Shown: piece by piece, positions 1 through 40,622 of the stretch | Position numbering within the stretch: position 1 is the stretch's first letter | How the letters are laid out: every line of letters starts with the position of its first letter | Origin: a virus | Taxonomy: Duplodnaviria > Heunggongvirae > Uroviricota > Caudoviricetes | DNA length: 40,622 nucleotides | Reading direction: 5' to 3' (one strand) | IMG/VR virus record: IMGVR_UViG_2534682002_000024 | Notes under the pieces: generated by a model | Databases searched by the model: none | Seen by the model: the letters and a program-made list of their open reading frames with translations, nothing else | What the model was told of the DNA's origin: nothing | Position numbers and translations under genes: made by a program

Positions 1-1251
1 CTACGCTAAACCAATAAAGAACCCGGCAATGGTGGCACTCATCAGGTTAGAAAGTGTCGCCGCCGCCAGCGCGCGTAAACCAAGCTGGGCGATTTCCGGC
101 GCACGGTGTGGCGCAACCGCAGAAAACGCCCCCACCACCACCCCGATAGAACCAAAGTTAGCGAAACCGCACAACGCGAAGGAAATAATCGCCACGGTTT
201 TAGCATCCAGAGTGCCAGCCGTTTGCAGATAGGGTGAGAAATTGAGATAAGCGACAAATTCATTTATTGCCAGTTTCTGTCCAATCAAACTCCCGGCAAG
301 ATTCGCATCACTCCAGTCAACACCCATTACCCACGCCAGTGGGGCCAGCAGATAACCTACAATGGACTCCAGCGAGGCATGTTCAAAACCAAACCAGCCG
401 CCAACGCCGCCGATAATACCGTTAATTAACGCAATGATGGCGACGAATGCCATCACTACTGTCGCCACACCTGCGGCGATTTTCAGCCCGGTCATTGCCC
501 CTGTCGCGGCGGCTTCAATAATGCTTTTTGGCGGTGTTTCGGTGAAAGAGAGGTTATTAAAAGAAACCTGCGAAGATTCCGTAGCCGGGCTTAGCAGGCG
601 GGCAAACAAGATCCCCCCGGGGATCGCCATTAACGATGCCGCCAGCAAATATTCCACAGGCACGCCCAGTGCGGCATAACCAATCATTGTCGAACCAGCA
701 ATCGAGGCCATGCCGCTACAAATCGCTGTAAATAATTCATTGCGATTCAGCCGATCGATAAAGGGCTTCACAATCGCCGGAATTTCGTTTTGCCCGAGGA
801 AAATGGTAGTGACCGCGACGAATGACTCAATCTTGCTGATATTTAATGCTTTCTGGAATATACCGCCGAGAATGCGAATTAAAATCCCCATCACACCGAT
901 GTAGTAGAGAATACTCACCAGTGCAGTGACGAAGATAATTGCCGGTAATACCCTGAAACCAAAGATAAATCCTGCGCCATCAAATAAGGTGTCCATTTTC
1001 GGTCCGACCAGAGAACCGAAGATAAATGCGCTACCCGCGTCGCTGTACGCCATCACTTTATGCACACCAAAAGCGACTTTTTCAGCGACCCAACGCCCTG
1101 GCGGTAACCAAAGCATAATGCCGCCAATCACGACCTGTAACACTAACGCCGCGCCAACGGTACGCAGGCTGATCTTCTTCTTGTTTACTGACAGTAAAAA
1201 CGCAATCGTCAGCAATACCACCATTCCCAGAACACTTCTCATGACATCCAT
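1..1251 (-). CDS. NupC-family concentrative nucleoside transporter (host gene, 3' end runs off window start)
   Basis: 416-aa multi-pass membrane ORF whose N-terminus MDVMRSVLGMVVLL and overall profile match enterobacterial CNT transporters (NupX/PsuT type); recognised from memory, paralog not resolved. Confidence 0.85.
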   Translation of the reverse strand: MDVMRSVLGMVVLLTIAFLLSVNKKKISLRTVGAALVLQVVIGGIMLWLPPGRWVAEKVAFGVHKVMAYSDAGSAFIFGSLVGPKMDTLFDGAGFIFGFRVLPAIIFVTALVSILYYIGVMGILIRILGGIFQKALNISKIESFVAVTTIFLGQNEIPAIVKPFIDRLNRNELFTAICSGMASIAGSTMIGYAALGVPVEYLLAASLMAIPGGILFARLLSPATESSQVSFNNLSFTETPPKSIIEAAATGAMTGLKIAAGVATVVMAFVAIIALINGIIGGVGGWFGFEHASLESIVGYLLAPLAWVMGVDWSDANLAGSLIGQKLAINEFVAYLNFSPYLQTAGTLDAKTVAIISFALCGFANFGSIGVVVGAFSAVAPHRAPEIAQLGLRALAAATLSNLMSATIAGFFIGLA

Positions 1252-1350
1252 AGTGATTATCTCTTCATGTCATATTGGGCGACGGCTTTCTGCCCATCAG
1301 AAATAGCCAGGCCTGCATCTTGCGATACCGGCCCGGCTTGTTATCAACAC

Positions 1351-1565
1351 TTAATGGGTTTTGATGTAGCCGCGCACGCACTCTTCGACTAAGCCCCAGA
1401 ACCAGTCGCTATCAATAGTGATGCCGACTTTGGTATTAGCGGGCTTGCCAAGAACGCCCAGCTCGTCGCAGACGGTACGCCCATAACAAGGGCCACTGTT
1501 GACGTCCACTTCGACGTACATCTCCTGGGTTTTAATGCCATCAGGGTATAGCGCGGCGATTTTTT
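1351..1565 (-). pseudogene. 3' remnant of a host gene truncated by the prophage; C-terminal pattern resembles nucleoside hydrolase family
   Basis: Track ORF 1351..1581 starts with an ATG that falls inside the putative phage end repeats. The tail (PDG...YVEVDV...GRTVCD...[12 protein letters not shown]) resembles IU-nucleoside hydrolase C-termini and sits beside a nucleoside transporter. Family assignment is from memory only. Confidence 0.4.
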
Positions 1566-1640
1566 TGATACCGATTTGCATTTCATTTGATACTGCTGAA
1601 AAACGCCGATACGCAACTTATTTGATACTAAATCGGCGCT
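1564..1640 (+). repeat. Prophage right-end region with three direct TTTGATAC repeats (candidate MuA-type transposase binding sites)
   Basis: TTTGATAC occurs at 1564, 1586 and 1621. The first two are 22 bp apart, matching the periodicity of Mu end-binding sites, and a TG dinucleotide lies at 1566-1567. This is about 100 bp beyond the mom-like stop, as in Mu. Confidence 0.5.
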
Positions 1641-1674
1641 TTTCTTTTGAGTTTTAGAATGAGTTTTTAAGCGC

Positions 1675-2412
1675 TCATTCACTCTCTTTCAAACCAGTTT
1701 TAACTGTTTGTGGTTTTGGGTAAGGCTGGACTTTGAATAGCTTTGTGTTGAGGCGTTTTTTGGCCCTCTTGTTCAGAAACCGGATGTAACGAAACTGTCG
1801 GAACTTATGAACATTGGCTCTGTCAATATTAGCCCTCAGATGTTCACCTCGTTGTCCGCCTCGTTTAATGGCATTCCTGCAAATCTCGTGATACCACTCG
1901 CCATCAAGTTCATAGAATATTGATTCATGGCTGCCTACATAATCAAAATTGCTTGCCTGATACACGACACCAAGACAGCCACAACGCTCATCTGCAAACG
2001 ACTGAACCCACTGTACCTGCGGATAAAGCTGCCTGATTAGCTTGAGCGCGTAACTGATTGCCCTTGATTCGGAGTTTCTCGGCATACAGTCATGCAGCCA
2101 TAGCCGGTTAAGCTCCATATATTCTCGGTTCTGCGTACCCGTTACGACGCGTGCACCACTGTTTGGGTTAAGGGCGTAACCCCATTGCATTACGCCAACA
2201 AGTTCCCGTTCTGAAAATATGCCCAGATGAAGGTAGGAGTTATTTACGAAACGGTGGCTGTAATGTTTATTGACGATGACCAGTCTGGCCAGCCAGCAAC
2301 TTATTGTCTCAACCCGCAACTCACGGGAGCCATAACCAACGATATTGTCGTTATAGCGAATAAGTTCAGGCGTGCTGATGATTCGGGATGTGACTTGCTT
2401 TCTGTTCCCCAC
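1675..2412 (-). CDS. mom: Mom-like DNA modification protein (acyltransferase-like)
   Basis: 245-aa ORF that is the last gene before the prophage end and overlaps the 3' end of a Com-like zinc-finger gene, which is the com-mom arrangement of Mu. Size is near Mu Mom (about 231 aa). Identity rests on context, not sequence recall. Confidence 0.6.
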
Positions 2413-2566
2413 GACAGGATTTCCTTGTGTATGTGGGGTGCTCTGTGGCGCTCGGAGATGTGATTTGATTGAGGGTTTTACAGCGCGGACATTTTACTTC
2501 CAGATAACTGAAACTGGCCCGTGCCAGTAGCTTATTGCAGTGTCGGCACCGTATGTTTCGATACAT
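2366..2566 (-). CDS. com: Com-like zinc-finger translational activator
   Basis: [14 protein letters not shown]...VKCPRCK has the CxxC...CxxC spacing and residues of Mu Com (IRC.NCNKLL...CPRCK). An AGGAGG Shine-Dalgarno lies 10 nt upstream of the ATG at 2566. The track ORF begins at an upstream ATG (2611) that I consider less likely. Confidence 0.7.
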
Positions 2567-2599
2567 GGCCGCATAACCTCCTGCTTTGTTGTTGATGCC

Positions 2600-2790
2600 T
2601 TTCTCATGCAATCGATCGACAAAAACGATCGATTCGATTTGTTTAATTGATACAACAAATAGATTGAAAAGTCATCAACAATGATTCAGGTAGGTGATTA
2701 TTTACTTAAAGAAAACGAAGAGTTAGGTGGTGAAAACGATCATAAAATGATCATTTTATTGACTTTTTATATAGTGAAGGTAGGATCGCG
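2600..2790 (-). promoter_or_regulatory. GATC-rich candidate Dam/OxyR-regulated mom promoter region
   Basis: Five GATC sites (2614, 2627, 2738, 2749, 2784) within about 175 bp upstream of com in AT-rich DNA. Mu Pmom is controlled through clustered Dam sites. Confidence 0.4.
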
Positions 2791-2979
2791 CGTATATGTA
2801 GTATGTTTCAAATCAATGGGATACTACATACATAAAGAGCGACCCAGATAGCGCGAACTATTCTGGGCCGATTTAGACAATTTTGCATCAATGCTTTACT
2901 TCGAGCTCGTGGCGTATCCTATGATATTCCCCAGTCTCCTGTAAAGCAGAGATGCATAAAAAGGAGATCTTTATCATGG

Positions 2980-3147
2980 ATGAAAGAGCCTGTTTGCCCT
3001 GCCTGTAAGACTCCCTTACAGCTCATCTATCGCCGTTCTCGATCTCAAAATGGCAAGACATACAAACCAAAAAATGCTTCCTGTTTCAGGATGCTGATAT
3101 GTCCTGCCTGTTCTCCCCGGAGGGAAAATACACAAAACGTGCATTAA
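2980..3147 (+). CDS. Unlisted 55-aa double-CPAC zinc-ribbon ORF (MKEPVCPACKTPLQLIYRRSRSQNGKTYKPKNASCFRMLICPACSPRRENTQNVH)
   Basis: Found by manual translation; below the ORF track size cutoff. AGGAG at 2962-2966 precedes it. Two CPAC motifs plus a third Cys suggest a zinc ribbon. It is divergent from com-mom in an otherwise non-coding gap of about 570 bp. Confidence 0.3.
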   Translation: MKEPVCPACKTPLQLIYRRSRSQNGKTYKPKNASCFRMLICPACSPRRENTQNVH

Positions 3148-3185
3148 CAAATTCACCCGGCAGGGAAACCTGCCGGTCGGTATTG

Positions 3186-3431
3186 TTACATCATAGTACC
3201 GTCAGTTCCGGGCTGAACCGGCTCTGGTTGCTCTACGGGTTGAGGCTCATTTTCCGTGCTGTTTTCAGCCGGAGAACGGCCAACCATTCGGGCCAGCACT
3301 TCATCAACATATGCGTCGATTTGTGCCTCAAAATCCTTGCGAACCTGCGCCTTCAGCACGCGGTTCACTTCTTCAGAATAAAGTGCCTGTTTGACAAGCT
3401 CTTCAGTAACCGTGCCTTTAATCTCTGGCAT
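3186..3431 (-). CDS. Hypothetical 81-aa protein with helical N-terminus and acidic proline-rich tail
   Basis: ORF with AAGGAG-like RBS upstream (caaaaggagaatattc-ATG). No recognisable family. Confidence 0.5.
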   Translation of the reverse strand: MPEIKGTVTEELVKQALYSEEVNRVLKAQVRKDFEAQIDAYVDEVLARMVGRSPAENSTENEPQPVEQPEPVQPGTDGTMM

Positions 3432-3466
3432 GAATATTCTCCTTTTGCAGGTATATTGCCCCGTTA

Positions 3467-3649
3467 TCAGAGCGGGGTCGGGTCGTTTGGGGATGACGGT
3501 GCCTGTGCTGTTTTACTGAGTTTTTCAGCTGCCGCATCATCAATTTTACGGCGAATATAATTTCTGATGACCTTATAACCGCCGCTCACCAGATATAACG
3601 CACTGACCACTGCGCAGAAATAAAGCAGCATTGTATGAACGAATGTCAT
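3467..3649 (-). CDS. Hypothetical 60-aa small membrane protein (one N-terminal TM helix, basic C-terminus)
   Basis: Hydrophobic stretch MLLYFCAVVSALYLVSGGY followed by a charged tail. A GC hairpin (CCCCGttatcagaGCGGGG, about 3453-3470) separates it from the next gene. Confidence 0.45.
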   Translation of the reverse strand: MTFVHTMLLYFCAVVSALYLVSGGYKVIRNYIRRKIDDAAAEKLSKTAQAPSSPNDPTPL

Positions 3650-3795
3650 ATAACCTTACCTTTGATATTGACTACATAATTCGTTATCGGGTAAAAACAT
3701 CGAAGCGACTGATAACTACTCCTTCGGTAGTATTTTTATTTTCCTTTATGGGTTAGGTAGCTCCCGCCAGCCGTATCATGACCGGCGGGATTTTT

Positions 3796-5835
3796 TTATT
3801 CTGTTACCGCTTTTTTCACTTCCACCACAATGCTGTCAATCAGCACCGGGTAAGTTGCATTTTTGGTGATATCCGTTACGCGGAGTTTGTCCACCGGGAA
3901 AGTTCCTACTGGTGACTGCGTCAGGGTAAACGCGGCACCATCCTGACCATCAATAACCGGAATAACCTGAAGGCTGTTATTTCCTGCAAAACGGAAGGCC
4001 AGCGTATGCCATTCATTATCAAATGCACCAAAGGTTCCCAGTTTCTGGTTATTTGTTGCCACTTTTGCATTGTGGTACATCACATTCAGGTCTTTTGCGT
4101 CTGTCTGGATGTAGAACGATGCCAGCAGATTATTCCCTGCATCCCCTGTCAGGGTGACACCCTGCGGCAGAGAGGAAACCGGCCAGTAAAGCGCCATGAC
4201 ATACTGGTTTGCCACCAGGTCGCCAGGTACTTTAAAACGACAACTGATTAAACCACCATTTTTCAGCAGTTCAGCACCAGTACCGGCATCATGATCCAGA
4301 TACCAGGATGATTTACCTGTTTCCTTGGTCAGTTTCATTGCCTTACCACCTGTGCCTCCTGCATCACTGATAATTTCAGCTTTACCGCCAGCCGGCTCCC
4401 AGCCCTGGGCTTTCAGATTTCCTTCTGACTCACTGACACGGTAAGACAGCAGTGTTGTGGTTACTGCTTCAGTTTCTGAAGGTGACGGCACTGGTGCTTC
4501 AGTTTCAGAAGATGGAACATCGGCTTTTACTGTGGTTCGCCCTGCATGAGTCAGAACAGCCGTGGCCAGACGGTCAGAAATAATACCCCGGCGCGCCCAG
4601 GCACTGAAATGGCTGGCCCGGTCCGCAGATGTCCAGGTAGCGGCACTGTTACGCCACGTTGAGCCGTAATAACCAATGGATTCAATATCCGGGTCTTCTG
4701 CCGGATTGTTGGTGGGTACATTCACGCCATTTTCATCTGTCATTAATGGAACGAAATGAATGTTTTTATCTGTTTTGTTTTTGTAGCCGCCATAGATTGC
4801 CTGGTATGCTGGTTCATTTTTCTGTTTCCAGAAATACGTGGTATCGCCACAAATCCACGGAACGCCAGCAGCACTGCCACCGGTACACTGTTCCGCCTGT
4901 TCAGCCAGGTCTGCGCGGAATTTTTCCACCATCGCCAGAAACAGCGCAGAATGCTCCGTCGGCTTCGCATCAATATCAAACTCGCCCTGCATCCACACCA
5001 CAGCAAGCAGGCGGTTTTTCGGGTTCTTCGCCAGTGCCGCTTTTGTCCGGCTGATTAAGTCCTTATACAGCGGCTTATCCACACCCCAGCGGGCTGAGTC
5101 CTCTGAAGCACCCGTGCTGTCACTGTACGTGCCGTCAGCACCCGCCGTGAATGCAGAACCACCACGGCAGCAGGGAACCAGCAGAATCCCCGCATCTGCC
5201 GGAATAAACGGCAGCAGTTTTTTGGCAATGTGAAGCCCCTGACCCACGGTGCCATATTGCCCTTTAGCCACATCCGCTTTCGGGTGATTTTTTCCACTCA
5301 TATCCTGCACATCATGCAGACAGTGGTCGGCCAGAATGATGTCGTTATACTGACAGGCTTTACCTCCCGGCGTGACTGTACTGCGACGGGCTAACTGCAT
5401 AATACGCGGTTCGGGGCGGTCATATGTCTCCGGCAGTGGCAGACCTTCACCGTAAGCCATACCGTTTGACTGACCAGCAAGAACCACCACGTAATACCAG
5501 GAAGGGGAGCTGGAAGCAGTTTCATTTCCTGACGGACGGGTATGTGTTTCAGCATTATCCCAGTCTGACGGTTCAGCAGTACCGGCAACATCAGCACTTA
5601 ACGGAATGACCGCACCAATACCCGCTCCGGTAATTTCCACACTCGGATCACCGGATACTGGCCTTACCCACAGGCAATCCCGTGTATTAAAACTGATGAG
5701 ACAGTCAGCAAATGTCATTCCTCCTTTTGTTTCGGCCGGAGGAAAGGGAGCCTCAAGAAATGCCGCTGTACCACCGGAAACTTTAACAGTAAAGTTTCCG
5801 GGCATTGATGATAGTTGAACCCATTTGGACGTCAT
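3796..5835 (-). CDS. 679-aa SGNH/SASA-type carbohydrate esterase with lectin-like beta-sandwich C-terminal domain (cargo gene)
   Basis: VVVLAGQSNGMAYGEG carries the GQSN motif typical of sialate O-acetylesterase-like (SASA/DUF303) SGNH hydrolases. No N-terminal signal peptide. An S/T/P-rich linker precedes a C-terminal region that looks like a concanavalin/laminin-G type domain. It occupies the gin to com-mom interval. Confidence 0.6.
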   Translation of the reverse strand: MTSKWVQLSSMPGNFTVKVSGGTAAFLEAPFPPAETKGGMTFADCLISFNTRDCLWVRPVSGDPSVEITGAGIGAVIPLSADVAGTAEPSDWDNAETHTRPSGNETASSSPSWYYVVVLAGQSNGMAYGEGLPLPETYDRPEPRIMQLARRSTVTPGGKACQYNDIILADHCLHDVQDMSGKNHPKADVAKGQYGTVGQGLHIAKKLLPFIPADAGILLVPCCRGGSAFTAGADGTYSDSTGASEDSARWGVDKPLYKDLISRTKAALAKNPKNRLLAVVWMQGEFDIDAKPTEHSALFLAMVEKFRADLAEQAEQCTGGSAAGVPWICGDTTYFWKQKNEPAYQAIYGGYKNKTDKNIHFVPLMTDENGVNVPTNNPAEDPDIESIGYYGSTWRNSAATWTSADRASHFSAWARRGIISDRLATAVLTHAGRTTVKADVPSSETEAPVPSPSETEAVTTTLLSYRVSESEGNLKAQGWEPAGGKAEIISDAGGTGGKAMKLTKETGKSSWYLDHDAGTGAELLKNGGLISCRFKVPGDLVANQYVMALYWPVSSLPQGVTLTGDAGNNLLASFYIQTDAKDLNVMYHNAKVATNNQKLGTFGAFDNEWHTLAFRFAGNNSLQVIPVIDGQDGAAFTLTQSPVGTFPVDKLRVTDITKNATYPVLIDSIVVEVKKAVTE

Positions 5836-5934
5836 AATAATCAGCCTGTTCCTGAATAAACTGAATTATCATATCCACAGACCGATAAACGCCATTTTGC
5901 GTTAATTCAGTAAAGGCCCAACAAAGAGAGCGTC

Positions 5935-6495
5935 TTATTTTTCCGAAACGCTCGCAGGATAATAACGATAAAGGGTTGAAAGACCGATATCAAAAATAAG
6001 TGCCACCTGTCTTCGACTGACACCCCCGGCCAGTAAACGCCCGACCTGCTCGTATTGTTCCTGCGTGAGACGGCGGGGTCTGCCGCCGGTTCGTCCCCTT
6101 TCACGGGCAGCTGCAAGACCAGCCCGTGTCCGTTCGACAATTAATTCACGCTCCATTTCTGCCAGCGCACCCATTATGTGAAAAAAGAAGCGCCCCATGG
6201 GGGTTGACGTATCAATGTTGTCAGTAAGACTACGAAAATTTATCCCCTGTTGCTGTAATTCATCTGTCAGCGCAACAAGGTGGCGCATACTGCGCCCCAG
6301 CCTGTCCAGTTTCCAGACCATCAGCGTGTCACCGGGTTTTAGTTTCTTCAGTGCCCGCTTCAGTCCCGGCCGCTGTGTCGTTTTACCACTCATTTTGTCT
6401 TCAAAAATCTGCTCACATCCTGCACATTCCAGCGCATTTCTTTGTAAACCGGTGTTCTGGTCATTTGTTGATACGCGTATATAGCCAATCAGCAT
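5935..6495 (-). CDS. gin: Gin/Pin/Hin-family serine DNA invertase
   Basis: MLIGYIRVSTNDQNTGLQRNALECAGCEQIFEDK...WKLDRLGRSMRHL is nearly identical in pattern to Gin/Pin. 186 aa. Transcribed away from the adjacent invertible segment. Confidence 0.9.
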   Translation of the reverse strand: MLIGYIRVSTNDQNTGLQRNALECAGCEQIFEDKMSGKTTQRPGLKRALKKLKPGDTLMVWKLDRLGRSMRHLVALTDELQQQGINFRSLTDNIDTSTPMGRFFFHIMGALAEMERELIVERTRAGLAAARERGRTGGRPRRLTQEQYEQVGRLLAGGVSRRQVALIFDIGLSTLYRYYPASVSEK

Positions 6496-6552
6496 GTATT
6501 TACCTTCCTTAAAAAGAGGTGGAAAAGCCTTTTAAAGTAGATATACGGCATC

Positions 6553-6578
6553 CCTGAAACCTCGGTTTACGGGATACG
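6553..6578. repeat. gix-like crossover site (gin-proximal)
   Basis: GAAACCTCGGTTTACGGGA resembles the Mu gix core (AAACCGAGGTTT) and is an inverted copy of the site at 7976-8001; 16 nt are identical. Confidence 0.7.
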
Positions 6579-6929
6579 GTAAACAGGGCCGCGAATGCCC
6601 TGCCATCAAACGGTACGGCTGTTGCAGCAAGCAGGCTGGCAAATGCCCGCAGAATCAATGGTGTCGCCTTTGACGGCACGCAGGATATAAACATTACGTC
6701 AGGAATGCCGGAATCAACGGCCAATCAGCGTTATGTTACAGGGGTAAGACTGGGAGCGCAGGCATTAAGCGGCGGACTGGAATATAATTACTCCCTGTCA
6801 TCAGGAAATGTGATTACCGGTTTTAAGACTGACGGAGACTGGGAAATGCGTGGTGGTGATGACCGTGTTTATTACAGACAGATACAATATTGTATTAATG
6901 GGCATTGGGTATCCGCTGCAAGTATTTAA
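6558..6929 (+). CDS. Silent alternative tail-fiber C-terminal cassette (S'v-like), no start codon of its own
   Basis: The frame opens directly at the gix site and reads NLGLRDTVNRAANALP...INITSGMPESTANQRY..., closely parallel to S residues NLGLRETVNKAADALP...INITSGMTQSTADGRY..., then diverges at the tip. The track lists only the ATG-started 3' part (6705..6929). Confidence 0.7.
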   Translation, partial: NLGLRDTVNRAANALPSNGTAVAASRLANARRINGVAFDGTQDINITSGMPESTANQRYVTGVRLGAQALSGGLEYNYSLSSGNVITGFKTDGDWEMRGGDDRVYYRQIQYCINGHWVSAASI

Positions 6930-7050
6930 TTAACGGGGGCATAGCACACAGCAGCCAGCATCTGAAATATGCGTTATTTCAGACAAGCATTGCCTGTATA
7001 TGGCGATAGTATTATTCCTGTTTTTATCATTGATTTACATGGTGATGTTT

Positions 7051-7572
7051 ATGCAACTGATTAATGTCAAACGATATTACCCGAAAGACAAACCCTATGG
7101 TGAGGATGTTCAGTATTTCCAGAGTGAGGACGGAAGGGATTTTTATGAATCTATCCCGCTTTTTACAAAGAAATACAAACTCTGTATTTCGCCTGTAACG
7201 GGTATTATCTGCTCTGTTGCTGAAGATGTCTCTGCTTTATATCCGGCAGGTTTTACTGTTGTTGAAGTGGACGAACTGCCGGAAGGTGTGAATATTGACG
7301 GTAACTGGCAGTTTTCTGATGGCCTGATATCAAAGGTGCCGGTAAACTGGAAGACGGTTGCTGAAAAGCGTCGCTCATCGCTGCTCCAGGAAGCCAACGA
7401 AACCGTGGATGACTGGAAAACAGAATTAAAACTGGACATGATTAGCGATGAAAATAAATTACAGCTGACGCGCTGGATGGCGTATATCCGACAGCTTAAA
7501 GAAATGCACTTTAATGATATTGCCAGTGAGGGGCATTACCAGGCGATTCCCTGGCCGGAAAAACCGGAATAA
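7051..7572 (+). CDS. Tail fiber assembly protein (Tfa/U-type chaperone)
   Basis: C-terminus ...TRWMAYIRQLKEMHFNDIASEGHYQAIPWPEKPE matches the conserved Tfa C-terminal pattern. Start placed at ATG 7051 (MQLINVKRYY) rather than the track start at 7000. Confidence 0.75.
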   Translation: MQLINVKRYYPKDKPYGEDVQYFQSEDGRDFYESIPLFTKKYKLCISPVTGIICSVAEDVSALYPAGFTVVEVDELPEGVNIDGNWQFSDGLISKVPVNWKTVAEKRRSSLLQEANETVDDWKTELKLDMISDENKLQLTRWMAYIRQLKEMHFNDIASEGHYQAIPWPEKPE

Positions 7573-7606
7573 TTCAGAGGGTGCATTCAGCACCCTTTTC
7601 TGTGGT

Positions 7607-8518
7607 TTACACTGAACTTACCGTTCTCCAGGTATTATTAATATAAATCTGAACCGGGCGATAATAGACCCCACCGATATTGTCCGCAGACCGGGAGCCG
7701 GTTTCCTGCACGTTAATACCGGAAAGCATACAACCGGAAGGTGCGCTGTAATTCCATGACATTTCATTGCCTCCGGGTGAATGATAGCTCTGTGCTCCAA
7801 GCTGAACATTCTGTACATACCGGCCATCTGCGGTTGACTGCGTCATTCCTGACGTGATGTTGATATCCAGCGTTCCGTCAAAAGGAACACCATTAATATT
7901 TCTTGGGGTGGCGAGTCTGTTTGCTGCCACGGCGGTTCCAGCCGATGGCAGGGCATCAGCAGCCTTATTTACCGTTTCCCGTAAACCGAGGTTATCGATA
8001 AAGGTTCCTTTGTCCTGGATATCCGCGCCATTCTGGTCCCTGCGCAGGTAACGGTTATCACCTTCGCTCCTGCTGTAAACATCCAGATTATTACGGGCGG
8101 TTTCCGCATTCTCCAGGTCGGCAAGGTTCTGATCCTTCGCCAGGGCATTAACGTCAGCGGGACCAAGACTGTTTTTTGTGGCAAGCGTCCCCAGACCAAG
8201 ATAACCACGGGCCAGACGCTGGGCTTCCGCACCGGCATCAGCAATTTCTTTCAGGTTGTTTTTCCGGGAAAAGGCATTCGCAGCGATAATGGCTTTAATG
8301 GACAGCGTAAGCTGGTTTAACTGCGCCTTATCCGGCTGAATACTGGCTTCAGCCAGAATATTCAGCAGTTCGGCCTGGAGAATATTCAGCCAGTCCTGAC
8401 CAATCCAGCTGATACCTTTTTGTCCGTCACCTTCGGTAAACCAGGTGGTGGTATTACTCTGCGCCGGAGCCAGTTCAGGCATATTCGCCACGCCGGAATT
8501 ATTATCAACATGGAACAT
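7607..8518 (-). CDS. Tail fiber protein S (constant N-terminal part plus currently expressed variable C-terminus)
   Basis: Follows baseplate genes and contains the gix site at about residue 175. Start placed at ATG 8518, which overlaps the upstream stop as TAATG. Confidence 0.75.
   Translation of the reverse strand: MFHVDNNSGVANMPELAPAQSNTTTWFTEGDGQKGISWIGQDWLNILQAELLNILAEASIQPDKAQLNQLTLSIKAIIAANAFSRKNNLKEIADAGAEAQRLARGYLGLGTLATKNSLGPADVNALAKDQNLADLENAETARNNLDVYSRSEGDNRYLRRDQNGADIQDKGTFIDNLGLRETVNKAADALPSAGTAVAANRLATPRNINGVPFDGTLDINITSGMTQSTADGRYVQNVQLGAQSYHSPGGNEMSWNYSAPSGCMLSGINVQETGSRSADNIGGVYYRPVQIYINNTWRTVSSV
7976..8001. repeat. gix-like crossover site inside S
   Basis: CCCGTAAACCGAGGTTATCGATAA closely resembles Mu gix (TTCCTGTAAACCGAGGTTTTGGATAA, from memory) and is inverted relative to the site at 6553-6578. 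Confidence 0.7.
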
Positions 8519-9078
8519 TAAATATTCTCCTCTTTGTGACTGTTTGCATACACGTAAATAAACGTCTGCCATGCAGGCTTATAACGGTTCAGAATACATT
8601 CCAGCGCACCACCCTCATAAATACGCAGCGGGGTGAGAATATCATCCAGCACATTCATATTCCGGTAGCCGGTTTCACTGTTTATCGTGACAATACTGAC
8701 CCACTGTGAATCCGGTGATGGCTGAATATCTATTTCATAACCAAACTCTGCCGCAAACCGGATATAAAATTCACGGTTAAGAGAGGGTTTCATCCGGTAT
8801 TTATTCCCTGCATAACGCTGACGTTCCTGAATGGTTGCGCCGGTCATATCACATTCCGGTAACCCCAGATAACGCTCCCAGTCTTCCAGCAGCAGACGGG
8901 ATGAATCAGGAAAACGTTCTGCCAGCATCTGGTTACCGGTCCAGGAAACACGCTCCGTGGAATGACTGAGGCCCAGGCACAAAGCCGCAAGAACGGATGA
9001 CGGCCGCTTATCCCATGCCAGCCCGTCAGGCAGCAACTGCAACAGGGCGCGCTGATGCGGGGTCAGGGTTACAGCCAT
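8518..9078 (-). CDS. Mu gp48-like tail/baseplate protein (P2 gpI analogue)
   Basis: Position between baseplate J and tail fiber; 186 aa; translationally coupled to neighbours. Confidence 0.6.
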   Translation of the reverse strand: MAVTLTPHQRALLQLLPDGLAWDKRPSSVLAALCLGLSHSTERVSWTGNQMLAERFPDSSRLLLEDWERYLGLPECDMTGATIQERQRYAGNKYRMKPSLNREFYIRFAAEFGYEIDIQPSPDSQWVSIVTINSETGYRNMNVLDDILTPLRIYEGGALECILNRYKPAWQTFIYVYANSHKEENI

Positions 9079-10154
9079 GTGATTTCCCCCACGGTCAGCA
9101 ACTCTGTATCTCCGGCCATCACGGACTTCAGCGGACTGCGAACTTCAAAATCCTCCAGTCCTTTCACCCCTGCAACAGCCCGCCAGAATGATGAAGGCAA
9201 TACAAGTCCACCCGGCCGCGATTCGTTATAAAGCAGGTCCGTTAATGCCTGTTTTACGGCAGCCTGATTTTCCGGCGTTTTGGGTACAATCCTGATCTCA
9301 AACGCCACCGGCTTATTGGTCAGCTTAAACACGCTGATTGTCGGCCCAAGTGGCTGACCAACGGGCTGGCCCGTCGCCGGATCATCATGACTGCGGATAT
9401 AATCCGCCACCCGCTTCACATCACCTTCTCCGGGGAAAATGTCAGGGTTATTATCCTGAACAAAAGTCACACCAACACTACCCGCCTCAGGCCATTCAGG
9501 CTTACACCATGCCCGCGTCACGCCCGGTACTTCCCGTGCCCAGCGTTCAAAATCATACTGTGTTCCCCCTGATGGCGGGTTCTGTACCCGGAATACCAGC
9601 CTGGACAGCAACTCCGGCACCGTTTCCACATCCGCACCACCGGTGAGTCCCGTGCCGGTAACCGTGGCTGTCTGGTTGATGCCCGCCTGTGGCGTGATAA
9701 AGGACAGGCGGGTTCCGGTCGGGGTATTTCCGGCGCGCCCCGCACTTTCCGCCTCCACATTAACATTCAGTGTTCCGGCTTTTCCGGTCGCAGAGCCGGT
9801 GATGCGGTACACAACACCATCGCTTCGCTGAAGGAGTACGCCTTCCGTGATCCCTGCATCCGTGGTCAGCATCAGTTGTACCGGTCCGTCAGCGCGGGAA
9901 GCCGGTTTACGGATGACACCCCAGAATGCGCAGTGTTTCAGGAGTTCGGCTTCATCAGCTTCTGTCGGAATTATCTGCCGGGAGATCCAGGCCAGATGTT
10001 CATGCTCCTGTGCTGACAGACCCGCCAGTGCATACGCAATGGCATTCAGGGTGGTTTCATTCACGCCCGGCTGCGAACCGGGCAGGCGCTGGCTGATATC
10101 CTGTTGTGTCTGTGTGATCAGTTGCGCCAGTGGTAAGGGCTGATAAGGCATCAT
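9069..10154 (-). CDS. Baseplate J-like protein (Mu gp47)
   Basis: 361-aa ORF in the conserved position after the gp46-like gene; size typical of baseplate J family. Confidence 0.7.
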   Translation of the reverse strand: MMPYQPLPLAQLITQTQQDISQRLPGSQPGVNETTLNAIAYALAGLSAQEHEHLAWISRQIIPTEADEAELLKHCAFWGVIRKPASRADGPVQLMLTTDAGITEGVLLQRSDGVVYRITGSATGKAGTLNVNVEAESAGRAGNTPTGTRLSFITPQAGINQTATVTGTGLTGGADVETVPELLSRLVFRVQNPPSGGTQYDFERWAREVPGVTRAWCKPEWPEAGSVGVTFVQDNNPDIFPGEGDVKRVADYIRSHDDPATGQPVGQPLGPTISVFKLTNKPVAFEIRIVPKTPENQAAVKQALTDLLYNESRPGGLVLPSSFWRAVAGVKGLEDFEVRSPLKSVMAGDTELLTVGEITWL

Positions 10155-10588
10155 TCCCCCTTCATATCAGCATAAAAAATCATCGGATGTCTGCTTCCGT
10201 CCGGCAGGGTGATTTTCACGGAAAGCGAAAGGCGATCATGCCCCACACGCATGGCATGACATACCACGGATGTGGCAGCACCGCTTTTATGCAGCCACGC
10301 CAGCGCTTCATCAGCATAGGCCTGTGCACGGCTGACCACGGAGGACAGCGTCTTTTCACGGCTTAACAGCCAGAGACGGGAGCCAATGGGGCGCTCCCGG
10401 AAACTGTCTCCCCACCATCCCCGACGGTCACGGGTGCCGTCAGGGATTTCATCGGAATCCAGCGCCCGCCTGTCCGTAAACAGTGAAATAATGACCGCAG
10501 TCAGCAGGCTGTTATCCGTCAGAAGATCTGCGCCGTTCAGTTGCAGGGAACCACAACCCTGATCCCAGACGACAGCAATATCAGCCAT
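10151..10588 (-). CDS. Mu gp46-like baseplate protein (P2 gpW analogue)
   Basis: Start placed at internal ATG 10588 (MADIAVVWDQG...), overlapping the upstream stop as ATGGCTGA. The track ORF extends further upstream in an overlapping frame. Confidence 0.65.
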   Translation of the reverse strand: MADIAVVWDQGCGSLQLNGADLLTDNSLLTAVIISLFTDRRALDSDEIPDGTRDRRGWWGDSFRERPIGSRLWLLSREKTLSSVVSRAQAYADEALAWLHKSGAATSVVCHAMRVGHDRLSLSVKITLPDGSRHPMIFYADMKGE

Positions 10589-11195
10589 TCTCTGGTCCTC
10601 CCGTTTTGCTGCCTTCACCGTTATCGTGATGCACATGACCTGAATAGGTGATCCCGGCAATAACCGCTTCGGACATCGTGAACGCCCCCTGTGATCTTCC
10701 GGTGCCGTCAATGGACACATTGCCTTTGACATGCAGGTTCTTATCCACTGTGATATTACCGGTAAAGTGAGCCTCCGGTGTATCCACCTGAACACCTTCA
10801 TCGGCGTAAATCTCCAGTGTCTTACAGGTCACAATGATCCGGCCGTTCTTTGTCAGACGTATACGGTGCCCCTCATGGTGATACACGCCGGTATCTCCGG
10901 CGGTAAGTCCGGTCGGGCGACTGCGGCGGTCTTCCACCACAAGCACCACGGCCTGATCCCGTTGTCCGCCAGCACAGGCCAGAAAAACTTCCGCACCAGG
11001 CAGGGGGACGCTGATTTGCCCGTACTGCTGGGGGCGTTCAACGTCATCAAAGGTTTCACCATCCATACCGGTGATTTGCACATTCTGGATTTTCAGCGTG
11101 TCCGTTGTGCCGGTCAGTACACCACGCCCGAACAGCAGACGAACACCCCGCATCACGGGGGCCAGAAGGCGGCTGATGACTTCGTCATTCATCAT
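10581..11195 (-). CDS. Baseplate assembly protein V / central spike (Mu gp45)
   Basis: 204 aa with N-terminal OB-like region and C-terminal beta-helix-like repeats (GNITVDKNLHVKGNVSIDG), typical of gpV. Confidence 0.7.
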   Translation of the reverse strand: MMNDEVISRLLAPVMRGVRLLFGRGVLTGTTDTLKIQNVQITGMDGETFDDVERPQQYGQISVPLPGAEVFLACAGGQRDQAVVLVVEDRRSRPTGLTAGDTGVYHHEGHRIRLTKNGRIIVTCKTLEIYADEGVQVDTPEAHFTGNITVDKNLHVKGNVSIDGTGRSQGAFTMSEAVIAGITYSGHVHHDNGEGSKTGGPENG

Positions 11196-12309
11196 TGAAT
11201 TTAATCCCCTGTTTTTTCATCTGTGCCCGCACGAAGGCGTCCACGTCACCCGCATTTCCGCTTCCGCTGTTTCCCGGCTCTGCCGGAACAATAAAGCCGT
11301 CACGGGGTGCCAGAATCAGACGGGTGGTTTCGCCGTGATTTGCATCCAGCGAAAACTCCACCTGACAGACAAGAAGATCACGCTCTTCCACTCCGGTGCG
11401 GGGAGCCGTGACAGCCGTCAGCAGGTTGATATCCCACAACTGGCCGTTCTCCCGAAACCAGTGCCGCACGGTGGCTGTCAGGCGCACAGAGCGGGCAACC
11501 GCCCGGCGCATTTCCCGGACAGCCCTCTGGCGTGCACCGTCTGCATCAACAGCATGATCCGCCAGCACAATTTTCGGTCTGTAACGGTGGATGGCACTGT
11601 CTGTCACCGTACCAACTGGTGCGGCCAGCGTTCCGGCTGTCAGTGCATCCCCGGCATGACCACCACCACGCCCGTGCCCCCGTACACGGTATTCACTGTG
11701 GCGCAGACGGTGATCCACGTTGTGATCCAAATCCAGCAGATTTTCGCCCAGCGTCAGCGTGTCGCCACGCTGACTGCCGGCCTGAGTGAAAACCAGTTCA
11801 CCGGCGGCATTACTGGTTACCAGGACGCCTCTGTGTCTCGCGGCCCGTGTCAGCGCATCTGCCACGGTTTCTGAATTTTCCAGTGTGAAGGTGGAAAAGG
11901 GCCGGGCTGCCGTTGCATCATTTACCTGCCAGCGCACCGTGACCCCGAACGGAGCACACAAATCTGAAGCAATGTGCTCCAGCGTGCGGTTCCTCCACTG
12001 GCTGCCCGGATGAATGGCTGAACAGTCCACCAGGTCACCGGTTTTATCCCGTCCGCTGAGCGTGATCTGAAAACGCGTGGCGCTGATGCGCTGCCGGACC
12101 TGATCCAGCCAGCCAGTGATCACAGGCTGACCGTCAATGCGCAATTCCAGAGACTGACCGGCACGGACGGATGACGGAAGGCGTACACCGGGCATCATTA
12201 CCCCCAGTTCAAAGGAGCCCGCCAGATGTTCAAGAGAGCGACGAACACTCACCGTCAGCCAGCCGGAAAAAATCTCACCGCCCAGATACAGTTCAACCCT
12301 GCTGCTCAC
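11185..12309 (-). CDS. Mu P-like tail/baseplate hub protein (gp44)
   Basis: 374-aa ORF between the N-like and V-like genes, as in Mu. Confidence 0.65.
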   Translation of the reverse strand: MSSRVELYLGGEIFSGWLTVSVRRSLEHLAGSFELGVMMPGVRLPSSVRAGQSLELRIDGQPVITGWLDQVRQRISATRFQITLSGRDKTGDLVDCSAIHPGSQWRNRTLEHIASDLCAPFGVTVRWQVNDATAARPFSTFTLENSETVADALTRAARHRGVLVTSNAAGELVFTQAGSQRGDTLTLGENLLDLDHNVDHRLRHSEYRVRGHGRGGGHAGDALTAGTLAAPVGTVTDSAIHRYRPKIVLADHAVDADGARQRAVREMRRAVARSVRLTATVRHWFRENGQLWDINLLTAVTAPRTGVEERDLLVCQVEFSLDANHGETTRLILAPRDGFIVPAEPGNSGSGNAGDVDAFVRAQMKKQGIKFNDE

Positions 12310-13663
12310 TAATCACCTCCACTGAATGGCCTCCGGGAATGAACAGCGGATCAACAATACCGTTACGGCGCACAAAACGTTGCCAGCCGGTACTGTTCCC
12401 GGTGGCACGGTACAGGGTCACCAGTGCAGGCTCGGTGGTACGTACAGTCACTACTGTTGCACCGGGTAGCTGAACTCCCCGTGTATTCAGATCCTCTGTC
12501 AGTGCCAGTCTGGCATCACGAAGCGTCAGCGCCGTGGCGGTATACCCCTGCCCGGACAGTGTCATCACCTGCCGTTCGAGCGCTTCGCTTAAGTCACGGT
12601 TAATGCGCTGAAGATCAACTGAACTTTCCAGCCAGACAGGCCAGGTACGGTGGGCTGCGTCACTGTCCGGCAGGGTTTCCTGACTGAGAACCTGATCCAG
12701 CAGTTTTCCCACGGTCTGTGCCTGGGCCACCACGGCAGCACTCTGCATTACCGCCCGTATCAGACGAATATTCTTTTGTGCTGCCGGTGTCAGACCGATG
12801 AGAGTCTGCGGATTATCCTGCTCATCCAGCACGTAACGCAGGGAAGATAATGTCCTGTACAGTTGCGGCATTCCCTGAGAGACGGCGGATGTCGTCCGGC
12901 CGATACTGCCACCGGGCCGGGTATTCAGGCCTCCTGAAGACAGTGACGGCAGCGATGGCAGGGTGATCAGGGCACTGAAAAGCCCCGCAAAAGATGAGGC
13001 CATGCGGGAAGGTGCTGTCAGTAATGCCGTGGCATTCCCTTTCAGCGCCGTGAACGTGGCAGTAAAGGCACTGATATCCTGTACAATCCCCATGCCGGAA
13101 ACGGCATTTTCCAGGGCGGACACCTTATCACTGATGGTTTCGGTCATTGCCTGGACATCGTGCATTCCGTCAGAGATCACCGTCCAGCCCGCTTCCAGGG
13201 TTTCAAAAACCTGCCCGAGCGCGGTGGTACTCTTCTGCTCCAGAATGGCGGCCGTGTCCTGTGTGACAGCAGGTGCGGTATCATCACTTACCGGCGTGAC
13301 ATTAATGGTGAACTCAACCACGCCCTGTTCAGCGGCGTTATAACGACTTTCAAAGCTGTTTATCAGCACATTTAACGTGCCGTAATCCGGGTGAAGCAGC
13401 TCCCCGGCACCGGGAGCACGAAGGGCATCACGCAGACGATTTCGCTGTGTCTGAACATCATCCCCCATCACAAGTACACTGAACGTAAATTCAGTCAGTT
13501 TAGGTCCCAGATCGTCTGCCCCACCGGTTTCCCGTAACGGATATTCCCGACGGACAATGTTTCGCCCACCACGTTCGCGCTGCTCACGCCAGACGAGGAA
13601 CGGCACACCACGGAACGCACCACGACCGTCACCAGAGGCCATAATTCCCTCCGTTCCAGACAT
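12293..13663 (-). CDS. Mu N-like DNA circularization / tail protein (gp43)
   Basis: 456-aa ORF directly after the tape measure gene. Confidence 0.65.
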   Translation of the reverse strand: MSGTEGIMASGDGRGAFRGVPFLVWREQRERGGRNIVRREYPLRETGGADDLGPKLTEFTFSVLVMGDDVQTQRNRLRDALRAPGAGELLHPDYGTLNVLINSFESRYNAAEQGVVEFTINVTPVSDDTAPAVTQDTAAILEQKSTTALGQVFETLEAGWTVISDGMHDVQAMTETISDKVSALENAVSGMGIVQDISAFTATFTALKGNATALLTAPSRMASSFAGLFSALITLPSLPSLSSGGLNTRPGGSIGRTTSAVSQGMPQLYRTLSSLRYVLDEQDNPQTLIGLTPAAQKNIRLIRAVMQSAAVVAQAQTVGKLLDQVLSQETLPDSDAAHRTWPVWLESSVDLQRINRDLSEALERQVMTLSGQGYTATALTLRDARLALTEDLNTRGVQLPGATVVTVRTTEPALVTLYRATGNSTGWQRFVRRNGIVDPLFIPGGHSVEVISEQQG

Positions 13664-15704
13664 TCACATCCAGTCCGTGACCGGACGTGTCATCAATATC
13701 AATACTGCGAGCCTGCCACCCTTCCGGGGCAACCAGCTCCACACGGGCAGAGGCTTTTTGTACCGCCTGTCCACTGCTTTCATCATCACTGCCCCGTAAT
13801 TTCTGCCAGGCTTCAGTCAGCCATCCCCCCAGATAGTTACCGAGATAGCTGCCCACCGTAGAACCAATGGCAATCCCCACAGGTCCGGCTGCCGCCCCCA
13901 GCGCACCACCGGCAATACTGCCTGCAAGAGAGCCGACCGCTTCTCCCTTGTCTGTGGCACTGGCGCTGCCATCCAGCAGAACCGGGGCTGCCATCGCGCC
14001 AGCCCACAGGGCACCTCCACCCAGCCGGCCGGCCAGTCCACCGGCACTGCGGAAAAAGCCGGAGAAACGCCCCAGCCCCATGCGGCTACCGACAGACGAA
14101 AGTAACCCACCGGCGCGCCCCATCATGCGCCCCCAGAACCCTGCCCCACCAGAAGAGGGAGACGGTGGCACTGGGGACGGTGGCAGGGGAGGCGTGACCG
14201 GTCTTCCGCGCCCCGGTCCGCGTTTCCTGCGGCCCCGCCCCTGACGTCCGCCTGAGGATGTATCGGTCGCGCCGGTGCCGGACAGTCCTCCTGTGGGCCA
14301 GTTTGTTACAAGTACTGGCTGAACGGCTGCCGGATTTACCCCGGTAAGAAAGTTTATAAAACGTTGCCCTCGTCCCTGAGATGTGCCTGGTGGTGTTCCG
14401 GCCGGAGGAGAGCGCCGGAAAGGTGAGGTAAGGAAGGCCGCCGCTGATAATCCGTATCCCAGCAATGCAGCACCCGGACGTATAATCCCCGTTCCGACAG
14501 CCCGCGCCATTTTCAGGGCACGGGTGGCGAGATACATGTACAGCAGGTATTTCGCGGCGGTCTGTGCCCCCTGACCAATGCGATCCAGCGCATCACCATA
14601 GCCCGCATCCCGCAGAGCCTGAAGCGTGTCGCGTACCTTTCTGATCGCCTGATAAAACCCTGTCACTGCATCACGGGCATACTCAAAGCCCTGGTTCATG
14701 GCTGATGCCGTACTTTCCGCCAGGGAATGGTAACTGCCATCAGATTTGGCACTGTCAACCCATGAAAGAAATCCCCTGAGATTACCCTTCAGTTTTTCAA
14801 ATGGCCCACTGTCCATCACATCCCGGGCAAACTGATCCCAGACGTCACCCATCATGGCCGTCAGGCCACTCCAGGAATTCATTGCGTCCTTTTGTGCTCC
14901 CCTGGCCTGTTCCGCCAGCGTCTGAAATAACAGGCGAATACTGTCCGGCCCAAGCAGCCCTTTTTCACCAAGTTTTCTGACCACTTTCTGGTCCACACCC
15001 AGACGATCAGCCAGCACGCGGTAGGCATTAATGCCGTAGGTGGCAAGAATATTTGCATCCGCTGCCTGAATACTGCCTCTTGCATACATCTGTTTCAGTT
15101 GCAGGGATGCCCCCTGTGCATCGGACAGTGACCAGCCGCCCACGGCACCCTGATCCTGAAGCATGGTGACAAAATTTCGGGCCTCCCTGTCACTCATACC
15201 AAAGCCCAGACTGGACGTATATTCCTGCATGACGCCAGCCAGCCCCCAGGTGGTTTCCTTCGCATTCTGTATTGCCCACCTGCGGACATCATCAGTTTTC
15301 GCCCGATCCCCTTTGTAAAGGGAGTTCAGGCGAATCATATAGGTTTCCATCTCCGCTGCCGGGCGAATAAATCCCCGGTTAAAGCCATATACAGCAGCAC
15401 CACCGGCCAGCATTCCGTAAAGATTGCTGATCCGCCCGATGGTGCCGGTAATACTGCCCTGAAGACGGTCAAAATCAGAAGTGACATGGCGGATACTGCC
15501 CCGCACCCCGGCCAGCGTGCGCTGCATCCTGCTTCCGAGTACATCTGTTTCCTGCCCGGCACGGCGGGCAGCATTTCCCAGGCCACCCAGCCCCGCCTGG
15601 CCGGAGCGTGAGAATGCCCCCAGCTCCTGTGACCACTGGCGGGATTTGGCTGAGATATTGCCGAGCAAATCAACTATCAGAGATGCTCTGAGATTTCGGG
15701 CCAT
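13629..15704 (-). CDS. Tail tape measure protein
   Basis: 691 aa, long helical N-terminal region, proline-rich then glycine-rich C-terminal tracts; lies after the chaperone pair. Confidence 0.8.
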   Translation of the reverse strand: MARNLRASLIVDLLGNISAKSRQWSQELGAFSRSGQAGLGGLGNAARRAGQETDVLGSRMQRTLAGVRGSIRHVTSDFDRLQGSITGTIGRISNLYGMLAGGAAVYGFNRGFIRPAAEMETYMIRLNSLYKGDRAKTDDVRRWAIQNAKETTWGLAGVMQEYTSSLGFGMSDREARNFVTMLQDQGAVGGWSLSDAQGASLQLKQMYARGSIQAADANILATYGINAYRVLADRLGVDQKVVRKLGEKGLLGPDSIRLLFQTLAEQARGAQKDAMNSWSGLTAMMGDVWDQFARDVMDSGPFEKLKGNLRGFLSWVDSAKSDGSYHSLAESTASAMNQGFEYARDAVTGFYQAIRKVRDTLQALRDAGYGDALDRIGQGAQTAAKYLLYMYLATRALKMARAVGTGIIRPGAALLGYGLSAAAFLTSPFRRSPPAGTPPGTSQGRGQRFINFLTGVNPAAVQPVLVTNWPTGGLSGTGATDTSSGGRQGRGRRKRGPGRGRPVTPPLPPSPVPPSPSSGGAGFWGRMMGRAGGLLSSVGSRMGLGRFSGFFRSAGGLAGRLGGGALWAGAMAAPVLLDGSASATDKGEAVGSLAGSIAGGALGAAAGPVGIAIGSTVGSYLGNYLGGWLTEAWQKLRGSDDESSGQAVQKASARVELVAPEGWQARSIDIDDTSGHGLDVNVWNGGNYGLW

Positions 15705-15706
15705 AC

Positions 15707-15889
15707 TTACTGCTTCGTTCTGATGATTTTTTCTGTCTGTCGGCAGTGCCGGTAAAGTTGCGACAGGGGGAGGTTAAGCGCCCATTCCGGACCGCTTTTT
15801 GTCACCATCCCCAGGATAATTGCCGCTTCTTCAATCTGATCCCGACACTGCGCCTGATCGCCCCCGGTCAGCTGCCAGCTTTCCGGCAA
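15707..15889 (-). CDS. Overlapping downstream ORF of the tail assembly chaperone pair (candidate frameshift extension)
   Basis: 60-codon ORF overlapping the 3' end of the chaperone gene in the +1 (equivalently -2) frame and ending at the tape measure start. A G5 run (minus strand, 15861-15865) lies in the overlap. Confidence 0.45.
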   Translation of the reverse strand: MPESWQLTGGDQAQCRDQIEEAAIILGMVTKSGPEWALNLPLSQLYRHCRQTEKIIRTKQ

Positions 15890-16325
15890 GCGCGGTATCC
15901 AGCAGGCTGACCGCTGCCATCAGGCGGGAGAGATCGCGCTCGCTTAACTGTCCAATCTGACGGGGTGACAACGGACCTTCAATGTCTCCCACTGCGGCAA
16001 TCTGACGGCGCAGCAGTGCAACACCGCGTAACGACGGAGACGCTATCAGCATCGGGCCATTGTTTGTCTCCACCACGCGCTCGGCTTCTGCTTCTGCGTC
16101 AATACTGTCTTTCGCTGTCAGTTCCCGGAACGTGACACGATATTCACGGGTCTCACCAAACGGCAGACCATCAAGCAGATCCACATATCCCTTTGCCAGT
16201 TGCTCTGTCAGCCCGGCAGTGCGTGGATCAGCCCCCTCAAGTGCTTCCCGGATTGCCTCCATCACGGCTGCCTCGGAAACTGCCGTTTTTTTCTTACGTG
16301 TGGTCATTTTATTTTTCCTGATCAC
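15831..16325 (-). CDS. Tail assembly chaperone (Mu gp41-like)
   Basis: 164-aa acidic protein between tail tube and tape measure. Confidence 0.6.
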   Translation of the reverse strand: MIRKNKMTTRKKKTAVSEAAVMEAIREALEGADPRTAGLTEQLAKGYVDLLDGLPFGETREYRVTFRELTAKDSIDAEAEAERVVETNNGPMLIASPSLRGVALLRRQIAAVGDIEGPLSPRQIGQLSERDLSRLMAAVSLLDTALAGKLAADRGRSGAVSGSD

Positions 16326-16687
16326 TGAACACGGGTACTGGTGGCGCTGGCGAACTTCACGGAGATCTCCCCGCCACCGTCAAGCGAGGCCGGTTCACTG
16401 CTCCAGGCCTTCGTCATCATGTGGACTTCGCCGGTATCCGCCACAAACTCGATAGTGACAGCAGTCCAGTTGTTGATTTCATCGGCGGCTGGTGAACCTT
16501 CTCCGCCTGCCGGAAATTTGCAGTCCAGTGTCGCTTCACGTGGTTTCTGGCGGTAACCATAGACTTTCGCGCCTTTCACCACTTCACGTTCAAAACCTGA
16601 CGGAGAAAATGTAGCCCCCTCAAGCGTCTCGTATTCCTGACCGTTCACACGGATAGTGGCCGTGCCCTGATACTGTTTTCCGCTCAT
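16322..16687 (-). CDS. Tail tube protein (Mu M-like)
   Basis: 121 aa, immediately after the sheath gene. Confidence 0.7.
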   Translation of the reverse strand: MSGKQYQGTATIRVNGQEYETLEGATFSPSGFEREVVKGAKVYGYRQKPREATLDCKFPAGGEGSPAADEINNWTAVTIEFVADTGEVHMMTKAWSSEPASLDGGGEISVKFASATSTRVQ

Positions 16688-16695
16688 GCCTTACC

Positions 16696-18195
16696 TCACA
16701 AAATGAAACGGATCTGTGCTGCCAGGAAGCGGAACTGGTTAACCAGATCCGGCGTGCATAACACGTCAAGACGGTTTCGATCTGACGCATTACGCTCCAC
16801 AAGCAGATTCTTTTTAAAGGTGTCCAGATTTTCGACCAGCCCGAGTTCCACCCACTCTTCACCCAGCGAAATTAACTGAAGCTTCATGATCTCCGGCGTC
16901 ACGATATTCTGACCGGCACGAACGGGCGTCCCGTCATCAGCCAGTTTATGGCGCGGAAAACGTTGTGTGATAAAAGTACGCAGGGAATAACGCAGCCAGG
17001 AGAGGGTGTAGATGGTTTCCACATCCAGATAGCTGGGATCACTTTCGCCGTACACGTTCTGGCGATACATGGTCACCTGACGTTCGATCTGAACCACATC
17101 ACCGGCAGCCACACTGACCGTGGCAATCCCTCCCCACAGCAGACTGTTACGCTCTTCACGCGTCAGACGATCGGCCGGGGCCGGGGCCATGCGTGACGGA
17201 AGCGCCAGCGTCTGAAGCGGACGCGCAGGATCTGCCCCCAGAGACGGCGCACAGGTGGCGCAGACCGCCGCTGCCCAGAGGTAATCCGGTTCAGGGGCTT
17301 TGGGAATGAATGTGCAGGTCGCCAGAAAATCATTGCGTTTTGCCCCGAATGCCTGCACCTCACCAAACGTGCCGGTATGCGCCATCCACAGCACACCGTC
17401 AGACATTTTGGCCGGTCCCCAGCGTTTCAGAAGCTCATCACTGATGATTTTCAGGTTTGCATCATCCTTATAGGGCATGACGACATAGTTGTACTGGCGA
17501 TCGCCCATACCCGCCACGCTTCGGGTGATATCCGGGTTAGTGGCTTTTGTTTTGGGATACCCAAGTTCAATGGTCAGTCCACCCGGTGTGGTTTCTCCGT
17601 CATGATAATTAACACGGATATCATGTACGGAACATTCACCGGTAAAACGGGCATTAATTCCCATACTTCCCTTGAGTCCGCTGGCGTTATCTGCTACCTG
17701 ACCTGCATAAGCACTGAAGGGCGCATCAGCATCGGCATTAATAACAGAGACCAGAGCGTCAATAAGCTCCTTACCTTTCTGCCCCTTCGTGACAGCCAGC
17801 AGATAACGCCGACCGCCGATATAAATGTGCAGAACACCATCCTGAGAGGCGGTGCCAATTATATTCATGAGACATGCCTGAGCCTGACCGGTGCCGCTCC
17901 CCTGAGCAATGGCATACAGTTCAGCATCAGGATTGATGGCGATAAATTCCGCCACCATCAGGGCAATCATGGAGCCGCGCCCCCAGAATTCTGTTGCCTG
18001 AGACGCACGGGTGATCCTGACCGGAACATCCAGAACACCGGCACCGTCCACGGCATTCTCTTTCATTCTCGCCTGACCAAACAGCAGCACACACTGACGC
18101 TGTGCCGGAGTGCCGGTGACAGCCATGGAGTTATTAAACTCAACCTCAATCAGCGGTATACGGCGGTCATTACCGATCCCGTCAAAATTAATCAT
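16696..18195 (-). CDS. Contractile tail sheath protein (Mu L-like)
   Basis: 499 aa; size and position typical of myovirus sheath. Confidence 0.8.
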   Translation of the reverse strand: MINFDGIGNDRRIPLIEVEFNNSMAVTGTPAQRQCVLLFGQARMKENAVDGAGVLDVPVRITRASQATEFWGRGSMIALMVAEFIAINPDAELYAIAQGSGTGQAQACLMNIIGTASQDGVLHIYIGGRRYLLAVTKGQKGKELIDALVSVINADADAPFSAYAGQVADNASGLKGSMGINARFTGECSVHDIRVNYHDGETTPGGLTIELGYPKTKATNPDITRSVAGMGDRQYNYVVMPYKDDANLKIISDELLKRWGPAKMSDGVLWMAHTGTFGEVQAFGAKRNDFLATCTFIPKAPEPDYLWAAAVCATCAPSLGADPARPLQTLALPSRMAPAPADRLTREERNSLLWGGIATVSVAAGDVVQIERQVTMYRQNVYGESDPSYLDVETIYTLSWLRYSLRTFITQRFPRHKLADDGTPVRAGQNIVTPEIMKLQLISLGEEWVELGLVENLDTFKKNLLVERNASDRNRLDVLCTPDLVNQFRFLAAQIRFIL

Positions 18196-18437
18196 TGCGG
18201 TTTCTCCTTATCGGATGCCGGTTGGGCGACCGGTTTTTCTGTCGCAGTCGTTGCATCCGCAGATACAGCCGGAGCCTCTTCAGCGGCTTTTTCAGCCTGA
18301 ATGACATCGCCGTCATCAAGACGCCGACACCAGAACGGCGTAAAGGGCTTTTCCTCCCCCTCCTGTGCCAGCGGGCGCATTGTGTCGGGATCACGAATCA
18401 GGCGTCCCGGCGCGGGTTTGATAAAGATGGTTTTCAT
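18192..18437 (-). CDS. Mu gp38-like small structural/assembly protein
   Basis: 81 aa with A/E/P-rich tail, upstream of sheath. Confidence 0.5.
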   Translation of the reverse strand: MKTIFIKPAPGRLIRDPDTMRPLAQEGEEKPFTPFWCRRLDDGDVIQAEKAAEEAPAVSADATTATEKPVAQPASDKEKPQ

Positions 18438-18998
18438 TTACAGTTCCTCCGGCGGTTCGACCGCCGTTGTCGTGTTCCCCGGCAAATCAATATGTGCCTC
18501 AAACGGCGGCGTACCGGGCGGCTCCACAAAGGTTTCGTAATGACGCAGGAAGTCGTCCAGCGAGCTGATATCGGTCAGCGGTGCGATCATTTCCTCGCAG
18601 GAGAAATAAAGCGCATACATCACCGCACCACTGTCCGCCTGGGTTTCGGTGTAACCGTTGACCGCCTTTTCAAAGTAAAGCGGTGAGGTTTTTTCTGTTC
18701 TGAAGCCGTTAAGCACGGCAATCAGCCGGGCCACAATCTGATACAATCCGGGACGGCTGGCCTCACGCCCGTTGAGCATGTCGCCGATGACGTAGAACAC
18801 CCAGTGACTGACCAGGCGACCACGGGTACGGCCTTCACCGGCACCCAGCCAGGCAACGTAGATCGCCGGGGCGTTAATCAGCATGGTGCGCAGTACGCTG
18901 TCGTTCCAGTCGCCGGGATGCGTGTCAACAGACACCAGTTCATTCCCGAAATACTCACGGATACGGGCGATGTATGCCTGTTCGGTTTCCGTAATCAT
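18438..18998 (-). CDS. Mu gp37-like head-tail joining protein
   Basis: 186 aa, in the conserved block between capsid and sheath. Confidence 0.5.
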   Translation of the reverse strand: MITETEQAYIARIREYFGNELVSVDTHPGDWNDSVLRTMLINAPAIYVAWLGAGEGRTRGRLVSHWVFYVIGDMLNGREASRPGLYQIVARLIAVLNGFRTEKTSPLYFEKAVNGYTETQADSGAVMYALYFSCEEMIAPLTDISSLDDFLRHYETFVEPPGTPPFEAHIDLPGNTTTAVEPPEEL

Positions 18999-19414
18999 AT
19001 GAAGCCCTTCTGGTTGCGCCCGAATACCGCTGCATCAGACTGAACCTGTGGTAAATCCCCGGATTCAGGGGCCGCTCCGTTCGTATCCACACCTACCGGC
19101 ACATTGCCGTTCATGACATCTTTCAGCCAGGCCAGCGCCTCACGGTAACGGTCACGCGCCTGATCTGAGGCTCGCTGATCGCACAGGTAATAAAAGGCAA
19201 TCGCGCAACAGTGCTGAACAAGAACGGCCGGAATAACCTCCAGCGGCAGCGTGTAACGGGCGGACAGATAGCTGTCGATAAGGGCTGACGCATCTGTCAG
19301 CGCCCGGTTCAGCTTGCGCGTATCCGGCTCATCCGAACGGGGCACAGCCAGTAACGGCCTGAGCAAATCCTCGCGGTAACGCGCCCGCATATCGGTTTCA
19401 GTGGCGTAATTCAT
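18995..19414 (-). CDS. Mu gp36-like head-tail connector protein
   Basis: 139 aa, in the conserved block between capsid and sheath. Confidence 0.5.
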   Translation of the reverse strand: MNYATETDMRARYREDLLRPLLAVPRSDEPDTRKLNRALTDASALIDSYLSARYTLPLEVIPAVLVQHCCAIAFYYLCDQRASDQARDRYREALAWLKDVMNGNVPVGVDTNGAAPESGDLPQVQSDAAVFGRNQKGFI

Positions 19415-19809
19415 GCACGGGCCTGTTTCGCTTTGTTACCGGTCTTTTTCCAGGGAGCATCCTGTCCGGCTTCGGCTTCGGCTTCGGCTTCGGCTTCGGC
19501 TTCGGCTTCGGCTTCGGCTTCGGCTTCGGCTAAATCTGTACCGGCCACTGCATGAACCACACCCGCCACGCTCCCCGCATCATCAGCAGACGTCTGTAGT
19601 ATTCGCACAGTGAGGCATGGCTCCGCCTCCAGTCGGGCAAGCTGCTCCGGGGTGACCTCAACCTGCTGACGTCCACGCGTGAACAGAAACCCCGCACGAC
19701 GAAACGCCGAACGACTGCAACGCACTTCTGCCAGCACCGTGACAGAATTGTCACCACTGACCTGAAGACCTGAATCATCTGTTGCTGCCACAGTGTGATG
19801 TTCATTCAT
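19411..19809 (-). CDS. Mu J/gp35-like head-tail protein carrying an (EA)10 dipeptide repeat
   Basis: 132-aa ORF following the major capsid gene; contains AEAEAEAEAEAEAEAEAEAEA encoded by a hexanucleotide tandem repeat. Confidence 0.6.
   Translation of the reverse strand: MNEHHTVAATDDSGLQVSGDNSVTVLAEVRCSRSAFRRAGFLFTRGRQQVEVTPEQLARLEAEPCLTVRILQTSADDAGSVAGVVHAVAGTDLAEAEAEAEAEAEAEAEAEAEAGQDAPWKKTGNKAKQARA
19468..19530. repeat. (GGCTTC)10 perfect tandem hexanucleotide repeat inside a coding region
   Basis: Ten uninterrupted GGCTTC units plus a partial unit, read directly from the sequence; in-frame, encoding (Glu-Ala)n on the minus strand. Confidence 0.95.
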
Positions 19810-19852
19810 ATTTGCCCTCCGCAGGGGCCGGGCCGCAAGCCCGGCTCACCGT

Positions 19853-20800
19853 TTACAGATAATCCGCGACAACCAGCTCCAGCTTGCCCTTCATCTCGTT
19901 AGAGACGGTTGCGTTTCCGTCTGCGAACAGTTCACGCTCCAGCAGCTGCACCGCCTGTTTTTCCAGCGAGGTGGGGACAACAATATGGGTGGGTTTAATG
20001 CCGAGTTTGCGGCCACCGTCAGCGGTAAATTCGCGCATGGCTGACCAGCCGTGCCACAGTGCATCCAGCGTCAGCGGTGACTGCATCATGTAGGCCATCT
20101 GCCAGAAGCCGTAGCCCACATTGCGACGGGCGGATGCACCAAACACAAATTCGTTATCGGTGAATGCGCGACCTTCATCGACTTTGGTCTGGGCAACCAG
20201 TTCAGCCTTACGGCGATCCTGATAAATCAGCGGTTTTACCGCGCGGGAGCAGTCAAGCAGATACCAGGCCGGACCGCTGTAATCAGCCTGTGCGCCGACA
20301 GAGCCGGTTTTTGCCACAAACATATTGCTGACCATCTGCGCATCCCCGGAGCCATCCACTTTGGGGTAAACCGGATGTTCGGTATCAAAGAAGTTCTGAC
20401 CGTCATAGCAGGCCGCACTGATCCCGTCACGCAGGGCAGCAAAGACCAGCTCATCCGGTTGTACCGCCGCAGCGCGCCCCATCTCCTGGAACAACGGGGA
20501 ATAAATACCGAGGTTGTCGTCTTCGAAGTCATCGCGGCTAATGGCGACAGTGCCTTCAAAAGTTTTGTTCACGATGGCATAGCCATAGGCTTTCATCTTC
20601 TCGATGACGCGGGAGCCGATCCACTCACGGAACTGCGGGAACTGCCCCAGCCAGCCGTAGGTGTTGGATTTCGATGTGGAGGGCACGGTCATCGCAATTT
20701 TTTTGTACTGCGACGGGGCCATGGACATCCCGGCCTGAAAATCAGAACGGTAGCCCGTCATCAGGGCGGTGATCATCGCCGGTGTAATCGGGGTAGGCAT
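19853..20800 (-). CDS. Major head (capsid) protein, Mu T-like
   Basis: 315 aa, follows the protease/scaffold gene. Confidence 0.8.
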   Translation of the reverse strand: MPTPITPAMITALMTGYRSDFQAGMSMAPSQYKKIAMTVPSTSKSNTYGWLGQFPQFREWIGSRVIEKMKAYGYAIVNKTFEGTVAISRDDFEDDNLGIYSPLFQEMGRAAAVQPDELVFAALRDGISAACYDGQNFFDTEHPVYPKVDGSGDAQMVSNMFVAKTGSVGAQADYSGPAWYLLDCSRAVKPLIYQDRRKAELVAQTKVDEGRAFTDNEFVFGASARRNVGYGFWQMAYMMQSPLTLDALWHGWSAMREFTADGGRKLGIKPTHIVVPTSLEKQAVQLLERELFADGNATVSNEMKGKLELVVADYL

Positions 20801-21924
20801 TATTGCATTTCCTCTTTCATTTTCAGGAACTCGGCTTCGGTTTTACCCAGCAGTTTGGCGGCCGCGATATCTTCAGCCGACAGCACAGCGGTGGCAGTCT
20901 TTTTATCCGGCACGGTCACGGTGTCGGTCTGAAGGCCGGTCAGGGCCGCAACCGGCTGGCGGGCGTCAAGCTGTGCAGAAAGTGCCGCCACGCCAATCTG
21001 CCCGCCCAGTTGTTCCAGATAGCCGCGTTCACTTTTGAAGATGCGTCCTTCGGACTCGGCCTTGTCCAGCAACTGCTCCAGCGTGGTGCTGCCGTGCTGC
21101 GCCGACAGCGCAACGTATTCGGTACGCAGGGCGTTATACGTTTCAACGGGCACGTATTTCGTCAGGTCAATACTGCCGCCAGCCGGTGTGCCTTTTGCAG
21201 TTTCCAGCTCTGCCGACAGACTGGCGACCTGTGTTTTCAGGTTGTCGTGTGCATCCGCACGGGTTTTGATCCCGGTGAGGGCAGACAGCGCTGCCGTGCC
21301 CAGCTCCGGCGTAAATTCGTCACCGTCAGCCACGGTCAGACCGAGCGCCGTCAGCAACTGGCGTAATTGCTCATTCATGGAGGTATCCTTTAAAGGAGGG
21401 TTTAAGGCGTTATAAAGGTCATCCGCCGACAGTGCGGCGACAGGATTCATGCCGGTCAGACCGGGGTCACCGGTAATAGCCAGCATCCGAAGTTCGACAG
21501 GTTCGCCGGTGCTCTCGTCATAGCCAATCACCGGTGAAAACCAGGGGAATTCGTTATTACGCAGATGTTCAAGGGCCGGAGGGTTCCACTTCGGGCGCAC
21601 CTCGAAACCTCGCTCTTCACTGAAGCGAAAATTCTCCGGTGAGGCCATCACAAAACCGGCAGCCGGTGCCGGATGTCCCTCAATCAGGGTCTGGTGGTTG
21701 TAGTCAATTTTCACCGGCTGATTGAGCGCCACAACACGGGAGACCATGCGCTCAACGGCTGCATGGTTGATCAGCCAGCCCTCGGCCGGTTTTTCCGGGC
21801 GACCGTCACGGGCCTTTACCCGACCGGCTGGCATGATCTGACACCAGTCACCGTCCCCGTCTGCGGACAGGCTGATGGCATTCAGAATGGCATAAGCAAG
21901 TTTGGGCGTGTTTTTCGTCTTCAT
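20800..21924 (-). CDS. Head protease/scaffold protein, Mu I-like
   Basis: 374 aa with coiled-coil, Ala-rich C-terminal half typical of scaffolds; immediately upstream of the capsid gene. Confidence 0.75.
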   Translation of the reverse strand: MKTKNTPKLAYAILNAISLSADGDGDWCQIMPAGRVKARDGRPEKPAEGWLINHAAVERMVSRVVALNQPVKIDYNHQTLIEGHPAPAAGFVMASPENFRFSEERGFEVRPKWNPPALEHLRNNEFPWFSPVIGYDESTGEPVELRMLAITGDPGLTGMNPVAALSADDLYNALNPPLKDTSMNEQLRQLLTALGLTVADGDEFTPELGTAALSALTGIKTRADAHDNLKTQVASLSAELETAKGTPAGGSIDLTKYVPVETYNALRTEYVALSAQHGSTTLEQLLDKAESEGRIFKSERGYLEQLGGQIGVAALSAQLDARQPVAALTGLQTDTVTVPDKKTATAVLSAEDIAAAKLLGKTEAEFLKMKEEMQ

Positions 21925-22100
21925 TCCGGCAGCATAGGCCGGGAATTTTCAGGGCGGGTTTTGCGGGATTTCAGGAAGTGCTTTCAGGGGAAAAATACAA
22001 AGGCGCTTCACGCAGATTTTAAAGCCCGTTAAATTCAGGTTAGAAAATCACGACACGCGCCTGAAGGGGGTAAGGTAATGCATTTGCATACCTTAAACAA

Positions 22101-22574
22101 TTAAGGCGTTTCTGTGGCCTTTTTAAAGCGTTTTCTGATTTCGTCCATGATCTCCTGCTCTGCCACCTGATCAAAGCCCATATACGGACGTGCACCAATG
22201 GCCGCCGGTCCAGGCGGCATACCTGGCAGGCCCCCCCACTGATGAATGGCCGCATAAGGCTCATTTGATCCAATCAGCGCCCAGGTATCGCCATAATCCG
22301 TGGTCAGGCGTCGGGCCAGATCGCCGTTCAGCGTCAGGATTTTGCCGGGCATGTATCCCTTACGGGTACGCCACTTGCGGTAAGGATCTGACCAGTCATG
22401 CCAGCGTTCGCCGTCCGGCTCTTTTTCCTGTTCAAACGCCATTTCTGACGATGACAGAAGGCTGGACGCCACACTGCGGGTCAGGTCTTTTCCACCACCC
22501 ACAAACTGAAGCCGGGCAAAGACCCGCTGGAGACGCGTAACGTCAACAACGACAGCGGCATCAATGGATGACAT
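22101..22574 (-). CDS. Virion morphogenesis protein, Mu G-like
   Basis: 157 aa between the F-like and I-like genes. Confidence 0.65.
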   Translation of the reverse strand: MSSIDAAVVVDVTRLQRVFARLQFVGGGKDLTRSVASSLLSSSEMAFEQEKEPDGERWHDWSDPYRKWRTRKGYMPGKILTLNGDLARRLTTDYGDTWALIGSNEPYAAIHQWGGLPGMPPGPAAIGARPYMGFDQVAEQEIMDEIRKRFKKATETP

Positions 22575-22695
22575 ATTGCCTCCGCATAAAGGATGAATAT
22601 AAAATAAACAGGCGGTCAGTGTACGCTTAACTGGTAAAGTCGGTGCCTGCCTCCGGGTGGATCATGTATGCGGGTTCGACCCCCGCCACTGACCG

Positions 22696-24027
22696 TTAAT
22701 CAATATCTCCTTCCAGTACCTCAAGCATTCCGCCCCGGATATCCGATTTCAGCTTATCCATATTGATAACCCGGTAAGCATTAACAATCACATCCAGTTT
22801 ATCCGGCTGACGCTTCAGGCTGTACGGTGCATTAACGGCAATCTGCACACTGCCATCCTGATTTTCCACGATATACATCAGATTGTTGTGCCGTTTGTCC
22901 CACAGTACCGCTTTTGGCCTTGCCAGCATTGCCGGTAAGCGCCCGAAATCCTCCGGCGTCAGGGCGATACCGTCATTCTGATGTTTCATGCTGTCCGCAT
23001 GGAGCACATTTTTACCGCTCATCGCCAGCAGGCGGGCCGGTGGCGTTCCCGTCCGGCTTTCCACCGCCTGCGCAATGCTTTCGGTCATAAAGCCCAGCGT
23101 GCGGATATCGTTACCGCCTCGCCGGGTTTTCATGATGTTTTTTGCCCAGATGCGGAACGCCAGTTGCCGCTCCGGGCTGTTGTTCATCTCCTGAACCACC
23201 ATTTCCCGCAGCGCCGGGCTTTTCACCTCGATCAGTTTACGGATCAGCGCCTGGTCTGTGCCGAACGCCGCCGAACCGGGGTTATATGACCAGCCCACAT
23301 CCGGTGTCATGGTTCTGGTGCCATCTGAATATGTGGTCACCGGCATTTCTCTGACTTCCCCGGTCTGCTTATCCACGCCAGCCTCAACATTGCGGGTGGA
23401 GAGATGATCCTGACCGGATGAAACGGATAACCCCATCGCATCCAGACGGGCCTGAGACAATGGCCGGACACGGCAGCGACAGTTCCAGCCATTGGGCGGG
23501 TAGTGTGTATTCCAGAACGGATCGTCATAGCGGAATACCAGACCGTTAAGGGCGGAATGCGCCGGGCGGGTGCGGCTGTCCATCACCGCCACATACTGCC
23601 AGAACGGATGCGTGTCCGTGTTGTTCATCATCTGCGTGTAACGCCCGGCATTGTAAGCCACACGGGTGTTCACGTTGTAAATCAGCGCCAGACGGCGGGG
23701 ACTGCCCAGCTGCACTTCTTCCGCGTTACCGGCACTGTCCACCACAATCTGTTTTCCCCACCATCCCAGCTTTTGCAGGCGGGGTGTCAGTGTGCGGATA
23801 AATGCTTTCTGTGAAATCCCCTCATCAACAGCACGCTGCACTTCCGCCTGTAGTGTGGTCAGTACGTCCAGGCGTGCCACTTTTGCCGCCGTGAATGAAC
23901 GGGCATGAACATCTGCGTTTGTTTCGAACCAGTTCCAGCTGATATGCGCCCCTTTGGCGCGGAAGTATGCCACCGCCTCTTTTGAGGGAAGCGTGGCGGC
24001 ATAACCTAAATCAATCCCCTGTGCCAT
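22696..24027 (-). CDS. Head morphogenesis protein, Mu F-like (minor head protein)
   Basis: 443 aa following the portal gene. Confidence 0.75.
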   Translation of the reverse strand: MAQGIDLGYAATLPSKEAVAYFRAKGAHISWNWFETNADVHARSFTAAKVARLDVLTTLQAEVQRAVDEGISQKAFIRTLTPRLQKLGWWGKQIVVDSAGNAEEVQLGSPRRLALIYNVNTRVAYNAGRYTQMMNNTDTHPFWQYVAVMDSRTRPAHSALNGLVFRYDDPFWNTHYPPNGWNCRCRVRPLSQARLDAMGLSVSSGQDHLSTRNVEAGVDKQTGEVREMPVTTYSDGTRTMTPDVGWSYNPGSAAFGTDQALIRKLIEVKSPALREMVVQEMNNSPERQLAFRIWAKNIMKTRRGGNDIRTLGFMTESIAQAVESRTGTPPARLLAMSGKNVLHADSMKHQNDGIALTPEDFGRLPAMLARPKAVLWDKRHNNLMYIVENQDGSVQIAVNAPYSLKRQPDKLDVIVNAYRVINMDKLKSDIRGGMLEVLEGDID

Positions 24028-25609
24028 CCAGCATCCCCTTCATTTCCGCAGCAAACATGGCATCACTGAGCAGCGTCATCAGGCGGGAATCATCCATTTC
24101 ACGGTAAAGGGCAGGCAGGTCTGCCAGTGCCTCCGCCAGCCCCCGCGTTCTGATGGCTTCAATGACCGGCTCCAGTACCGGGTCGATGGCCTCCTGTAAC
24201 CGGCGGGCAGGCACCGCATCCCCCATGTCGTCCAGTTCATCTCGGGGGCTGCTCTTCGCTTCCGGCAGTCTGGCAGCCAGCGCTGTCTGCTCTGTCTTCT
24301 CCTGTTTTTCCGGTGGCATCTCTTTGTCTGTCTGAGCAGGTTCATTGCCACTCTGACGGACACGGAAGATGGCTTCACCGGGGGCAGGCTGTGGAATACC
24401 GGTCTGCTCCCGTACCCAGGGATCAGGAATATCCATCCCCGTACTGAGCTGCATCACCGCACTGGTGATTTTGGTGATATCCCCCGGCTCTTTTGTCTGG
24501 AAACAGATACGCGGCAGGCGACGGATATCAATGGCGTGGGCGGTGTTCAGGGCATACAGCGGATACACCAGATCGCGGTTCAGCGTGGCGGCCAGCTGGC
24601 GTAAATCAGAATCCCTGATTTCCCGGCGCACCTCGTTATGCACTTCACCCAGCGAGCGCGCGCCTTTGTCTCCGGCTTCCGTGGTCAGCGTGCCGCCGAG
24701 TATTGCTTTGGAGATGGAACGCTCCCCCCACGAAATCATGGTTTCAAACGGATCGGCCTGACCGTTCGCGGCTGCCTGAAACTCCAGCGACATCCCGGCC
24801 GGGATGATCCCGCCTGTACGTCGCCCGATATCCATCACCGCCCGCATCAGGGCGCTTTTCTGCTCCGGTGTTGCCCCGGACGGGTATTTACCGACCTTCA
24901 TCGGCAGGCCGTACACCTCCAGAAATTCAGCCAGATCGCGCACGGAATAGTTTTTGAAAATGAACGGCCAGATAAGCGTTCTGACAAGCCCTGTTGCGCC
25001 GCCGTAACCGGTGCGTGAACGTGACTGATGCACTATCCAGCCAAAGGGCTGAAACGCCACCCCGGCATGGCTGCCGTCACGCAGCCGCAGTTCGCTCAAA
25101 TCATCCGGGTTAAGGCAGAAATGCCCGCTGTCACGCCAGCGGATGGCGCGGATGATGTGCATTTTACCGAGCATCCCGTGCTCAATCTCCATGCAGGAAT
25201 AGCCTTTCAGGATGGCATCGGTGGCATCAAACAGCATGGCATCAAACCAGTCGGCGGAATGCAGGTATTCGTCGAGCATTTCCGCGTCCTTTTTCTCATT
25301 CGCGCTGGCGTTCGGGGGCGGCTCAATACTCCAGGGCACCCCCTGAATGGCAAGACGTCGCTTGCCCAGCTCTGCAAAAAGATGGGTATCCTTTTCTTCA
25401 ATGTCAGCGGCCAGATCGGACTGGGCAATCAGATCGCCACGTTCAGCCCCGCGAAGGCACTGTGCCGCCCGGTTCGGGGTGATACCCGAGGCCGGATGTT
25501 CAATATAACGGCTGGCAATCTGCGGAATATCCAGCGCGGCACTCTGCATCTCCGGGTCAAAGGAGAAAGGTTTTCCGTCAAGATCAATTATACGTCCCAC
25601 TACCAGCAC
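24011..25609 (-). CDS. Portal protein (Mu gp29 / DUF935-like)
   Basis: 532 aa directly after the large terminase, with an acidic C-terminal tail. Confidence 0.8.
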   Translation of the reverse strand: MLVVGRIIDLDGKPFSFDPEMQSAALDIPQIASRYIEHPASGITPNRAAQCLRGAERGDLIAQSDLAADIEEKDTHLFAELGKRRLAIQGVPWSIEPPPNASANEKKDAEMLDEYLHSADWFDAMLFDATDAILKGYSCMEIEHGMLGKMHIIRAIRWRDSGHFCLNPDDLSELRLRDGSHAGVAFQPFGWIVHQSRSRTGYGGATGLVRTLIWPFIFKNYSVRDLAEFLEVYGLPMKVGKYPSGATPEQKSALMRAVMDIGRRTGGIIPAGMSLEFQAAANGQADPFETMISWGERSISKAILGGTLTTEAGDKGARSLGEVHNEVRREIRDSDLRQLAATLNRDLVYPLYALNTAHAIDIRRLPRICFQTKEPGDITKITSAVMQLSTGMDIPDPWVREQTGIPQPAPGEAIFRVRQSGNEPAQTDKEMPPEKQEKTEQTALAARLPEAKSSPRDELDDMGDAVPARRLQEAIDPVLEPVIEAIRTRGLAEALADLPALYREMDDSRLMTLLSDAMFAAEMKGMLDGTGD

Positions 25610-27264
25610 CCCCGATCAAATTCATGATATGCCTCATCGTCATCACGATAACCGCCCTCCATGGCCCGCGACCGCTCCGGCAGCGCCTGACAGGCTGATT
25701 CATCCAGGATGAAGCCCTCCATGTATGACGCCCGGTTTGCCATACAGAGCGCCACGGCAAAATCGCCATGGCGGCGGGCGTTCACAGCCGTTGCGTTCTG
25801 GTCCTTCGTACGCCCCTTGTCAATTTGCGGGATACCGTTCACCACCTTCACATGGCGCAAATCATCAAGCGTGGTCTGATGGCGGGCGACGAGGATATTC
25901 TGATCCTCAAACTCGGCCTTCAGTTTTGGCATCCACTCGCAGTACCACTTCGGCGATAACATCACGCAGTCGATGATGTCCGGGCCAAAGGCCAGCAGCG
26001 CGGCTTCGGCCAGATAGCCGCCGTTACCGGTGGCGTCGAACGCCGCACCGACCAGCGCCGGAACGCGGGTCAGGATGTACATCATCACCTGCTCCTGCTG
26101 GGCATACGGCAGGTTGCGCAGCTCCACGCGAAACACCTCGCGTTTTGCCAGGGATTCAGTGATTTCCAGCAGCACAAAACAGGACAGGTCTCCGGTGCGG
26201 GCAAAGTCTTCCCCGAAGCTGAAGCGGGAACGGGAATTTAACGCCTCTAAAAGCGGTTTTAAATGTTCTTCACACCAGGTTAAAACCTCCGATTCACGCA
26301 GCCATGCGGCACGGCTGATGAAGTCGTCCGGGGCTTCAAACGTCAGAATCGGGATGTCGCGGATCATCGCCATTTCAATAAGCGCGTGAGGAATATAGGC
26401 ACCGCCGGATTTTTTCGGGATACAGCCGTATTCCTCGTCGGCATCCTCACGGGTCGGGGCGTTTTTGTAGAGATCATCACGCCACTTCTGCTCGCTTTCC
26501 GGTGACCATTCGCGGCCGGTGACATAACAGATACGACGGTACAGCCCGTCCGCAATGGCATCATCCAGGGTAATGCGGTGGACGCTGTAATCCTTGCGCC
26601 CTTCGCGGGCTTCCTGAATGTACTGATTAAACAGATTATCGACGCCGTTATGCGTGGAGATAATACGCACGCGCGCGCCCCACATGGTAAGCGCCATTGC
26701 CGCCTTGAGAAGCTCATCCAGTGACTCGTGGAACGCGGCTTCATCAATCACCACATCCCCCTGAAGGCCGCGCAGGTTTGACGGACGGGAAGACAGTGCC
26801 TGAATTTTGAATCCACTGTTCGGAAAGCGGATCATGTAGGTCAGAATTTCTTCTTTTTTATCCCGATCCCAGAAGGTCTGCTCATACACATCAGCATCTG
26901 CCAGCTGGTTAAAGGCACGGGAGAACAGTGCGCAGGCAGAAATATATTCCAGCGCCATCTCCTGCTTTGACCCCACATAAAACACATTGCGGCCACCACG
27001 CCGCTTAGGCTTTGCGGCGGTAATGACGTTACGCCCGGCTTCCGCCCAGGTAAGCCCGGTGCGGCGGGATTTTTCCGCGATGCAGACCTCGCTTTCATCC
27101 TCAAACCAGCGGGCCTGATAATCCAGAAATACCGGCATATCACCGGGCAAATCAAGGCTGTCCGGCACATCCACGCCCAGCAGGGCTTTTTCACCGGCCA
27201 GATCAATTTTGCGGGTGGAGACGGTATTCGTCAGTAAGGGGGAGAGTTCTTCGGCGTTATTCAT
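25600..27264 (-). CDS. Terminase large subunit (Mu gp28-like)
   Basis: 554 aa; ATPase-like N-terminal region and nuclease-like C-terminal region with conserved acidic residues. Confidence 0.8.
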   Translation of the reverse strand: MNNAEELSPLLTNTVSTRKIDLAGEKALLGVDVPDSLDLPGDMPVFLDYQARWFEDESEVCIAEKSRRTGLTWAEAGRNVITAAKPKRRGGRNVFYVGSKQEMALEYISACALFSRAFNQLADADVYEQTFWDRDKKEEILTYMIRFPNSGFKIQALSSRPSNLRGLQGDVVIDEAAFHESLDELLKAAMALTMWGARVRIISTHNGVDNLFNQYIQEAREGRKDYSVHRITLDDAIADGLYRRICYVTGREWSPESEQKWRDDLYKNAPTREDADEEYGCIPKKSGGAYIPHALIEMAMIRDIPILTFEAPDDFISRAAWLRESEVLTWCEEHLKPLLEALNSRSRFSFGEDFARTGDLSCFVLLEITESLAKREVFRVELRNLPYAQQEQVMMYILTRVPALVGAAFDATGNGGYLAEAALLAFGPDIIDCVMLSPKWYCEWMPKLKAEFEDQNILVARHQTTLDDLRHVKVVNGIPQIDKGRTKDQNATAVNARRHGDFAVALCMANRASYMEGFILDESACQALPERSRAMEGGYRDDDEAYHEFDRGCW

Positions 27265-27845
27265 CAGGCTTTACCCAACAGAATCCCCTTAATACGGGAC
27301 TCAAGCTGTTCACTCATCCCGTCCACGCCGCGCAGCTCGTCGGTGACGGCGTTTGCCATCTCTTCAGCAAATGCGGCCCGGATTTCTTTTTCACGCTTAA
27401 TGCTGCGCTCGGCGGCACTTTCCGCACGCTGTGCTGACAGGAGGATGTCCTTAATAAGACGCATATCCACGTCGCTGTCACTGTTCAGGGATTCGGTCGC
27501 GGCACGCAGACGGCGGTACATCAGGGCGCGGGACATCTCCAGGATCAATGCAGTGGTTTCACCGGTTGGCTTGTCCCCCAGTTCGGCCATCATGGCTTTT
27601 GTCTGCTCGCGTAAATCACGCAGGTTACGGGCAATCAGCTCATTACGGGAGGCTTCCCGGCTGATGGCCGCCGGTGAAAGCTGCTGCTCTTCCGGCAGGC
27701 CCGCCTCACGGATCAGACGGTTGATTTCCTCGCGTATCTGGACCTGCGTCAGACGTTTTTCACGCAGCATTTCCAGCAGTGGCTTACGGATGCTGTCGGG
27801 GAGCAAATCCACCTTGCGCACGCGTCCACGCGTCGGCTTGTCCAT
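27264..27845 (-). CDS. Putative terminase small subunit (Mu gp27-like)
   Basis: 193-aa helical, charged protein immediately upstream of the large terminase. Confidence 0.6.
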   Translation of the reverse strand: MDKPTRGRVRKVDLLPDSIRKPLLEMLREKRLTQVQIREEINRLIREAGLPEEQQLSPAAISREASRNELIARNLRDLREQTKAMMAELGDKPTGETTALILEMSRALMYRRLRAATESLNSDSDVDMRLIKDILLSAQRAESAAERSIKREKEIRAAFAEEMANAVTDELRGVDGMSEQLESRIKGILLGKA

Positions 27846-27847
27846 CG

Positions 27848-28138
27848 TTACCCCCTTGCGCGTGGTTTCTTCACACCCGGAACGCTGGCGCGGCCTTCCG
27901 CCACATCCTGCCCCCGGCCGGTCAGTTCCGCGATGAAATAACCGTTAATCAGAACGCGTTTGCGCACCAGTCCCTGCTCGGCAAGCCAGGCAATGTGGGT
28001 GTGAACGGTGTCGCGGGACACGCGGTGGCCGTAATCATCCAGACAGTCCTGGAGCACGGATTCACCCAGTTCACCGTTGTAATCTGCCAGCGACCGCAGA
28101 ATGACCAGACGCTGATCTTCAGTAATGAAATTACTCAT
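27848..28138 (-). CDS. Mu gp26-like protein
   Basis: 96-aa ORF, conserved position. Confidence 0.45.
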   Translation of the reverse strand: MSNFITEDQRLVILRSLADYNGELGESVLQDCLDDYGHRVSRDTVHTHIAWLAEQGLVRKRVLINGYFIAELTGRGQDVAEGRASVPGVKKPRARG

Positions 28139-28442
28139 TCGTTTTTTTCCTTACCGCCTGCTCCAGCAGCAGTTCGTTCTGATAGGAGACAGAGCGGAGC
28201 GTGGCGTTCGTGGTTTTCAGTTCACCCCGCAGGGTCACGATTTCCACATTCAGACGGTTGACCTCAGCTTCTGTCGGCAGTGACGACAGGCGGGTTTCCA
28301 CCTTCTCAACGCGGTCGGAGAGTTTTTCAAAGGCCTCGCGGGGGACAAACGTTTTGCGCATCAGCGCCATGAATATCCCGCCAGCGGTTGCCGTCGCCGA
28401 AAGGATCGGCACAACATAATCTTTAACGATGCTGACCCACAT
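28131..28442 (-). CDS. Mu gp25-like membrane protein (possible releasin-type lysis factor)
   Basis: 103 aa with one N-terminal TM segment (VVPILSATATAGGIFMALM) and a coiled-coil tail; located in the lysis region. Confidence 0.5.
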   Translation of the reverse strand: MWVSIVKDYVVPILSATATAGGIFMALMRKTFVPREAFEKLSDRVEKVETRLSSLPTEAEVNRLNVEIVTLRGELKTTNATLRSVSYQNELLLEQAVRKKTNE

Positions 28443-28650
28443 GACGGGCCTCCATGATGTTCTGGCAGTTCACACAACGGATGGCATCCGGCACAGCAAC
28501 AAGACGTGCGGCGGGGATCTCTCCGCCACAGTCCGCGCAGACACGTCTGCCCGGAGCATCCATTGCCCGGCGCTTACGTGTCAGCCGGTTACAAAGGGCG
28601 CGTTCTGATCCCCGCTCCATCACAGCCTGAGCACGATCTGAATCATCCAT
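28423..28650 (-). CDS. TraR/DksA-family C4 zinc-finger protein
   Basis: CADCGGEIPAARL...IRCVNCQ is a C4 zinc finger of TraR/DksA type. Start placed at ATG 28650 (MDDSDRAQ), which has an AAGGA RBS. Confidence 0.7.
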   Translation of the reverse strand: MDDSDRAQAVMERGSERALCNRLTRKRRAMDAPGRRVCADCGGEIPAARLVAVPDAIRCVNCQNIMEARHVGQHR

Positions 28651-28660
28651 ACCTTTTTCC

Positions 28661-29032
28661 TTACTTCGTCTTTCCTGCCGGAACAGCAGGCGTTCCGGCC
28701 ATATCAGTAAATTCATGTTGTCGCCGCGCCTCCAGACGACGAATACTGGCCTTGTCCACGTTGCAGTTCTTGATCACCGCCAGCAGTTGCAGGTTGTAAG
28801 TGACCGATGCCCCAAACGTGAACGGCTCCGGCACAGGAGGGACCAGGCAGTCAGCCAGCCATTCAGCGGGGATCGGCACCGGCTTCACAGGCACGTATTT
28901 CACAGACGGCCCGGCGCACCCGATCAGCCACATCATCAGGAACAGGGGCAGAGGCCGCAGGCACCGCTGCCAGCGACCGGCGGACAACGCTCTGCTGTCC
29001 CTCGCTGTGCTGAATGTTCTGTTGTTTTTCAT
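28661..29032 (-). CDS. Putative o-spanin (outer-membrane lipoprotein spanin subunit)
   Basis: Lipobox LIGC after a hydrophobic segment, proline-rich mature part, and an overlapped out-of-frame arrangement with the upstream i-spanin candidate. Start codon uncertain. Confidence 0.5.
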   Translation of the reverse strand: MKNNRTFSTARDSRALSAGRWQRCLRPLPLFLMMWLIGCAGPSVKYVPVKPVPIPAEWLADCLVPPVPEPFTFGASVTYNLQLLAVIKNCNVDKASIRRLEARRQHEFTDMAGTPAVPAGKTK

Positions 29033-29363
29033 TCGTGGCCGCCTCACTGATTTGTGAAATGAGTTGCAGGGTGTGCTGCTGATTTGCCAGCACCTGACGC
29101 GCCTCATCCCGCTCACGCACAAGCACCTGATTATTGTCTTCAAGGCGCTGCGTCTTCTGGTGCATTCCCCATATCGCGGCAACCAGTACAGCGATAATCC
29201 CCAGCGCCGCCATGCACGCCCCGGCAATCAGGGCCGGTAAGGCATTATTCACCGCAGCCACAGGACACCCCGTAACAGCAGTACCGCACACAGCAGCGCT
29301 ATCATGAGCGGTCGCCAGAAGCGGTTCAGACTTTCGGCAAGTCGTAGCGACATAACCATTCAT
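28863..29363 (-). CDS. Putative i-spanin (inner-membrane spanin subunit)
   Basis: TM segment (ALPALIAGACMAALGIIAVLVAAIW) followed by a coiled-coil periplasmic region; directly after the endolysin. Start codon uncertain. Confidence 0.5.
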   Translation of the reverse strand: MNGYVATTCRKSEPLLATAHDSAAVCGTAVTGCPVAAVNNALPALIAGACMAALGIIAVLVAAIWGMHQKTQRLEDNNQVLVRERDEARQVLANQQHTLQLISQISEAATNEKQQNIQHSEGQQSVVRRSLAAVPAASAPVPDDVADRVRRAVCEIRACEAGADPR

Positions 29364-29826
29364 CCGCCGAACGGCGGGCCTCAAGGCCGGGGAGTTTCAC
29401 CCCCTTTGAATAAATCCAGCGGATATACTGCTTACAGGACGCGGGCATCTGCCCGGCATTGATCAGGCGCAGAAGCGTGGAGTTGCGGAAGTTCGTTTCA
29501 CCGGCCCAGAAGATCCACGAAGCCAGCGCCACAGTCTGACCACGGGTAAGCGGCACCTGAACACGCCGATCAATGGCCGCAAAGGCCCATTTCATGTCCT
29601 TTTCCAGTAGTTCCAGGCATTCTTCATCCGTCAGGGTCATACCCGGTTTCACATCCGGGCCGGTATGGCCGTAACAGATGGTGGGTGTACCGGTGGGATC
29701 GATATACGTGGAGTTTTCTTTCCCTTCCCAGTAACCGGTGTAATGCGTGGCAATCGTGAACGTCCCGGCACCGGCCAGAACAAGGGCAATCAGCTTTTTA
29801 CGCAGTGGTGCGGGGAGTTTTGGCAT
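29326..29826 (-). CDS. Endolysin, phage lysozyme family with N-terminal signal-anchor-release type hydrophobic segment
   Basis: Hydrophobic segment LIALVLAGAGTFTIA at the N-terminus, then a lysozyme-like body. No holin gene was recognised nearby. Confidence 0.75.
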   Translation of the reverse strand: MPKLPAPLRKKLIALVLAGAGTFTIATHYTGYWEGKENSTYIDPTGTPTICYGHTGPDVKPGMTLTDEECLELLEKDMKWAFAAIDRRVQVPLTRGQTVALASWIFWAGETNFRNSTLLRLINAGQMPASCKQYIRWIYSKGVKLPGLEARRSADEWLCRYDLPKV

Positions 29827-29897
29827 TGTTACGCTGTCTCATGATGTTCTCTGAGTCAGCGTAACGGTGAAGGAAAGGCGGCAGGCTTTGCGGAATA

Positions 29898-30323
29898 TCA
29901 GAAAAGTGGCGGTTGCGTTCTTGCCAGATGCAGACGGCGCTGTTCACGTATGACGGTATAAATCTGGGTTTCTGACATCCGGTAATGGCGGCGAAGGGAT
30001 TCAATTTTCTCGCCCCGGTCCCAGCGCGAAAATATCTCATTGTTTCGCAGCTCGGCAAAGAGAGATTCCCCGACCGGCAGGTAATAACCCCGTCCGCCCA
30101 TATAGGCTGCCTGAGCCGCAGCCACCTTGCGTGCCAGTTTACCGGCCAGTACCGGCTCAATCCCCTGACGCTGAAGTTCTGCGCCGGTGACTTCAACCAG
30201 TTCTGACAGGGTCCGCGGCCAGTTCTTTTTGAGAACATCATCAGGGATGTCATCAAGGCGGTCGATAAGGGCGTGCAGTTGCTCACTGTCACCACCAAAC
30301 ATGCTCATCTGAGTTTCTGCCAT
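29898..30323 (-). CDS. Mor/C-family transcriptional activator
   Basis: 141 aa; the C-terminal part (GRGYYLP ... IYTVIREQRRLHLARTQPPLF) parallels Mu Mor as I recall it. Whether it is the Mor or the C equivalent is not resolved. Confidence 0.7.
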   Translation of the reverse strand: MAETQMSMFGGDSEQLHALIDRLDDIPDDVLKKNWPRTLSELVEVTGAELQRQGIEPVLAGKLARKVAAAQAAYMGGRGYYLPVGESLFAELRNNEIFSRWDRGEKIESLRRHYRMSETQIYTVIREQRRLHLARTQPPLF

Positions 30324-30354
30324 ATCAGCCTCCGGTTCTCACGTTCCCGGTAAG

Positions 30355-30386
30355 TTTAAAATAAAAATCCCGCGTTGTGGCGGGAT
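30355..30386 (-). terminator. Intrinsic terminator downstream of gemA-like gene
   Basis: Hairpin ATCCCGC-gttgtg-GCGGGAT (30367-30386) followed on the minus strand by a T-rich run (TTTTTATTTTAAA). Confidence 0.5.
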
Positions 30387-30392
30387 TTGGGG

Positions 30393-30902
30393 TTAACGGG
30401 GAAGTGATTTTTCATACTGCCTGCAAACGGCGTCATACCCCATCAGCGTGCGTTCGGGCATTCCCATCGCGGCCAGCATTTTGCGGCGGTGCCATCGCTT
30501 GAGACGCTCCAGCACATCTGAGGCCAGGGCGGGGTGTTGCTCCAGCCACTGCCAGTTTGCCACACCTTCGCCGCCGTTCTGCGCGGCCGTCTGCGATTTC
30601 ACCCAGCGGTTAAGGGCGGTTTCCGCACCATCGGTGATAAAGCCCTGCCGGAGCATCACCTTCCAGATGGCGCGAATTTTGGCGGTCACCGTACCCGGTT
30701 TTAAGGCCCGGTTAACCGGGTTCTGACGCACTTTAAAACCGCGTTTTTTGAAAACATCCAGCACGCGGGATAACTCATCCGGTGACATATCCCGGCAGCT
30801 GGTTTTGCCGGTGGCTGCCAGCAGCGCGGATGTATAAGTCTCATCATCCAGGGCAAGCTCGCGCTTTGCCACATGAATGGCGGATATCAGTTTTCCTCTC
30901 AT
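30393..30902 (-). CDS. GemA-like protein (Mu gp16 family)
   Basis: 169 aa; sits immediately upstream of the Mor/C-type gene as gemA does in Mu. Confidence 0.65.
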   Translation of the reverse strand: MRGKLISAIHVAKRELALDDETYTSALLAATGKTSCRDMSPDELSRVLDVFKKRGFKVRQNPVNRALKPGTVTAKIRAIWKVMLRQGFITDGAETALNRWVKSQTAAQNGGEGVANWQWLEQHPALASDVLERLKRWHRRKMLAAMGMPERTLMGYDAVCRQYEKSLPR

Positions 30903-31195
30903 ACCGTATTTACCTTTTTACGGACATGGAAAGCCTTTTCTGCCTCATCCCACCGGGCATGGTGTGTTGGTGGAATAATCATTATGTGCCAGCCATCTCT
31001 GGTTGTTATCCGGCAGAAAAATTCACCGCTATATAACACAATGGCCTGCTGAATGAGCGCATCAGCCGCCCGTTCAACCGGATGTCTTTTATCAAAAAAG
31101 CAGATGATTTTTCGACATAACCACCGGGTAATAACAAATGCGCCGAAAAAGGATGTGATATATAAGCACCAGAACAACAGAGAACTATTGTCCAT
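30899..31195 (-). CDS. Hypothetical membrane protein (one N-terminal TM helix)
   Basis: 98-aa ORF; hydrophobic segment LLFWCLYITSFFGAFVI. Confidence 0.45.
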   Translation of the reverse strand: MDNSSLLFWCLYITSFFGAFVITRWLCRKIICFFDKRHPVERAADALIQQAIVLYSGEFFCRITTRDGWHIMIIPPTHHARWDEAEKAFHVRKKVNTV

Positions 31196-31382
31196 TATCT
31201 TTCTCCTTATTCACTCTTCTGCGGCATTCGGCACAGTCATCAGGGCTTTCAAATGTATCCGGCTCGCGATTATGAGCCAGATATAACCACCGTCCACATA
31301 TACTGATATTTTCGCCTGTTTTAAAAAAATGATGCTTCCTGGCCATTAGTGGCCGCGCCCATCCAGCGGGTAGACTATTCAT
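31185..31382 (-). CDS. Hypothetical 65-aa protein with possible Cys-based metal-binding motif
   Basis: Short ORF in the co-oriented early operon, containing ICGRW ... DDCAEC. Confidence 0.4.
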   Translation of the reverse strand: MNSLPAGWARPLMARKHHFFKTGENISICGRWLYLAHNREPDTFESPDDCAECRRRVNKEKDNGQ

Positions 31383-31710
31383 TTGCTTTATCCTCCATGC
31401 TGGACAGAATCATATGTATTAATGTCGGGCGTGGAGATATACGCATTTCATTAAGCGTCTGAAGGGCAGCAACAGCTGCCTGTTTATCGGTGCCTTTGGC
31501 AATTTCAGCAAGAGAATGCACAATCCATAACGGGCTTAACGCTACGGCTGAATGCAGAATCATGTCATCCATAATAATTTCTGGCATATCCCGTTTGTCA
31601 CATTCTTTATCCATAAAAGAAACGATTTTTTCTGCATCTTCCGGTTTCATGCCTCCGGCGATGAGAATTTTACGATATTCATAAGACGATCTTAATTCAA
31701 TACTCATCAT
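31375..31710 (-). CDS. Hypothetical early protein
   Basis: 111-aa ORF in the co-oriented early operon. Confidence 0.45.
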   Translation of the reverse strand: MMSIELRSSYEYRKILIAGGMKPEDAEKIVSFMDKECDKRDMPEIIMDDMILHSAVALSPLWIVHSLAEIAKGTDKQAAVAALQTLNEMRISPRPTLIHMILSSMEDKANE

Positions 31711-31722
31711 TCACCTGCCTGT

Positions 31723-32115
31723 TTAATCAGTTTCCAGTGCTTTGCTACGGGCAACAGCCTCACACTCAAAAAATACCGACTCCGGCACACGCTCCTTTAA
31801 TTCACGAACAAGAAAATCATTAACGAGTTCATGACGTCTTATATTTCTTTCCTTTTCCTCCTGGCGCAATACAGCAAGGCGGTATTCAACAGTCCGGCGT
31901 TGTTTCTGAAAGACAGCTAGTGCTTTTCTGGCAGAGTTACGCCATGTATCATCGCCACAGGGTTCGTATTCAAGCTGAAATTTAATCTCTTCAATGGTTT
32001 CTTTTATTTTTGCCAGCAAGCTAAGACAGTCGCTGATTGTCTTCAGTTTTTCATTATCAATATAACTTCTCACGCATTCACCTCCCGTCATTCCGGTAAA
32101 GCTGAAATATGGCAC
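31723..32115 (-). CDS. Hypothetical early protein (coiled-coil); start may be an internal ATG
   Basis: 130-aa ORF in the co-oriented early operon. Confidence 0.4.
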   Translation of the reverse strand: MPYFSFTGMTGGECVRSYIDNEKLKTISDCLSLLAKIKETIEEIKFQLEYEPCGDDTWRNSARKALAVFQKQRRTVEYRLAVLRQEEKERNIRRHELVNDFLVRELKERVPESVFFECEAVARSKALETD

Positions 32116-32399
32116 CAGTGCGTCACCTGTCCGTCCTCATCTTCAAGGCAGGCTCCGGTTTCTTCATCAATAAAAAAGCCTTCATACCCCATATGGCCGA
32201 TGCGCAGTTCCTGTTGGTCACCATACTGAACAATCAGCACGACAGCCTCCATATCAGGCGGAAATGCGTCATCCAGTGAATGCCAGGGATAACCGCGCAA
32301 ATCCCCGAAATAAACACCGGTCAGCGTTCCGCCACAAACCGACATTCCGGCGACACATACCAGAGGCTCGTCTGATTCAACAAATAATGTCGTTATCAT
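32088..32399 (-). CDS. Hypothetical strongly acidic early protein (candidate DNA mimic)
   Basis: 103 aa with about 19 Asp/Glu against 2 Arg and no Lys, clustered as DEETGACLEDEDGQ; translationally coupled to the upstream gene. Confidence 0.45.
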   Translation of the reverse strand: MITTLFVESDEPLVCVAGMSVCGGTLTGVYFGDLRGYPWHSLDDAFPPDMEAVVLIVQYGDQQELRIGHMGYEGFFIDEETGACLEDEDGQVTHWCHISALPE

Positions 32400-32947
32400 G
32401 GCATTAACTCCCGTAATACAACATCTTCGGCAGTCCGGCGATGGTGATAAATAAAATTCACCGTACTCTCGGATAATTCAAATTTCTCGCCTATTTCCCG
32501 GAAGGTAAGACGTCGTGGTGATTCAGCATCCCGTAATTCACGAATAAGATGAACATCATCATCAGGTATACGGGTGAAGGGCAGCAACTCTCCGTATTTT
32601 TTCATGCTTACGCCAATATATCGCGCCCGTTTGTGGACAGAATCCCGGTCTCGCCCCAGATATTCTCCTATTTGCTTACCGGTCATCGTTCTGGCATTTT
32701 TTCGGATAAATTTATCTTCATCATGTTTAAATCTTGGACGTTTGCATTTGAGCAACTCCGGGTAAGTACCGCGTAATAAAACAATCCGGTTATGTACACC
32801 CCAGAAACTTCTTTTTACCCTGACAGCAATATCCTTAACCGGGGTGGATGGATAAAGCGCAATCAGCAGTGCATCTTCTTCAGGTGTCCACGCACGGACA
32901 TGAGCGGGTGCACGGCCTTTTCGCCCCATGGGTTGTAAAATCATCAT
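32396..32947 (-). CDS. Hypothetical early protein with SANT/Myb-like WTPEEDALL motif and C-terminal HTH-like segment
   Basis: 183-aa ORF containing AWTPEEDALLIALY and LTFREIGEKFELSESTV. Confidence 0.45.
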   Translation of the reverse strand: MMILQPMGRKGRAPAHVRAWTPEEDALLIALYPSTPVKDIAVRVKRSFWGVHNRIVLLRGTYPELLKCKRPRFKHDEDKFIRKNARTMTGKQIGEYLGRDRDSVHKRARYIGVSMKKYGELLPFTRIPDDDVHLIRELRDAESPRRLTFREIGEKFELSESTVNFIYHHRRTAEDVVLRELMP

Positions 32948-32950
32948 ACA

Positions 32951-33466
32951 TCACCCCCTGACTCGCTTTTCAGCAGCATAAAACTCATCAGACAGAATTT
33001 CGGTCATTTTCTGTTTTGCGGGTTTTACGCCGCACTGAAGGTAAATCACATCGTCAACGCAGAACCACTCCACAGGGCCAAACAGGATTGCCGAGAAATC
33101 AATACCCAGCCAGAACAACAGGGCATCGGTTCTGGCATACGTGACGGGCGAATATTCACGCCACAGACTGTTAAGTTCGTCAGAGGCAGCGCACAGGGCT
33201 TTGGGAATACACGATGTGCGCGGCGTGCAGCTCCAGCCATTCGACGCAGTCGGTTTTCGCCATAAGTCGCGATGAAAAGGATATTTGTTATCCGTAAAAC
33301 GCAGTCCTTTAAAATAAAAACCATTGATACCGGATACAAATACCGACCGACAATCAACATTCAGCACGGCCTCAAGACGTTTTGCCTCATCCTTAACTTT
33401 CTTGTAGTCCTGCTGGTATTTTTGCCACGCAGCCAGCGCGGAAGGGTTTGATGTTTTAAAGAACAT
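32951..33466 (-). CDS. Hypothetical early protein
   Basis: 171-aa ORF in operon context. Confidence 0.45.
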   Translation of the reverse strand: MFFKTSNPSALAAWQKYQQDYKKVKDEAKRLEAVLNVDCRSVFVSGINGFYFKGLRFTDNKYPFHRDLWRKPTASNGWSCTPRTSCIPKALCAASDELNSLWREYSPVTYARTDALLFWLGIDFSAILFGPVEWFCVDDVIYLQCGVKPAKQKMTEILSDEFYAAEKRVRG

Positions 33467-33999
33467 TACGCCACCTCCGCAGATATCCCGGCAGGCGCAG
33501 CCGTCCGGTCAACAATCAGGTAACGCAGAACATGTTCGGTGATATTCCAGCCGCTTAAACCGCAGATAATGACACCCAGGCGAATGTCGATATACGCCAT
33601 CACAAACTGGGGCACGCCTTCTTTCATGGCCTGCTCATCAACTTCAGCCACCACATAAACGGTTTCGCAGGTCAGTACGCCCTGAGCAAATTCCCACGCC
33701 ATCGACGGAATATCATGCCCCTCAATCCACGGCAGGGATTTTCTGAAGCTGCACCACTGAACATCATCAGCCGCACCTTCCTGGCTGCATTTGCGACGAA
33801 CCGGCTGCACCGGGCGGGGACGCGGAATATCATAAAAACCGTTACATTCCGTCAGCACCCCGGCATCGACCGCATCACGCAGAAAATAAACCATCGAGGA
33901 TGGCGGCATATTCATTTTTTCAGCCAGAATGCCGCAGGTCAGACGCCCGTAAATACTCAGCCAGTTTTTAACCCCTTCAAGCACTTTTGCATCAATCAT
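33466..33999 (-). CDS. Hypothetical early protein
   Basis: 177-aa ORF in operon context. Confidence 0.45.
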   Translation of the reverse strand: MIDAKVLEGVKNWLSIYGRLTCGILAEKMNMPPSSMVYFLRDAVDAGVLTECNGFYDIPRPRPVQPVRRKCSQEGAADDVQWCSFRKSLPWIEGHDIPSMAWEFAQGVLTCETVYVVAEVDEQAMKEGVPQFVMAYIDIRLGVIICGLSGWNITEHVLRYLIVDRTAAPAGISAEVA

Positions 34000-34002
34000 G
34001 AA

Positions 34003-34545
34003 TTATTCCTCCGTCAGCGCCACATATTCAGAATGTTTAATTTCCTGGCATTCTTCAGGAATACACCCTTTTATTTCCCTGCCATAAGCGCCTACTTTAA
34101 ACACCACGCACAGGGCATCACGGGAGAGCGACGGGGTCCACCAGGAGTCCGTGTTAAACATGGAGGGGATTCTCATTACCCCCAGCTTTTCACAGAGCCA
34201 GACAAGGAAATCAGGACGCTTTCTTAACTCACGTTCAGCGGTTTCAATCATTGCGGCAATCGCCGGACCTTCAGGGCATGACTCATCAGGTCTGGCAATA
34301 AAGCACGGTCCGTCCCCGATAAAAGCCACATCATCGCGCTTACGCCAGCCCGCAGGCAGAGCACCAGAAAAATAAAACTCACTGATTACGTCCATGGCAA
34401 ACGGCTTTAAGCGCAATCCGGCAGCGCCTGTATTTTTCAGTAATGCCCGAAGAATACTGTTGCGTAGCGGTAAAACAGTCTGTTGATATTTGGTGAAATA
34501 TTTATTTGTCTGCACACGGTCTAATTTGAAATAAAAATATGCCAT
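34003..34545 (-). CDS. Hypothetical early protein
   Basis: 180-aa ORF following gam. Confidence 0.45.
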   Translation of the reverse strand: MAYFYFKLDRVQTNKYFTKYQQTVLPLRNSILRALLKNTGAAGLRLKPFAMDVISEFYFSGALPAGWRKRDDVAFIGDGPCFIARPDESCPEGPAIAAMIETAERELRKRPDFLVWLCEKLGVMRIPSMFNTDSWWTPSLSRDALCVVFKVGAYGREIKGCIPEECQEIKHSEYVALTEE

Positions 34546-34642
34546 ATATCCTGTTCCTTATTTTCAGTTTACAGGCGCAGGCAGTCCCCTGACGCGAGCG
34601 CCATAATTAAAACGAAGTGATATTTAATTGATTAATGCGGTG

Positions 34643-35173
34643 TTATTTATTCAGTCCGGCGTCCTGTTCAAAAGGCTCGACATAAAAACTTTCAGCGCCT
34701 TTATTCACCTTAATACCGGCAATCCCTTTCACCGCATCCGGCTCCGCCAGGACCGCTTCCTTGTTCACTTCCTCTTTCGTGCGGATAAAACGCTCAAGGC
34801 CCATACGGCGCAGCATTTCAATCACACCTTCCACATCACGACTGACGCTGCATGATGGATTCCCCAGTCGCCATGACACCGTTCCGGTGGTCAGATTGGC
34901 TGTTTTGGTTTTGCCGCCGTTCGTCAGCTCATCGCGGTTGGTTTTGCACCAGTCCTGAATCCCCTTAAAAAGCACTTTGATTTCTTTTTTAAGGTTTTCA
35001 ATTTGCGGCGTATAACGGGCGGTGATTTCTGCCACTTCATCATTCATCGCCGTTTCCAGCCGCAGCGCCTCTCGCTGAATATCGCCCAGGGTGCGGATAT
35101 CGCGGCTGACTTCTTCGCGGGTCTGCGGTGCAGCCTCGGCTGCGGCCTTTAATTTTGTAACACGTTTAGCCAT
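34643..35173 (-). CDS. gam: Gam-like host-nuclease inhibitor / DNA-end binding protein
   Basis: 176-aa charged helical protein at the Mu gam position; size matches Mu Gam (about 174 aa). Confidence 0.7.
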   Translation of the reverse strand: MAKRVTKLKAAAEAAPQTREEVSRDIRTLGDIQREALRLETAMNDEVAEITARYTPQIENLKKEIKVLFKGIQDWCKTNRDELTNGGKTKTANLTTGTVSWRLGNPSCSVSRDVEGVIEMLRRMGLERFIRTKEEVNKEAVLAEPDAVKGIAGIKVNKGAESFYVEPFEQDAGLNK

Positions 35174-35184
35174 TTTGTTTTTCC

Positions 35185-35478
35185 TTATTGCAGTGTGCCT
35201 GATGCTTTATGCACGCGGTGGCGTTTAATGATGGCATCCGCCCCAAAAGCCTGTACAGATGCCTGAAATTCCGCTGAGAGAAACTGAATAATTACAGGAC
35301 TGTGATACTGGAGAATGCTTGCATAAACGTCACAGAGTGACGTCGGCCTGTTATCCGTATCACGTTCTGTTTTCACATCCACTCCAATCTTTTCATGCAC
35401 TTCAACACTGTCATTGCCTGCCGGTTTTTCGTCATGCGAAACATGCTCAAATTCAAAAATAACGCGTACTTTGCTCAT
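35185..35478 (-). CDS. Hypothetical small early protein, paralog A
   Basis: Start placed at internal ATG 35478 (MSKVRVIFEFEH). N-terminus parallels the adjacent gene. Confidence 0.45.
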   Translation of the reverse strand: MSKVRVIFEFEHVSHDEKPAGNDSVEVHEKIGVDVKTERDTDNRPTSLCDVYASILQYHSPVIIQFLSAEFQASVQAFGADAIIKRHRVHKASGTLQ

Positions 35479-35482
35479 GGAA

Positions 35483-35755
35483 TTACCCCTGCTGATTAAA
35501 TTCATTACCTTTAATAACCCCGGAACTCATGTTCATATCTTTCATGAGCGCTCTGGCTTTCATTGCCACAAGTTCAGCAAAGTCTCTGCTTTCCGCGAGC
35601 ATAACCACTCCAAAAATCATGGCGGGTCCATCACCTTTCTGCTTTATCCCGGTTGAACGTATGTCCAGACTTACCCCCATGCGCACTGTTCCATCAGCGT
35701 TTTTATGGATAACGTGCTCCTTGTATTCGAAAATAATGCGTACGACTTTACTCAT
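35483..35755 (-). CDS. Hypothetical small early protein, paralog B
   Basis: MSKVVRIIFEYKEH...; the DNA around both start codons is also similar. Confidence 0.45.
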   Translation of the reverse strand: MSKVVRIIFEYKEHVIHKNADGTVRMGVSLDIRSTGIKQKGDGPAMIFGVVMLAESRDFAELVAMKARALMKDMNMSSGVIKGNEFNQQG

Positions 35756-36033
35756 CCTCTGGTCCTCGTTCTGTTTGGATAACTGACCCGGCGTCTGACC
35801 TCACGGCAGAACCGAATCATGGCATTAAAGGCTTCTTCCTCCGTCACCGCTTCCGGTATCCCCGGAACCAGTAACTGCTCCTGTTCATCACGTCCATGAC
35901 GCGCCATAACCTCAATCACATGCCGTACCGTGGCAGGCTTTCCGGCAACTATCGGCAATGCACCTTCCGGCAGGACGTAACCAAACTCAATAAGACCACT
36001 CGACCACGCCCATGCAATGAGATTTTTTTTCAC
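35752..36033 (-). CDS. Hypothetical early protein
   Basis: 93-aa ORF, translationally coupled. Confidence 0.4.
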   Translation of the reverse strand: MKKNLIAWAWSSGLIEFGYVLPEGALPIVAGKPATVRHVIEVMARHGRDEQEQLLVPGIPEAVTEEEAFNAMIRFCREVRRRVSYPNRTRTRG

Positions 36034-36034
36034 C

Positions 36035-36301
36035 TCACACCTCCCAGTAAACCGTGCAGCCGCTGATGCGGGTGGCCTTCACACGGCGGCGCAGGCCGTT
36101 GGTCTGTATGGTGATTTCAATTTCACCGGTTCCCTGCACGTTGCCTACCGGCGGCGTGGTTTTCAGTGCAAAACGTTGTGGGTAGCGCTTACTGCGTTCC
36201 AGTACCGCACCGGCAAGTTCGGTCAGACGGCGCGCGCTGTTCAGGGAGTCGAATAAATTCATTTTGTTACCGCAGGATTGCATATTCATATAACACCTCA
36301 T
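36035..36301 (-). CDS. Hypothetical early protein
   Basis: 88-aa ORF; true start possibly an internal ATG (MNLFDSLNSARRL). Confidence 0.4.
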   Translation of the reverse strand: MRCYMNMQSCGNKMNLFDSLNSARRLTELAGAVLERSKRYPQRFALKTTPPVGNVQGTGEIEITIQTNGLRRRVKATRISGCTVYWEV

Positions 36302-36529
36302 TTAGCTGACTTGTTTCGCACCAACAGAACGGCATATTCCGCTGTAAACTTCTGTCGCACCTTCGCGATCAAGTCCGGCAGATATCACCATTCGTGTGCG
36401 GTCATTAAATTCAAAAAGTAAATCGCCACATTCTTTATTTTCGGCCAGTGAAATCACCTTCACGTTATCGAAATTAACCAGGTAAAAGCGTCCGTAAATA
36501 TCAGGAATATAAAATACCGCCATAATCAC
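36302..36529 (-). CDS. Small protein at the Mu kil position
   Basis: 75 aa, immediately downstream of B; Mu Kil is about 74 aa. Assignment is positional only. Confidence 0.4.
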   Translation of the reverse strand: MIMAVFYIPDIYGRFYLVNFDNVKVISLAENKECGDLLFEFNDRTRMVISAGLDREGATEVYSGICRSVGAKQVS

Positions 36530-37458
36530 ACCTGTGAGAGTAATTCAGGGTTGGTATAAACCTCTTTAAAGGCCGCATTAATATGTTTTTCTGTCAGCGC
36601 CGCACCTTCACCGCTGGCGGTGAGCCACGCCTGGTTAAGCGTATGTGTCAGAACGCGTAACGCTCCCGGCTTTTCAGCGATAGCCTGCATGACGGCCAGC
36701 TCGGCCTCACCACTGATACCCCATGCCCTGGCAATGGCCAGCACATCCGCCTTTTTGGCCTTGCGAAGTTGTTTTGTACGGGCAAGACGGCTGAACAGGC
36801 GCGATAAATCATCAAAGGCGCGGCGTCCACCTTTAAACAATCCGCGCGGGTTACCAATAAGCACCATCCCGATCCCCGTGGCGTCCTGAATTGCCCGGAG
36901 TTGCTCCAGACCGTCAATACCAAGATGATCCGCCTCATCCACAATCACCAGTCCACGCGTTCCCATCAGGCGACGGCGGATGGCGCGGGATAATGCCCCT
37001 TTGTTCGCGCGGGTGTAATCAATCCCCAGCGCATCGGCCAGCTCCAGCAGACACTCCGTGACGCTGGAGTGCGCGGGTGACAGGGTGATCATCCAGGTGT
37101 TTGGTTGCTCCTGGCAGTAATTACGGGCAGTGGCCGTTTTACCCACACCCGGTACGCCCACAATAACGTTAATACAGCCCATCAGACGAACCGCCTGAAA
37201 CAGTGCGCGCAGCTCCTGGACTGTCTGCGTTTCCACAAACTGCGGCGGTTCCGGCAGTGCGCTTTGTTTATTCCAGTTCTCATACCAGGAACGCAGGGAA
37301 GCAGCCACAGCAGCGTTATCGCCTTTATATTTTCCCTTACGGAAAGCCGATAATGTGCCGTCGGAAATTCCCGCCTCTCTGGCGATGGCATACTGCGTCA
37401 GTACGCCGCCATCAATAAGTTCATCAATGGTCTTGATTACATCGTTAATATCAGTCAT
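36526..37458 (-). CDS. B: DNA transposition protein B (AAA+ ATPase)
   Basis: 310 aa with Walker A GVPGVGKT; N-terminal HTH-like region; directly downstream of the transposase. Mu B is 312 aa. Confidence 0.85.
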   Translation of the reverse strand: MTDINDVIKTIDELIDGGVLTQYAIAREAGISDGTLSAFRKGKYKGDNAAVAASLRSWYENWNKQSALPEPPQFVETQTVQELRALFQAVRLMGCINVIVGVPGVGKTATARNYCQEQPNTWMITLSPAHSSVTECLLELADALGIDYTRANKGALSRAIRRRLMGTRGLVIVDEADHLGIDGLEQLRAIQDATGIGMVLIGNPRGLFKGGRRAFDDLSRLFSRLARTKQLRKAKKADVLAIARAWGISGEAELAVMQAIAEKPGALRVLTHTLNQAWLTASGEGAALTEKHINAAFKEVYTNPELLSQV

Positions 37459-37529
37459 ATTATTAACCTCTCATTTGATACCTTGTTTAATCAAATAACC
37501 TGAGTCGCCGCTCGGGTTATTTTTTTATT

Positions 37530-39620
37530 TCAGGCCAGCGGGTCATTTTCTTTTAATTTCGCTTCCAGCAACTGCAATCCCCGCTGGAAATTACGCTCGT
37601 ATTCTTCATCAGGTTCATCGTCAGCGACCGGTTGCTGAACGATCACCGCATTACCCACAGGGCGATAGATGTTTTCCAGCCATGGCTCCTGCTGCTTGTG
37701 CTCCAGCACGTTGACCACCTCATCCTCGGCATCACGGATTTTTTCCTCTGCGCGTTTACGCATGCCTTTAAGGCGTTGCTGCTGTTTGTAGTATTCCGCG
37801 CTGACCGGGAAGGCTTCGCGTTTATTGCCGCCCCATACCGCCTCGCAAATCACGCTGCCATCCAGGCGACGTACGGTAATTCGTTCGGCATCATGAATGT
37901 CATAGCTGATAAGCACCTTGCGGCCATGCTCATCACGCAGCTCGGGAGCGTAGTAAATATTATTCAGCCAGCGTATTTCACAGCGTCTTACAGGGCGTTC
38001 CACCATCGGCCGGAACATATCCCGCAGCTCAACATCGGACAGCCATTCAATTTCCGTGTCCTCTTCCGCCAGGCGTTTTTTTCTGAACTCCGCCGGGCTG
38101 TAATGCTTGCCGTTCGGTTTTATGGGTAATTCATCGTGCGGCCGGTTGTTGTACCACTCAACACCATCACGAATGGCATCAATCAGTTCAGCCCAGGACG
38201 GTAAATCACGCATCGCTGACTGCTGCCGGGCGTTCAGCCGTTTGCCCTGTTGCAGGGCACTGAATGCCGAGCGTAAATCGCGGTTGGTTTTACGTAACGT
38301 CTCGCGATCTGCACCTTTCCCGAAATAGGTGCGGTATTTACGGGCTATGCGCATCGGTAATGTGCGGTTAAGCCGTTCGATAATGCCCCGTCCCTGCGGG
38401 TTACCGGCAATCCCTGTCGGGTGATTAATCCCCAGTCGCGGCAGAATCCCCACAACTTCCTTATCCAGGATGTCGGCGGTTTCCCCGGAACCGTTATCCG
38501 AGTAATACAGAAACGGTTTGCCGTGATTACGAATACCGTGCTGTATGGCACCGGCTACGGCGAAAACATTTTCAGCCAGGTCAAGGCTCCAGCCCACCAC
38601 AAAGCGCGTGCCACCGTCGATAACAAAGGTCACTTCCGGTGCAAATGGCCGCCCGTGAACCGGGTGCCTGCATTTCAGCTTCATGCCGTGACCGTCACCA
38701 ATCCAGACATAATTCACCGGCATTTTTGACCAGTCGCGGCGCGTGAATCCCTCAAGCTGGCGATATTCACTGCCGGTCACCCGGCCTTTTTGTTTCACCA
38801 CTTCCGGCAGTTTCTTCATTGCGCGGCGAATGGTGTCATAAGACGGCATGATATCGAGCATATAAGGCTCATCAGCGTGCCGGTGCTGCCATTCAGCGAC
38901 AAAATCCTCGTAGGCCTCGGTCATTGGTCGGCCGTTTGACTGGCGATACTGCGCCAGAAATTCGGGCAGCCAGTTAATATCTTCGGCTTTTATTTCCTGG
39001 CGCTTACCCGGTGCCAGCAAAAGCAGGCGTTCGGCGGCGTTCTGCGCCTTGTTAAAGGCTGCAATCCAGCGTTTCAGCGTGATTTCACTCAACGCACGGC
39101 TGTTTCCCTTTTTGGCGTTCGCCGTCTCAACCATTGCCACAATGCGCTCGTCCAGCTGCGAACGTGCCAGGTTGTCAACGATAAACCGGATAGCTTTCGC
39201 ACAGCTGAAACCGGGTTGTTGCGCGACTTTCATCACTTCGCTGACGATCGCGATTCGTGCATCAGCCACCTGGCGCTGGTTTTCAGTCAGGGCATTAAGG
39301 CGTTCAACCATCAGTTGTGGTGATCCGCGATATGCCTCCACCGCATCAACCACGGCAGGCGAGCGTCTGGCCTTTGTCACCACCGGAGCCGGTGATTCAT
39401 CGGCTTTTTGCGTCATCAGTTGCAGGGCGTAGCGTTCACGTAATGCCTGCTGCGTCACTTCAGGTAAACAGTCGATACTGTATTCAGTTGCTTTAGAGCC
39501 TGAGCGACGACGGGAACAACAGCTTTTCCCTTGTACGTAACGTTGTAATGCCTGGCGAATACCTTTTGTTGTAGCAGGCATTCCGGGCGCGCCAATCAGT
39601 TCTTTTGCAATGACATACAT
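37530..39620 (-). CDS. A: Mu-type DDE transposase A
   Basis: 696 aa following ner; N-terminal DNA-binding region, central RNase H-like region, C-terminal charged domain. Size matches MuA (663 aa). Confidence 0.85.
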   Translation of the reverse strand: MYVIAKELIGAPGMPATTKGIRQALQRYVQGKSCCSRRRSGSKATEYSIDCLPEVTQQALRERYALQLMTQKADESPAPVVTKARRSPAVVDAVEAYRGSPQLMVERLNALTENQRQVADARIAIVSEVMKVAQQPGFSCAKAIRFIVDNLARSQLDERIVAMVETANAKKGNSRALSEITLKRWIAAFNKAQNAAERLLLLAPGKRQEIKAEDINWLPEFLAQYRQSNGRPMTEAYEDFVAEWQHRHADEPYMLDIMPSYDTIRRAMKKLPEVVKQKGRVTGSEYRQLEGFTRRDWSKMPVNYVWIGDGHGMKLKCRHPVHGRPFAPEVTFVIDGGTRFVVGWSLDLAENVFAVAGAIQHGIRNHGKPFLYYSDNGSGETADILDKEVVGILPRLGINHPTGIAGNPQGRGIIERLNRTLPMRIARKYRTYFGKGADRETLRKTNRDLRSAFSALQQGKRLNARQQSAMRDLPSWAELIDAIRDGVEWYNNRPHDELPIKPNGKHYSPAEFRKKRLAEEDTEIEWLSDVELRDMFRPMVERPVRRCEIRWLNNIYYAPELRDEHGRKVLISYDIHDAERITVRRLDGSVICEAVWGGNKREAFPVSAEYYKQQQRLKGMRKRAEEKIRDAEDEVVNVLEHKQQEPWLENIYRPVGNAVIVQQPVADDEPDEEYERNFQRGLQLLEAKLKENDPLA

Positions 39621-39621
39621 A

Positions 39622-39870
39622 TCATGACGCCTTTCTCATATAGCTCTTAACCTGGTATCGACTGGGCCAGATTTCTTCAGGCGATACCCCAAGAGCATCA
39701 GCAATTATTTGCTGATACGGTCGGCAAGGAGTACGTAATACGCTTTTCAGCGAATCCCTGCTGTAACCAGCCTTTAAAGATAAAGAGCGCAGTGATAAGC
39801 CAGCCATGTGTAAGCGCGCCTTGATGATTTCAGGCGGCCAATCGTGATCTGAAACTTCTCTTCTACTCAT
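39622..39870 (-). CDS. ner: Ner-like DNA-binding regulator
   Basis: 82 aa; ...QQIIADALGVSPEEIWPSRY matches the Ner/Nlp signature (EQIIANALETKPEVIWPSRY in Mu, from memory). GAGGAAG RBS upstream. Confidence 0.8.
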   Translation of the reverse strand: MSRREVSDHDWPPEIIKARLHMAGLSLRSLSLKAGYSRDSLKSVLRTPCRPYQQIIADALGVSPEEIWPSRYQVKSYMRKAS

Positions 39871-40037
39871 ACTTCCTCTATTCTAAAAAGTTACCCGCGC
39901 GGATATTCGTGCGGATATCTGTACGGGTAAATAATAGAACAAACAAAAGAACCAGATCAAGGTATTTTGTTCTTTTTATTCTTTGTAGTGTTTTTGTTAT
40001 TAATATCAATAAGATAAATACAAAGGAACCTGAGAGC
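39871..40037. promoter_or_regulatory. Divergent c/ner control region with candidate operator dyad
   Basis: 39-bp element TTACCCG-cgcGGATATtcgtGCGGATATctgta-CGGGTAA (39891-39929) has 7-bp inverted arms and two direct GCGGATAT copies; AT-rich DNA follows. Confidence 0.5.
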
Positions 40038-40622
40038 ATGAACATGAAAAACAGTTCTTTTCTCGACGAAGGAAAAGAACCAGTGATCGAACGGATTTTT
40101 CGTCTTGCAGAGCGTTACAAATCGAGAAGTGAGGCGGCTAGAGCATGGGGAATAAACGTTCAGACATTGCAGAACTACTACAAAAGGAGAAACAATCAGC
40201 CGCCACCACAACCAAGAAAGCACCATCTCCAGAACATTGCAGAAAGAGAACATGTATCTATGGAGTGGCTAGTCCATGGTTATGGTGATGAGCCAAGCAT
40301 GAAAAAAGAACCAATTGAACAAGCAAAAAGAACAAAAAAACAAAGAATTGATGATAGTGATTCCATCATCATGAGGGCGTGGGACTCGCTAACTTCATCT
40401 GAACAAGAGATTTTGTCCAACTTATTGATCAGAAAAGGGGCCGAACTACTAACCGTTTTGCTTGATACAGATATTCAAAAACTGCACTCATTGAGCGGAG
40501 TCAAAAGAGCACTAGCATTGAGTCTACAAGAGTTACCCGATGATACTGTAAGAGAGATTTATGAAGAATGTGAAGCTAAGGTTAATCATTTAAATGTAAC
40601 CCAGAAAAAGGCTAGTGCGTAA
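40038..40622 (+). CDS. Putative c-type repressor (divergent from ner)
   Basis: Start placed at ATG 40038 (AGGAA RBS upstream), giving 194 aa, near Mu repressor size (196 aa). N-terminal HTH-like segment RSEAARAWGINVQTLQNYYKR. Divergent orientation to ner. Confidence 0.55.
   Translation: MNMKNSSFLDEGKEPVIERIFRLAERYKSRSEAARAWGINVQTLQNYYKRRNNQPPPQPRKHHLQNIAEREHVSMEWLVHGYGDEPSMKKEPIEQAKRTKKQRIDDSDSIIMRAWDSLTSSEQEILSNLLIRKGAELLTVLLDTDIQKLHSLSGVKRALALSLQELPDDTVREIYEECEAKVNHLNVTQKKASA

Follow-up and report, generated by a model that had tools for sequence, protein, structure and literature searches.

In Mu, the activator Mor switches on the middle promoter Pm, and the activator C switches on the promoters of the late genes (Plys, PI, PP and Pmom). 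A preliminary description of the Mu-like E. coli prophage studied here listed only one gene of the Mor/C family, separated from gemA by an intrinsic terminator and followed directly by the endolysin gene lys, which raises the question of whether the late genes can be switched on by a single protein in a simplified regulatory cascade. The window, which means the whole stretch of 40,622 nucleotides that was analysed, is an essentially complete prophage with very little lying outside, because it extends from a host nucleoside-transporter gene via mom and com to ner and the c repressor gene. From ner on, the prophage reads on the minus strand. Gene B is followed by about 20 small early genes, including gam and a gp11-like gene, and past this early block the order is gemA, one Mor/C gene, lys, the lysis and packaging genes, the head and tail genes, gin, an esterase gene and com/mom (Table 1). 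The early, lysis, head, tail, gin, com and mom genes of the usual Mu type are all intact in the window. The endolysin is 39% identical to Mu gp22 from residue 1, and its N-terminus aligns with the signal-arrest-release endolysin of Mu. Gene I, the protease/scaffold gene (Pfam Mu-like_Pro), aligns with Mu I from residue 9, and this alignment supports its ATG at position 21924. Of 5426 complete E. coli genomes, 231 have copies of the region (at least 80% of a 1651-bp query), and in 152 of them the identity is 99% or more. O157:H7 and O111 strains are among these genomes, and in two Stx-converting phages the region is annotated as part of a Mu-like phage that has been inserted there. An Rfam scan of positions 29000-31200 with E-values up to 1 matched no family.

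Table 1 Features of the window discussed in the text (sequences are given in the direction of the feature)
Feature	Position	Strand	Remarks
Host nucleoside-transporter gene	1-1251		window end beyond com/mom
Weaker third candidate late promoter	5868-5910	minus	CTGAATTAACGCAAAATG, 19 nt, TATGAT
Predicted late promoter of gene I	21931-21974	minus	box CTGAAATCCCGCAAAACCCGCC (21974-21953), 16-nt spacer, TATGCT
Winged-helix gp26-like protein	27848-28138		
TraR/DksA-type zinc-finger protein	28423-28716		putative DNA- or polymerase-binding protein
lys, endolysin gene	29326-29826	minus	Pfam Phage_lysozyme, E = 6e-37
Inverted repeat	29828-29865	minus	14-nt arms 29865-29852 and 29841-29828, 13 of 14 paired, 10 nt between
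Predicted lys -10	29858-29863	minus	TACGCT, inside the 5' arm of the inverted repeat
Predicted activator box of the lys promoter	29880-29901	minus	CTGATATTCCGCAAAGCCTGCC, overlaps the TGA stop codon of the activator gene
Mor/C-family activator gene	29898-30323	minus	141 aa; Pfam Mor PF08765, 111.3 bits
Predicted intrinsic terminator	30355-30388	minus	9-bp stem, 6-nt loop, then TTATTTTAAA
-10-like hexamers TATTTT and TAAACT	30363-30358 and 30358-30353	minus	overlapping; candidate activator promoter, no recognisable -35
gemA	30393-30902	minus	Pfam GemA PF06252, E = 3.9e-29; last gene before the terminator
Helix-turn-helix protein	32396-32947		183 aa
B	36526-37458	minus	
Transposase A	37530-39620	minus	
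ner	39622-39870	minus	
c repressor	39909-40622	plus	

The activator gene has a GGAGG ribosome site (30333-30329), and its product covers the full length of the Pfam Mor profile (residues 34-140 against positions 2-107 of 107), for which the cut-off is 24.9 bits. Members of the Mor/C family are small proteins of about 100-150 amino acids with an acidic N-terminal and a basic C-terminal half, and they share the invariant linker GG..Y.P.G, which comprises G70, G71, Y75, P77 and G79 in C (PMC2582627). When the prophage protein is aligned with Mu Mor and Mu C, its residues G76, G77, Y81, P83 and G85 prove invariant, and its N-terminal half carries 8 Lys and Arg as compared to 12 Asp and Glu residues, the C-terminal half 12 as compared to 8. 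A second gene of the family, which would speak against a simplified cascade, was looked for in three ways and none was found in the window. Six-frame searches with phmmer and hmmsearch, for which the window protein, Mu Mor, Mu C (Mu reference sequence AF083977) and an HMM of the three served as queries, scored only the gene at 29898-30323; the next-best match was one of Mu Mor to positions 36305-36544 (E = 0.068, 9 bits), and it was rejected because of an hhalign probability of 0.7%. Pfam scans of the ORFs of the early and lysis regions gave no other match to Mor, and when a Mor/C profile of 46 sequences was compared by hhalign with 24 other small ORFs, the probabilities were 1.7% or less. Thus, the prophage indeed has a single family member. 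The protein is 39% identical to Mu C (105 bits) and 27% identical to Mu Mor (52 bits; 51.6 unrounded). Because a terminator precedes the activator gene, lys comes directly after it and the sequence match to C is the closer one, the gene corresponds to C; the adjacency to lys that had been described is correct, with a gap of 71 bp after the stop codon and no genes in between. Judged by position and sequence, the activator is C-like and the counterpart of Mu C, and the pieces missing relative to Mu are Mor, the middle step and the middle genes E18-E20. The two Mor/C paralogs with a middle operon between them that define a three-step cascade of the Mu type are not found here.

The regions upstream of lys and gene I share a conserved, lineage-specific box, CTGAWRTYCCGCAAADCC-N20-TAYGCT, which is unlike the C box of Mu. 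The two boxes are identical at 18 of 22 positions and TAYGCT follows exactly 16 nt further in both cases. When box and hexamer are counted together, 23 of 28 positions agree, a value that none of 3000 shuffles of the two upstream regions reached (the best shuffles did not exceed 21). Relatives at 84-100% identity keep the box and the hexamer, and the 16-nt spacer varies in sequence but never in length; at lys, TACGCT is invariant and at a fixed distance from the box in 28 of 28 relatives. A conserved box and hexamer separated by a free spacer of fixed length is the footprint that a real promoter would be expected to leave. In the candidate promoters, the box lies at about -50 to -29 and TAYGCT would be the -10, without a -35. 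Mor and C bind to a site centred near -43.5 in promoters that lack a -35, to which sigma-70 polymerase is recruited (PMC2582627). The predicted lys -10 is located 31 nt before the ATG, and TACGCT-GAC-TCAGAGAA around the -10 and the start compares with TAGACT-GCCA-TCAGAGAA at Mu Plys. With TACGCT as the -10, the predicted start of the lys transcript is near 29852-29850. Upstream of gene I, only 6 nt separate the end of the hexamer from the ATG and the mRNA would therefore be almost leaderless, which is unusual. Two other hexamers were considered and rejected: GAAAAT as the -10 of gene I, for which relatives have GAAAAA or AAAAAT, and GAACAT as the -10 of lys, the final T of which is a C in relatives at 84% identity.

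The four late promoters of Mu share the sequence CATAAYCCC with the -10 located 20 nt later, which agrees with the published C site at -43.5 (PMC2582627). A search for CATAAYCCC-N20 followed by a -10, which recovers all late promoters of Mu as well as those of sister clades, gave no match at lys, I or mom in the window, and matches with one mismatch occur only in coding sequence and without a -10. Moreover, the distance from the box 9-mer to the -10 is 28 nt in the prophage as compared to 20 nt in Mu. Binding of the activator to the box is assumed rather than transferred from Mu because both the sequence and the spacing of the box differ. If it does bind, the activator would work like C but with a different specificity. 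One activator that turns on the late genes without a middle step fits the placement of the late-type motif, which is found 3' of the activator gene and upstream of gene I; together with the lack of a second homolog in the window, this supports the earlier suggestion of a simplified cascade.

Mor/C alignment scans of genome and viral contig collections yielded 79 loci, which were scored with profiles for B, GemA, Mor/C, Lys and the small terminase. Of these, 49 extend from B to the small terminase; 34 of the 49 carry a single Mor/C gene and the other 15 a pair. All of the two-gene loci (15/15) belong to close relatives of Mu (identities of at least 75% for C and at least 87% for Mor), and the single-activator loci come from several genera. 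For instance, the activator is 73-75% identical to Mu C in one single-gene clade (L046, L006, L048, L078) and 64-67% identical in single-gene loci of Kluyvera and Erwinia, and Mor is absent from both clades. In the 73-75% clade (L046, L006, L048), CATAAYCCC is found 20 nt before a -10 upstream of lys and I; in the 64-67% clade, the variant box CGGAATCMC is found upstream of lys only and none upstream of I. Because these sister clades without Mor have a C-like activator and Mu-type or variant boxes, a lone C-type protein that drives the late genes is, as far as gene content and motifs tell, the norm of the family and Mu itself the elaborated case. The single-activator layout is indeed ordinary for Mu relatives and has already been noted in print: in the Mannheimia phages 3927AP2 and phiMhaMu2 and in Haemophilus SuMu, lys lies immediately 3' of mor, and middle genes such as C are lacking (PMC4553209). 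SuMu and Burkholderia KS10 have a single Mor each (PMC3447690, PMC2628397). In having one Mor/C gene, these phages resemble the prophage, as they do, in the case of 3927AP2, phiMhaMu2 and SuMu, in having lys immediately downstream (PMC4553209, PMC3447690). However, they infect other hosts and are distant in sequence, and the respective papers call the gene mor and contain no promoter analysis.

Closer at hand are the single-activator prophages of Kluyvera, Erwinia and gut Enterobacteriaceae (L002-L006, L039-L049, L078), which likewise have the gemA terminator, one C-type activator and lys. Unlike the prophage studied here, they have activators with 64-75% identity to Mu C, a terminator that still separates the activator gene from lys and, often, a gene for a small secreted protein between gemA and the activator gene. 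With Mu, the prophage shares the protein family of the activator, the neighbourhood consisting of gemA, the activator gene, lys and the gp25-, gp26- and gp27-like genes, terminators beside activator-dependent promoters, com/mom at the right end and, as predicted here, late promoters with a -10 and an upstream box but no -35. It differs from Mu by having one family member, no E18-E20, another box sequence and a distance from the box 9-mer to the -10 that is 8 bp longer. The terminators are also distributed differently. In Mu, mor overlaps gemA without a terminator, and a terminator and Pm follow mor, whereas in the prophage the terminator precedes the activator gene. Moreover, C is followed in Mu by a terminator, Plys and lys, whereas in the prophage the terminator scan predicted none in the interval from the activator gene to lys.

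The preliminary description also mentioned a 9-bp inverted repeat at 29834-29872 that overlaps the lys leader. The repeat is real, but the coordinates were off by 6-7 bases, as the two 9-mers are GTTACGCTG at 29828-29836 and CAGCGTAAC at 29857-29865. The overlap with the leader holds for the 3' arm, which includes GAGA, the weak ribosome site of lys located 10 nt from the ATG, and stops 1 nt short of the ATG, whereas the 5' arm contains the predicted lys -10. A bare 9-bp repeat is expected by chance several times in 40 kb; the extended repeat ranks among the strongest in the window. As RNA, the repeat folds with -20.1 kcal/mol (z = -5.7). An RNA that begins at 29852 is unstructured (-6.4 kcal/mol, z = 0.15), and in an RNA that begins 18 nt further upstream the full hairpin refolds (-23.6 kcal/mol). 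The repeat is kept in 28 of 28 close relatives, in which the only differences affect one base of the loop and the one stem position that is unpaired. There are no compensatory changes, because no relatives between 49% and 84% identity were found; a protein search for relatives of intermediate divergence returned only those with about 64% identity or more, besides short partial or frameshifted matches.

The absence of a predicted terminator between the activator gene and lys implies that transcripts of the activator gene would run into lys. If the lys transcript starts near 29852-29850, the 5' arm would therefore be promoter DNA that is absent from transcripts of the lys promoter. We propose that the hairpin may mask the lys ribosome site on read-through transcripts and that the late promoter would give an unmasked message. 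In IS10/Tn10, transcripts coming from outside reportedly pair an upstream sequence with the ribosome site of the transposase gene, a fold-back inhibition said to have been described by Davis, Simons and Kleckner in 1985. The logic proposed for lys would be alike in that the 5' arm lies upstream of the gene's own start and only read-through transcripts hide the ribosome site. Unlike in IS10, where element and gene are others, the upstream transcripts would be the phage's own activator mRNA and the role of the device would be timing rather than insulation. The geometry at lys fits the IS10 type provided that the start, which is a prediction, is near 29852, and the relatives contribute no compensatory changes. 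The same device was looked for in distant single-activator clades (Idiomarina type and others), where the next gene abuts the activator gene and the loci are not comparable.

The intrinsic terminator between gemA and the activator gene, which had been noted before, was recovered by the terminator scan as the hairpin AAATCCCGC-CACAAC-GCGGGATTT with five G-C pairs (30388-30365) followed by the T-run TTATTTTAAA, beginning 4 nt past the gemA stop codon. Its RNA folds with a dG of -13.5 kcal/mol (z = -4.1), and none of 200 shuffles folds as well; on paper, the terminator is strong. It lies directly 5' of the activator gene in 27 of 28 close relatives. In two loci with genes inserted after gemA (L023, L030), the hairpin occurs in two copies, the second of which again adjoins the activator gene; in a third locus (L029), an insertion splits the gemA hairpin. 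The T-rich tail contains the -10-like hexamers TATTTT and TAAACT, which are conserved in relatives at 84-88% identity, and in most other clades examined a hairpin is followed by TATACT or TATAAT at the equivalent place. The same holds for most representatives of the enterobacterial single-activator prophages, except for L048, in which the hexamer is kept upstream of the activator gene and no clear hairpin is evident. Moreover, the annotated Pm of Mu overlaps the predicted terminator after mor. Together, these patterns suggest that a -35-less promoter overlaps the terminator 5' of the activator gene. A scan for the sigma-70 consensus detected no promoter at TATTTT/TAAACT. Partial read-through of the gemA terminator is the simplest alternative route to transcription of the activator gene. 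Formation of the hairpin could conceivably be hindered by a ribosome that halts at the stop codon of gemA, which lies 4 nt before the stem.

We favour a model in which the prophage uses a two-step programme instead of the three steps of Mu, including direct late activation and hairpin masking of lys, and we give it a probability of roughly 55%. Early transcription from the left end would run via A, B and the accessory genes to gemA, where the terminator would stop most of it. A small share of the transcription would reach the activator gene, either by read-through of the terminator or from the weak -35-less promoter (TATTTT/TAAACT) in the T-rich tail. The activator would then directly switch on late promoters that consist of the box CTGAWRTYCCGCAAADCC, a 16-nt spacer and TAYGCT without a -35, one of which, with its box over the activator stop codon, would drive lys and another gene I. 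Transcripts that carry the activator gene would enter lys, but the 14-bp hairpin would bury the ribosome site so that no endolysin is made early; transcripts of the lys promoter would start inside the hairpin, lack the 5' arm and have a free ribosome site. In this model, we infer the binding of the box by the activator, the transcript starts, the route of activator expression and the translational masking, and the conservation of the hairpin region could reflect constraints on the promoter and ribosome site alone. A more tentative version, possible but in our view doubtful, holds that the C-lys terminator of Mu was replaced by a promoter-within-hairpin device and that the gemA terminator may in addition contain an activator half-site, which would make the locus an autoregulated commitment switch.

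The direct role in late activation could be disputed in two ways. The single protein might be a Mor-like middle regulator, with the true late activator being unrelated, for instance the TraR/DksA-type protein, the gp26-like protein or the helix-turn-helix protein of 183 amino acids (Table 1). The gene directly follows gemA, as mor does in Mu, and several small putative DNA- or polymerase-binding proteins are encoded nearby. However, the score against C is twice that against Mor, a terminator intervenes at the place where mor overlaps gemA in Mu, and the gene is immediately upstream of lys, as C is. Moreover, the same motif stands before lys and I, 8 kb apart, as sites of a late activator would look, and Mu also has a gp26 homolog yet needs C. 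All this makes a Mor-like role very unlikely. It is even harder to believe that the prophage descends from a Mu by decay, in which a deletion removed mor or C and the late programme can no longer run. Many prophages in these strains are indeed defective (PMC2669165), but the Mu-like prophage Sp18 of O157 Sakai was judged intact in the same work (PMC2669165), the usual Mu-type gene set is complete in the window, the one-activator layout recurs in 34 of the 49 loci from B to the small terminase and in several genera, and the region is kept in the 231 E. coli genomes, mostly (152) at 99% identity or more.

The two hairpins can also be read differently. At lys, the repeat might be a DNA-level operator for a repressor over the -10 and the start, or it might do nothing more than contain the promoter and the ribosome site. 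From the predicted -10 it extends to about +24, a position typical of repressors, promoter and translation signals could explain all of its conservation, and covariation that would support an RNA structure is lacking. On the other hand, the arms, 14 nt each and 10 nt apart, would be long ones in a protein operator, and elsewhere in the window their sequence is not found above chance, so that there is no regulon. Furthermore, the RNA fold is very stable in comparison to shuffles, the two positions that vary among the relatives are exactly the unpaired ones, and the absent terminator between the activator gene and lys creates a need for masking. We thus consider this reading of the repeat unlikely and retain the masking hairpin. 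Somewhat less improbable, yet still doubtful, is positive autoregulation of the activator, in which the gemA hairpin would be both terminator and activator binding site and read-through would prime a switch-like commitment. Its 5' arm AAATCCCGCC agrees with the 3' half of the late box (AAADCCYGCC) at each of 10 positions and lies at a distance of 15 nt to TATTTT, as compared to 16 nt to TAYGCT in the late promoters, and this match hints at autoregulation. The hairpin and the -10-like hexamer stay with the activator gene even where genes have been inserted after gemA, the stem CCCGCC...GCGGG is kept across clades with activators that are only about 45% identical to that of the window, and the annotated Pm of Mu likewise overlaps a predicted terminator. 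However, the upstream half of the box is absent, aligning the 9-mer gives 23 nt to TAAACT and not 28, and the sigma-70 consensus scan shows no promoter there. The 9-mers at the position expected for a C box upstream of the activator gene in Mu-C-like clades (GAAATACCG, ATTATTCCC, AATATCGTG, ACAATCCCG, CCCGTCCCG) are inconsistent and dissimilar to the C box of these clades, and such GC-rich stems are generic in terminators. The stem sequence AAATCCCGC is also unspecific: with up to one mismatch it is enriched in the window (27 matches as compared to 13 expected), and it was dropped as a stand-alone activator site as the majority of its copies fall into coding sequence or another terminator and lack a -10.

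The comparison places the Mor-to-C relay of Mu as the exception among its relatives, with a single C-type activator being common even at 75% identity to Mu C. The prophage type is widespread in Shiga-toxin-producing E. coli and also inserts into Stx phages, and the late box and the lys hairpin could show how the timing of lysis is set without a middle step. The present analysis adds the C-like identity of the protein, a predicted lineage-specific late-promoter box and the proposed promoter-within-hairpin device at lys; the current understanding of the Mor/C protein family is unchanged by these results.

On the gene strand, a relaxed search for the box gave two strong copies only, those at lys and gene I, and no counterparts of Mu PP and Pmom beyond a weak site at 5910. 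This third candidate has five mismatches to the 18-nt box and is suggestive only, because shuffled sequence gives about 2.5 matches per strand at six or fewer mismatches. It is located downstream of gin and upstream of the esterase gene, and this position flanking gin is where Pmom sits in Mu.

The right end of the prophage carries a gene between gin and com/mom whose product combines a sialate O-acetylesterase-type SASA domain with DUF6645. Mu lacks such a gene at the equivalent place, whereas the prophage in the window has one, and it is a cargo gene. It is preceded by a weak candidate late promoter (5910-5868). Directly downstream of the gene, AAATCCCGCC is found again as one arm of a hairpin (3755-3795). 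This hairpin looks like a terminator for transcription of the plus strand because, when read on that strand, the stem-loop is followed by TTTTTTATT. Upstream of com, the palindromes AATCGATCG/CGATCGATT are located at 2610-2634. Mu mom is under Dam/OxyR control, and the GATC clusters and palindromes of this region are reminiscent of that arrangement. No activator box was found in the region upstream of com (2567-2800).

Features of the prophage (window coordinates) and of related Mu-like loci (prefix L)
Feature	Location	Strand	Context or evidence
GATC-site clusters and palindromes	2567-2800	-	upstream of com; sequence
679-aa protein, SASA domain and DUF6645	3796-5835	-	gin on one side, com/mom on the other
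TraR/DksA-type C4 zinc-finger protein	28423-28716	-	Pfam E = 7.7e-12
Sigma-70-like site, ATAACA + 17 nt + CATAAT	30981-31009	-	~80 nt upstream of gemA
183-aa early protein	32396-32947	-	several sub-threshold helix-turn-helix matches
Small gene, sister clades	L046:9472-9924, L006:9464-9925, L003:9483-9920, L005:9487-9810		gemA terminator, small gene, activator

Two further proteins are putative regulators. The gene for the TraR/DksA-type protein is a member of the lysis/late cluster. Since proteins of this family have been reported to bind RNA polymerase, it could modulate host or phage transcription. The 183-aa protein is a possible extra early regulator, its helix-turn-helix matches being of the AsnC type and to sigma-70 region 4 and lying near the C-terminus; a comparison with Mor/C by hhalign revealed no relationship.

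In Mu, gemA has an annotated semi-early promoter upstream, and the sigma-70-like site of the prophage, which falls within the ORF preceding gemA, is reminiscent of it. In the stretch just ahead of the protease/scaffold gene I (21925-21936, minus strand), the predicted -10 hexamer TATGCT of the I promoter ends 6 nt before the start codon, which would imply that the I mRNA is leaderless or nearly so.

In some relatives at 84-88% identity, inserts of about 0.7 kb are flanked by two copies of the gemA hairpin, the intrinsic terminator downstream of gemA (L023:2563-3356, L030:8828-9546), and these inserts contain an ORF on the opposite strand. Moreover, the hairpin of another locus is split by a 1.5-kb insertion (L029:8486-10001) with GCCACAGCGCG present at both sides. 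In the sister clades, which are single-activator loci, the N-terminus of the small gene's product resembles a signal peptide, and the protein also contains a conserved KKDPASGFWTCNGI motif.

Follow-up and report, generated by a model that had tools for sequence, protein, structure and literature searches.

Nine small genes between gam and gemA in an Sp18-type Mu-like prophage of Escherichia coli: a conserved block and two variable slots

The interval between gam and gemA in a Mu-like prophage of E. coli is filled by a cassette of nine small genes, which is modular and consists of three conserved genes (o2-o4) and two swap-prone slots, one holding o1 and the other o5 to o9. We studied it in a window of 40,622 nucleotides, the whole stretch of DNA analysed, which is an Sp18-like Mu-like prophage. 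The explanation we favor, and consider quite likely as a whole, is that the nine genes make up the distal half of the semi-essential early (SE/SEE) region in this Sp18-type prophage and form a two-layered cassette: in the first layer o4, and possibly o2, would bind DNA, and the slots of the second layer hold small accessory genes exchanged among the Mu-like prophages of E. coli and Salmonella. Mu-like phages were already known to have a region of small early genes with low conservation and no assigned function: their SEE region is a long, weakly conserved stretch coding for small proteins without known function (PMC8705779), and the SE genes of Mu, mostly uncharacterised, form part of the long early transcript from Pe, which extends from ner to C (PMC3820752).

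The nine genes and their place in the early operon

The sequence-only reading had described nine uncharacterised ORFs, tightly packed and mostly overlapping, between gam and gemA at 30899-34545. These coordinates are exact. In E. coli chromosomes with 100% identity to this DNA, RefSeq has the same nine CDSs, each labelled as a hypothetical protein. The ORFs, of 65 to 183 aa, follow one another on the minus strand, which is that of the early operon, where the transposition genes A and B as well as gam precede them. The description of their packing is fair, because five junctions (o2/o3, o4/o5, o7/o8, o8/o9 and o9/gemA) overlap by 1-11 nt and the remaining ones are gaps of 3-14 nt. The features, in the order of the operon, are:

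34643-35173, minus strand: gam, Mu Gam-like DNA-end protection protein, upstream anchor (phrog_491, E 3.5e-70)
34546-34642, minus strand: gam-o1 spacer of 97 nt, with a GGCGC...GCGCC hairpin and a block that is conserved in Mu and SfMu
34003-34545, minus strand: o1, 180 aa, slot 1, after gam (phrog_2260, E 7e-75)
33466-33999, minus strand: o2, 177 aa, Mu gp11 homologue (PF25754 Gp11_C, E 5.7e-41; phrog_1949, E 4e-106)
32951-33466, minus strand: o3, 171 aa, Mu gp12 homologue, its start overlapping the o2 stop by 1 nt
32396-32947, minus strand: o4, 183 aa, pI 10, three HTH (Myb/SANT-like) repeats (phrog_323, 'transcriptional regulator, D5-like', E 6e-58)
32088-32399, minus strand: o5, 103 aa, pI 4.05, net charge -17, slot 2 (phrog_6925, E 5e-52)
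31723-32073, minus strand: o6, 116 aa, slot 2 (phrog_6158, E 2e-57)
31375-31710, minus strand: o7, 111 aa (110 from the RefSeq start), slot 2 (phrog_1988, E 6e-45)
31185-31382, minus strand: o8, 65 aa, putative zinc-binding protein, slot 2 (phrog_2358, E 5e-34)
30899-31195, minus strand: o9, 98 aa, predicted N-terminal membrane anchor, slot 2, before gemA (phrog_17269, E 2e-32)
30393-30902, minus strand: gemA (gp16 family), downstream anchor (PF06252 GemA, E 3.9e-29)
30365-30388, minus strand: terminator-like hairpin and T-run, 5 nt past the gemA stop

The nine ORFs are real genes, far beyond chance, because each matches a PHROG family (E 2e-32 to 4e-106), each start has a GGAG-type Shine-Dalgarno sequence (9/9) and the dN/dS ratios against diverged orthologues demonstrate constraint, with values of 0.11-0.36 for most genes and of about 0.1-0.2 for o5 to o9. 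At least 1000 contigs encode the exact protein of each. As the start of o6, the GTG at 32073 is favored by both RefSeq and the PHROG match; the mechanical ORF would begin at 32115 and give 130 aa. The GC content of o4 to o9 (0.40-0.50) is lower than that of gam and gemA (0.52-0.58). Several EHEC chromosomes contain the entire cassette with 100% identity, and in that of strain Sakai (NC_002695.2) the o8-o9 DNA is 99.8% identical and lies inside the feature 'prophage Sp18, Mu-like phage'. For Sp18 itself, an intact prophage is predicted and packaging of the DNA is reported (PMC2669165).

On the upstream side, the gam product is 57-58% identical to the Gam proteins of Mu and SfMu and is named 'host-nuclease inhibitor Gam family protein' in RefSeq. 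The spacer which follows shares with Mu and SfMu a 15/15 block (TTTTAATTATGGCGC) and the stretch CGTCAGG.GA..GCGCCTG; its hairpin is predicted by RNAalifold with 10 pairs, without covariation, and the spacer has no match in Rfam. On the downstream side, gemA ('gp16 family protein' in RefSeq), whose start is overlapped by the o9 stop, is followed by a consensus-matching hairpin with a 9-bp stem, 5 GC pairs and then TTATTTT, which is probably the 3' end of the early transcript carrying the cassette. The packing of the nine genes in the early operon leaves no room for promoters, and promoter-like sites found by consensus scans were not above background or shuffled controls. Judging from strand, spacing and these scans, and from the terminator-like hairpin after gemA, the nine genes would most likely be co-transcribed on the early transcript, made early in lytic growth and partly coupled in translation.

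Conserved block and variable slots

The sequence-only reading took the whole set for the variable part of Mu-like genomes. This stands for the six genes of the swap-prone slots (o1 and o5 to o9), but not for o2, o3 and o4, because these three are present in every member of the lineage and o2 and o3 are clearly homologous to Mu gp11 and gp12. Of 5426 complete E. coli genomes, 233 contain the o2-o4 DNA, and the block is found in all 233 that carry the lineage, counts which are inflated by clonal sampling of O157, O26 and O111; each of the 26 lineage loci examined also has the block. Comparative genomics separates a core (o2-o4) from variable genes (o1 and o5 to o9), with a known function for 0 of the 9. 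A variable accessory region is supported, and is already textbook for Mu.

Inside the block, o2 is 68% identical to Mu gp11; its N-terminus may be a winged helix, a reading which found no support in the database search. The o3 protein is 54% identical to Mu gp12, and its homologues carry PF26885. For o4, which was present in every lineage locus examined, the Pfam HTH matches are sub-threshold; its residues 66-166 align with Mu gp9 (E8) at 31% identity (E 5e-10), and the RefSeq names of its variants include AsnC family, SANT/Myb-like and DNA-binding protein.

Each slot gene occurs in 54-92% of the 233 lineage genomes. The first slot holds o1 in 214 of them, the gene being missing or replaced in the loci L006, L007 and L009. 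Its product is distantly related to SfMu gp11, with 40% identity, and to DUF5420-type proteins, with 23% identity to a true DUF5420 protein in L006; o1 itself has no Pfam match, the DUF5420 model included. Its family is very small, with 3 full-length clusters at 50% identity among 1.84 billion representatives.

In the second slot, o5 (144/233 genomes) has homologues confined to E. coli and Salmonella (16 clusters) and resembles DUF551 below threshold, at 13 bits for a cutoff of 22, with 1 of 10 family members matching; its AlphaFold2 model, with a pLDDT of 52, was unusable. The o6 gene (126/233) encodes a conserved RLAVLRxEEKERN motif and its sequence is suggestive of a helical or coiled-coil protein; homologues with 37-41% identity are encoded directly upstream of excisionase and integrase in the Escherichia phages Fraca and SaltyDalty. 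The o7 gene (214/233) is an SfMu gp14 homologue, with 34% identity to that protein and to proteins of Yersinia Mu-like phages. The Cys-motif protein and the membrane protein announced from the sequence are o8 and o9, respectively. In o8, H18, C29, C50 and C53 are invariant in an alignment of six diverse homologues; the family occurs in phages of Klebsiella and Pantoea, Shigella phage Sf11, E. coli phages swi2 and 689R2 and Pseudomonas phage PSA25, and adjoins there DNA methyltransferase, ParB-like or nuclease genes. In o9, residues 5-23 are hydrophobic (Kyte-Doolittle 19-residue mean 1.82), and no homologue was found in isolated phages, save in a Mu-like element inserted in an Stx phage record. 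Both o8 and o9 are complete in 157 of the 233 genomes and some part of them persists in 215.

Relatives present at least nine arrangements of the cassette, in which slot genes are replaced by a 61-aa gene, other small genes, Mu gp13/gp14-like genes, an opposite-strand DUF2513 gene (ahead of gemA in L008 and L054) or IS5. At 23 loci from other species of many genera, gam and gemA persist, gemA being conserved in 20 of 23, and the stretch between them measures about 0.05 to 2.9 kb and has unrelated content, such as a YfbR-like HD phosphohydrolase, an HU-like protein or DUF2786/DUF7168. The gam-gemA content of Mu-like prophages of other genera is thus almost wholly unshared with this cassette, o2 being the only one of the nine detectable there (Kluyvera, Pantoea and an Enterobacteriaceae MAG, 36-40%).

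Possible roles of the nine genes

Sequence and profile searches in Pfam, NCBIfam, PADLOC and the PDB gave no known function for the nine genes, nor did fold searches with the o3 model, of moderate confidence, which returned no annotated structural neighbor. In these searches none of the nine resembled a known enzyme, defence protein or solved structure, none could be tied to a defence or counter-defence protein, and nothing in o1 or o5 to o9 pointed to enzyme action. The earlier statement that recognisable enzymatic motifs are absent holds accordingly in the searches; extended to the absence of recognisable domains it fails, given Gp11_C in o2, PF26885 in the o3 homologues and the HTH repeats of o4.

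In the two-layered scheme, o4 and possibly o2 would be phage-specific regulatory or nucleoprotein factors that aid transpositional replication or early gene control. The slot genes may be non-essential, as suggested by classical Mu genetics and by their presence and absence, and would encode host-interaction factors binding host proteins or the membrane; the candidates are the acidic o5, the putative zinc-binding o8, o9 with its predicted anchor and the probably helical o6.

A reading which overlaps with the two-layered scheme and does not exclude it is possible, if rather doubtful: at least one slot gene would inhibit host immunity (e.g., restriction, Gabija or abortive infection), and the turnover of the slots would reflect an arms race with E. 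coli defences. It fits the patchy presence within one phage lineage with whole-gene replacement at two fixed positions, and the presumably early expression next to gam, itself a RecBCD counter. The o5 protein is small and extremely acidic, in which it recalls many mimics of proteins or DNA. The o6 and o8 families also occur in unrelated phages, between which they move, and the neighbors of their relatives include a Lar-like restriction alleviation gene, DNA methyltransferases and a TIR-like gene; moreover, Gam and GemA interact functionally with Gabija in a Mu-like Pseudomonas phage (PMC12407980). However, no gene is similar to a defence-related PADLOC model or to a characterised protein in Pfam, NCBIfam or the PDB, the low dN/dS of o5 to o9 indicates purifying rather than diversifying selection, and any non-essential phage gene is expected to vary equally. 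The anti-defence or host-modulating role expected by the sequence-only reading remains a prior, for which the searches made brought no positive evidence, and its interpretation is partly supported.

It seems improbable that some of the genes, especially o9, are moron-type genes expressed from the prophage which protect or alter the host, for instance by superinfection exclusion. The predicted anchor of o9 is compatible with such a role, genes of opposite strand that could be transcribed independently precede gemA in relatives (DUF2513) and in Mu (gp15), and Mu lysogens show low-level Pe transcription through the SE genes (PMC3820752); but all nine genes lie on the early-operon strand without room for promoters or promoter-like sites exceeding shuffled controls, several would be translationally coupled to their neighbors, and PADLOC matches none. 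Finally, that some of the nine are chance or decaying ORFs of a degenerate prophage, as their small size, the missing functional annotation, the split of o5 in one relative (L033) and the weakest constraint, on o1 (top single dN/dS of 0.64, from few substitutions), might suggest, is effectively refuted by PHROG matches at E 2e-32 or better, complete Shine-Dalgarno sites, dN/dS far under 1, perfect tiling of one strand, retention in hundreds of genomes and the predicted integrity and packaging of Sp18 (PMC2669165).

Comparison with known systems

Sp18 of E. coli O157:H7 Sakai and its EHEC relatives of O157, O26 and O111 are essentially the same element, differing in which slot genes they carry. 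In Mu, gp11-gp15 (formerly E10-E15) occupy the same early-operon position from gam to gemA, after the same conserved spacer of roughly 97 nt, and the functions of the gam-gemA genes are unknown in both elements. The counterparts of o2, with the same Gp11_C domain, and of o3 are gp11 and gp12. Mu has five genes in 1.9 kb, whereas nine occupy 3.7 kb here; it lacks o1 and o4 to o9, and from this prophage gp13, gp14 and the reverse-strand gp15 are missing, though some of its E. coli relatives have gp13/gp14-like genes. The gp9-like HTH gene of Mu encodes two repeats and precedes gam; its counterpart here encodes three and follows the gp12 homologue. In SfMu, gp11 (annotated DUF5420) and gp14 correspond to o1 and o7 and keep the same relative positions, o4 to o6, o8 and o9 are absent and gp12 is disrupted; Yersinia vB_YpM proteins resemble o1 at about 35-37%.

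The accessory early regions of lambdoid phages (exo-xis/b and nin, e.g., Ea22 and DUF551 proteins) are likewise mosaics of small early genes, mostly of unknown function, in another phage type and another operon. The links are the weak likeness of o5 to DUF551, an acidic, portable domain that occurs in YfdS and in a variant of Ea22 (PMC10834534), and the o6 homologues upstream of xis-int in SaltyDalty and the Hendrixvirinae phage Fraca. With Pseudomonas phages the cassette DNA and its flank match within gam only. Tip and Aqs1 of Pseudomonas Mu-like phages are small early proteins which bind host proteins, and the likeness of the cassette to these early accessory genes is one of functional analogy only.

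Position and coding capacity of the interval between gam and gemA

At 30899-34545 the window holds the distal part of the semi-essential early region of an Sp18-type Mu-like prophage of E. coli, a stretch filled by nine minus-strand ORFs, o1 to o9. The order on this strand is A, B, five small ORFs, gam, o1-o9, gemA and a Mor/C-family gene. Transposable phages carry a long, poorly conserved SEE region with many small genes of unknown function (PMC8705779), and o1-o9 share both the position of the SE/SEE region, after the transposase genes A and B with gam and gemA/mor on either side, and its make-up of short, dense, poorly conserved genes, with nine genes of 65-183 aa and gaps of at most 14 nt. 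The layout is that of a three-gene conserved block (o2-o4) with an exchangeable slot on either side (slot 1, o1; slot 2, o5-o9):

34643-35173, minus strand: gam (phrog_491, E 3.5e-70), upstream of o1-o9
34546-34642, minus strand: gam-o1 spacer of 97 nt, conserved with Mu and SfMu
34003-34545, minus strand: o1, 180 aa, slot 1
33466-33999, minus strand: o2, 177 aa, conserved block
32951-33466, minus strand: o3, 171 aa, conserved block
32396-32947, minus strand: o4, 183 aa, conserved block
32088-32399, minus strand: o5, 103 aa, slot 2
31723-32073, minus strand: o6, 116 aa, slot 2
31375-31710, minus strand: o7, slot 2
31185-31382, minus strand: o8, 65 aa, slot 2
30899-31195, minus strand: o9, 98 aa, slot 2
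30393-30902, minus strand: gemA (PF06252, E 3.9e-29), downstream of o1-o9

RefSeq has the same nine CDS in the identical E. coli prophage, names each of them "hypothetical protein" and differs only in the choice of starts (GTG at 32073 for o6, giving 116 and not 130 aa, and a product of 110 aa for o7). All nine ORFs match a PHROG family (E 2e-32 to 4e-106), all nine starts are preceded by a GGAG-type ribosome-binding site, and the junctions are five overlaps of 1-11 nt, the remainder being gaps of 3-14 nt. Against diverged orthologues dN/dS is 0.11-0.36, the sole exception being o1, for which a value of up to 0.64 rests on few substitutions. Finally, the exact protein of each ORF is recorded on at least 1000 contigs, under names such as "hypothetical protein", "Gp11 C-terminal domain-containing protein", "Mu prophage protein" and "AsnC family protein". 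Together, these data confirm what had been read from the sequence alone, namely that the nine packed ORFs are real, correctly delimited genes. In the protein collection, o1 and o2 share one 90%-identity cluster yet are unrelated in sequence; this joint cluster is probably a clustering artefact, arising for example via a fused or mis-called member.

Several E. coli chromosomes carry the 3.6-kb interval with 100% identity, and in one identical genome the prophage is inserted within lsrC. Prophage Sp18 of O157:H7 Sakai, which is predicted to be intact and whose DNA is packaged into particles (PMC2669165), matches the o8-o9 DNA at 99.8% identity. Between gemA and the lysozyme gene there is a single Mor/C-family activator gene (29898-30323, minus strand). 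Its similarity to Mu C (39% identity; Mu 9966-10364) exceeds that to Mu Mor, and the separate mor and C genes of Mu are not retained in the window. Five further small uncharacterised early ORFs (75-106 aa) occupy 35185-36529 on the minus strand, between the B-like ATPase gene and gam, and two adjacent ones (35185-35505 and 35483-35755) have N-termini that look alike by eye, with a start resembling that of Mu gp7. RefSeq annotates a "tRNA-OTHER" at about 22615-22694 (11717-11796 in the identical E. coli prophage, L001); ARAGORN found no tRNA anywhere in the window.

The nine genes would share an early transcript with gam and gemA; for Mu, the SE genes are described as part of the long Pe early transcript (PMC3820752). 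Promoter-like sites in the region number 6, with 7.2 expected from shuffled controls. Five nucleotides past the gemA stop, a 9-bp GC-rich hairpin followed by a T-run (30388-30365) resembles a terminator and separates gemA from the Mor/C-family gene. The region gave no match to Rfam families and no notable repeats were found in it. Mu and SfMu resemble the window more closely in the 97-nt gam-o1 spacer than in the genes on either side, and the spacer has in common with both phages the 15/15 block TTTTAATTATGGCGC and the motif CGTCAGG.GA..GCGCCTG. A hairpin (GGCGC...GCGCC) is predicted there, with no covariation; lacking a T-run, it does not qualify as a standard terminator. An ATG within the spacer opens an 11-codon mini-ORF in the window, and the equivalent ATG of SfMu is in frame with gp11. 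The spacer may be a regulatory or RNA-processing element.

Conserved block and exchangeable slots across genomes

The sequence-only reading had taken the whole interval for the variable part of Mu-like genomes. That holds for o1 and o5-o9, which are patchy or replaced in related prophages, and fails for o2-o4, which are never absent from them. Such natural loss or replacement is an indirect sign that o1 and o5-o9 may be dispensable for plaque formation, as befits an SE/SEE region, whose deletions give viable phage. The DNA of o2-o4 was found in 233 of 5426 complete E. coli genomes, compared with 214 for o1, 144 for o5, 126 for o6 and 214 for o7, while o8 and o9 occur together in 157, some part of them being present in 215 (clonal EHEC sampling inflates all of these numbers). 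The 26 loci of the lineage that we compared, drawn from E. coli chromosomes and IMG/VR contigs, all carry o2, o3 and o4 and show at least nine arrangements, including the following:

a 61-aa gene in place of o5-o6
o5, then directly an o9 variant
o5, then Mu gp13/gp14-like genes
an opposite-strand DUF2513 gene or IS5 in place of o8-o9
o1 missing or swapped for a DUF5420 gene

The GC content of o4-o9 (0.40-0.50) is lower than that of gam and gemA (0.52-0.58). Outside the lineage, we compared 23 gam-anchored loci of other species, including Kluyvera, Pantoea, Gilliamella, Orbaceae, Rodentibacter and Pseudomonas. In 20 of them gemA is detectable. The gam-to-gemA interval is between about 50 bp and 2.9 kb long (in the 21 loci where it was measurable), and only o2 of the nine genes is detectable, in 4 of the 23, all enterobacterial. 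The other-species intervals hold unrelated genes, such as those for a YfbR-like HD phosphohydrolase, an HU-like protein and DUF2786/DUF7168.

Relatives of the individual genes

Within the conserved block, o2 belongs to the Mu gp11 family, with 68% identity to Mu gp11 over 177 aa and 139 bits in the Gp11_C model (PF25754, E 5.7e-41), whose gathering score is 27. The next gene, o3, belongs to the Mu gp12 family (54% identity over 168 aa); PF26885 is present in 46 of 46 clusters of its homologues, all from E. coli or Salmonella, an assignment that comes from the precomputed annotation of these homologues and not from scoring o3 itself. The AlphaFold2 model of o3 (pLDDT 76, pTM 0.69) had no PDB analogue in a fold search and resembled only unnamed or uncharacterised viral proteins. 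At the gp12 position SfMu shows an unannotated gap (7442-7957) and keeps an N-terminally truncated gp12-like ORF of 122 aa (7602-7970); gp12 thus appears to be disrupted in that phage. The basic o4 (pI 10) belongs with Mu gp9 and the "D5-like" HTH regulators: it matches phrog_323 ("D5-like regulator", E 6.3e-58), and its residues 66-166 are 31% identical to Mu gp9 (BLASTP, E 5e-10). Several Pfam HTH matches to o4 are all sub-threshold, and by eye three HTH repeats can be seen in o4 and two in Mu gp9. Our best guess is that o4, and possibly o2, would be DNA-binding factors serving phage development.

In slot 1, o1 is 40% identical to SfMu gp11 and 23% identical to the bona fide DUF5420 protein encoded at its position in an E. 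coli relative, with which it has in common a C-terminal IKHSE..A.TEE motif. The gene of this relative scores 51 bits against DUF5420 (PF17457, gathering score 26 bits), while neither o1 nor SfMu gp11 gives a match even at E <=10, and o1 is therefore a divergent DUF5420 relative at best. The o1 family is very small, with just three full-length clusters among 1.84 billion representatives searched exhaustively with HMMER. Paralogy of o1 and o3 was considered because of their similar size, their N-terminal FFK/YFK motif and their C-terminal SE(F/Y) motif, and was not supported, BLASTP being marginal (E 0.05) and the profile-profile probability 0.4%, for profiles that are shallow.

In slot 2, o5 is very acidic (pI 4.05, net charge -17) and its homologues come from E. 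coli and Salmonella only. We did not assign it to DUF551 (PF04448), for which residues 39-96 score 13 bits against a gathering score of 22 (E 0.2), this weak match being seen in only 1 of 10 family members; its AlphaFold2 model, built on a 10-sequence alignment, has a pLDDT of 52 and is too poor for a fold search. The o6 protein has a conserved RLAVLRxEEKERN motif, and its homologues in the Hendrixvirinae phage Fraca and in Escherichia phage SaltyDalty (37-41% identity) are encoded directly upstream of xis-int. A coiled-coil match of o6 to Abraxas (PDB, E 0.001) was judged compositional or due to chance. The o7 protein is 34% identical to SfMu gp14.

The o8 family has four invariant residues (H18, C29, C50 and C53) that form a putative zinc motif. 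Members occur in phages of Klebsiella, Pantoea, Shigella, E. coli and Pseudomonas that belong to unrelated types, temperate and virulent ones included (loci L055, L056 and L059-L061), where their genes typically adjoin a gene for a DNA methyltransferase, a ParB/KorB-like protein or a small nuclease. Its profile matches only bovine BPTI variants in a PDB profile search (E 0.008-0.4) and no other named Kunitz inhibitor, e.g., APP or TFPI, and o8 keeps 3 of the 6 Kunitz cysteines. We rejected a Kunitz/BPTI domain and treated the match as chance. The last gene, o9, encodes an N-terminal hydrophobic stretch predicted to be a membrane anchor, and no homologue was found among isolated phages. Directly upstream of gemA, where the window has o8 and o9, Mu has gp15 on the opposite strand (7896-8162), and two relatives have an opposite-strand gene for a DUF2513 protein of 136 aa (L008, 875-1285, and L054); such an orientation would fit independent expression from the prophage. 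For a slot gene of another relative (L010), a MazG-like identity was guessed and not confirmed by a Pfam search.

Possible functions and comparison with Mu

Searches of Pfam, NCBIfam and PADLOC with o1-o9 gave no functional matches beyond the families and sub-threshold matches named here. PDB sequence searches with all nine and PDB profile searches with o1, o3, o5, o6 and o8 returned nothing credible, the discounted Abraxas and BPTI matches being the only ones, and a concatenated o5-o9 query found no homologues. None of the nine could be assigned to a defence protein of PADLOC-DB, the only matches being that of o4 to a homing-endonuclease model (E 0.0017), which falls on its HTH repeats, and one of o7 (E 0.035). 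Similarity to Ocr, ArdA, Acr, Gad or Tad-type proteins or to another characterised counter-defence protein was seen neither in Pfam and NCBIfam nor in the PDB sequence and profile searches, and we found in the literature no functional study of DUF5420, of Mu gp11 or gp12, or of anti-defence genes in Mu.

As our best mechanistic guess, the slot genes would bind host proteins or the membrane without enzymatic action. An anti-defence role for slot genes is nonetheless reasonable as a prior because of their presumed early expression, their position beside gam, their patchy distribution and the acidity of o5. Their low dN/dS speaks against the o1-o9 proteins themselves having diversified rapidly. 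We regard it as possible, though rather unlikely, that at least one slot gene encodes an inhibitor, from a new sequence family, that counters host defence or serves host takeover. Leading candidates for such a role would be o5 (very acidic), o8 (putatively zinc-binding and widespread among phages) and o9 (predicted to be membrane-anchored). If this were true, the two fixed swap positions around o2-o4 would constitute an exchangeable arsenal of enterobacterial Mu-like phages.

The contribution of this analysis is a map for experiments, with o2-o4 as the lineage core, six exchangeable genes, and the o6 and o8 families mobile between unrelated phages; this modular map may help the design of functional screens. 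To our knowledge, most Mu semi-essential genes, gp11 and gp12 included, still have no assigned function. A defined role for any of o1-o9 would supply a missing piece in the biology of a textbook phage and would also apply to a prophage of many Shiga-toxin-producing E. coli.

Decades have passed since the semi-essential region of Mu became known, and the present analysis reveals no new kind of system: the region is of a type already known for Mu-like phages, with little that is new, its organisation is as expected for such a phage, and its genes were already catalogued as uncharacterised. One difference from Mu concerns the placement of the regulator-like gene, since in Mu the gp9 gene lies upstream of gam, whereas in the window the related o4 lies between gam and gemA.

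Follow-up and report, generated by a model that had tools for sequence, protein, structure and literature searches.

A divergent DUF551-type acidic protein and a Myb-like protein encoded by adjacent early genes of a Mu-like Escherichia coli prophage

Introduction

A very acidic protein of 103 residues is encoded in the early operon of a Mu-like prophage, directly after a basic protein of 183 residues. Two questions are raised by this locus: what is the acidic protein likely to do, and do the two proteins form a pair? A preliminary description had read the acidic protein as a DNA mimic of the anti-restriction or anti-defence type, and its neighbour as a SANT/Myb-like protein with an HTH-like C-terminus, and had implied that the two are functionally paired. 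Both proteins are followed up here within the window, i.e., the whole stretch of DNA analysed (40,622 nucleotides, IMG/VR record IMGVR_UViG_2534682002_000024). All the coordinates given below are those of the window, and all the features described lie on the minus strand.

DUF551 (PF04448 / IPR007539), the domain on which this analysis converges, is described as portable, being fused to proteins of several kinds, HTH transcription factors included, and the C-terminal domains of Ea22, among them the DUF551 variant, are mostly acidic (PMC10834534). It is common in the early accessory regions of phages. The available parts of the literature that names the domain give no mechanism for it, and PDB searches turned up no solved DUF551 structure.

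Results

The window and its early region

E. coli chromosomal prophages match the window with 100% identity, and its genes follow the full order of Mu, from c/ner/A/B to com/mom. The window is thus a complete Mu-like prophage of E. coli. The landmarks of the early region are, in the direction of transcription, Gam (host-nuclease inhibitor, 34643-35173, Pfam Phage_Mu_Gam E 1.5e-41), a gp11-like gene (33466-33999, PF25754 Gp11_C E 5.7e-41), a gp12-like gene (32951-33466, PF26885 Phage_Mu_Gp12 on an orthologue of identical size), GemA (30393-30902, Pfam GemA E 3.9e-29 and RefSeq) and Mor (29898-30323, RefSeq annotation). The genes for the 183-aa and 103-aa proteins are located between gam/gp11/gp12 and gemA/mor, the gp11/gp12-like pair being directly upstream of the former, so that their placement in the Mu semi-essential early region, with Gam on one side and GemA/Mor on the other, is borne out. 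Neither gene is present in canonical Mu, which has gp13, gp14 and gp15 downstream of gp12. Mu gp14, in a similar slot, was considered as a relative and rejected (hhalign 0.06%).

Judged from their position in the early operon, and by analogy with the early transcript made from Pe in Mu, both genes are presumably active at an early stage of lytic growth. When 29800-35300 was scanned for promoters and terminators, the results remained at chance level, no promoter signal being found ahead of the two genes, and Rfam and ARAGORN gave no match over the window. PADLOC, applied to both proteins and seven neighbours, gave no defence-system match except weak ones, i.e., the 183-aa protein with the DNA-binding module of a «homing endonuclease» (E 0.0017) and a 111-aa neighbour with PDC-S72 (E 0.035, chance level).

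Both genes are real

The open reading frames of the 183-aa gene (32396-32947) and of the 103-aa gene (32088-32399) have coordinates identical to those of two RefSeq hypothetical proteins, WP_000973026.1 and WP_000633442.1, respectively, for which literature searches returned nothing. The gene calls thus stand as they had been made, and direct reading of the sequence also bears out the junction: the stop of the first gene and the ATG of the second overlap as ATGA (32396-32399). A Shine-Dalgarno-like motif of its own, GGGAG (32408-32412), precedes the ATG of the 103-aa gene by 8 nt. It should be noted that most junctions of the early operon are tight (−11 to +15 nt); the ATGA overlap is therefore not special to this pair.

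With a dN/dS of 0.11-0.20 for the 103-aa gene and of 0.29 for the 183-aa gene, both are real genes under purifying selection, and both proteins are present in more than 200 complete E. coli genomes, mostly of pathogenic STEC lineages. That the 103-aa frame is a chance or decaying one, functionless and merely of biased composition, is hardly credible. The C-terminus of the window copy is 5-10 residues shorter than those of its relatives and two database copies of the family are fragmentary (P0016 and P0050), which could be taken as decay. Against this stand the low dN/dS, full-length homologues down to 26-36% identity, in which the motifs and the genomic slot are retained across several genera, a confident fold prediction (see below) and the Shine-Dalgarno-like motif.

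Composition and modules of the acidic protein

The 103-aa protein contains 19 Asp plus Glu and 2 Arg plus Lys, as had been counted previously, leading to a pI of 4.05 and a net charge of about −17. No other product of the 57 annotated CDS in the window is as acidic: it has −0.165 charge per residue, the next one −0.085. The net charge is kept across the family (−11 to −18), and the protein is more acidic than the four DUF551 proteins compared (−5 to −12). Fourteen of its residues, DEETGACLEDEDGQ (78-91, 32127-32168), make up a hairpin or loop of acidic character that lies between the final two strands of the DUF551 domain; acidic residues ahead of (V/I)THW are present in bona fide DUF551 proteins too.

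The protein, assigned to PHROG 6925 (phrog_6925), consists of an N-terminal module of about 36 residues and a divergent DUF551 domain. The N-terminal module (residues 1-36, 32292-32399), outside the DUF551 domain, has conserved G24, D33 and R35 and is shared with phrog_3876, which two members of the 103-aa family (P0070 and P0053) match with residues 1-43. The domain (residues 37-103, 32091-32291) has the pattern W39..L..D..PP ... VTHW..ALPE and is predicted to fold as a small beta-barrel. Apart from E. coli, Salmonella and Serratia, only a few metagenomic Mu-like contigs yielded homologues of the 103-aa protein; judged from this distribution, the family seems specific to Mu-like prophages.

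Assignment to DUF551

The assignment is supported by four independent lines of evidence, i.e., PHROG cross-matches, hhalign, AF2/Foldseek and Pfam. With Pfam, the window protein reaches 13.0 bits (E 0.2; residues 39-96 with profile positions 2-61 of 68), below the gathering cut-off of 22 bits, and the best family member (P0063) 18.2 bits, while control DUF551 proteins score 22.2-41.7 bits, YfdS being at 22.2. DUF551 is nevertheless the sole recurrent Pfam match in the family, always below cut-off. PHROG comparisons point the same way: YfdS matches phrog_6925 with E 7e-13, P0071 and P0072 match it with E 5.6e-5 and 1.1e-4, respectively, and members of the 103-aa family match the DUF551-type phrog_924 and phrog_7704. 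Finally, hhalign aligns the family with four Pfam-verified DUF551 proteins at 95.8% (E 7.7e-9); the 64 aligned columns span residues 37-103.

The motifs agree with this alignment. The domain starts with WHSLDDAFPP (residues 39-48) and ends with VTHWCHISALPE (residues 92-103); T93 and W95 are invariant in the family, and V92, H94 and P102 are nearly so. Both motifs are also found in YfdS, JustaPhage gp9, P0071 and P0072. Four other proteins considered as sources of DUF551 (from HK97, gp37; from ST160, orf11; from Erwinia phage vB_EhrS_59 and from Dickeya phage Setonix) were rejected: they share only the N-terminal module of YfdS and have no DUF551 motif.

The AF2 model, computed from a shallow alignment of 16 sequences that includes no Pfam-DUF551 sequence, has a pLDDT of 82, with values of 70-82 in the N-terminal module, about 72-91 per block of ten residues over 31-100, and 85-91 from residue 41 on. 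Compared by Foldseek with the viral models of BFVD, i.e., with predicted structures only, 38 of the top 50 matches are named DUF551 and the other 12 have no usable name; most have a probability of about 1.0, the best E is 1.5e-3 and the target TM reaches at most 0.82. An earlier run with close homologues only (10 sequences) had given a pLDDT of 52 and was discarded, the distant members raising this value to 82.

Residues 37-103 thus align to the whole domain as found in YfdS of E. coli prophage CPS-53, the C-terminal domain of Ea22 V2 and gp9 of Klebsiella phage JustaPhage, with which the 103-aa protein shares W..(L/V).D..P ... G ... (V/I)THW..P.P, the predicted small beta-barrel fold, acidity and a gene located in the early accessory region of a temperate phage. 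It differs from the other DUF551 proteins by its N-terminal module, which is specific to the family and takes the place of the coiled-coil, enzyme or HTH modules of the others, by the confinement of its family to Mu-like (transposable) prophages, where its slot upstream of gemA is fixed, and, as seen above, by its stronger acidity and a Pfam score under the cut-off (13 vs. 22 bits).

The acidic protein compared with DNA mimics

Like T7 Ocr, ArdA and mimics of the Ugi type, the 103-aa protein is small, has a very low pI and is encoded by an early gene of a mobile element. Its charge density is comparable to that of true DNA mimics, and this counts against the explanation preferred below. Pfam, searched with 11 family members at E <= 10, gave no anti-restriction or DNA-mimic family, NCBIfam and PADLOC gave none for the 103-aa protein, and a PDB sequence search with it gave only chance matches (E about 1). 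No sequence or fold similarity to Ocr or ArdA was detected, and a compact beta-barrel, as predicted, would differ from the elongated B-DNA mimics of helical or alpha/beta fold. Of the preliminary reading as a DNA mimic, the small size and the strong negative charge stand, and the match to Ocr, ArdA or another DNA-mimic family or fold is missing. The structure prediction that had been suggested yields the model with a pLDDT of 82, whose top 50 viral fold matches are DUF551 wherever they are usefully named, none of the named ones being a DNA mimic.

The Myb-like protein

The 183-aa protein is basic (pI 10.0, net charge +12) and matches phrog_323 (PHROG 323) over residues 2-182 with E 6.3e-58. 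The pI is consistent with DNA binding. Profile comparisons resolve the protein into three Myb/SANT-like HTH repeats in tandem; it is a probable DNA-binding protein and is unrelated to the 103-aa protein. Repeat 1 (residues ~17-60, 32768-32899) contains WTPEEDALL (residues 20-28) and has matches below cut-off to Pfam Myb_DNA-binding and Myb_DNA-bind_6 at 19-32. Repeat 2 (residues ~70-116, 32600-32740) aligns to R3 of c-Myb and to the first of the two repeats in Mu gp9. Repeat 3 (residues ~124-172, 32432-32578) corresponds to the HTH-like C-terminus of the preliminary description and has sub-threshold matches to a HTH_AsnC-type model (131-163, 22.6 bits vs. a cut-off of 27) and to Sigma70_r4 (145-167). 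The repeats are related to one another: hhalign gives 98.4% (E 9e-15) for repeat 1 vs. repeat 2 and 78.8% (E 1.7e-5) for repeat 2 vs. repeat 3.

The family profile matches c-Myb R2R3 (1h88_C) with E 3.9e-6, residues 18-105 being aligned to Myb 60-149, as well as B-Myb and other Myb structures. The window protein itself is below the Pfam Myb cut-offs (PF00249, 14.6 bits vs. 24.4; PF13921, 16.1 bits vs. 22.9); a homologue of 184 residues (in locus L023) is above (29.8 vs. 24.4 bits), and several database homologues have a precomputed PF00249. The reading as a SANT/Myb-like protein with a further HTH is supported by the c-Myb match, by this homologue and by the three internal repeats. As in c-Myb R2R3 and Myb/SANT proteins, HTH repeats of about 45-50 residues follow in tandem, starting with W-x-x-E-E-D, and the match to R2R3 covers two consecutive repeats; unlike in c-Myb, the protein is a bacterial/phage one, the regularly spaced tryptophans are kept only in part and repeat 3 is nearer to sigma-70 region 4 and AsnC-type HTH models.

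The protein is related to Mu gp9 (E8, Mup09), which is annotated in the phage record as «transcriptional regulator, D5-like»: BLASTP gives E 5e-10 and 31% identity between residues 66-166 and gp9 5-94. Both proteins belong to PHROG 323 and are encoded by early-region genes of Mu type, and the 183-aa protein is a three-repeat relative of gp9. Indeed, gp9 has two repeats and its gene is located upstream of gam, whereas in the 183-aa protein a further Myb-like repeat, the one with WTPEEDALL, is added at the N-terminus, and the gene of this protein lies downstream of gp12. Many database entries name homologues of the 183-aa protein AsnC/Lrp. The sole likeness with these regulators is the sub-threshold AsnC-type match in the C-terminal part; since no effector-binding (RAM) domain is matched in Pfam and the architecture is different, this family label is misleading.

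The two genes occur independently

In five of the nine distinct contexts shown (L014, L015, L016, L021 and L024), the DUF551 family has no Myb-like gene with it. In Serratia, in other Mu-like contigs and in one relative of 83% identity, the 103-aa family directly follows gp12 or gp11. Conversely, P2-like phages carry the Myb-like family ahead of gpA, and there the next gene is either the gpA-type replication gene (L018 and L019) or a 76-residue open reading frame (Shae_phiSM); these neighbours were judged by their size, none being of about 100 residues. Conserved co-occurrence, as in a module of the acr-aca kind or of an inhibitor and its partner, was thus not found among the relatives compared. 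When the window is compared with loci L002 and L003, the Myb-like gene is 70% identical and the adjacent DUF551 gene 93-96%.

Since each gene is found without the other, the two are separate, independently exchangeable cassettes and not a two-gene system; the functional pairing that had been implied is contradicted by the gene context. A Rosetta-stone fusion of a Myb-like module with DUF551, suspected in Klebsiella phage LASTA, was rejected, as the Myb-like match is a separate gene of 107 aa, distinct from the DUF551 protein of 244 aa.

Discussion

Taken as a whole, the results are explained best, and with moderate confidence, by two independent early cassettes, one Myb-like and one of DUF551 type, the latter encoding a protein-binding host-modulation factor. 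The acidic protein would most likely act stoichiometrically during early development, as a module that binds a host, defence or phage protein and covers a basic surface of it, possibly one that binds nucleic acids. It would then be an accessory host-modulation factor and not a classical DNA mimic of the Ocr/ArdA type. Our best guess, which we infer solely from the fold, the charge and the modular distribution, is that it has a host or defence protein as its binding partner and modulates that protein. A narrower proposal, stoichiometric inhibition of a host defence or DNA-transaction protein, perhaps by an electrostatic nucleic-acid decoy whose beta-barrel scaffold would have no counterpart among the known DNA mimics, is rather unlikely. 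The Myb-like protein would most likely be an accessory regulator that recognises specific DNA sites.

Other explanations lead elsewhere. A dedicated partnership, in which the acidic protein serves the Myb-like protein as anti-factor, chaperone or charge-matched inhibitor in a module like the acr-aca or antirepressor pairs, would fit the adjacency and the ATGA overlap, the complementary charges (−17 vs. +12), the presence of the pair also in Salmonella-type prophages (L023) and the fusion of DUF551 to HTH transcription factors in the literature (PMC10834534). We consider it very improbable: the DUF551 family does without the Myb-like gene in the five contexts mentioned, the Myb-like gene of P2-like phages has no protein of similar size alongside, the divergence of the two genes is mosaic, and tight overlaps are found operon-wide with no promoter signal ahead of the pair. 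A titration of type I restriction enzymes, or of other DNA-binding defence proteins, by a DNA mimic early in infection draws on the extreme acidity of the whole family, on the small size, on an early accessory region that also contains Gam, and on the early-region gene E6/Mup07 (gnarl2) of Mu, for which an action on the host O-antigen is reported (bioRxiv 10.1101/2023.04.06.535777); we regard it as improbable.

The 103-aa protein could also serve phage functions in the nucleotide pool or in replication, as their accessory or targeting subunit, and not inhibit a host or defence protein. Several associations of DUF551 speak for this: the L023 orthologue is overlapped by the gene of a 356-aa MazZ-like dATP/dGTP pyrophosphohydrolase (PF04447, E 1.6e-45); yfdS directly follows and overlaps yfdR, which encodes an HD-domain 5'-deoxynucleotidase; yfdS or yfdT, together with yfdQR, is required to suppress the over-initiation of hda-185 (PMC4776307); and DUF551 is reported on a MazZ-type pyrophosphohydrolase (PMC10834534). 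A 130-aa open reading frame downstream in the window was considered as a relative of the L023 MazZ-like protein and rejected, the two being unrelated on comparison. No nucleotide-metabolism gene flanks the DUF551 gene in the window, L014-L016, L021 or L024, and the associations could mean no more than that mobile cassettes gather in early accessory regions; this role is thus doubtful.

Two «hypothetical proteins» can now be annotated as a divergent DUF551-domain protein and a triple Myb-like HTH protein akin to Mu gp9. The present findings will not surprise phage specialists; a defence-system target, if true, would be of real interest. If the inhibitor or decoy reading were true, it would give a first molecular function for DUF551, with its Ea22 variants, YfdS and fusions of MazZ type. 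In this respect, a very small, stand-alone and highly acidic DUF551 protein in the genetically tractable Mu system would offer a handy entry to the binding target of the domain.

Genomic context of the gene pair

Over the 1.8 kb surrounding the two genes, several E. coli strains, mainly STEC isolated from humans and cattle, carry chromosomal DNA with 100% identity; 232 of the 5,426 complete E. coli genomes contain this region. RefSeq annotation of the whole window reveals a Mu-like prophage, complete and encoded on the minus strand. The repressor comes first, followed by the ner-like HTH gene, the MuA transposase, the MuB ATPase, small early genes and Gam, then about 10 «hypothetical» genes, GemA (gp16), Mor and the lysis genes; head and tail genes, the invertase and com/mom complete the order. 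Pfam families found at the locus are Gam (E = 1.5e-41), Gp11_C (5.7e-41) and GemA (3.9e-29), with Kil and Phage_Mu_Gp12 found additionally at an orthologous locus. The Mu-like order and these landmarks thus place the pair between gp12 and gemA, i.e., in the Mu-type semi-essential early region, as had been proposed in the preliminary description. Canonical Mu is devoid of both genes. Mu gp14, which occupies a comparable slot, was considered as a counterpart of the 103-aa protein and is unrelated to it.

RefSeq gives identical coordinates for the 183-aa ORF (32396-32947, minus strand, WP_000973026.1) and the 103-aa ORF (32088-32399, minus strand, WP_000633442.1). The stop codon of the former overlaps the ATG of the latter (ATGA), with GGGAG located 8 nt upstream of this ATG. 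However, most junctions in the early operon lie between -11 and +15 nt (wider gaps follow the transposase gene, gam and gemA), thus the overlap is no sign of a special link: of the coupling described previously the ATGA junction is retained, but as a habit of the operon. No promoter-like or terminator-like signal above chance was found inside the pair or just upstream. Comparison with E. coli relatives shows purifying selection on both genes, with dN/dS of 0.11-0.20 (103-aa gene) and 0.29 (183-aa gene).

Other features of the prophage can be mentioned. At a second ATGA junction (32088-32091), the TGA of the 103-aa gene overlaps an ATG (32091-32089) that is in frame with the following ORF, for which RefSeq retains instead a GTG start at 32073. 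Between gemA and mor (30365-30388, minus strand) lies a strong hairpin resembling a terminator, with a T-run after a 9-bp stem that includes 5 G-C pairs; the early transcript may end here, or transcription may be attenuated before mor. RefSeq annotates a «tRNA-OTHER» at 22615-22694 (plus strand), between the virion-morphogenesis and head-morphogenesis genes; over the entire window, ARAGORN found no tRNA or tmRNA and no Rfam family reached its gathering score. Cargo genes (3198-5847, minus strand; a 679-aa DUF6645 protein, a DUF1378 protein and a DUF826 protein) are located between the invertase (5947-6507) and com/mom (1687-2578); canonical Mu is not known to carry anything comparable at this place. 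Just beyond the mom end, an IS66-family element (46-1559, plus strand) comprises the accessory gene tnpB and a frameshifted ISEc22-like transposase.

Acidic protein

The extreme acidity reported for the 103-aa protein is real: it contains 19 Asp or Glu and 2 Lys or Arg (pI 4.05; residues 78-91 are DEETGACLEDEDGQ). Among the 57 annotated proteins of the window, no other comes close to its acidity: it has -0.165 charge per residue, against -0.085 for the second most acidic. This acidity is conserved, since all relatives have a net charge of -11 to -18. It must be added that the protein ends (at ALPE) 5-10 residues before its relatives, whose extra tail is acidic.

The protein belongs to phrog_6925 (unknown function; E = 5e-52) and to no Pfam, NCBIfam or PADLOC family at the usual thresholds. 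As judged from sequence searches its family is very small: 16 clusters, from E. coli or Salmonella only, were obtained by a word-indexed search of 5.8 billion proteins, and only a few distant full-length relatives (98-117 aa) were gained when 1.84 billion cluster representatives were searched exhaustively with a profile.

The C-terminal two thirds of the alignment display W-x-x-L-x-D-x-x-P-P ... VTHW...LPE, i.e., a DUF551 signature. At relaxed thresholds DUF551 is the sole recurrent Pfam family, with scores (13 bits for the 103-aa protein, at most 18.2 in relatives) below the cut-off of 22 bits. The relationship is found in both directions. E. coli YfdS, which is above the Pfam DUF551 cut-off, matches phrog_6925 through residues 46-117 (E = 7e-13), and two further Pfam-verified DUF551 proteins match it at about 1e-4; conversely, distant family members match phrog_924 and phrog_7704, the PHROGs best matched by verified DUF551 proteins. 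Profile-profile comparison with four verified DUF551 proteins gives a probability of 95.8% (E = 7.7e-9, 64 columns), residues 37-103 covering the whole DUF551 domain. The first 36 residues or so form a separate module, through which distant members match phrog_3876.

Structure prediction, proposed earlier as a check of DNA mimicry, returned matches to the DUF551-type fold. The AlphaFold2 model, built from 16 family sequences of which none is a Pfam-level DUF551 protein, has a pLDDT of 82 (means of 85-91 in 10-residue blocks over residues 41-100). Among the top 50 Foldseek matches in predicted viral structures, 38 are named «DUF551 domain-containing protein» (probability about 1.0, target TM up to 0.82) and 12 have no usable name. 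CHAP-like matches were also considered; a hydrolase reading was rejected, the candidate Cys and His being not conserved in distant relatives. The 103-aa protein is thus a new, previously unlabelled member of the DUF551 superfamily, ordinary in kind.

Myb-like protein

The 183-aa protein is basic (pI 10.0, net charge +12) and matches phrog_323 («transcriptional regulator, D5-like», E = 6e-58). Sub-threshold Pfam matches are Myb (residues 19-32) and AsnC-type and sigma-70 region 4 HTH (residues 131-167). A profile of 15 homologues matches the c-Myb R2R3 DNA-binding domain across two consecutive repeats (E = 3.9e-6), as well as B-Myb and other Myb structures, and a Salmonella-type homologue exceeds the Pfam Myb cut-off (29.8 vs. 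24.4 bits). The family alignment, split in thirds, reveals three homologous repeats (R1 vs. R2 98.4%, R2 vs. R3 78.8%). The initial assignment as SANT/Myb-like plus HTH is correct; more precisely, the protein consists of three tandem Myb-like HTH repeats.

Residues 66-166 align to Mu gp9/E8 (99 aa) with 31% identity (E = 5e-10). The latter is a two-repeat early protein, of which the 183-aa protein is a three-repeat relative; Mu itself (Mup09, comparison locus L005:1483-1782) thus encodes a predicted Myb-like tandem-HTH early protein. Many homologues are named «AsnC family protein» in databases; this name is not retained, since no effector domain is present and the sole AsnC-type match is the sub-threshold C-terminal HTH. 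The 183-aa protein is a new, previously unlabelled Myb-like HTH member of PHROG 323, related to Mu gp9. Mycobacteriophages have these Myb-like repeats too, next to or inside genes for methylases and HNH endonucleases.

Independence of the two genes

Members of the acidic family, distant or close, are always found in Mu-like prophages, shortly upstream of gemA. Five contexts (Serratia locus L014, loci L015, L016 and L021, and an 83%-identical relative in L024) lack the Myb-like gene, the acidic gene directly following gp12, gp11 or other genes. Conversely, the Myb-like family occurs in P2-like phages upstream of replication gene A (Citrobacter phage Shae_phiSM; loci L018-L020), where no protein of similar size lies beside it, neighbours being set against the acidic family by size only. 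Between the window and two E. coli loci (L002:5001-5552 and L003:5001-5552), the Myb-like proteins are just 70% identical and the adjacent acidic genes 93-96% identical, which marks a mosaic boundary between independently exchanged cassettes. At the sequence level this indicates a probable single-gene allelic replacement of the Myb-like gene by recombination. The two genes are independent of each other and not a unit; a role of the acidic protein as dedicated partner of the Myb-like protein is accordingly improbable.

In two P2-like prophages (L018:2752-4564 and L019:2752-4564), a Dam-type methyltransferase (PF02086) and a 109-aa ORF closely precede the Myb-like homologue, and gene A follows it immediately. 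In Serratia and in one Mu-like prophage of metagenomic origin, homologous proteins of 68-70 aa (L014:6321-6527, L015:6345-6557) are encoded after the DUF551-like gene; they bear a signal of lipoprotein type (…LLVSACG… / …LFVSSCG…), and no counterpart was observed in the window.

Possible roles

The DNA-mimic anti-restriction role suggested in the preliminary description is not supported. No match to Ocr, ArdA or any further anti-restriction family emerged from the sequence searches, and the suggestion was based on amino-acid composition. DUF551 proteins are likewise acidic (net charge -5 to -12 in four examples), and in verified domains acidic residues recur just ahead of the (V/I)THW strand. 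Ea22 C-terminal domains, DUF551 variant included, are predominantly acidic, and DUF551 is a portable domain carried by varied partners (PMC10834534); neither this study nor PMC4776307 assigns it a function. Since it is conserved and typical of DUF551, the acidity is a trait shared by the family of this uncharacterised interaction-type domain; a true DNA mimic is unlikely. Slightly less so, though still doubtful, is a role as accessory factor to enzymes of the nucleotide pool or of replication. In its favour, yfdS adjoins yfdR (YfdS follows YfdR, an HD-domain nucleotidase), yfdQRS genetics are described (PMC4776307), and DUF551 is reported on a MazZ-type pyrophosphohydrolase (PMC10834534). Moreover, in a Salmonella-type Mu-like prophage contig (L023:3326-4396; Logan SRR14165170), the gene of a 356-aa mosaic protein with a MazZ-like dATP/dGTP pyrophosphohydrolase domain (PF04447, E = 1.6e-45, residues 147-241) overlaps the 3' end of the DUF551-like gene. 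Taken together, the contig, the enzyme fusions and the YfdR-YfdS pair suggest that DUF551 may be connected with nucleotide metabolism. A non-functional ORF, for a gene under purifying selection, is hardly conceivable.

The reading preferred here is that of a divergent DUF551 protein, a classification held with high confidence. Both genes would be transcribed with the early operon; the acidic protein would act as a small protein-binding module occupying the basic surface of some protein of the host, of a defence system or of the phage, and the Myb-like protein would bind specific DNA as an accessory regulator. This binding mechanism is far less secure than the classification, and the two taken together are only somewhat favoured. 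If the 103-aa protein inhibits a defence system, this would be the first function for a widespread phage domain.

Follow-up and report, generated by a model that had tools for sequence, protein, structure and literature searches.

The window, that is the whole stretch of 40,622 nucleotides analyzed here (IMG/VR record IMGVR_UViG_2534682002_000024), is a Mu-like prophage of Escherichia coli. Its positions 35100-35850 are 100% identical to the chromosome of E. coli strain AUSMDU00014361. Also, the prophage is similar to the published description of Sp18, the Mu-like prophage of O157 Sakai, to which it was likened by description only (PMC2669165). The two adjacent minus-strand ORFs reported in the initial annotation, here named ORF A and ORF B, are both present with exactly the N-termini quoted there, and RefSeq annotates the same two CDSs in the identical E. 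coli chromosome. At lower identity, the ORF A-ORF B pair was found in 232 of 5426 complete E. coli genomes, many O157:H7 strains among them.

The genes of the region (Table 1) follow the order MuA, MuB, 75-aa gene, Kil, 93-aa gene, ORF A, ORF B and Gam, like the semi-essential early region of phage Mu. This synteny, which places both ORFs between MuB/kil and gam, bears out their designation as early genes. It is not strict with respect to Mu gene 7, as gp8 and gp9 stand between gp7 and gam in Mu whereas ORF B immediately precedes gam in the window.

Table 1. Positions of the ORF A-ORF B locus, its neighboring genes and its internal segments in the window.
Feature	Position	Strand	Remarks
MuA	37530-39620	-	
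MuB	36526-37458	-	
75-aa gene	36302-36529	-	
Kil-like gene	36035-36301	-	PHROG 2679, E = 7.8e-46; weak similarity to Mu Kil by BLASTP, E = 1e-4; bounds the variable interval on its upstream side
93-aa gene	35752-36033	-	PHROG 1518, "host nuclease inhibitor" in name only; variable neighbor module, outside the paralogue pair
Conserved 66-nt segment	35756-35821	-	Just upstream of the first cassette; intergenic in relatives, here read through by the 3' end of the 93-aa gene
ORF A, 90 aa, MSKVVRIIFEYKEH...	35483-35755	-	PHROG 4107; divergent member of the gp7/E6 (Gnarl2-like) family
ORF A N-terminal box, codons 1-13, MSKVVRIIFEYKE	35717-35755	-	Predicted first beta-strand
ORF A most variable stretch, codons 14-37	35645-35716	-	Predicted beta-hairpin tip
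ORF B, 97 aa, MSKVRVIFEFEH..., allele type B1	35185-35478	-	PHROG 2230; full-length D108 gp7 homologue
ORF B N-terminal box, codons 1-11, MSKVRVIFEFE	35446-35478	-	Doubles as the zone of the 5' crossover in the B1/B2 allele swap
ORF B most variable stretch, codons 14-37	35368-35439	-	Predicted beta-hairpin tip
Gam (Mu Gam family)	34643-35173	-	Pfam PF07352, E = 1.5e-41; 57% identity to Mu Gam; conserved downstream flank of the cassette locus

ORF A is preceded by a Shine-Dalgarno sequence (GAGGA, 7 nt before the ATG) and its ATG shares the tetranucleotide ATGA with the stop codon of the 93-aa gene, which it overlaps. ORF B has its own Shine-Dalgarno sequence (AGGGG, also 7 nt before the ATG), and its ATG lies 4 nt past the stop of ORF A. 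A promoter and terminator scan around the two ORFs found none on the coding strand, and an Rfam search of the locus gave no match. Given the tight gene spacing and the lack of a promoter or terminator on the coding strand, we place ORF A and ORF B inside the early operon, as internal cistrons. The dN/dS ratios, calculated on distinct alleles from IMG/VR and from the genome loci, were 0.39 for ORF A and 0.42 for ORF B, vs. 0.10 for MuB, 0.09 for Gam and 0.11 for Kil. Both ORFs are thus under overall purifying selection, with amino-acid change several times faster than in their neighbors. Shine-Dalgarno sites, tight spacing, dN/dS below 1 and recurrence in E. coli establish ORF A and ORF B as real genes.

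The N-terminal match and the adjacent variable stretch

The shared N-terminus described initially was recovered by BLASTP, which aligned residues 1-17 of ORF A with residues 1-15 of ORF B (12/17 identities, E = 7e-4). The Smith-Waterman score of the pair, 45, was equalled by 31 of 20000 shuffles (probability of about 0.0016). The initial annotation also mentioned similar DNA around the two starts. This holds for the first 28-31 coding bases, where 25 of 28 aligned bases are identical, but not upstream of the start codons, where the sequences are unlike. The 5' DNA match includes one 3-nt indel, its score was reached in 2 of 2000 codon shuffles, and the longest perfect match between the two genes is 7 nt. 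The divergence noted past the start is complete in direct comparison: after residues 15-17 the two genes resemble each other at chance level in protein and in DNA, whether protein shuffles, nucleotide alignment or all nine cross-frame translations are considered beyond residue 17. A frameshift origin and a detectable recent duplication were ruled out, as the cross-frame and DNA comparisons were at chance.

The 21.6-bit match between ORF A and ORF B is unexceptional among the ORF pairs of the window (57 ORFs), several chance pairs scoring as high, which would suit a fortuitous resemblance between the starts of two unrelated small ORFs. Judged by the pairwise score alone, the similarity nearly comes down to a few residues at chance level, the outcome which the initial annotation had named as contradicting its proposal, but this ceases to be so once profile and body evidence are added. 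Indeed, the profile comparison of ORF A with ORF B gave E = 2.8e-6, both matches begin at residue 1 of adjacent genes, no other part of either family is as conserved as the matching segment, and homology is detected at the level of the bodies (see below). Taken with the low shuffle probability, these observations lead us to consider the match as real, and a chance origin as extremely improbable. Nevertheless, an N-terminal match alone is never sufficient for calling ORF A and ORF B paralogues.

The matching segment, hereafter the box, follows the pattern M-[AS]-K-V-(x)-[IV]-I-[FI]-E-[FIY] in the family described below. It is almost invariant in family A, including P0063, a protein 56% identical to ORF A, and almost invariant within family B. 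Each of the four subfamilies is best conserved in the box (identity 0.87-0.99) and least conserved in the stretch that follows (0.38-0.81). For ORF A, the mean pairwise identity is 0.81 in codons 14-37 vs. 0.95 in the box, and for ORF B 0.75 vs. 0.92. The same contrast is seen in pN, which reaches 0.12-0.21 in codons 14-37 of ORF A vs. 0.02-0.07 in the box and helix, and 0.14-0.22 in codons 14-37 of ORF B. AlphaFold2 models of ORF A and ORF B were weak (pLDDT 64 and 66); both open with a long beta-hairpin, after which the topology differs, and in ORF A a strand was placed at residues 3-18 with low confidence. Fold searches with these weak models returned no structural neighbors. The box is predicted to be the first strand of the hairpin and the rest of the body to be mostly helical.

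Relationship to the gene 7 proteins of phages Mu and D108

Mu, D108, PhiR68_1, Mu_3F6 and vB_YpM_5 served as comparison phages, with one copy of a gene of this kind in the kil-gam interval. ORF A and ORF B share with this family an 85-97-aa protein encoded on the early strand between kil and gam, and a box which is its most conserved segment. The family covers PHROGs 10252, 2230 and 4107. For example, Mu gp7 (87 aa, MAKVIIEIKN...) is like ORF A and ORF B (MSKV(V)R[VI]IFE[FY]) in size (about 87-97 aa), in its early slot between kil and gam and in its box pattern; also, it presents an invariant box followed by a variable stretch, at residues 11-28. It differs from them in that the body sequences are very distant and in that Mu has one copy whereas the window prophage has two.

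The closest relationship concerns ORF B. D108 gp7 (ACV50266.1) and the gene-7 proteins of PhiR68_1, Mu_3F6 and vB_YpM_5 (PHROG 2230) are full-length homologues of ORF B with the same box and hypervariable stretch; the D108 gp7 group differs in being single copy, 89 aa long and starting with MAKV instead of MSKV. A third variant is found at this position in PhiR68_1, Mu_3F6 and the Yersinia phage vB_YpM_5. By BLASTP, the window ORF B (allele B1) matches D108 gp7 with 27% identity over 82 aa (E = 8e-7) and allele B2 with 34% over 83 aa (E = 1e-10). D108 gp7 belongs to PHROG 2230, the PHROG of ORF B (E = 4.5e-40), which is also matched by 21/21 Mu gp7-type proteins (best E = 5.6e-5) and by 5/22 ORF A members (best E = 0.0065, residues 5-79). 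With ORF A the D108 gp7 group shows no pairwise similarity (E = 0.29) and a match at the profile level only (z = 4.0).

With narrow profiles, the hhalign comparisons with the Mu gp7 family were not significant (E = 0.026 for ORF A, E = 0.086 for ORF B), and the bodies taken alone gave no signal with an initial, narrower B/D108 profile, the comparison of the A body with the B body included. A scan of IMG/VR for the MAK-type box then added further D108-type variants and a bridging protein of 85 aa, L123. Its genomic context is Mu-like (ner, kil, a gp9-like gene, gemA and mor), and a homologue of the 93-aa gene adjoins its gp7-family gene. The body of L123, with the N-terminus removed, matched Mu gp7 (z = 6.6, 0/5000 shuffles), D108 gp7 (z = 7.0, 0/5000), B2 (z = 7.2, 1/5000) and the window ORF A (z = 3.8, 23/5000).

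It is the enlargement of the profiles with L123 and the D108-type variants that brought out the body signal. In these body-only profile tests, the N-terminus was first removed and column shuffles served as the null. Against the Mu, D108 and L123 types together, the A body scored 29.5 (E = 1.8e-5, 55 columns, z = 9.6, 0/100 shuffles) and the B body 32.2 (E = 6e-6, z = 11.7, 0/100 shuffles), vs. 8-11 for reversed-column and unrelated-family controls, those of the A body reaching 8-9. The Mu-type body matched the D108/L123 types plus B with z = 4.1. The A body matched the Mu type weakly (z = 4.0, 1/100 shuffles), and the direct comparison of the B body with the Mu (Gnarl2) type was not significant (z = -1.1). 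The full A family matched the superfamily with an hhalign probability of 94% (E = 1.4e-7, 72 columns). However, an unrelated family of 71-75 aa from non-Mu viral contigs, which starts with MAKVI.EFD, reached 93% hhalign probability from its box alone. As a box can thus give more than 90% probability despite unrelated bodies, we based the membership of ORF A on the body-only tests.

These results bear on another reading, in which the bodies of ORF A and ORF B are unrelated and some 10 shared codons were kept for a nucleotide-level reason, either as an AT-rich translation-initiation region or as a patch of homology at recombination junctions. The box is indeed AT-rich, two independent comparisons placed crossovers at 30-33 nt into the gene (see below), the unrelated family just mentioned has the same kind of start, and the direct comparison of the two bodies is at chance. 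But the body-only profile scores, with their flat controls, and the bridging of the bodies by L123 speak against unrelated bodies, and a longest perfect match of 7 nt would offer poor homology for recombination. Moreover, the box codons show ordinary synonymous and low non-synonymous diversity, with conservative substitutions (I/V, F/Y), which argues for a constraint at the protein level. The box as a nucleotide-level element was set aside on account of this ordinary synonymous diversity, and we regard the whole reading as very unlikely.

From these sequence comparisons we conclude that ORF A, ORF B, D108 gp7 and Mu gp7 belong to a single family over their full length, with ORF A and ORF B on different old branches. 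ORF B is of the D108-gp7 type, and ORF A leans to the Mu type.

Distribution, allele exchange and origin of the pair

ORF A has a narrow distribution. When 1.84 billion cluster representatives were searched exhaustively with its profile, the only hits were its own family, P0063, which is encoded in the same A-B-Gam context, and spurious repetitive proteins. A tblastn search of 50,697 phage records with both proteins matched only two Stx phages with an inserted Mu-like element, and 185,579 species-representative genomes contained no ORF B relative and no MSK-type box. In metagenome and IMG/VR scans, the MSK-type box was encountered only in these prophages, heading the A and B families, with no third body type. 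By these searches, ORF A is a narrow branch apparently restricted to E. coli.

The copy number in related prophages, which the initial annotation suggested checking, does vary, and certain relatives lack ORF A. Among the related loci of the census, about 38 have A and B together and two or three have B alone (e.g., strain CI5 and locus L067), and in Mu-type phages gene 7 is single copy. The gene upstream of the pair is, depending on the relative, the 93-aa gene, a 139-aa gene or none. ORF A alleles fall into identity classes of about 100%, 80% and 56%, and the ORF B alleles B1 and B2 are 60% identical. The upstream module reassorts with the A and B alleles, which themselves occur in all combinations.

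The limits of these exchanges are sharp. In CI5, without ORF A, a 66-nt segment 78% identical to positions 35756-35821 directly precedes ORF B, and in other prophages, too, the similarity breaks off at 35821. When the window is compared with CI5 along ORF B, the identity is 100% in nt 1-30, 55-75% up to about nt 275 and then at least 93% through gam and beyond. This profile indicates that the body of ORF B is a sharply bounded divergent allele, with its 5' boundary just past the box. The layout is the same in gene 7 of Mu and D108, a constant box with a replaced body as in B1/B2: the two phages are 97% identical up to nt 33 of the gene, show no similarity from there to the stop and are 96% identical after it.

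The initial annotation explained the pair by a local duplication followed by diversification. Homologous tandem genes which have diversified are what we find; what is not supported is that the local duplication was recent, as ORF B is nearer to D108 gp7 than to ORF A. Copies of recent origin are expected to be each other's closest relatives, and here B2 shares 42 bits with D108 gp7 vs. 27 bits with ORF A. Nucleotide similarity is also expected along the repeat unit, and here only the first 28-31 nt are alike.

Several features would nevertheless suit a recent in-situ tandem duplication in this prophage lineage, provided that divergence was very fast everywhere except at the N-terminus. The two genes lie side by side on one strand and are about equally long, their boxes share lineage-specific residues (Ser2, Arg) which are absent from Mu-type phages, dN/dS is raised in both, and relatives with one copy exist. 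We consider such an event unlikely. Besides the bit scores given above, the bodies of ORF A and ORF B lean to different subfamilies, no DNA or cross-frame similarity is left past the first 31 nt, and the two boxes differ at 3 synonymous sites, which also argues against a recent gene conversion between A and B. The nearness of ORF B to D108 gp7, the leaning of the A body to the Mu type and a DNA similarity limited to the 5' 30 nt indicate either that the split between A and B is old, or that the second copy was acquired as an already diverged cassette. On this sequence evidence, we take ORF A and ORF B to be true but ancient paralogues or stacked cassettes, and not the products of a recent local duplication.

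Putative function and significance

Databases give no function for ORF A or ORF B, which are annotated as hypothetical proteins and belong to PHROGs of unknown function (4107 and 2230, respectively). Searches of Pfam, NCBIfam, PADLOC and PDB sequences with both proteins gave no hits, and thus no catalogued anti-defense, defense or inhibitor family. A literature search covering Sp18 and the semi-essential early region of Mu yielded no function for these genes, and none is reported for the D108 gp7 group. Pseudomonas Mu-like phages encode, past their transposase genes, small early accessory proteins that modify the host by binding one of its proteins (e.g., Tip of D3112 and Aqs1 of DMS3). Hosts and targets are different there.

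The Mu member of the family, E6 or Mup07 (NP_050611.1, Mu 4784..5047), has been described as gnarl2 (Nat Commun 2025 16:7828, PMC12373910; preprint of the same group, 10.1101/2023.04.06.535777). Expression of gnarl2 shifted the O-antigen bands down in the wild E. coli strains ECOR1 and ECOR22 and increased T5 infection 10^5-6-fold (PMC12373910). Affinity purification-mass spectrometry of Gnarl2 gave no clear pattern, and its direct target is unknown to the authors, who consider such proteins of 40-90 aa to be non-enzymatic, with host O-antigen enzymes as their probable targets; the name is given by them as tentative (PMC12373910). Gnarl3, which is unrelated to Gnarl2, binds GalU (PMC12373910). 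Among the members of the family, the Gnarl phenotype is reported solely for the Mu protein NP_050611.1 (PMC12373910). Gnarl1 and Gnarl3 resemble ORF A and ORF B as a working model only, that of small non-enzymatic phage accessory proteins which alter the O-antigen, in the case of Gnarl3 through binding to a host enzyme. The analogy is one of mechanism and not of family, and the phages that encode Gnarl1 and Gnarl3, which stem from the same screen as Gnarl2, are lytic. The label "inhibitor-type" used in the initial annotation would be plausible for both proteins solely through their analogy with Mu gp7, that is Gnarl2, a small and non-enzymatic protein.

We hypothesize that ORF A and ORF B are co-transcribed early genes which are divergent members of the kil-gam accessory family and encode host-binding effectors, maybe directed at the O-antigen; we hold this reading to be probably correct. 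Both proteins would be made early from the Pe transcript and, as they are too small for enzymes, would act non-enzymatically by binding host proteins. The box would provide a common structural or docking strand, and the stretch of residues 14-37 together with the body would set the target specificity. Whole bodies would be swapped between phages, with recombination resolving at one end in the conserved box and at the other in the 3' flank, which is conserved as well. If Gnarl2 is a guide, the target area may be O-antigen/LPS biosynthesis, and the allele diversity may track the diversity of host surfaces. The tandem pair, the allele series, the presence or absence of ORF A and the raised dN/dS fit an arms-race effector. 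The reality of the two genes, their family membership, the box, the sharp cassette boundaries, the polymorphism and the varying copy number are observed here, and what we infer for ORF A and ORF B is the fold, the binding, the target and the phenotype.

O-antigen/LPS biosynthesis is the best single guess for the target area, made by analogy and in our view less likely than not to be right. The B body is unmatched to the Mu type and the A body weakly matched, so that a functional transfer from Gnarl2 to ORF A and ORF B spans a large sequence distance and a replaced body. Membership in the family may also be right and the function lie elsewhere, in another host process such as DNA repair and nucleases, defense, cell division or superinfection exclusion by another route. 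The neighbors of the pair include Kil, Gam and a gene labelled "host nuclease inhibitor" by PHROG, the bodies of A and B differ from that of Gnarl2, whose own target and name are unsettled as said above, and fast evolution with presence/absence would fit any arms-race gene. But the searches of PADLOC, Pfam, NCBIfam and PDB sequences gave no lead in these directions, and the sole experimentally tested member of the family has an O-antigen phenotype (PMC12373910). We regard a function of this other kind as a serious possibility, although with the balance somewhat against it.

A more speculative extension, which we find improbable, is that the kil-gam "gene-7" locus of Mu-like phages would be a dedicated diversification site. 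The box would then be both a structural or docking anchor and a patch of homology for swapping or stacking bodies, and in this type of prophage, encountered here in many O157:H7 genomes, ORF A would disable one surface-polysaccharide enzyme of the host and ORF B another, matched to the serotype.

What is new here is the recognition, through sequence and profile comparisons, of ORF A and ORF B as divergent members of a partly known family, that of Mu E6/Gnarl2 and D108 gp7. A family known from one tested protein is thereby extended to at least four body types, all behind a constant N-terminal box. A lesson of method also comes from the unrelated family that starts in the same way, since its high hhalign probability came from the box alone. 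The pair is carried by about 4% of complete E. coli genomes, many O157:H7 strains included, and its link to Mu E6/Gnarl2 offers concrete assays for both proteins (LPS gels, phage sensitivity). With sharp cassette boundaries, allele series (B1/B2 and several A types) and copy-number variation, the locus constitutes a tractable natural system, suited to asking what gives small non-enzymatic phage effectors their specificity and whether host surface diversity drives their turnover. If the locus were such a diversification site and ORF A and ORF B disabled the enzymes in this way, prophages of this type would hold an enzyme-free seroconversion toolkit, with an allele series mirroring the O-antigen diversity of E. 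coli.

Allele classes, derivatives and a box-like start

Two allele classes of ORF B, named B1 (carried by the window) and B2, were compared using window positions 35185-35478 and strain CI5 (L001, 3086-3379). The proteins were approximately 60% identical, and the flanks at least 93% identical between the two sequences. Within the gene, the divergence is bounded at nt 30 and near nt 275. It is raised at synonymous sites too, which suggests that B1 and B2 are old alleles maintained through recombination or balancing selection.

Natural derivatives (proteins P0036, P0056, P0061 and P0062) were also observed among the relatives of window 35185-35755. P0036 is a deletion fusion of A(1-49) with B(80-97), with its junction at the 'FG' common to A and B. 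The reading frame of several frameshifted B variants enters the start region of gam.

A family of 71-75-aa phage proteins, unrelated to the gp7 family (Mu gp7/E6, D108 gp7, ORFs A and B), presents the N-terminus MAKVI[LIF]EFD and an NG.KW motif; it was drawn from non-Mu contigs of IMG/VR (loci L110, L113, L116, L119, L121 and others). The two families have a box-like start in common and differ in the body, and hhalign against the gp7 family gave 93% probability from the box (the constant N-terminal segment) alone.

Right end and putative invertible segment

Window 5935-8572 looks like an invertible host-range segment. The C-terminus of its minus-strand 321-aa gene is matched by the plus-strand 74-aa ORF (40% identity, E=7e-10). 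The Mom-family protein lies at the prophage's right end, as Mom does in Mu. Located between mom and the Gin-like invertase, the 679-aa protein is a putative surface-sugar esterase, and such an enzyme may have a bearing on adsorption or on the modification of polysaccharides.

Features of the prophage and its relatives
Feature	Position	Strand	Remarks
Mom-family protein	window 1675-2412	minus	Pfam PF25680, E=2.6e-77
679-aa protein	window 3796-5835	minus	SASA carbohydrate-esterase domain + DUF6645
Resolvase/invertase	window 5935-6495		
74-aa ORF	window 6705-6929	plus	
Tail-fibre assembly gene	window 7000-7572	plus	
321-aa gene	window 7607-8572	minus	
93-aa gene	window 35752-36033	minus	PHROG 1518
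93-aa gene homologue	L123 2697-2951	reverse	directly adjoins gp7-family gene
139-aa gene	L005 2947-3366; L047 3290-3709		in place of 93-aa gene
Mu gene 8	L003 5062-5481		gp8/E7, 139 aa

Exchangeable genes upstream of ORF A

The 93-aa gene, upstream of ORF A, is a module that can be present or absent, and its homologue is the immediate neighbour of the gp7-family gene in L123, a distant Mu-like element. The PHROG label of the 93-aa gene is 'host nuclease inhibitor', for which no support was found here. Its last ~22 codons extend across 66 nt that relatives have as intergenic sequence. In some relatives the gene is replaced by a 139-aa gene, the start of which is similar to that of Mu gp8/E7, a protein of the same length; therefore, further Mu early-region genes may also be mobile cassettes.
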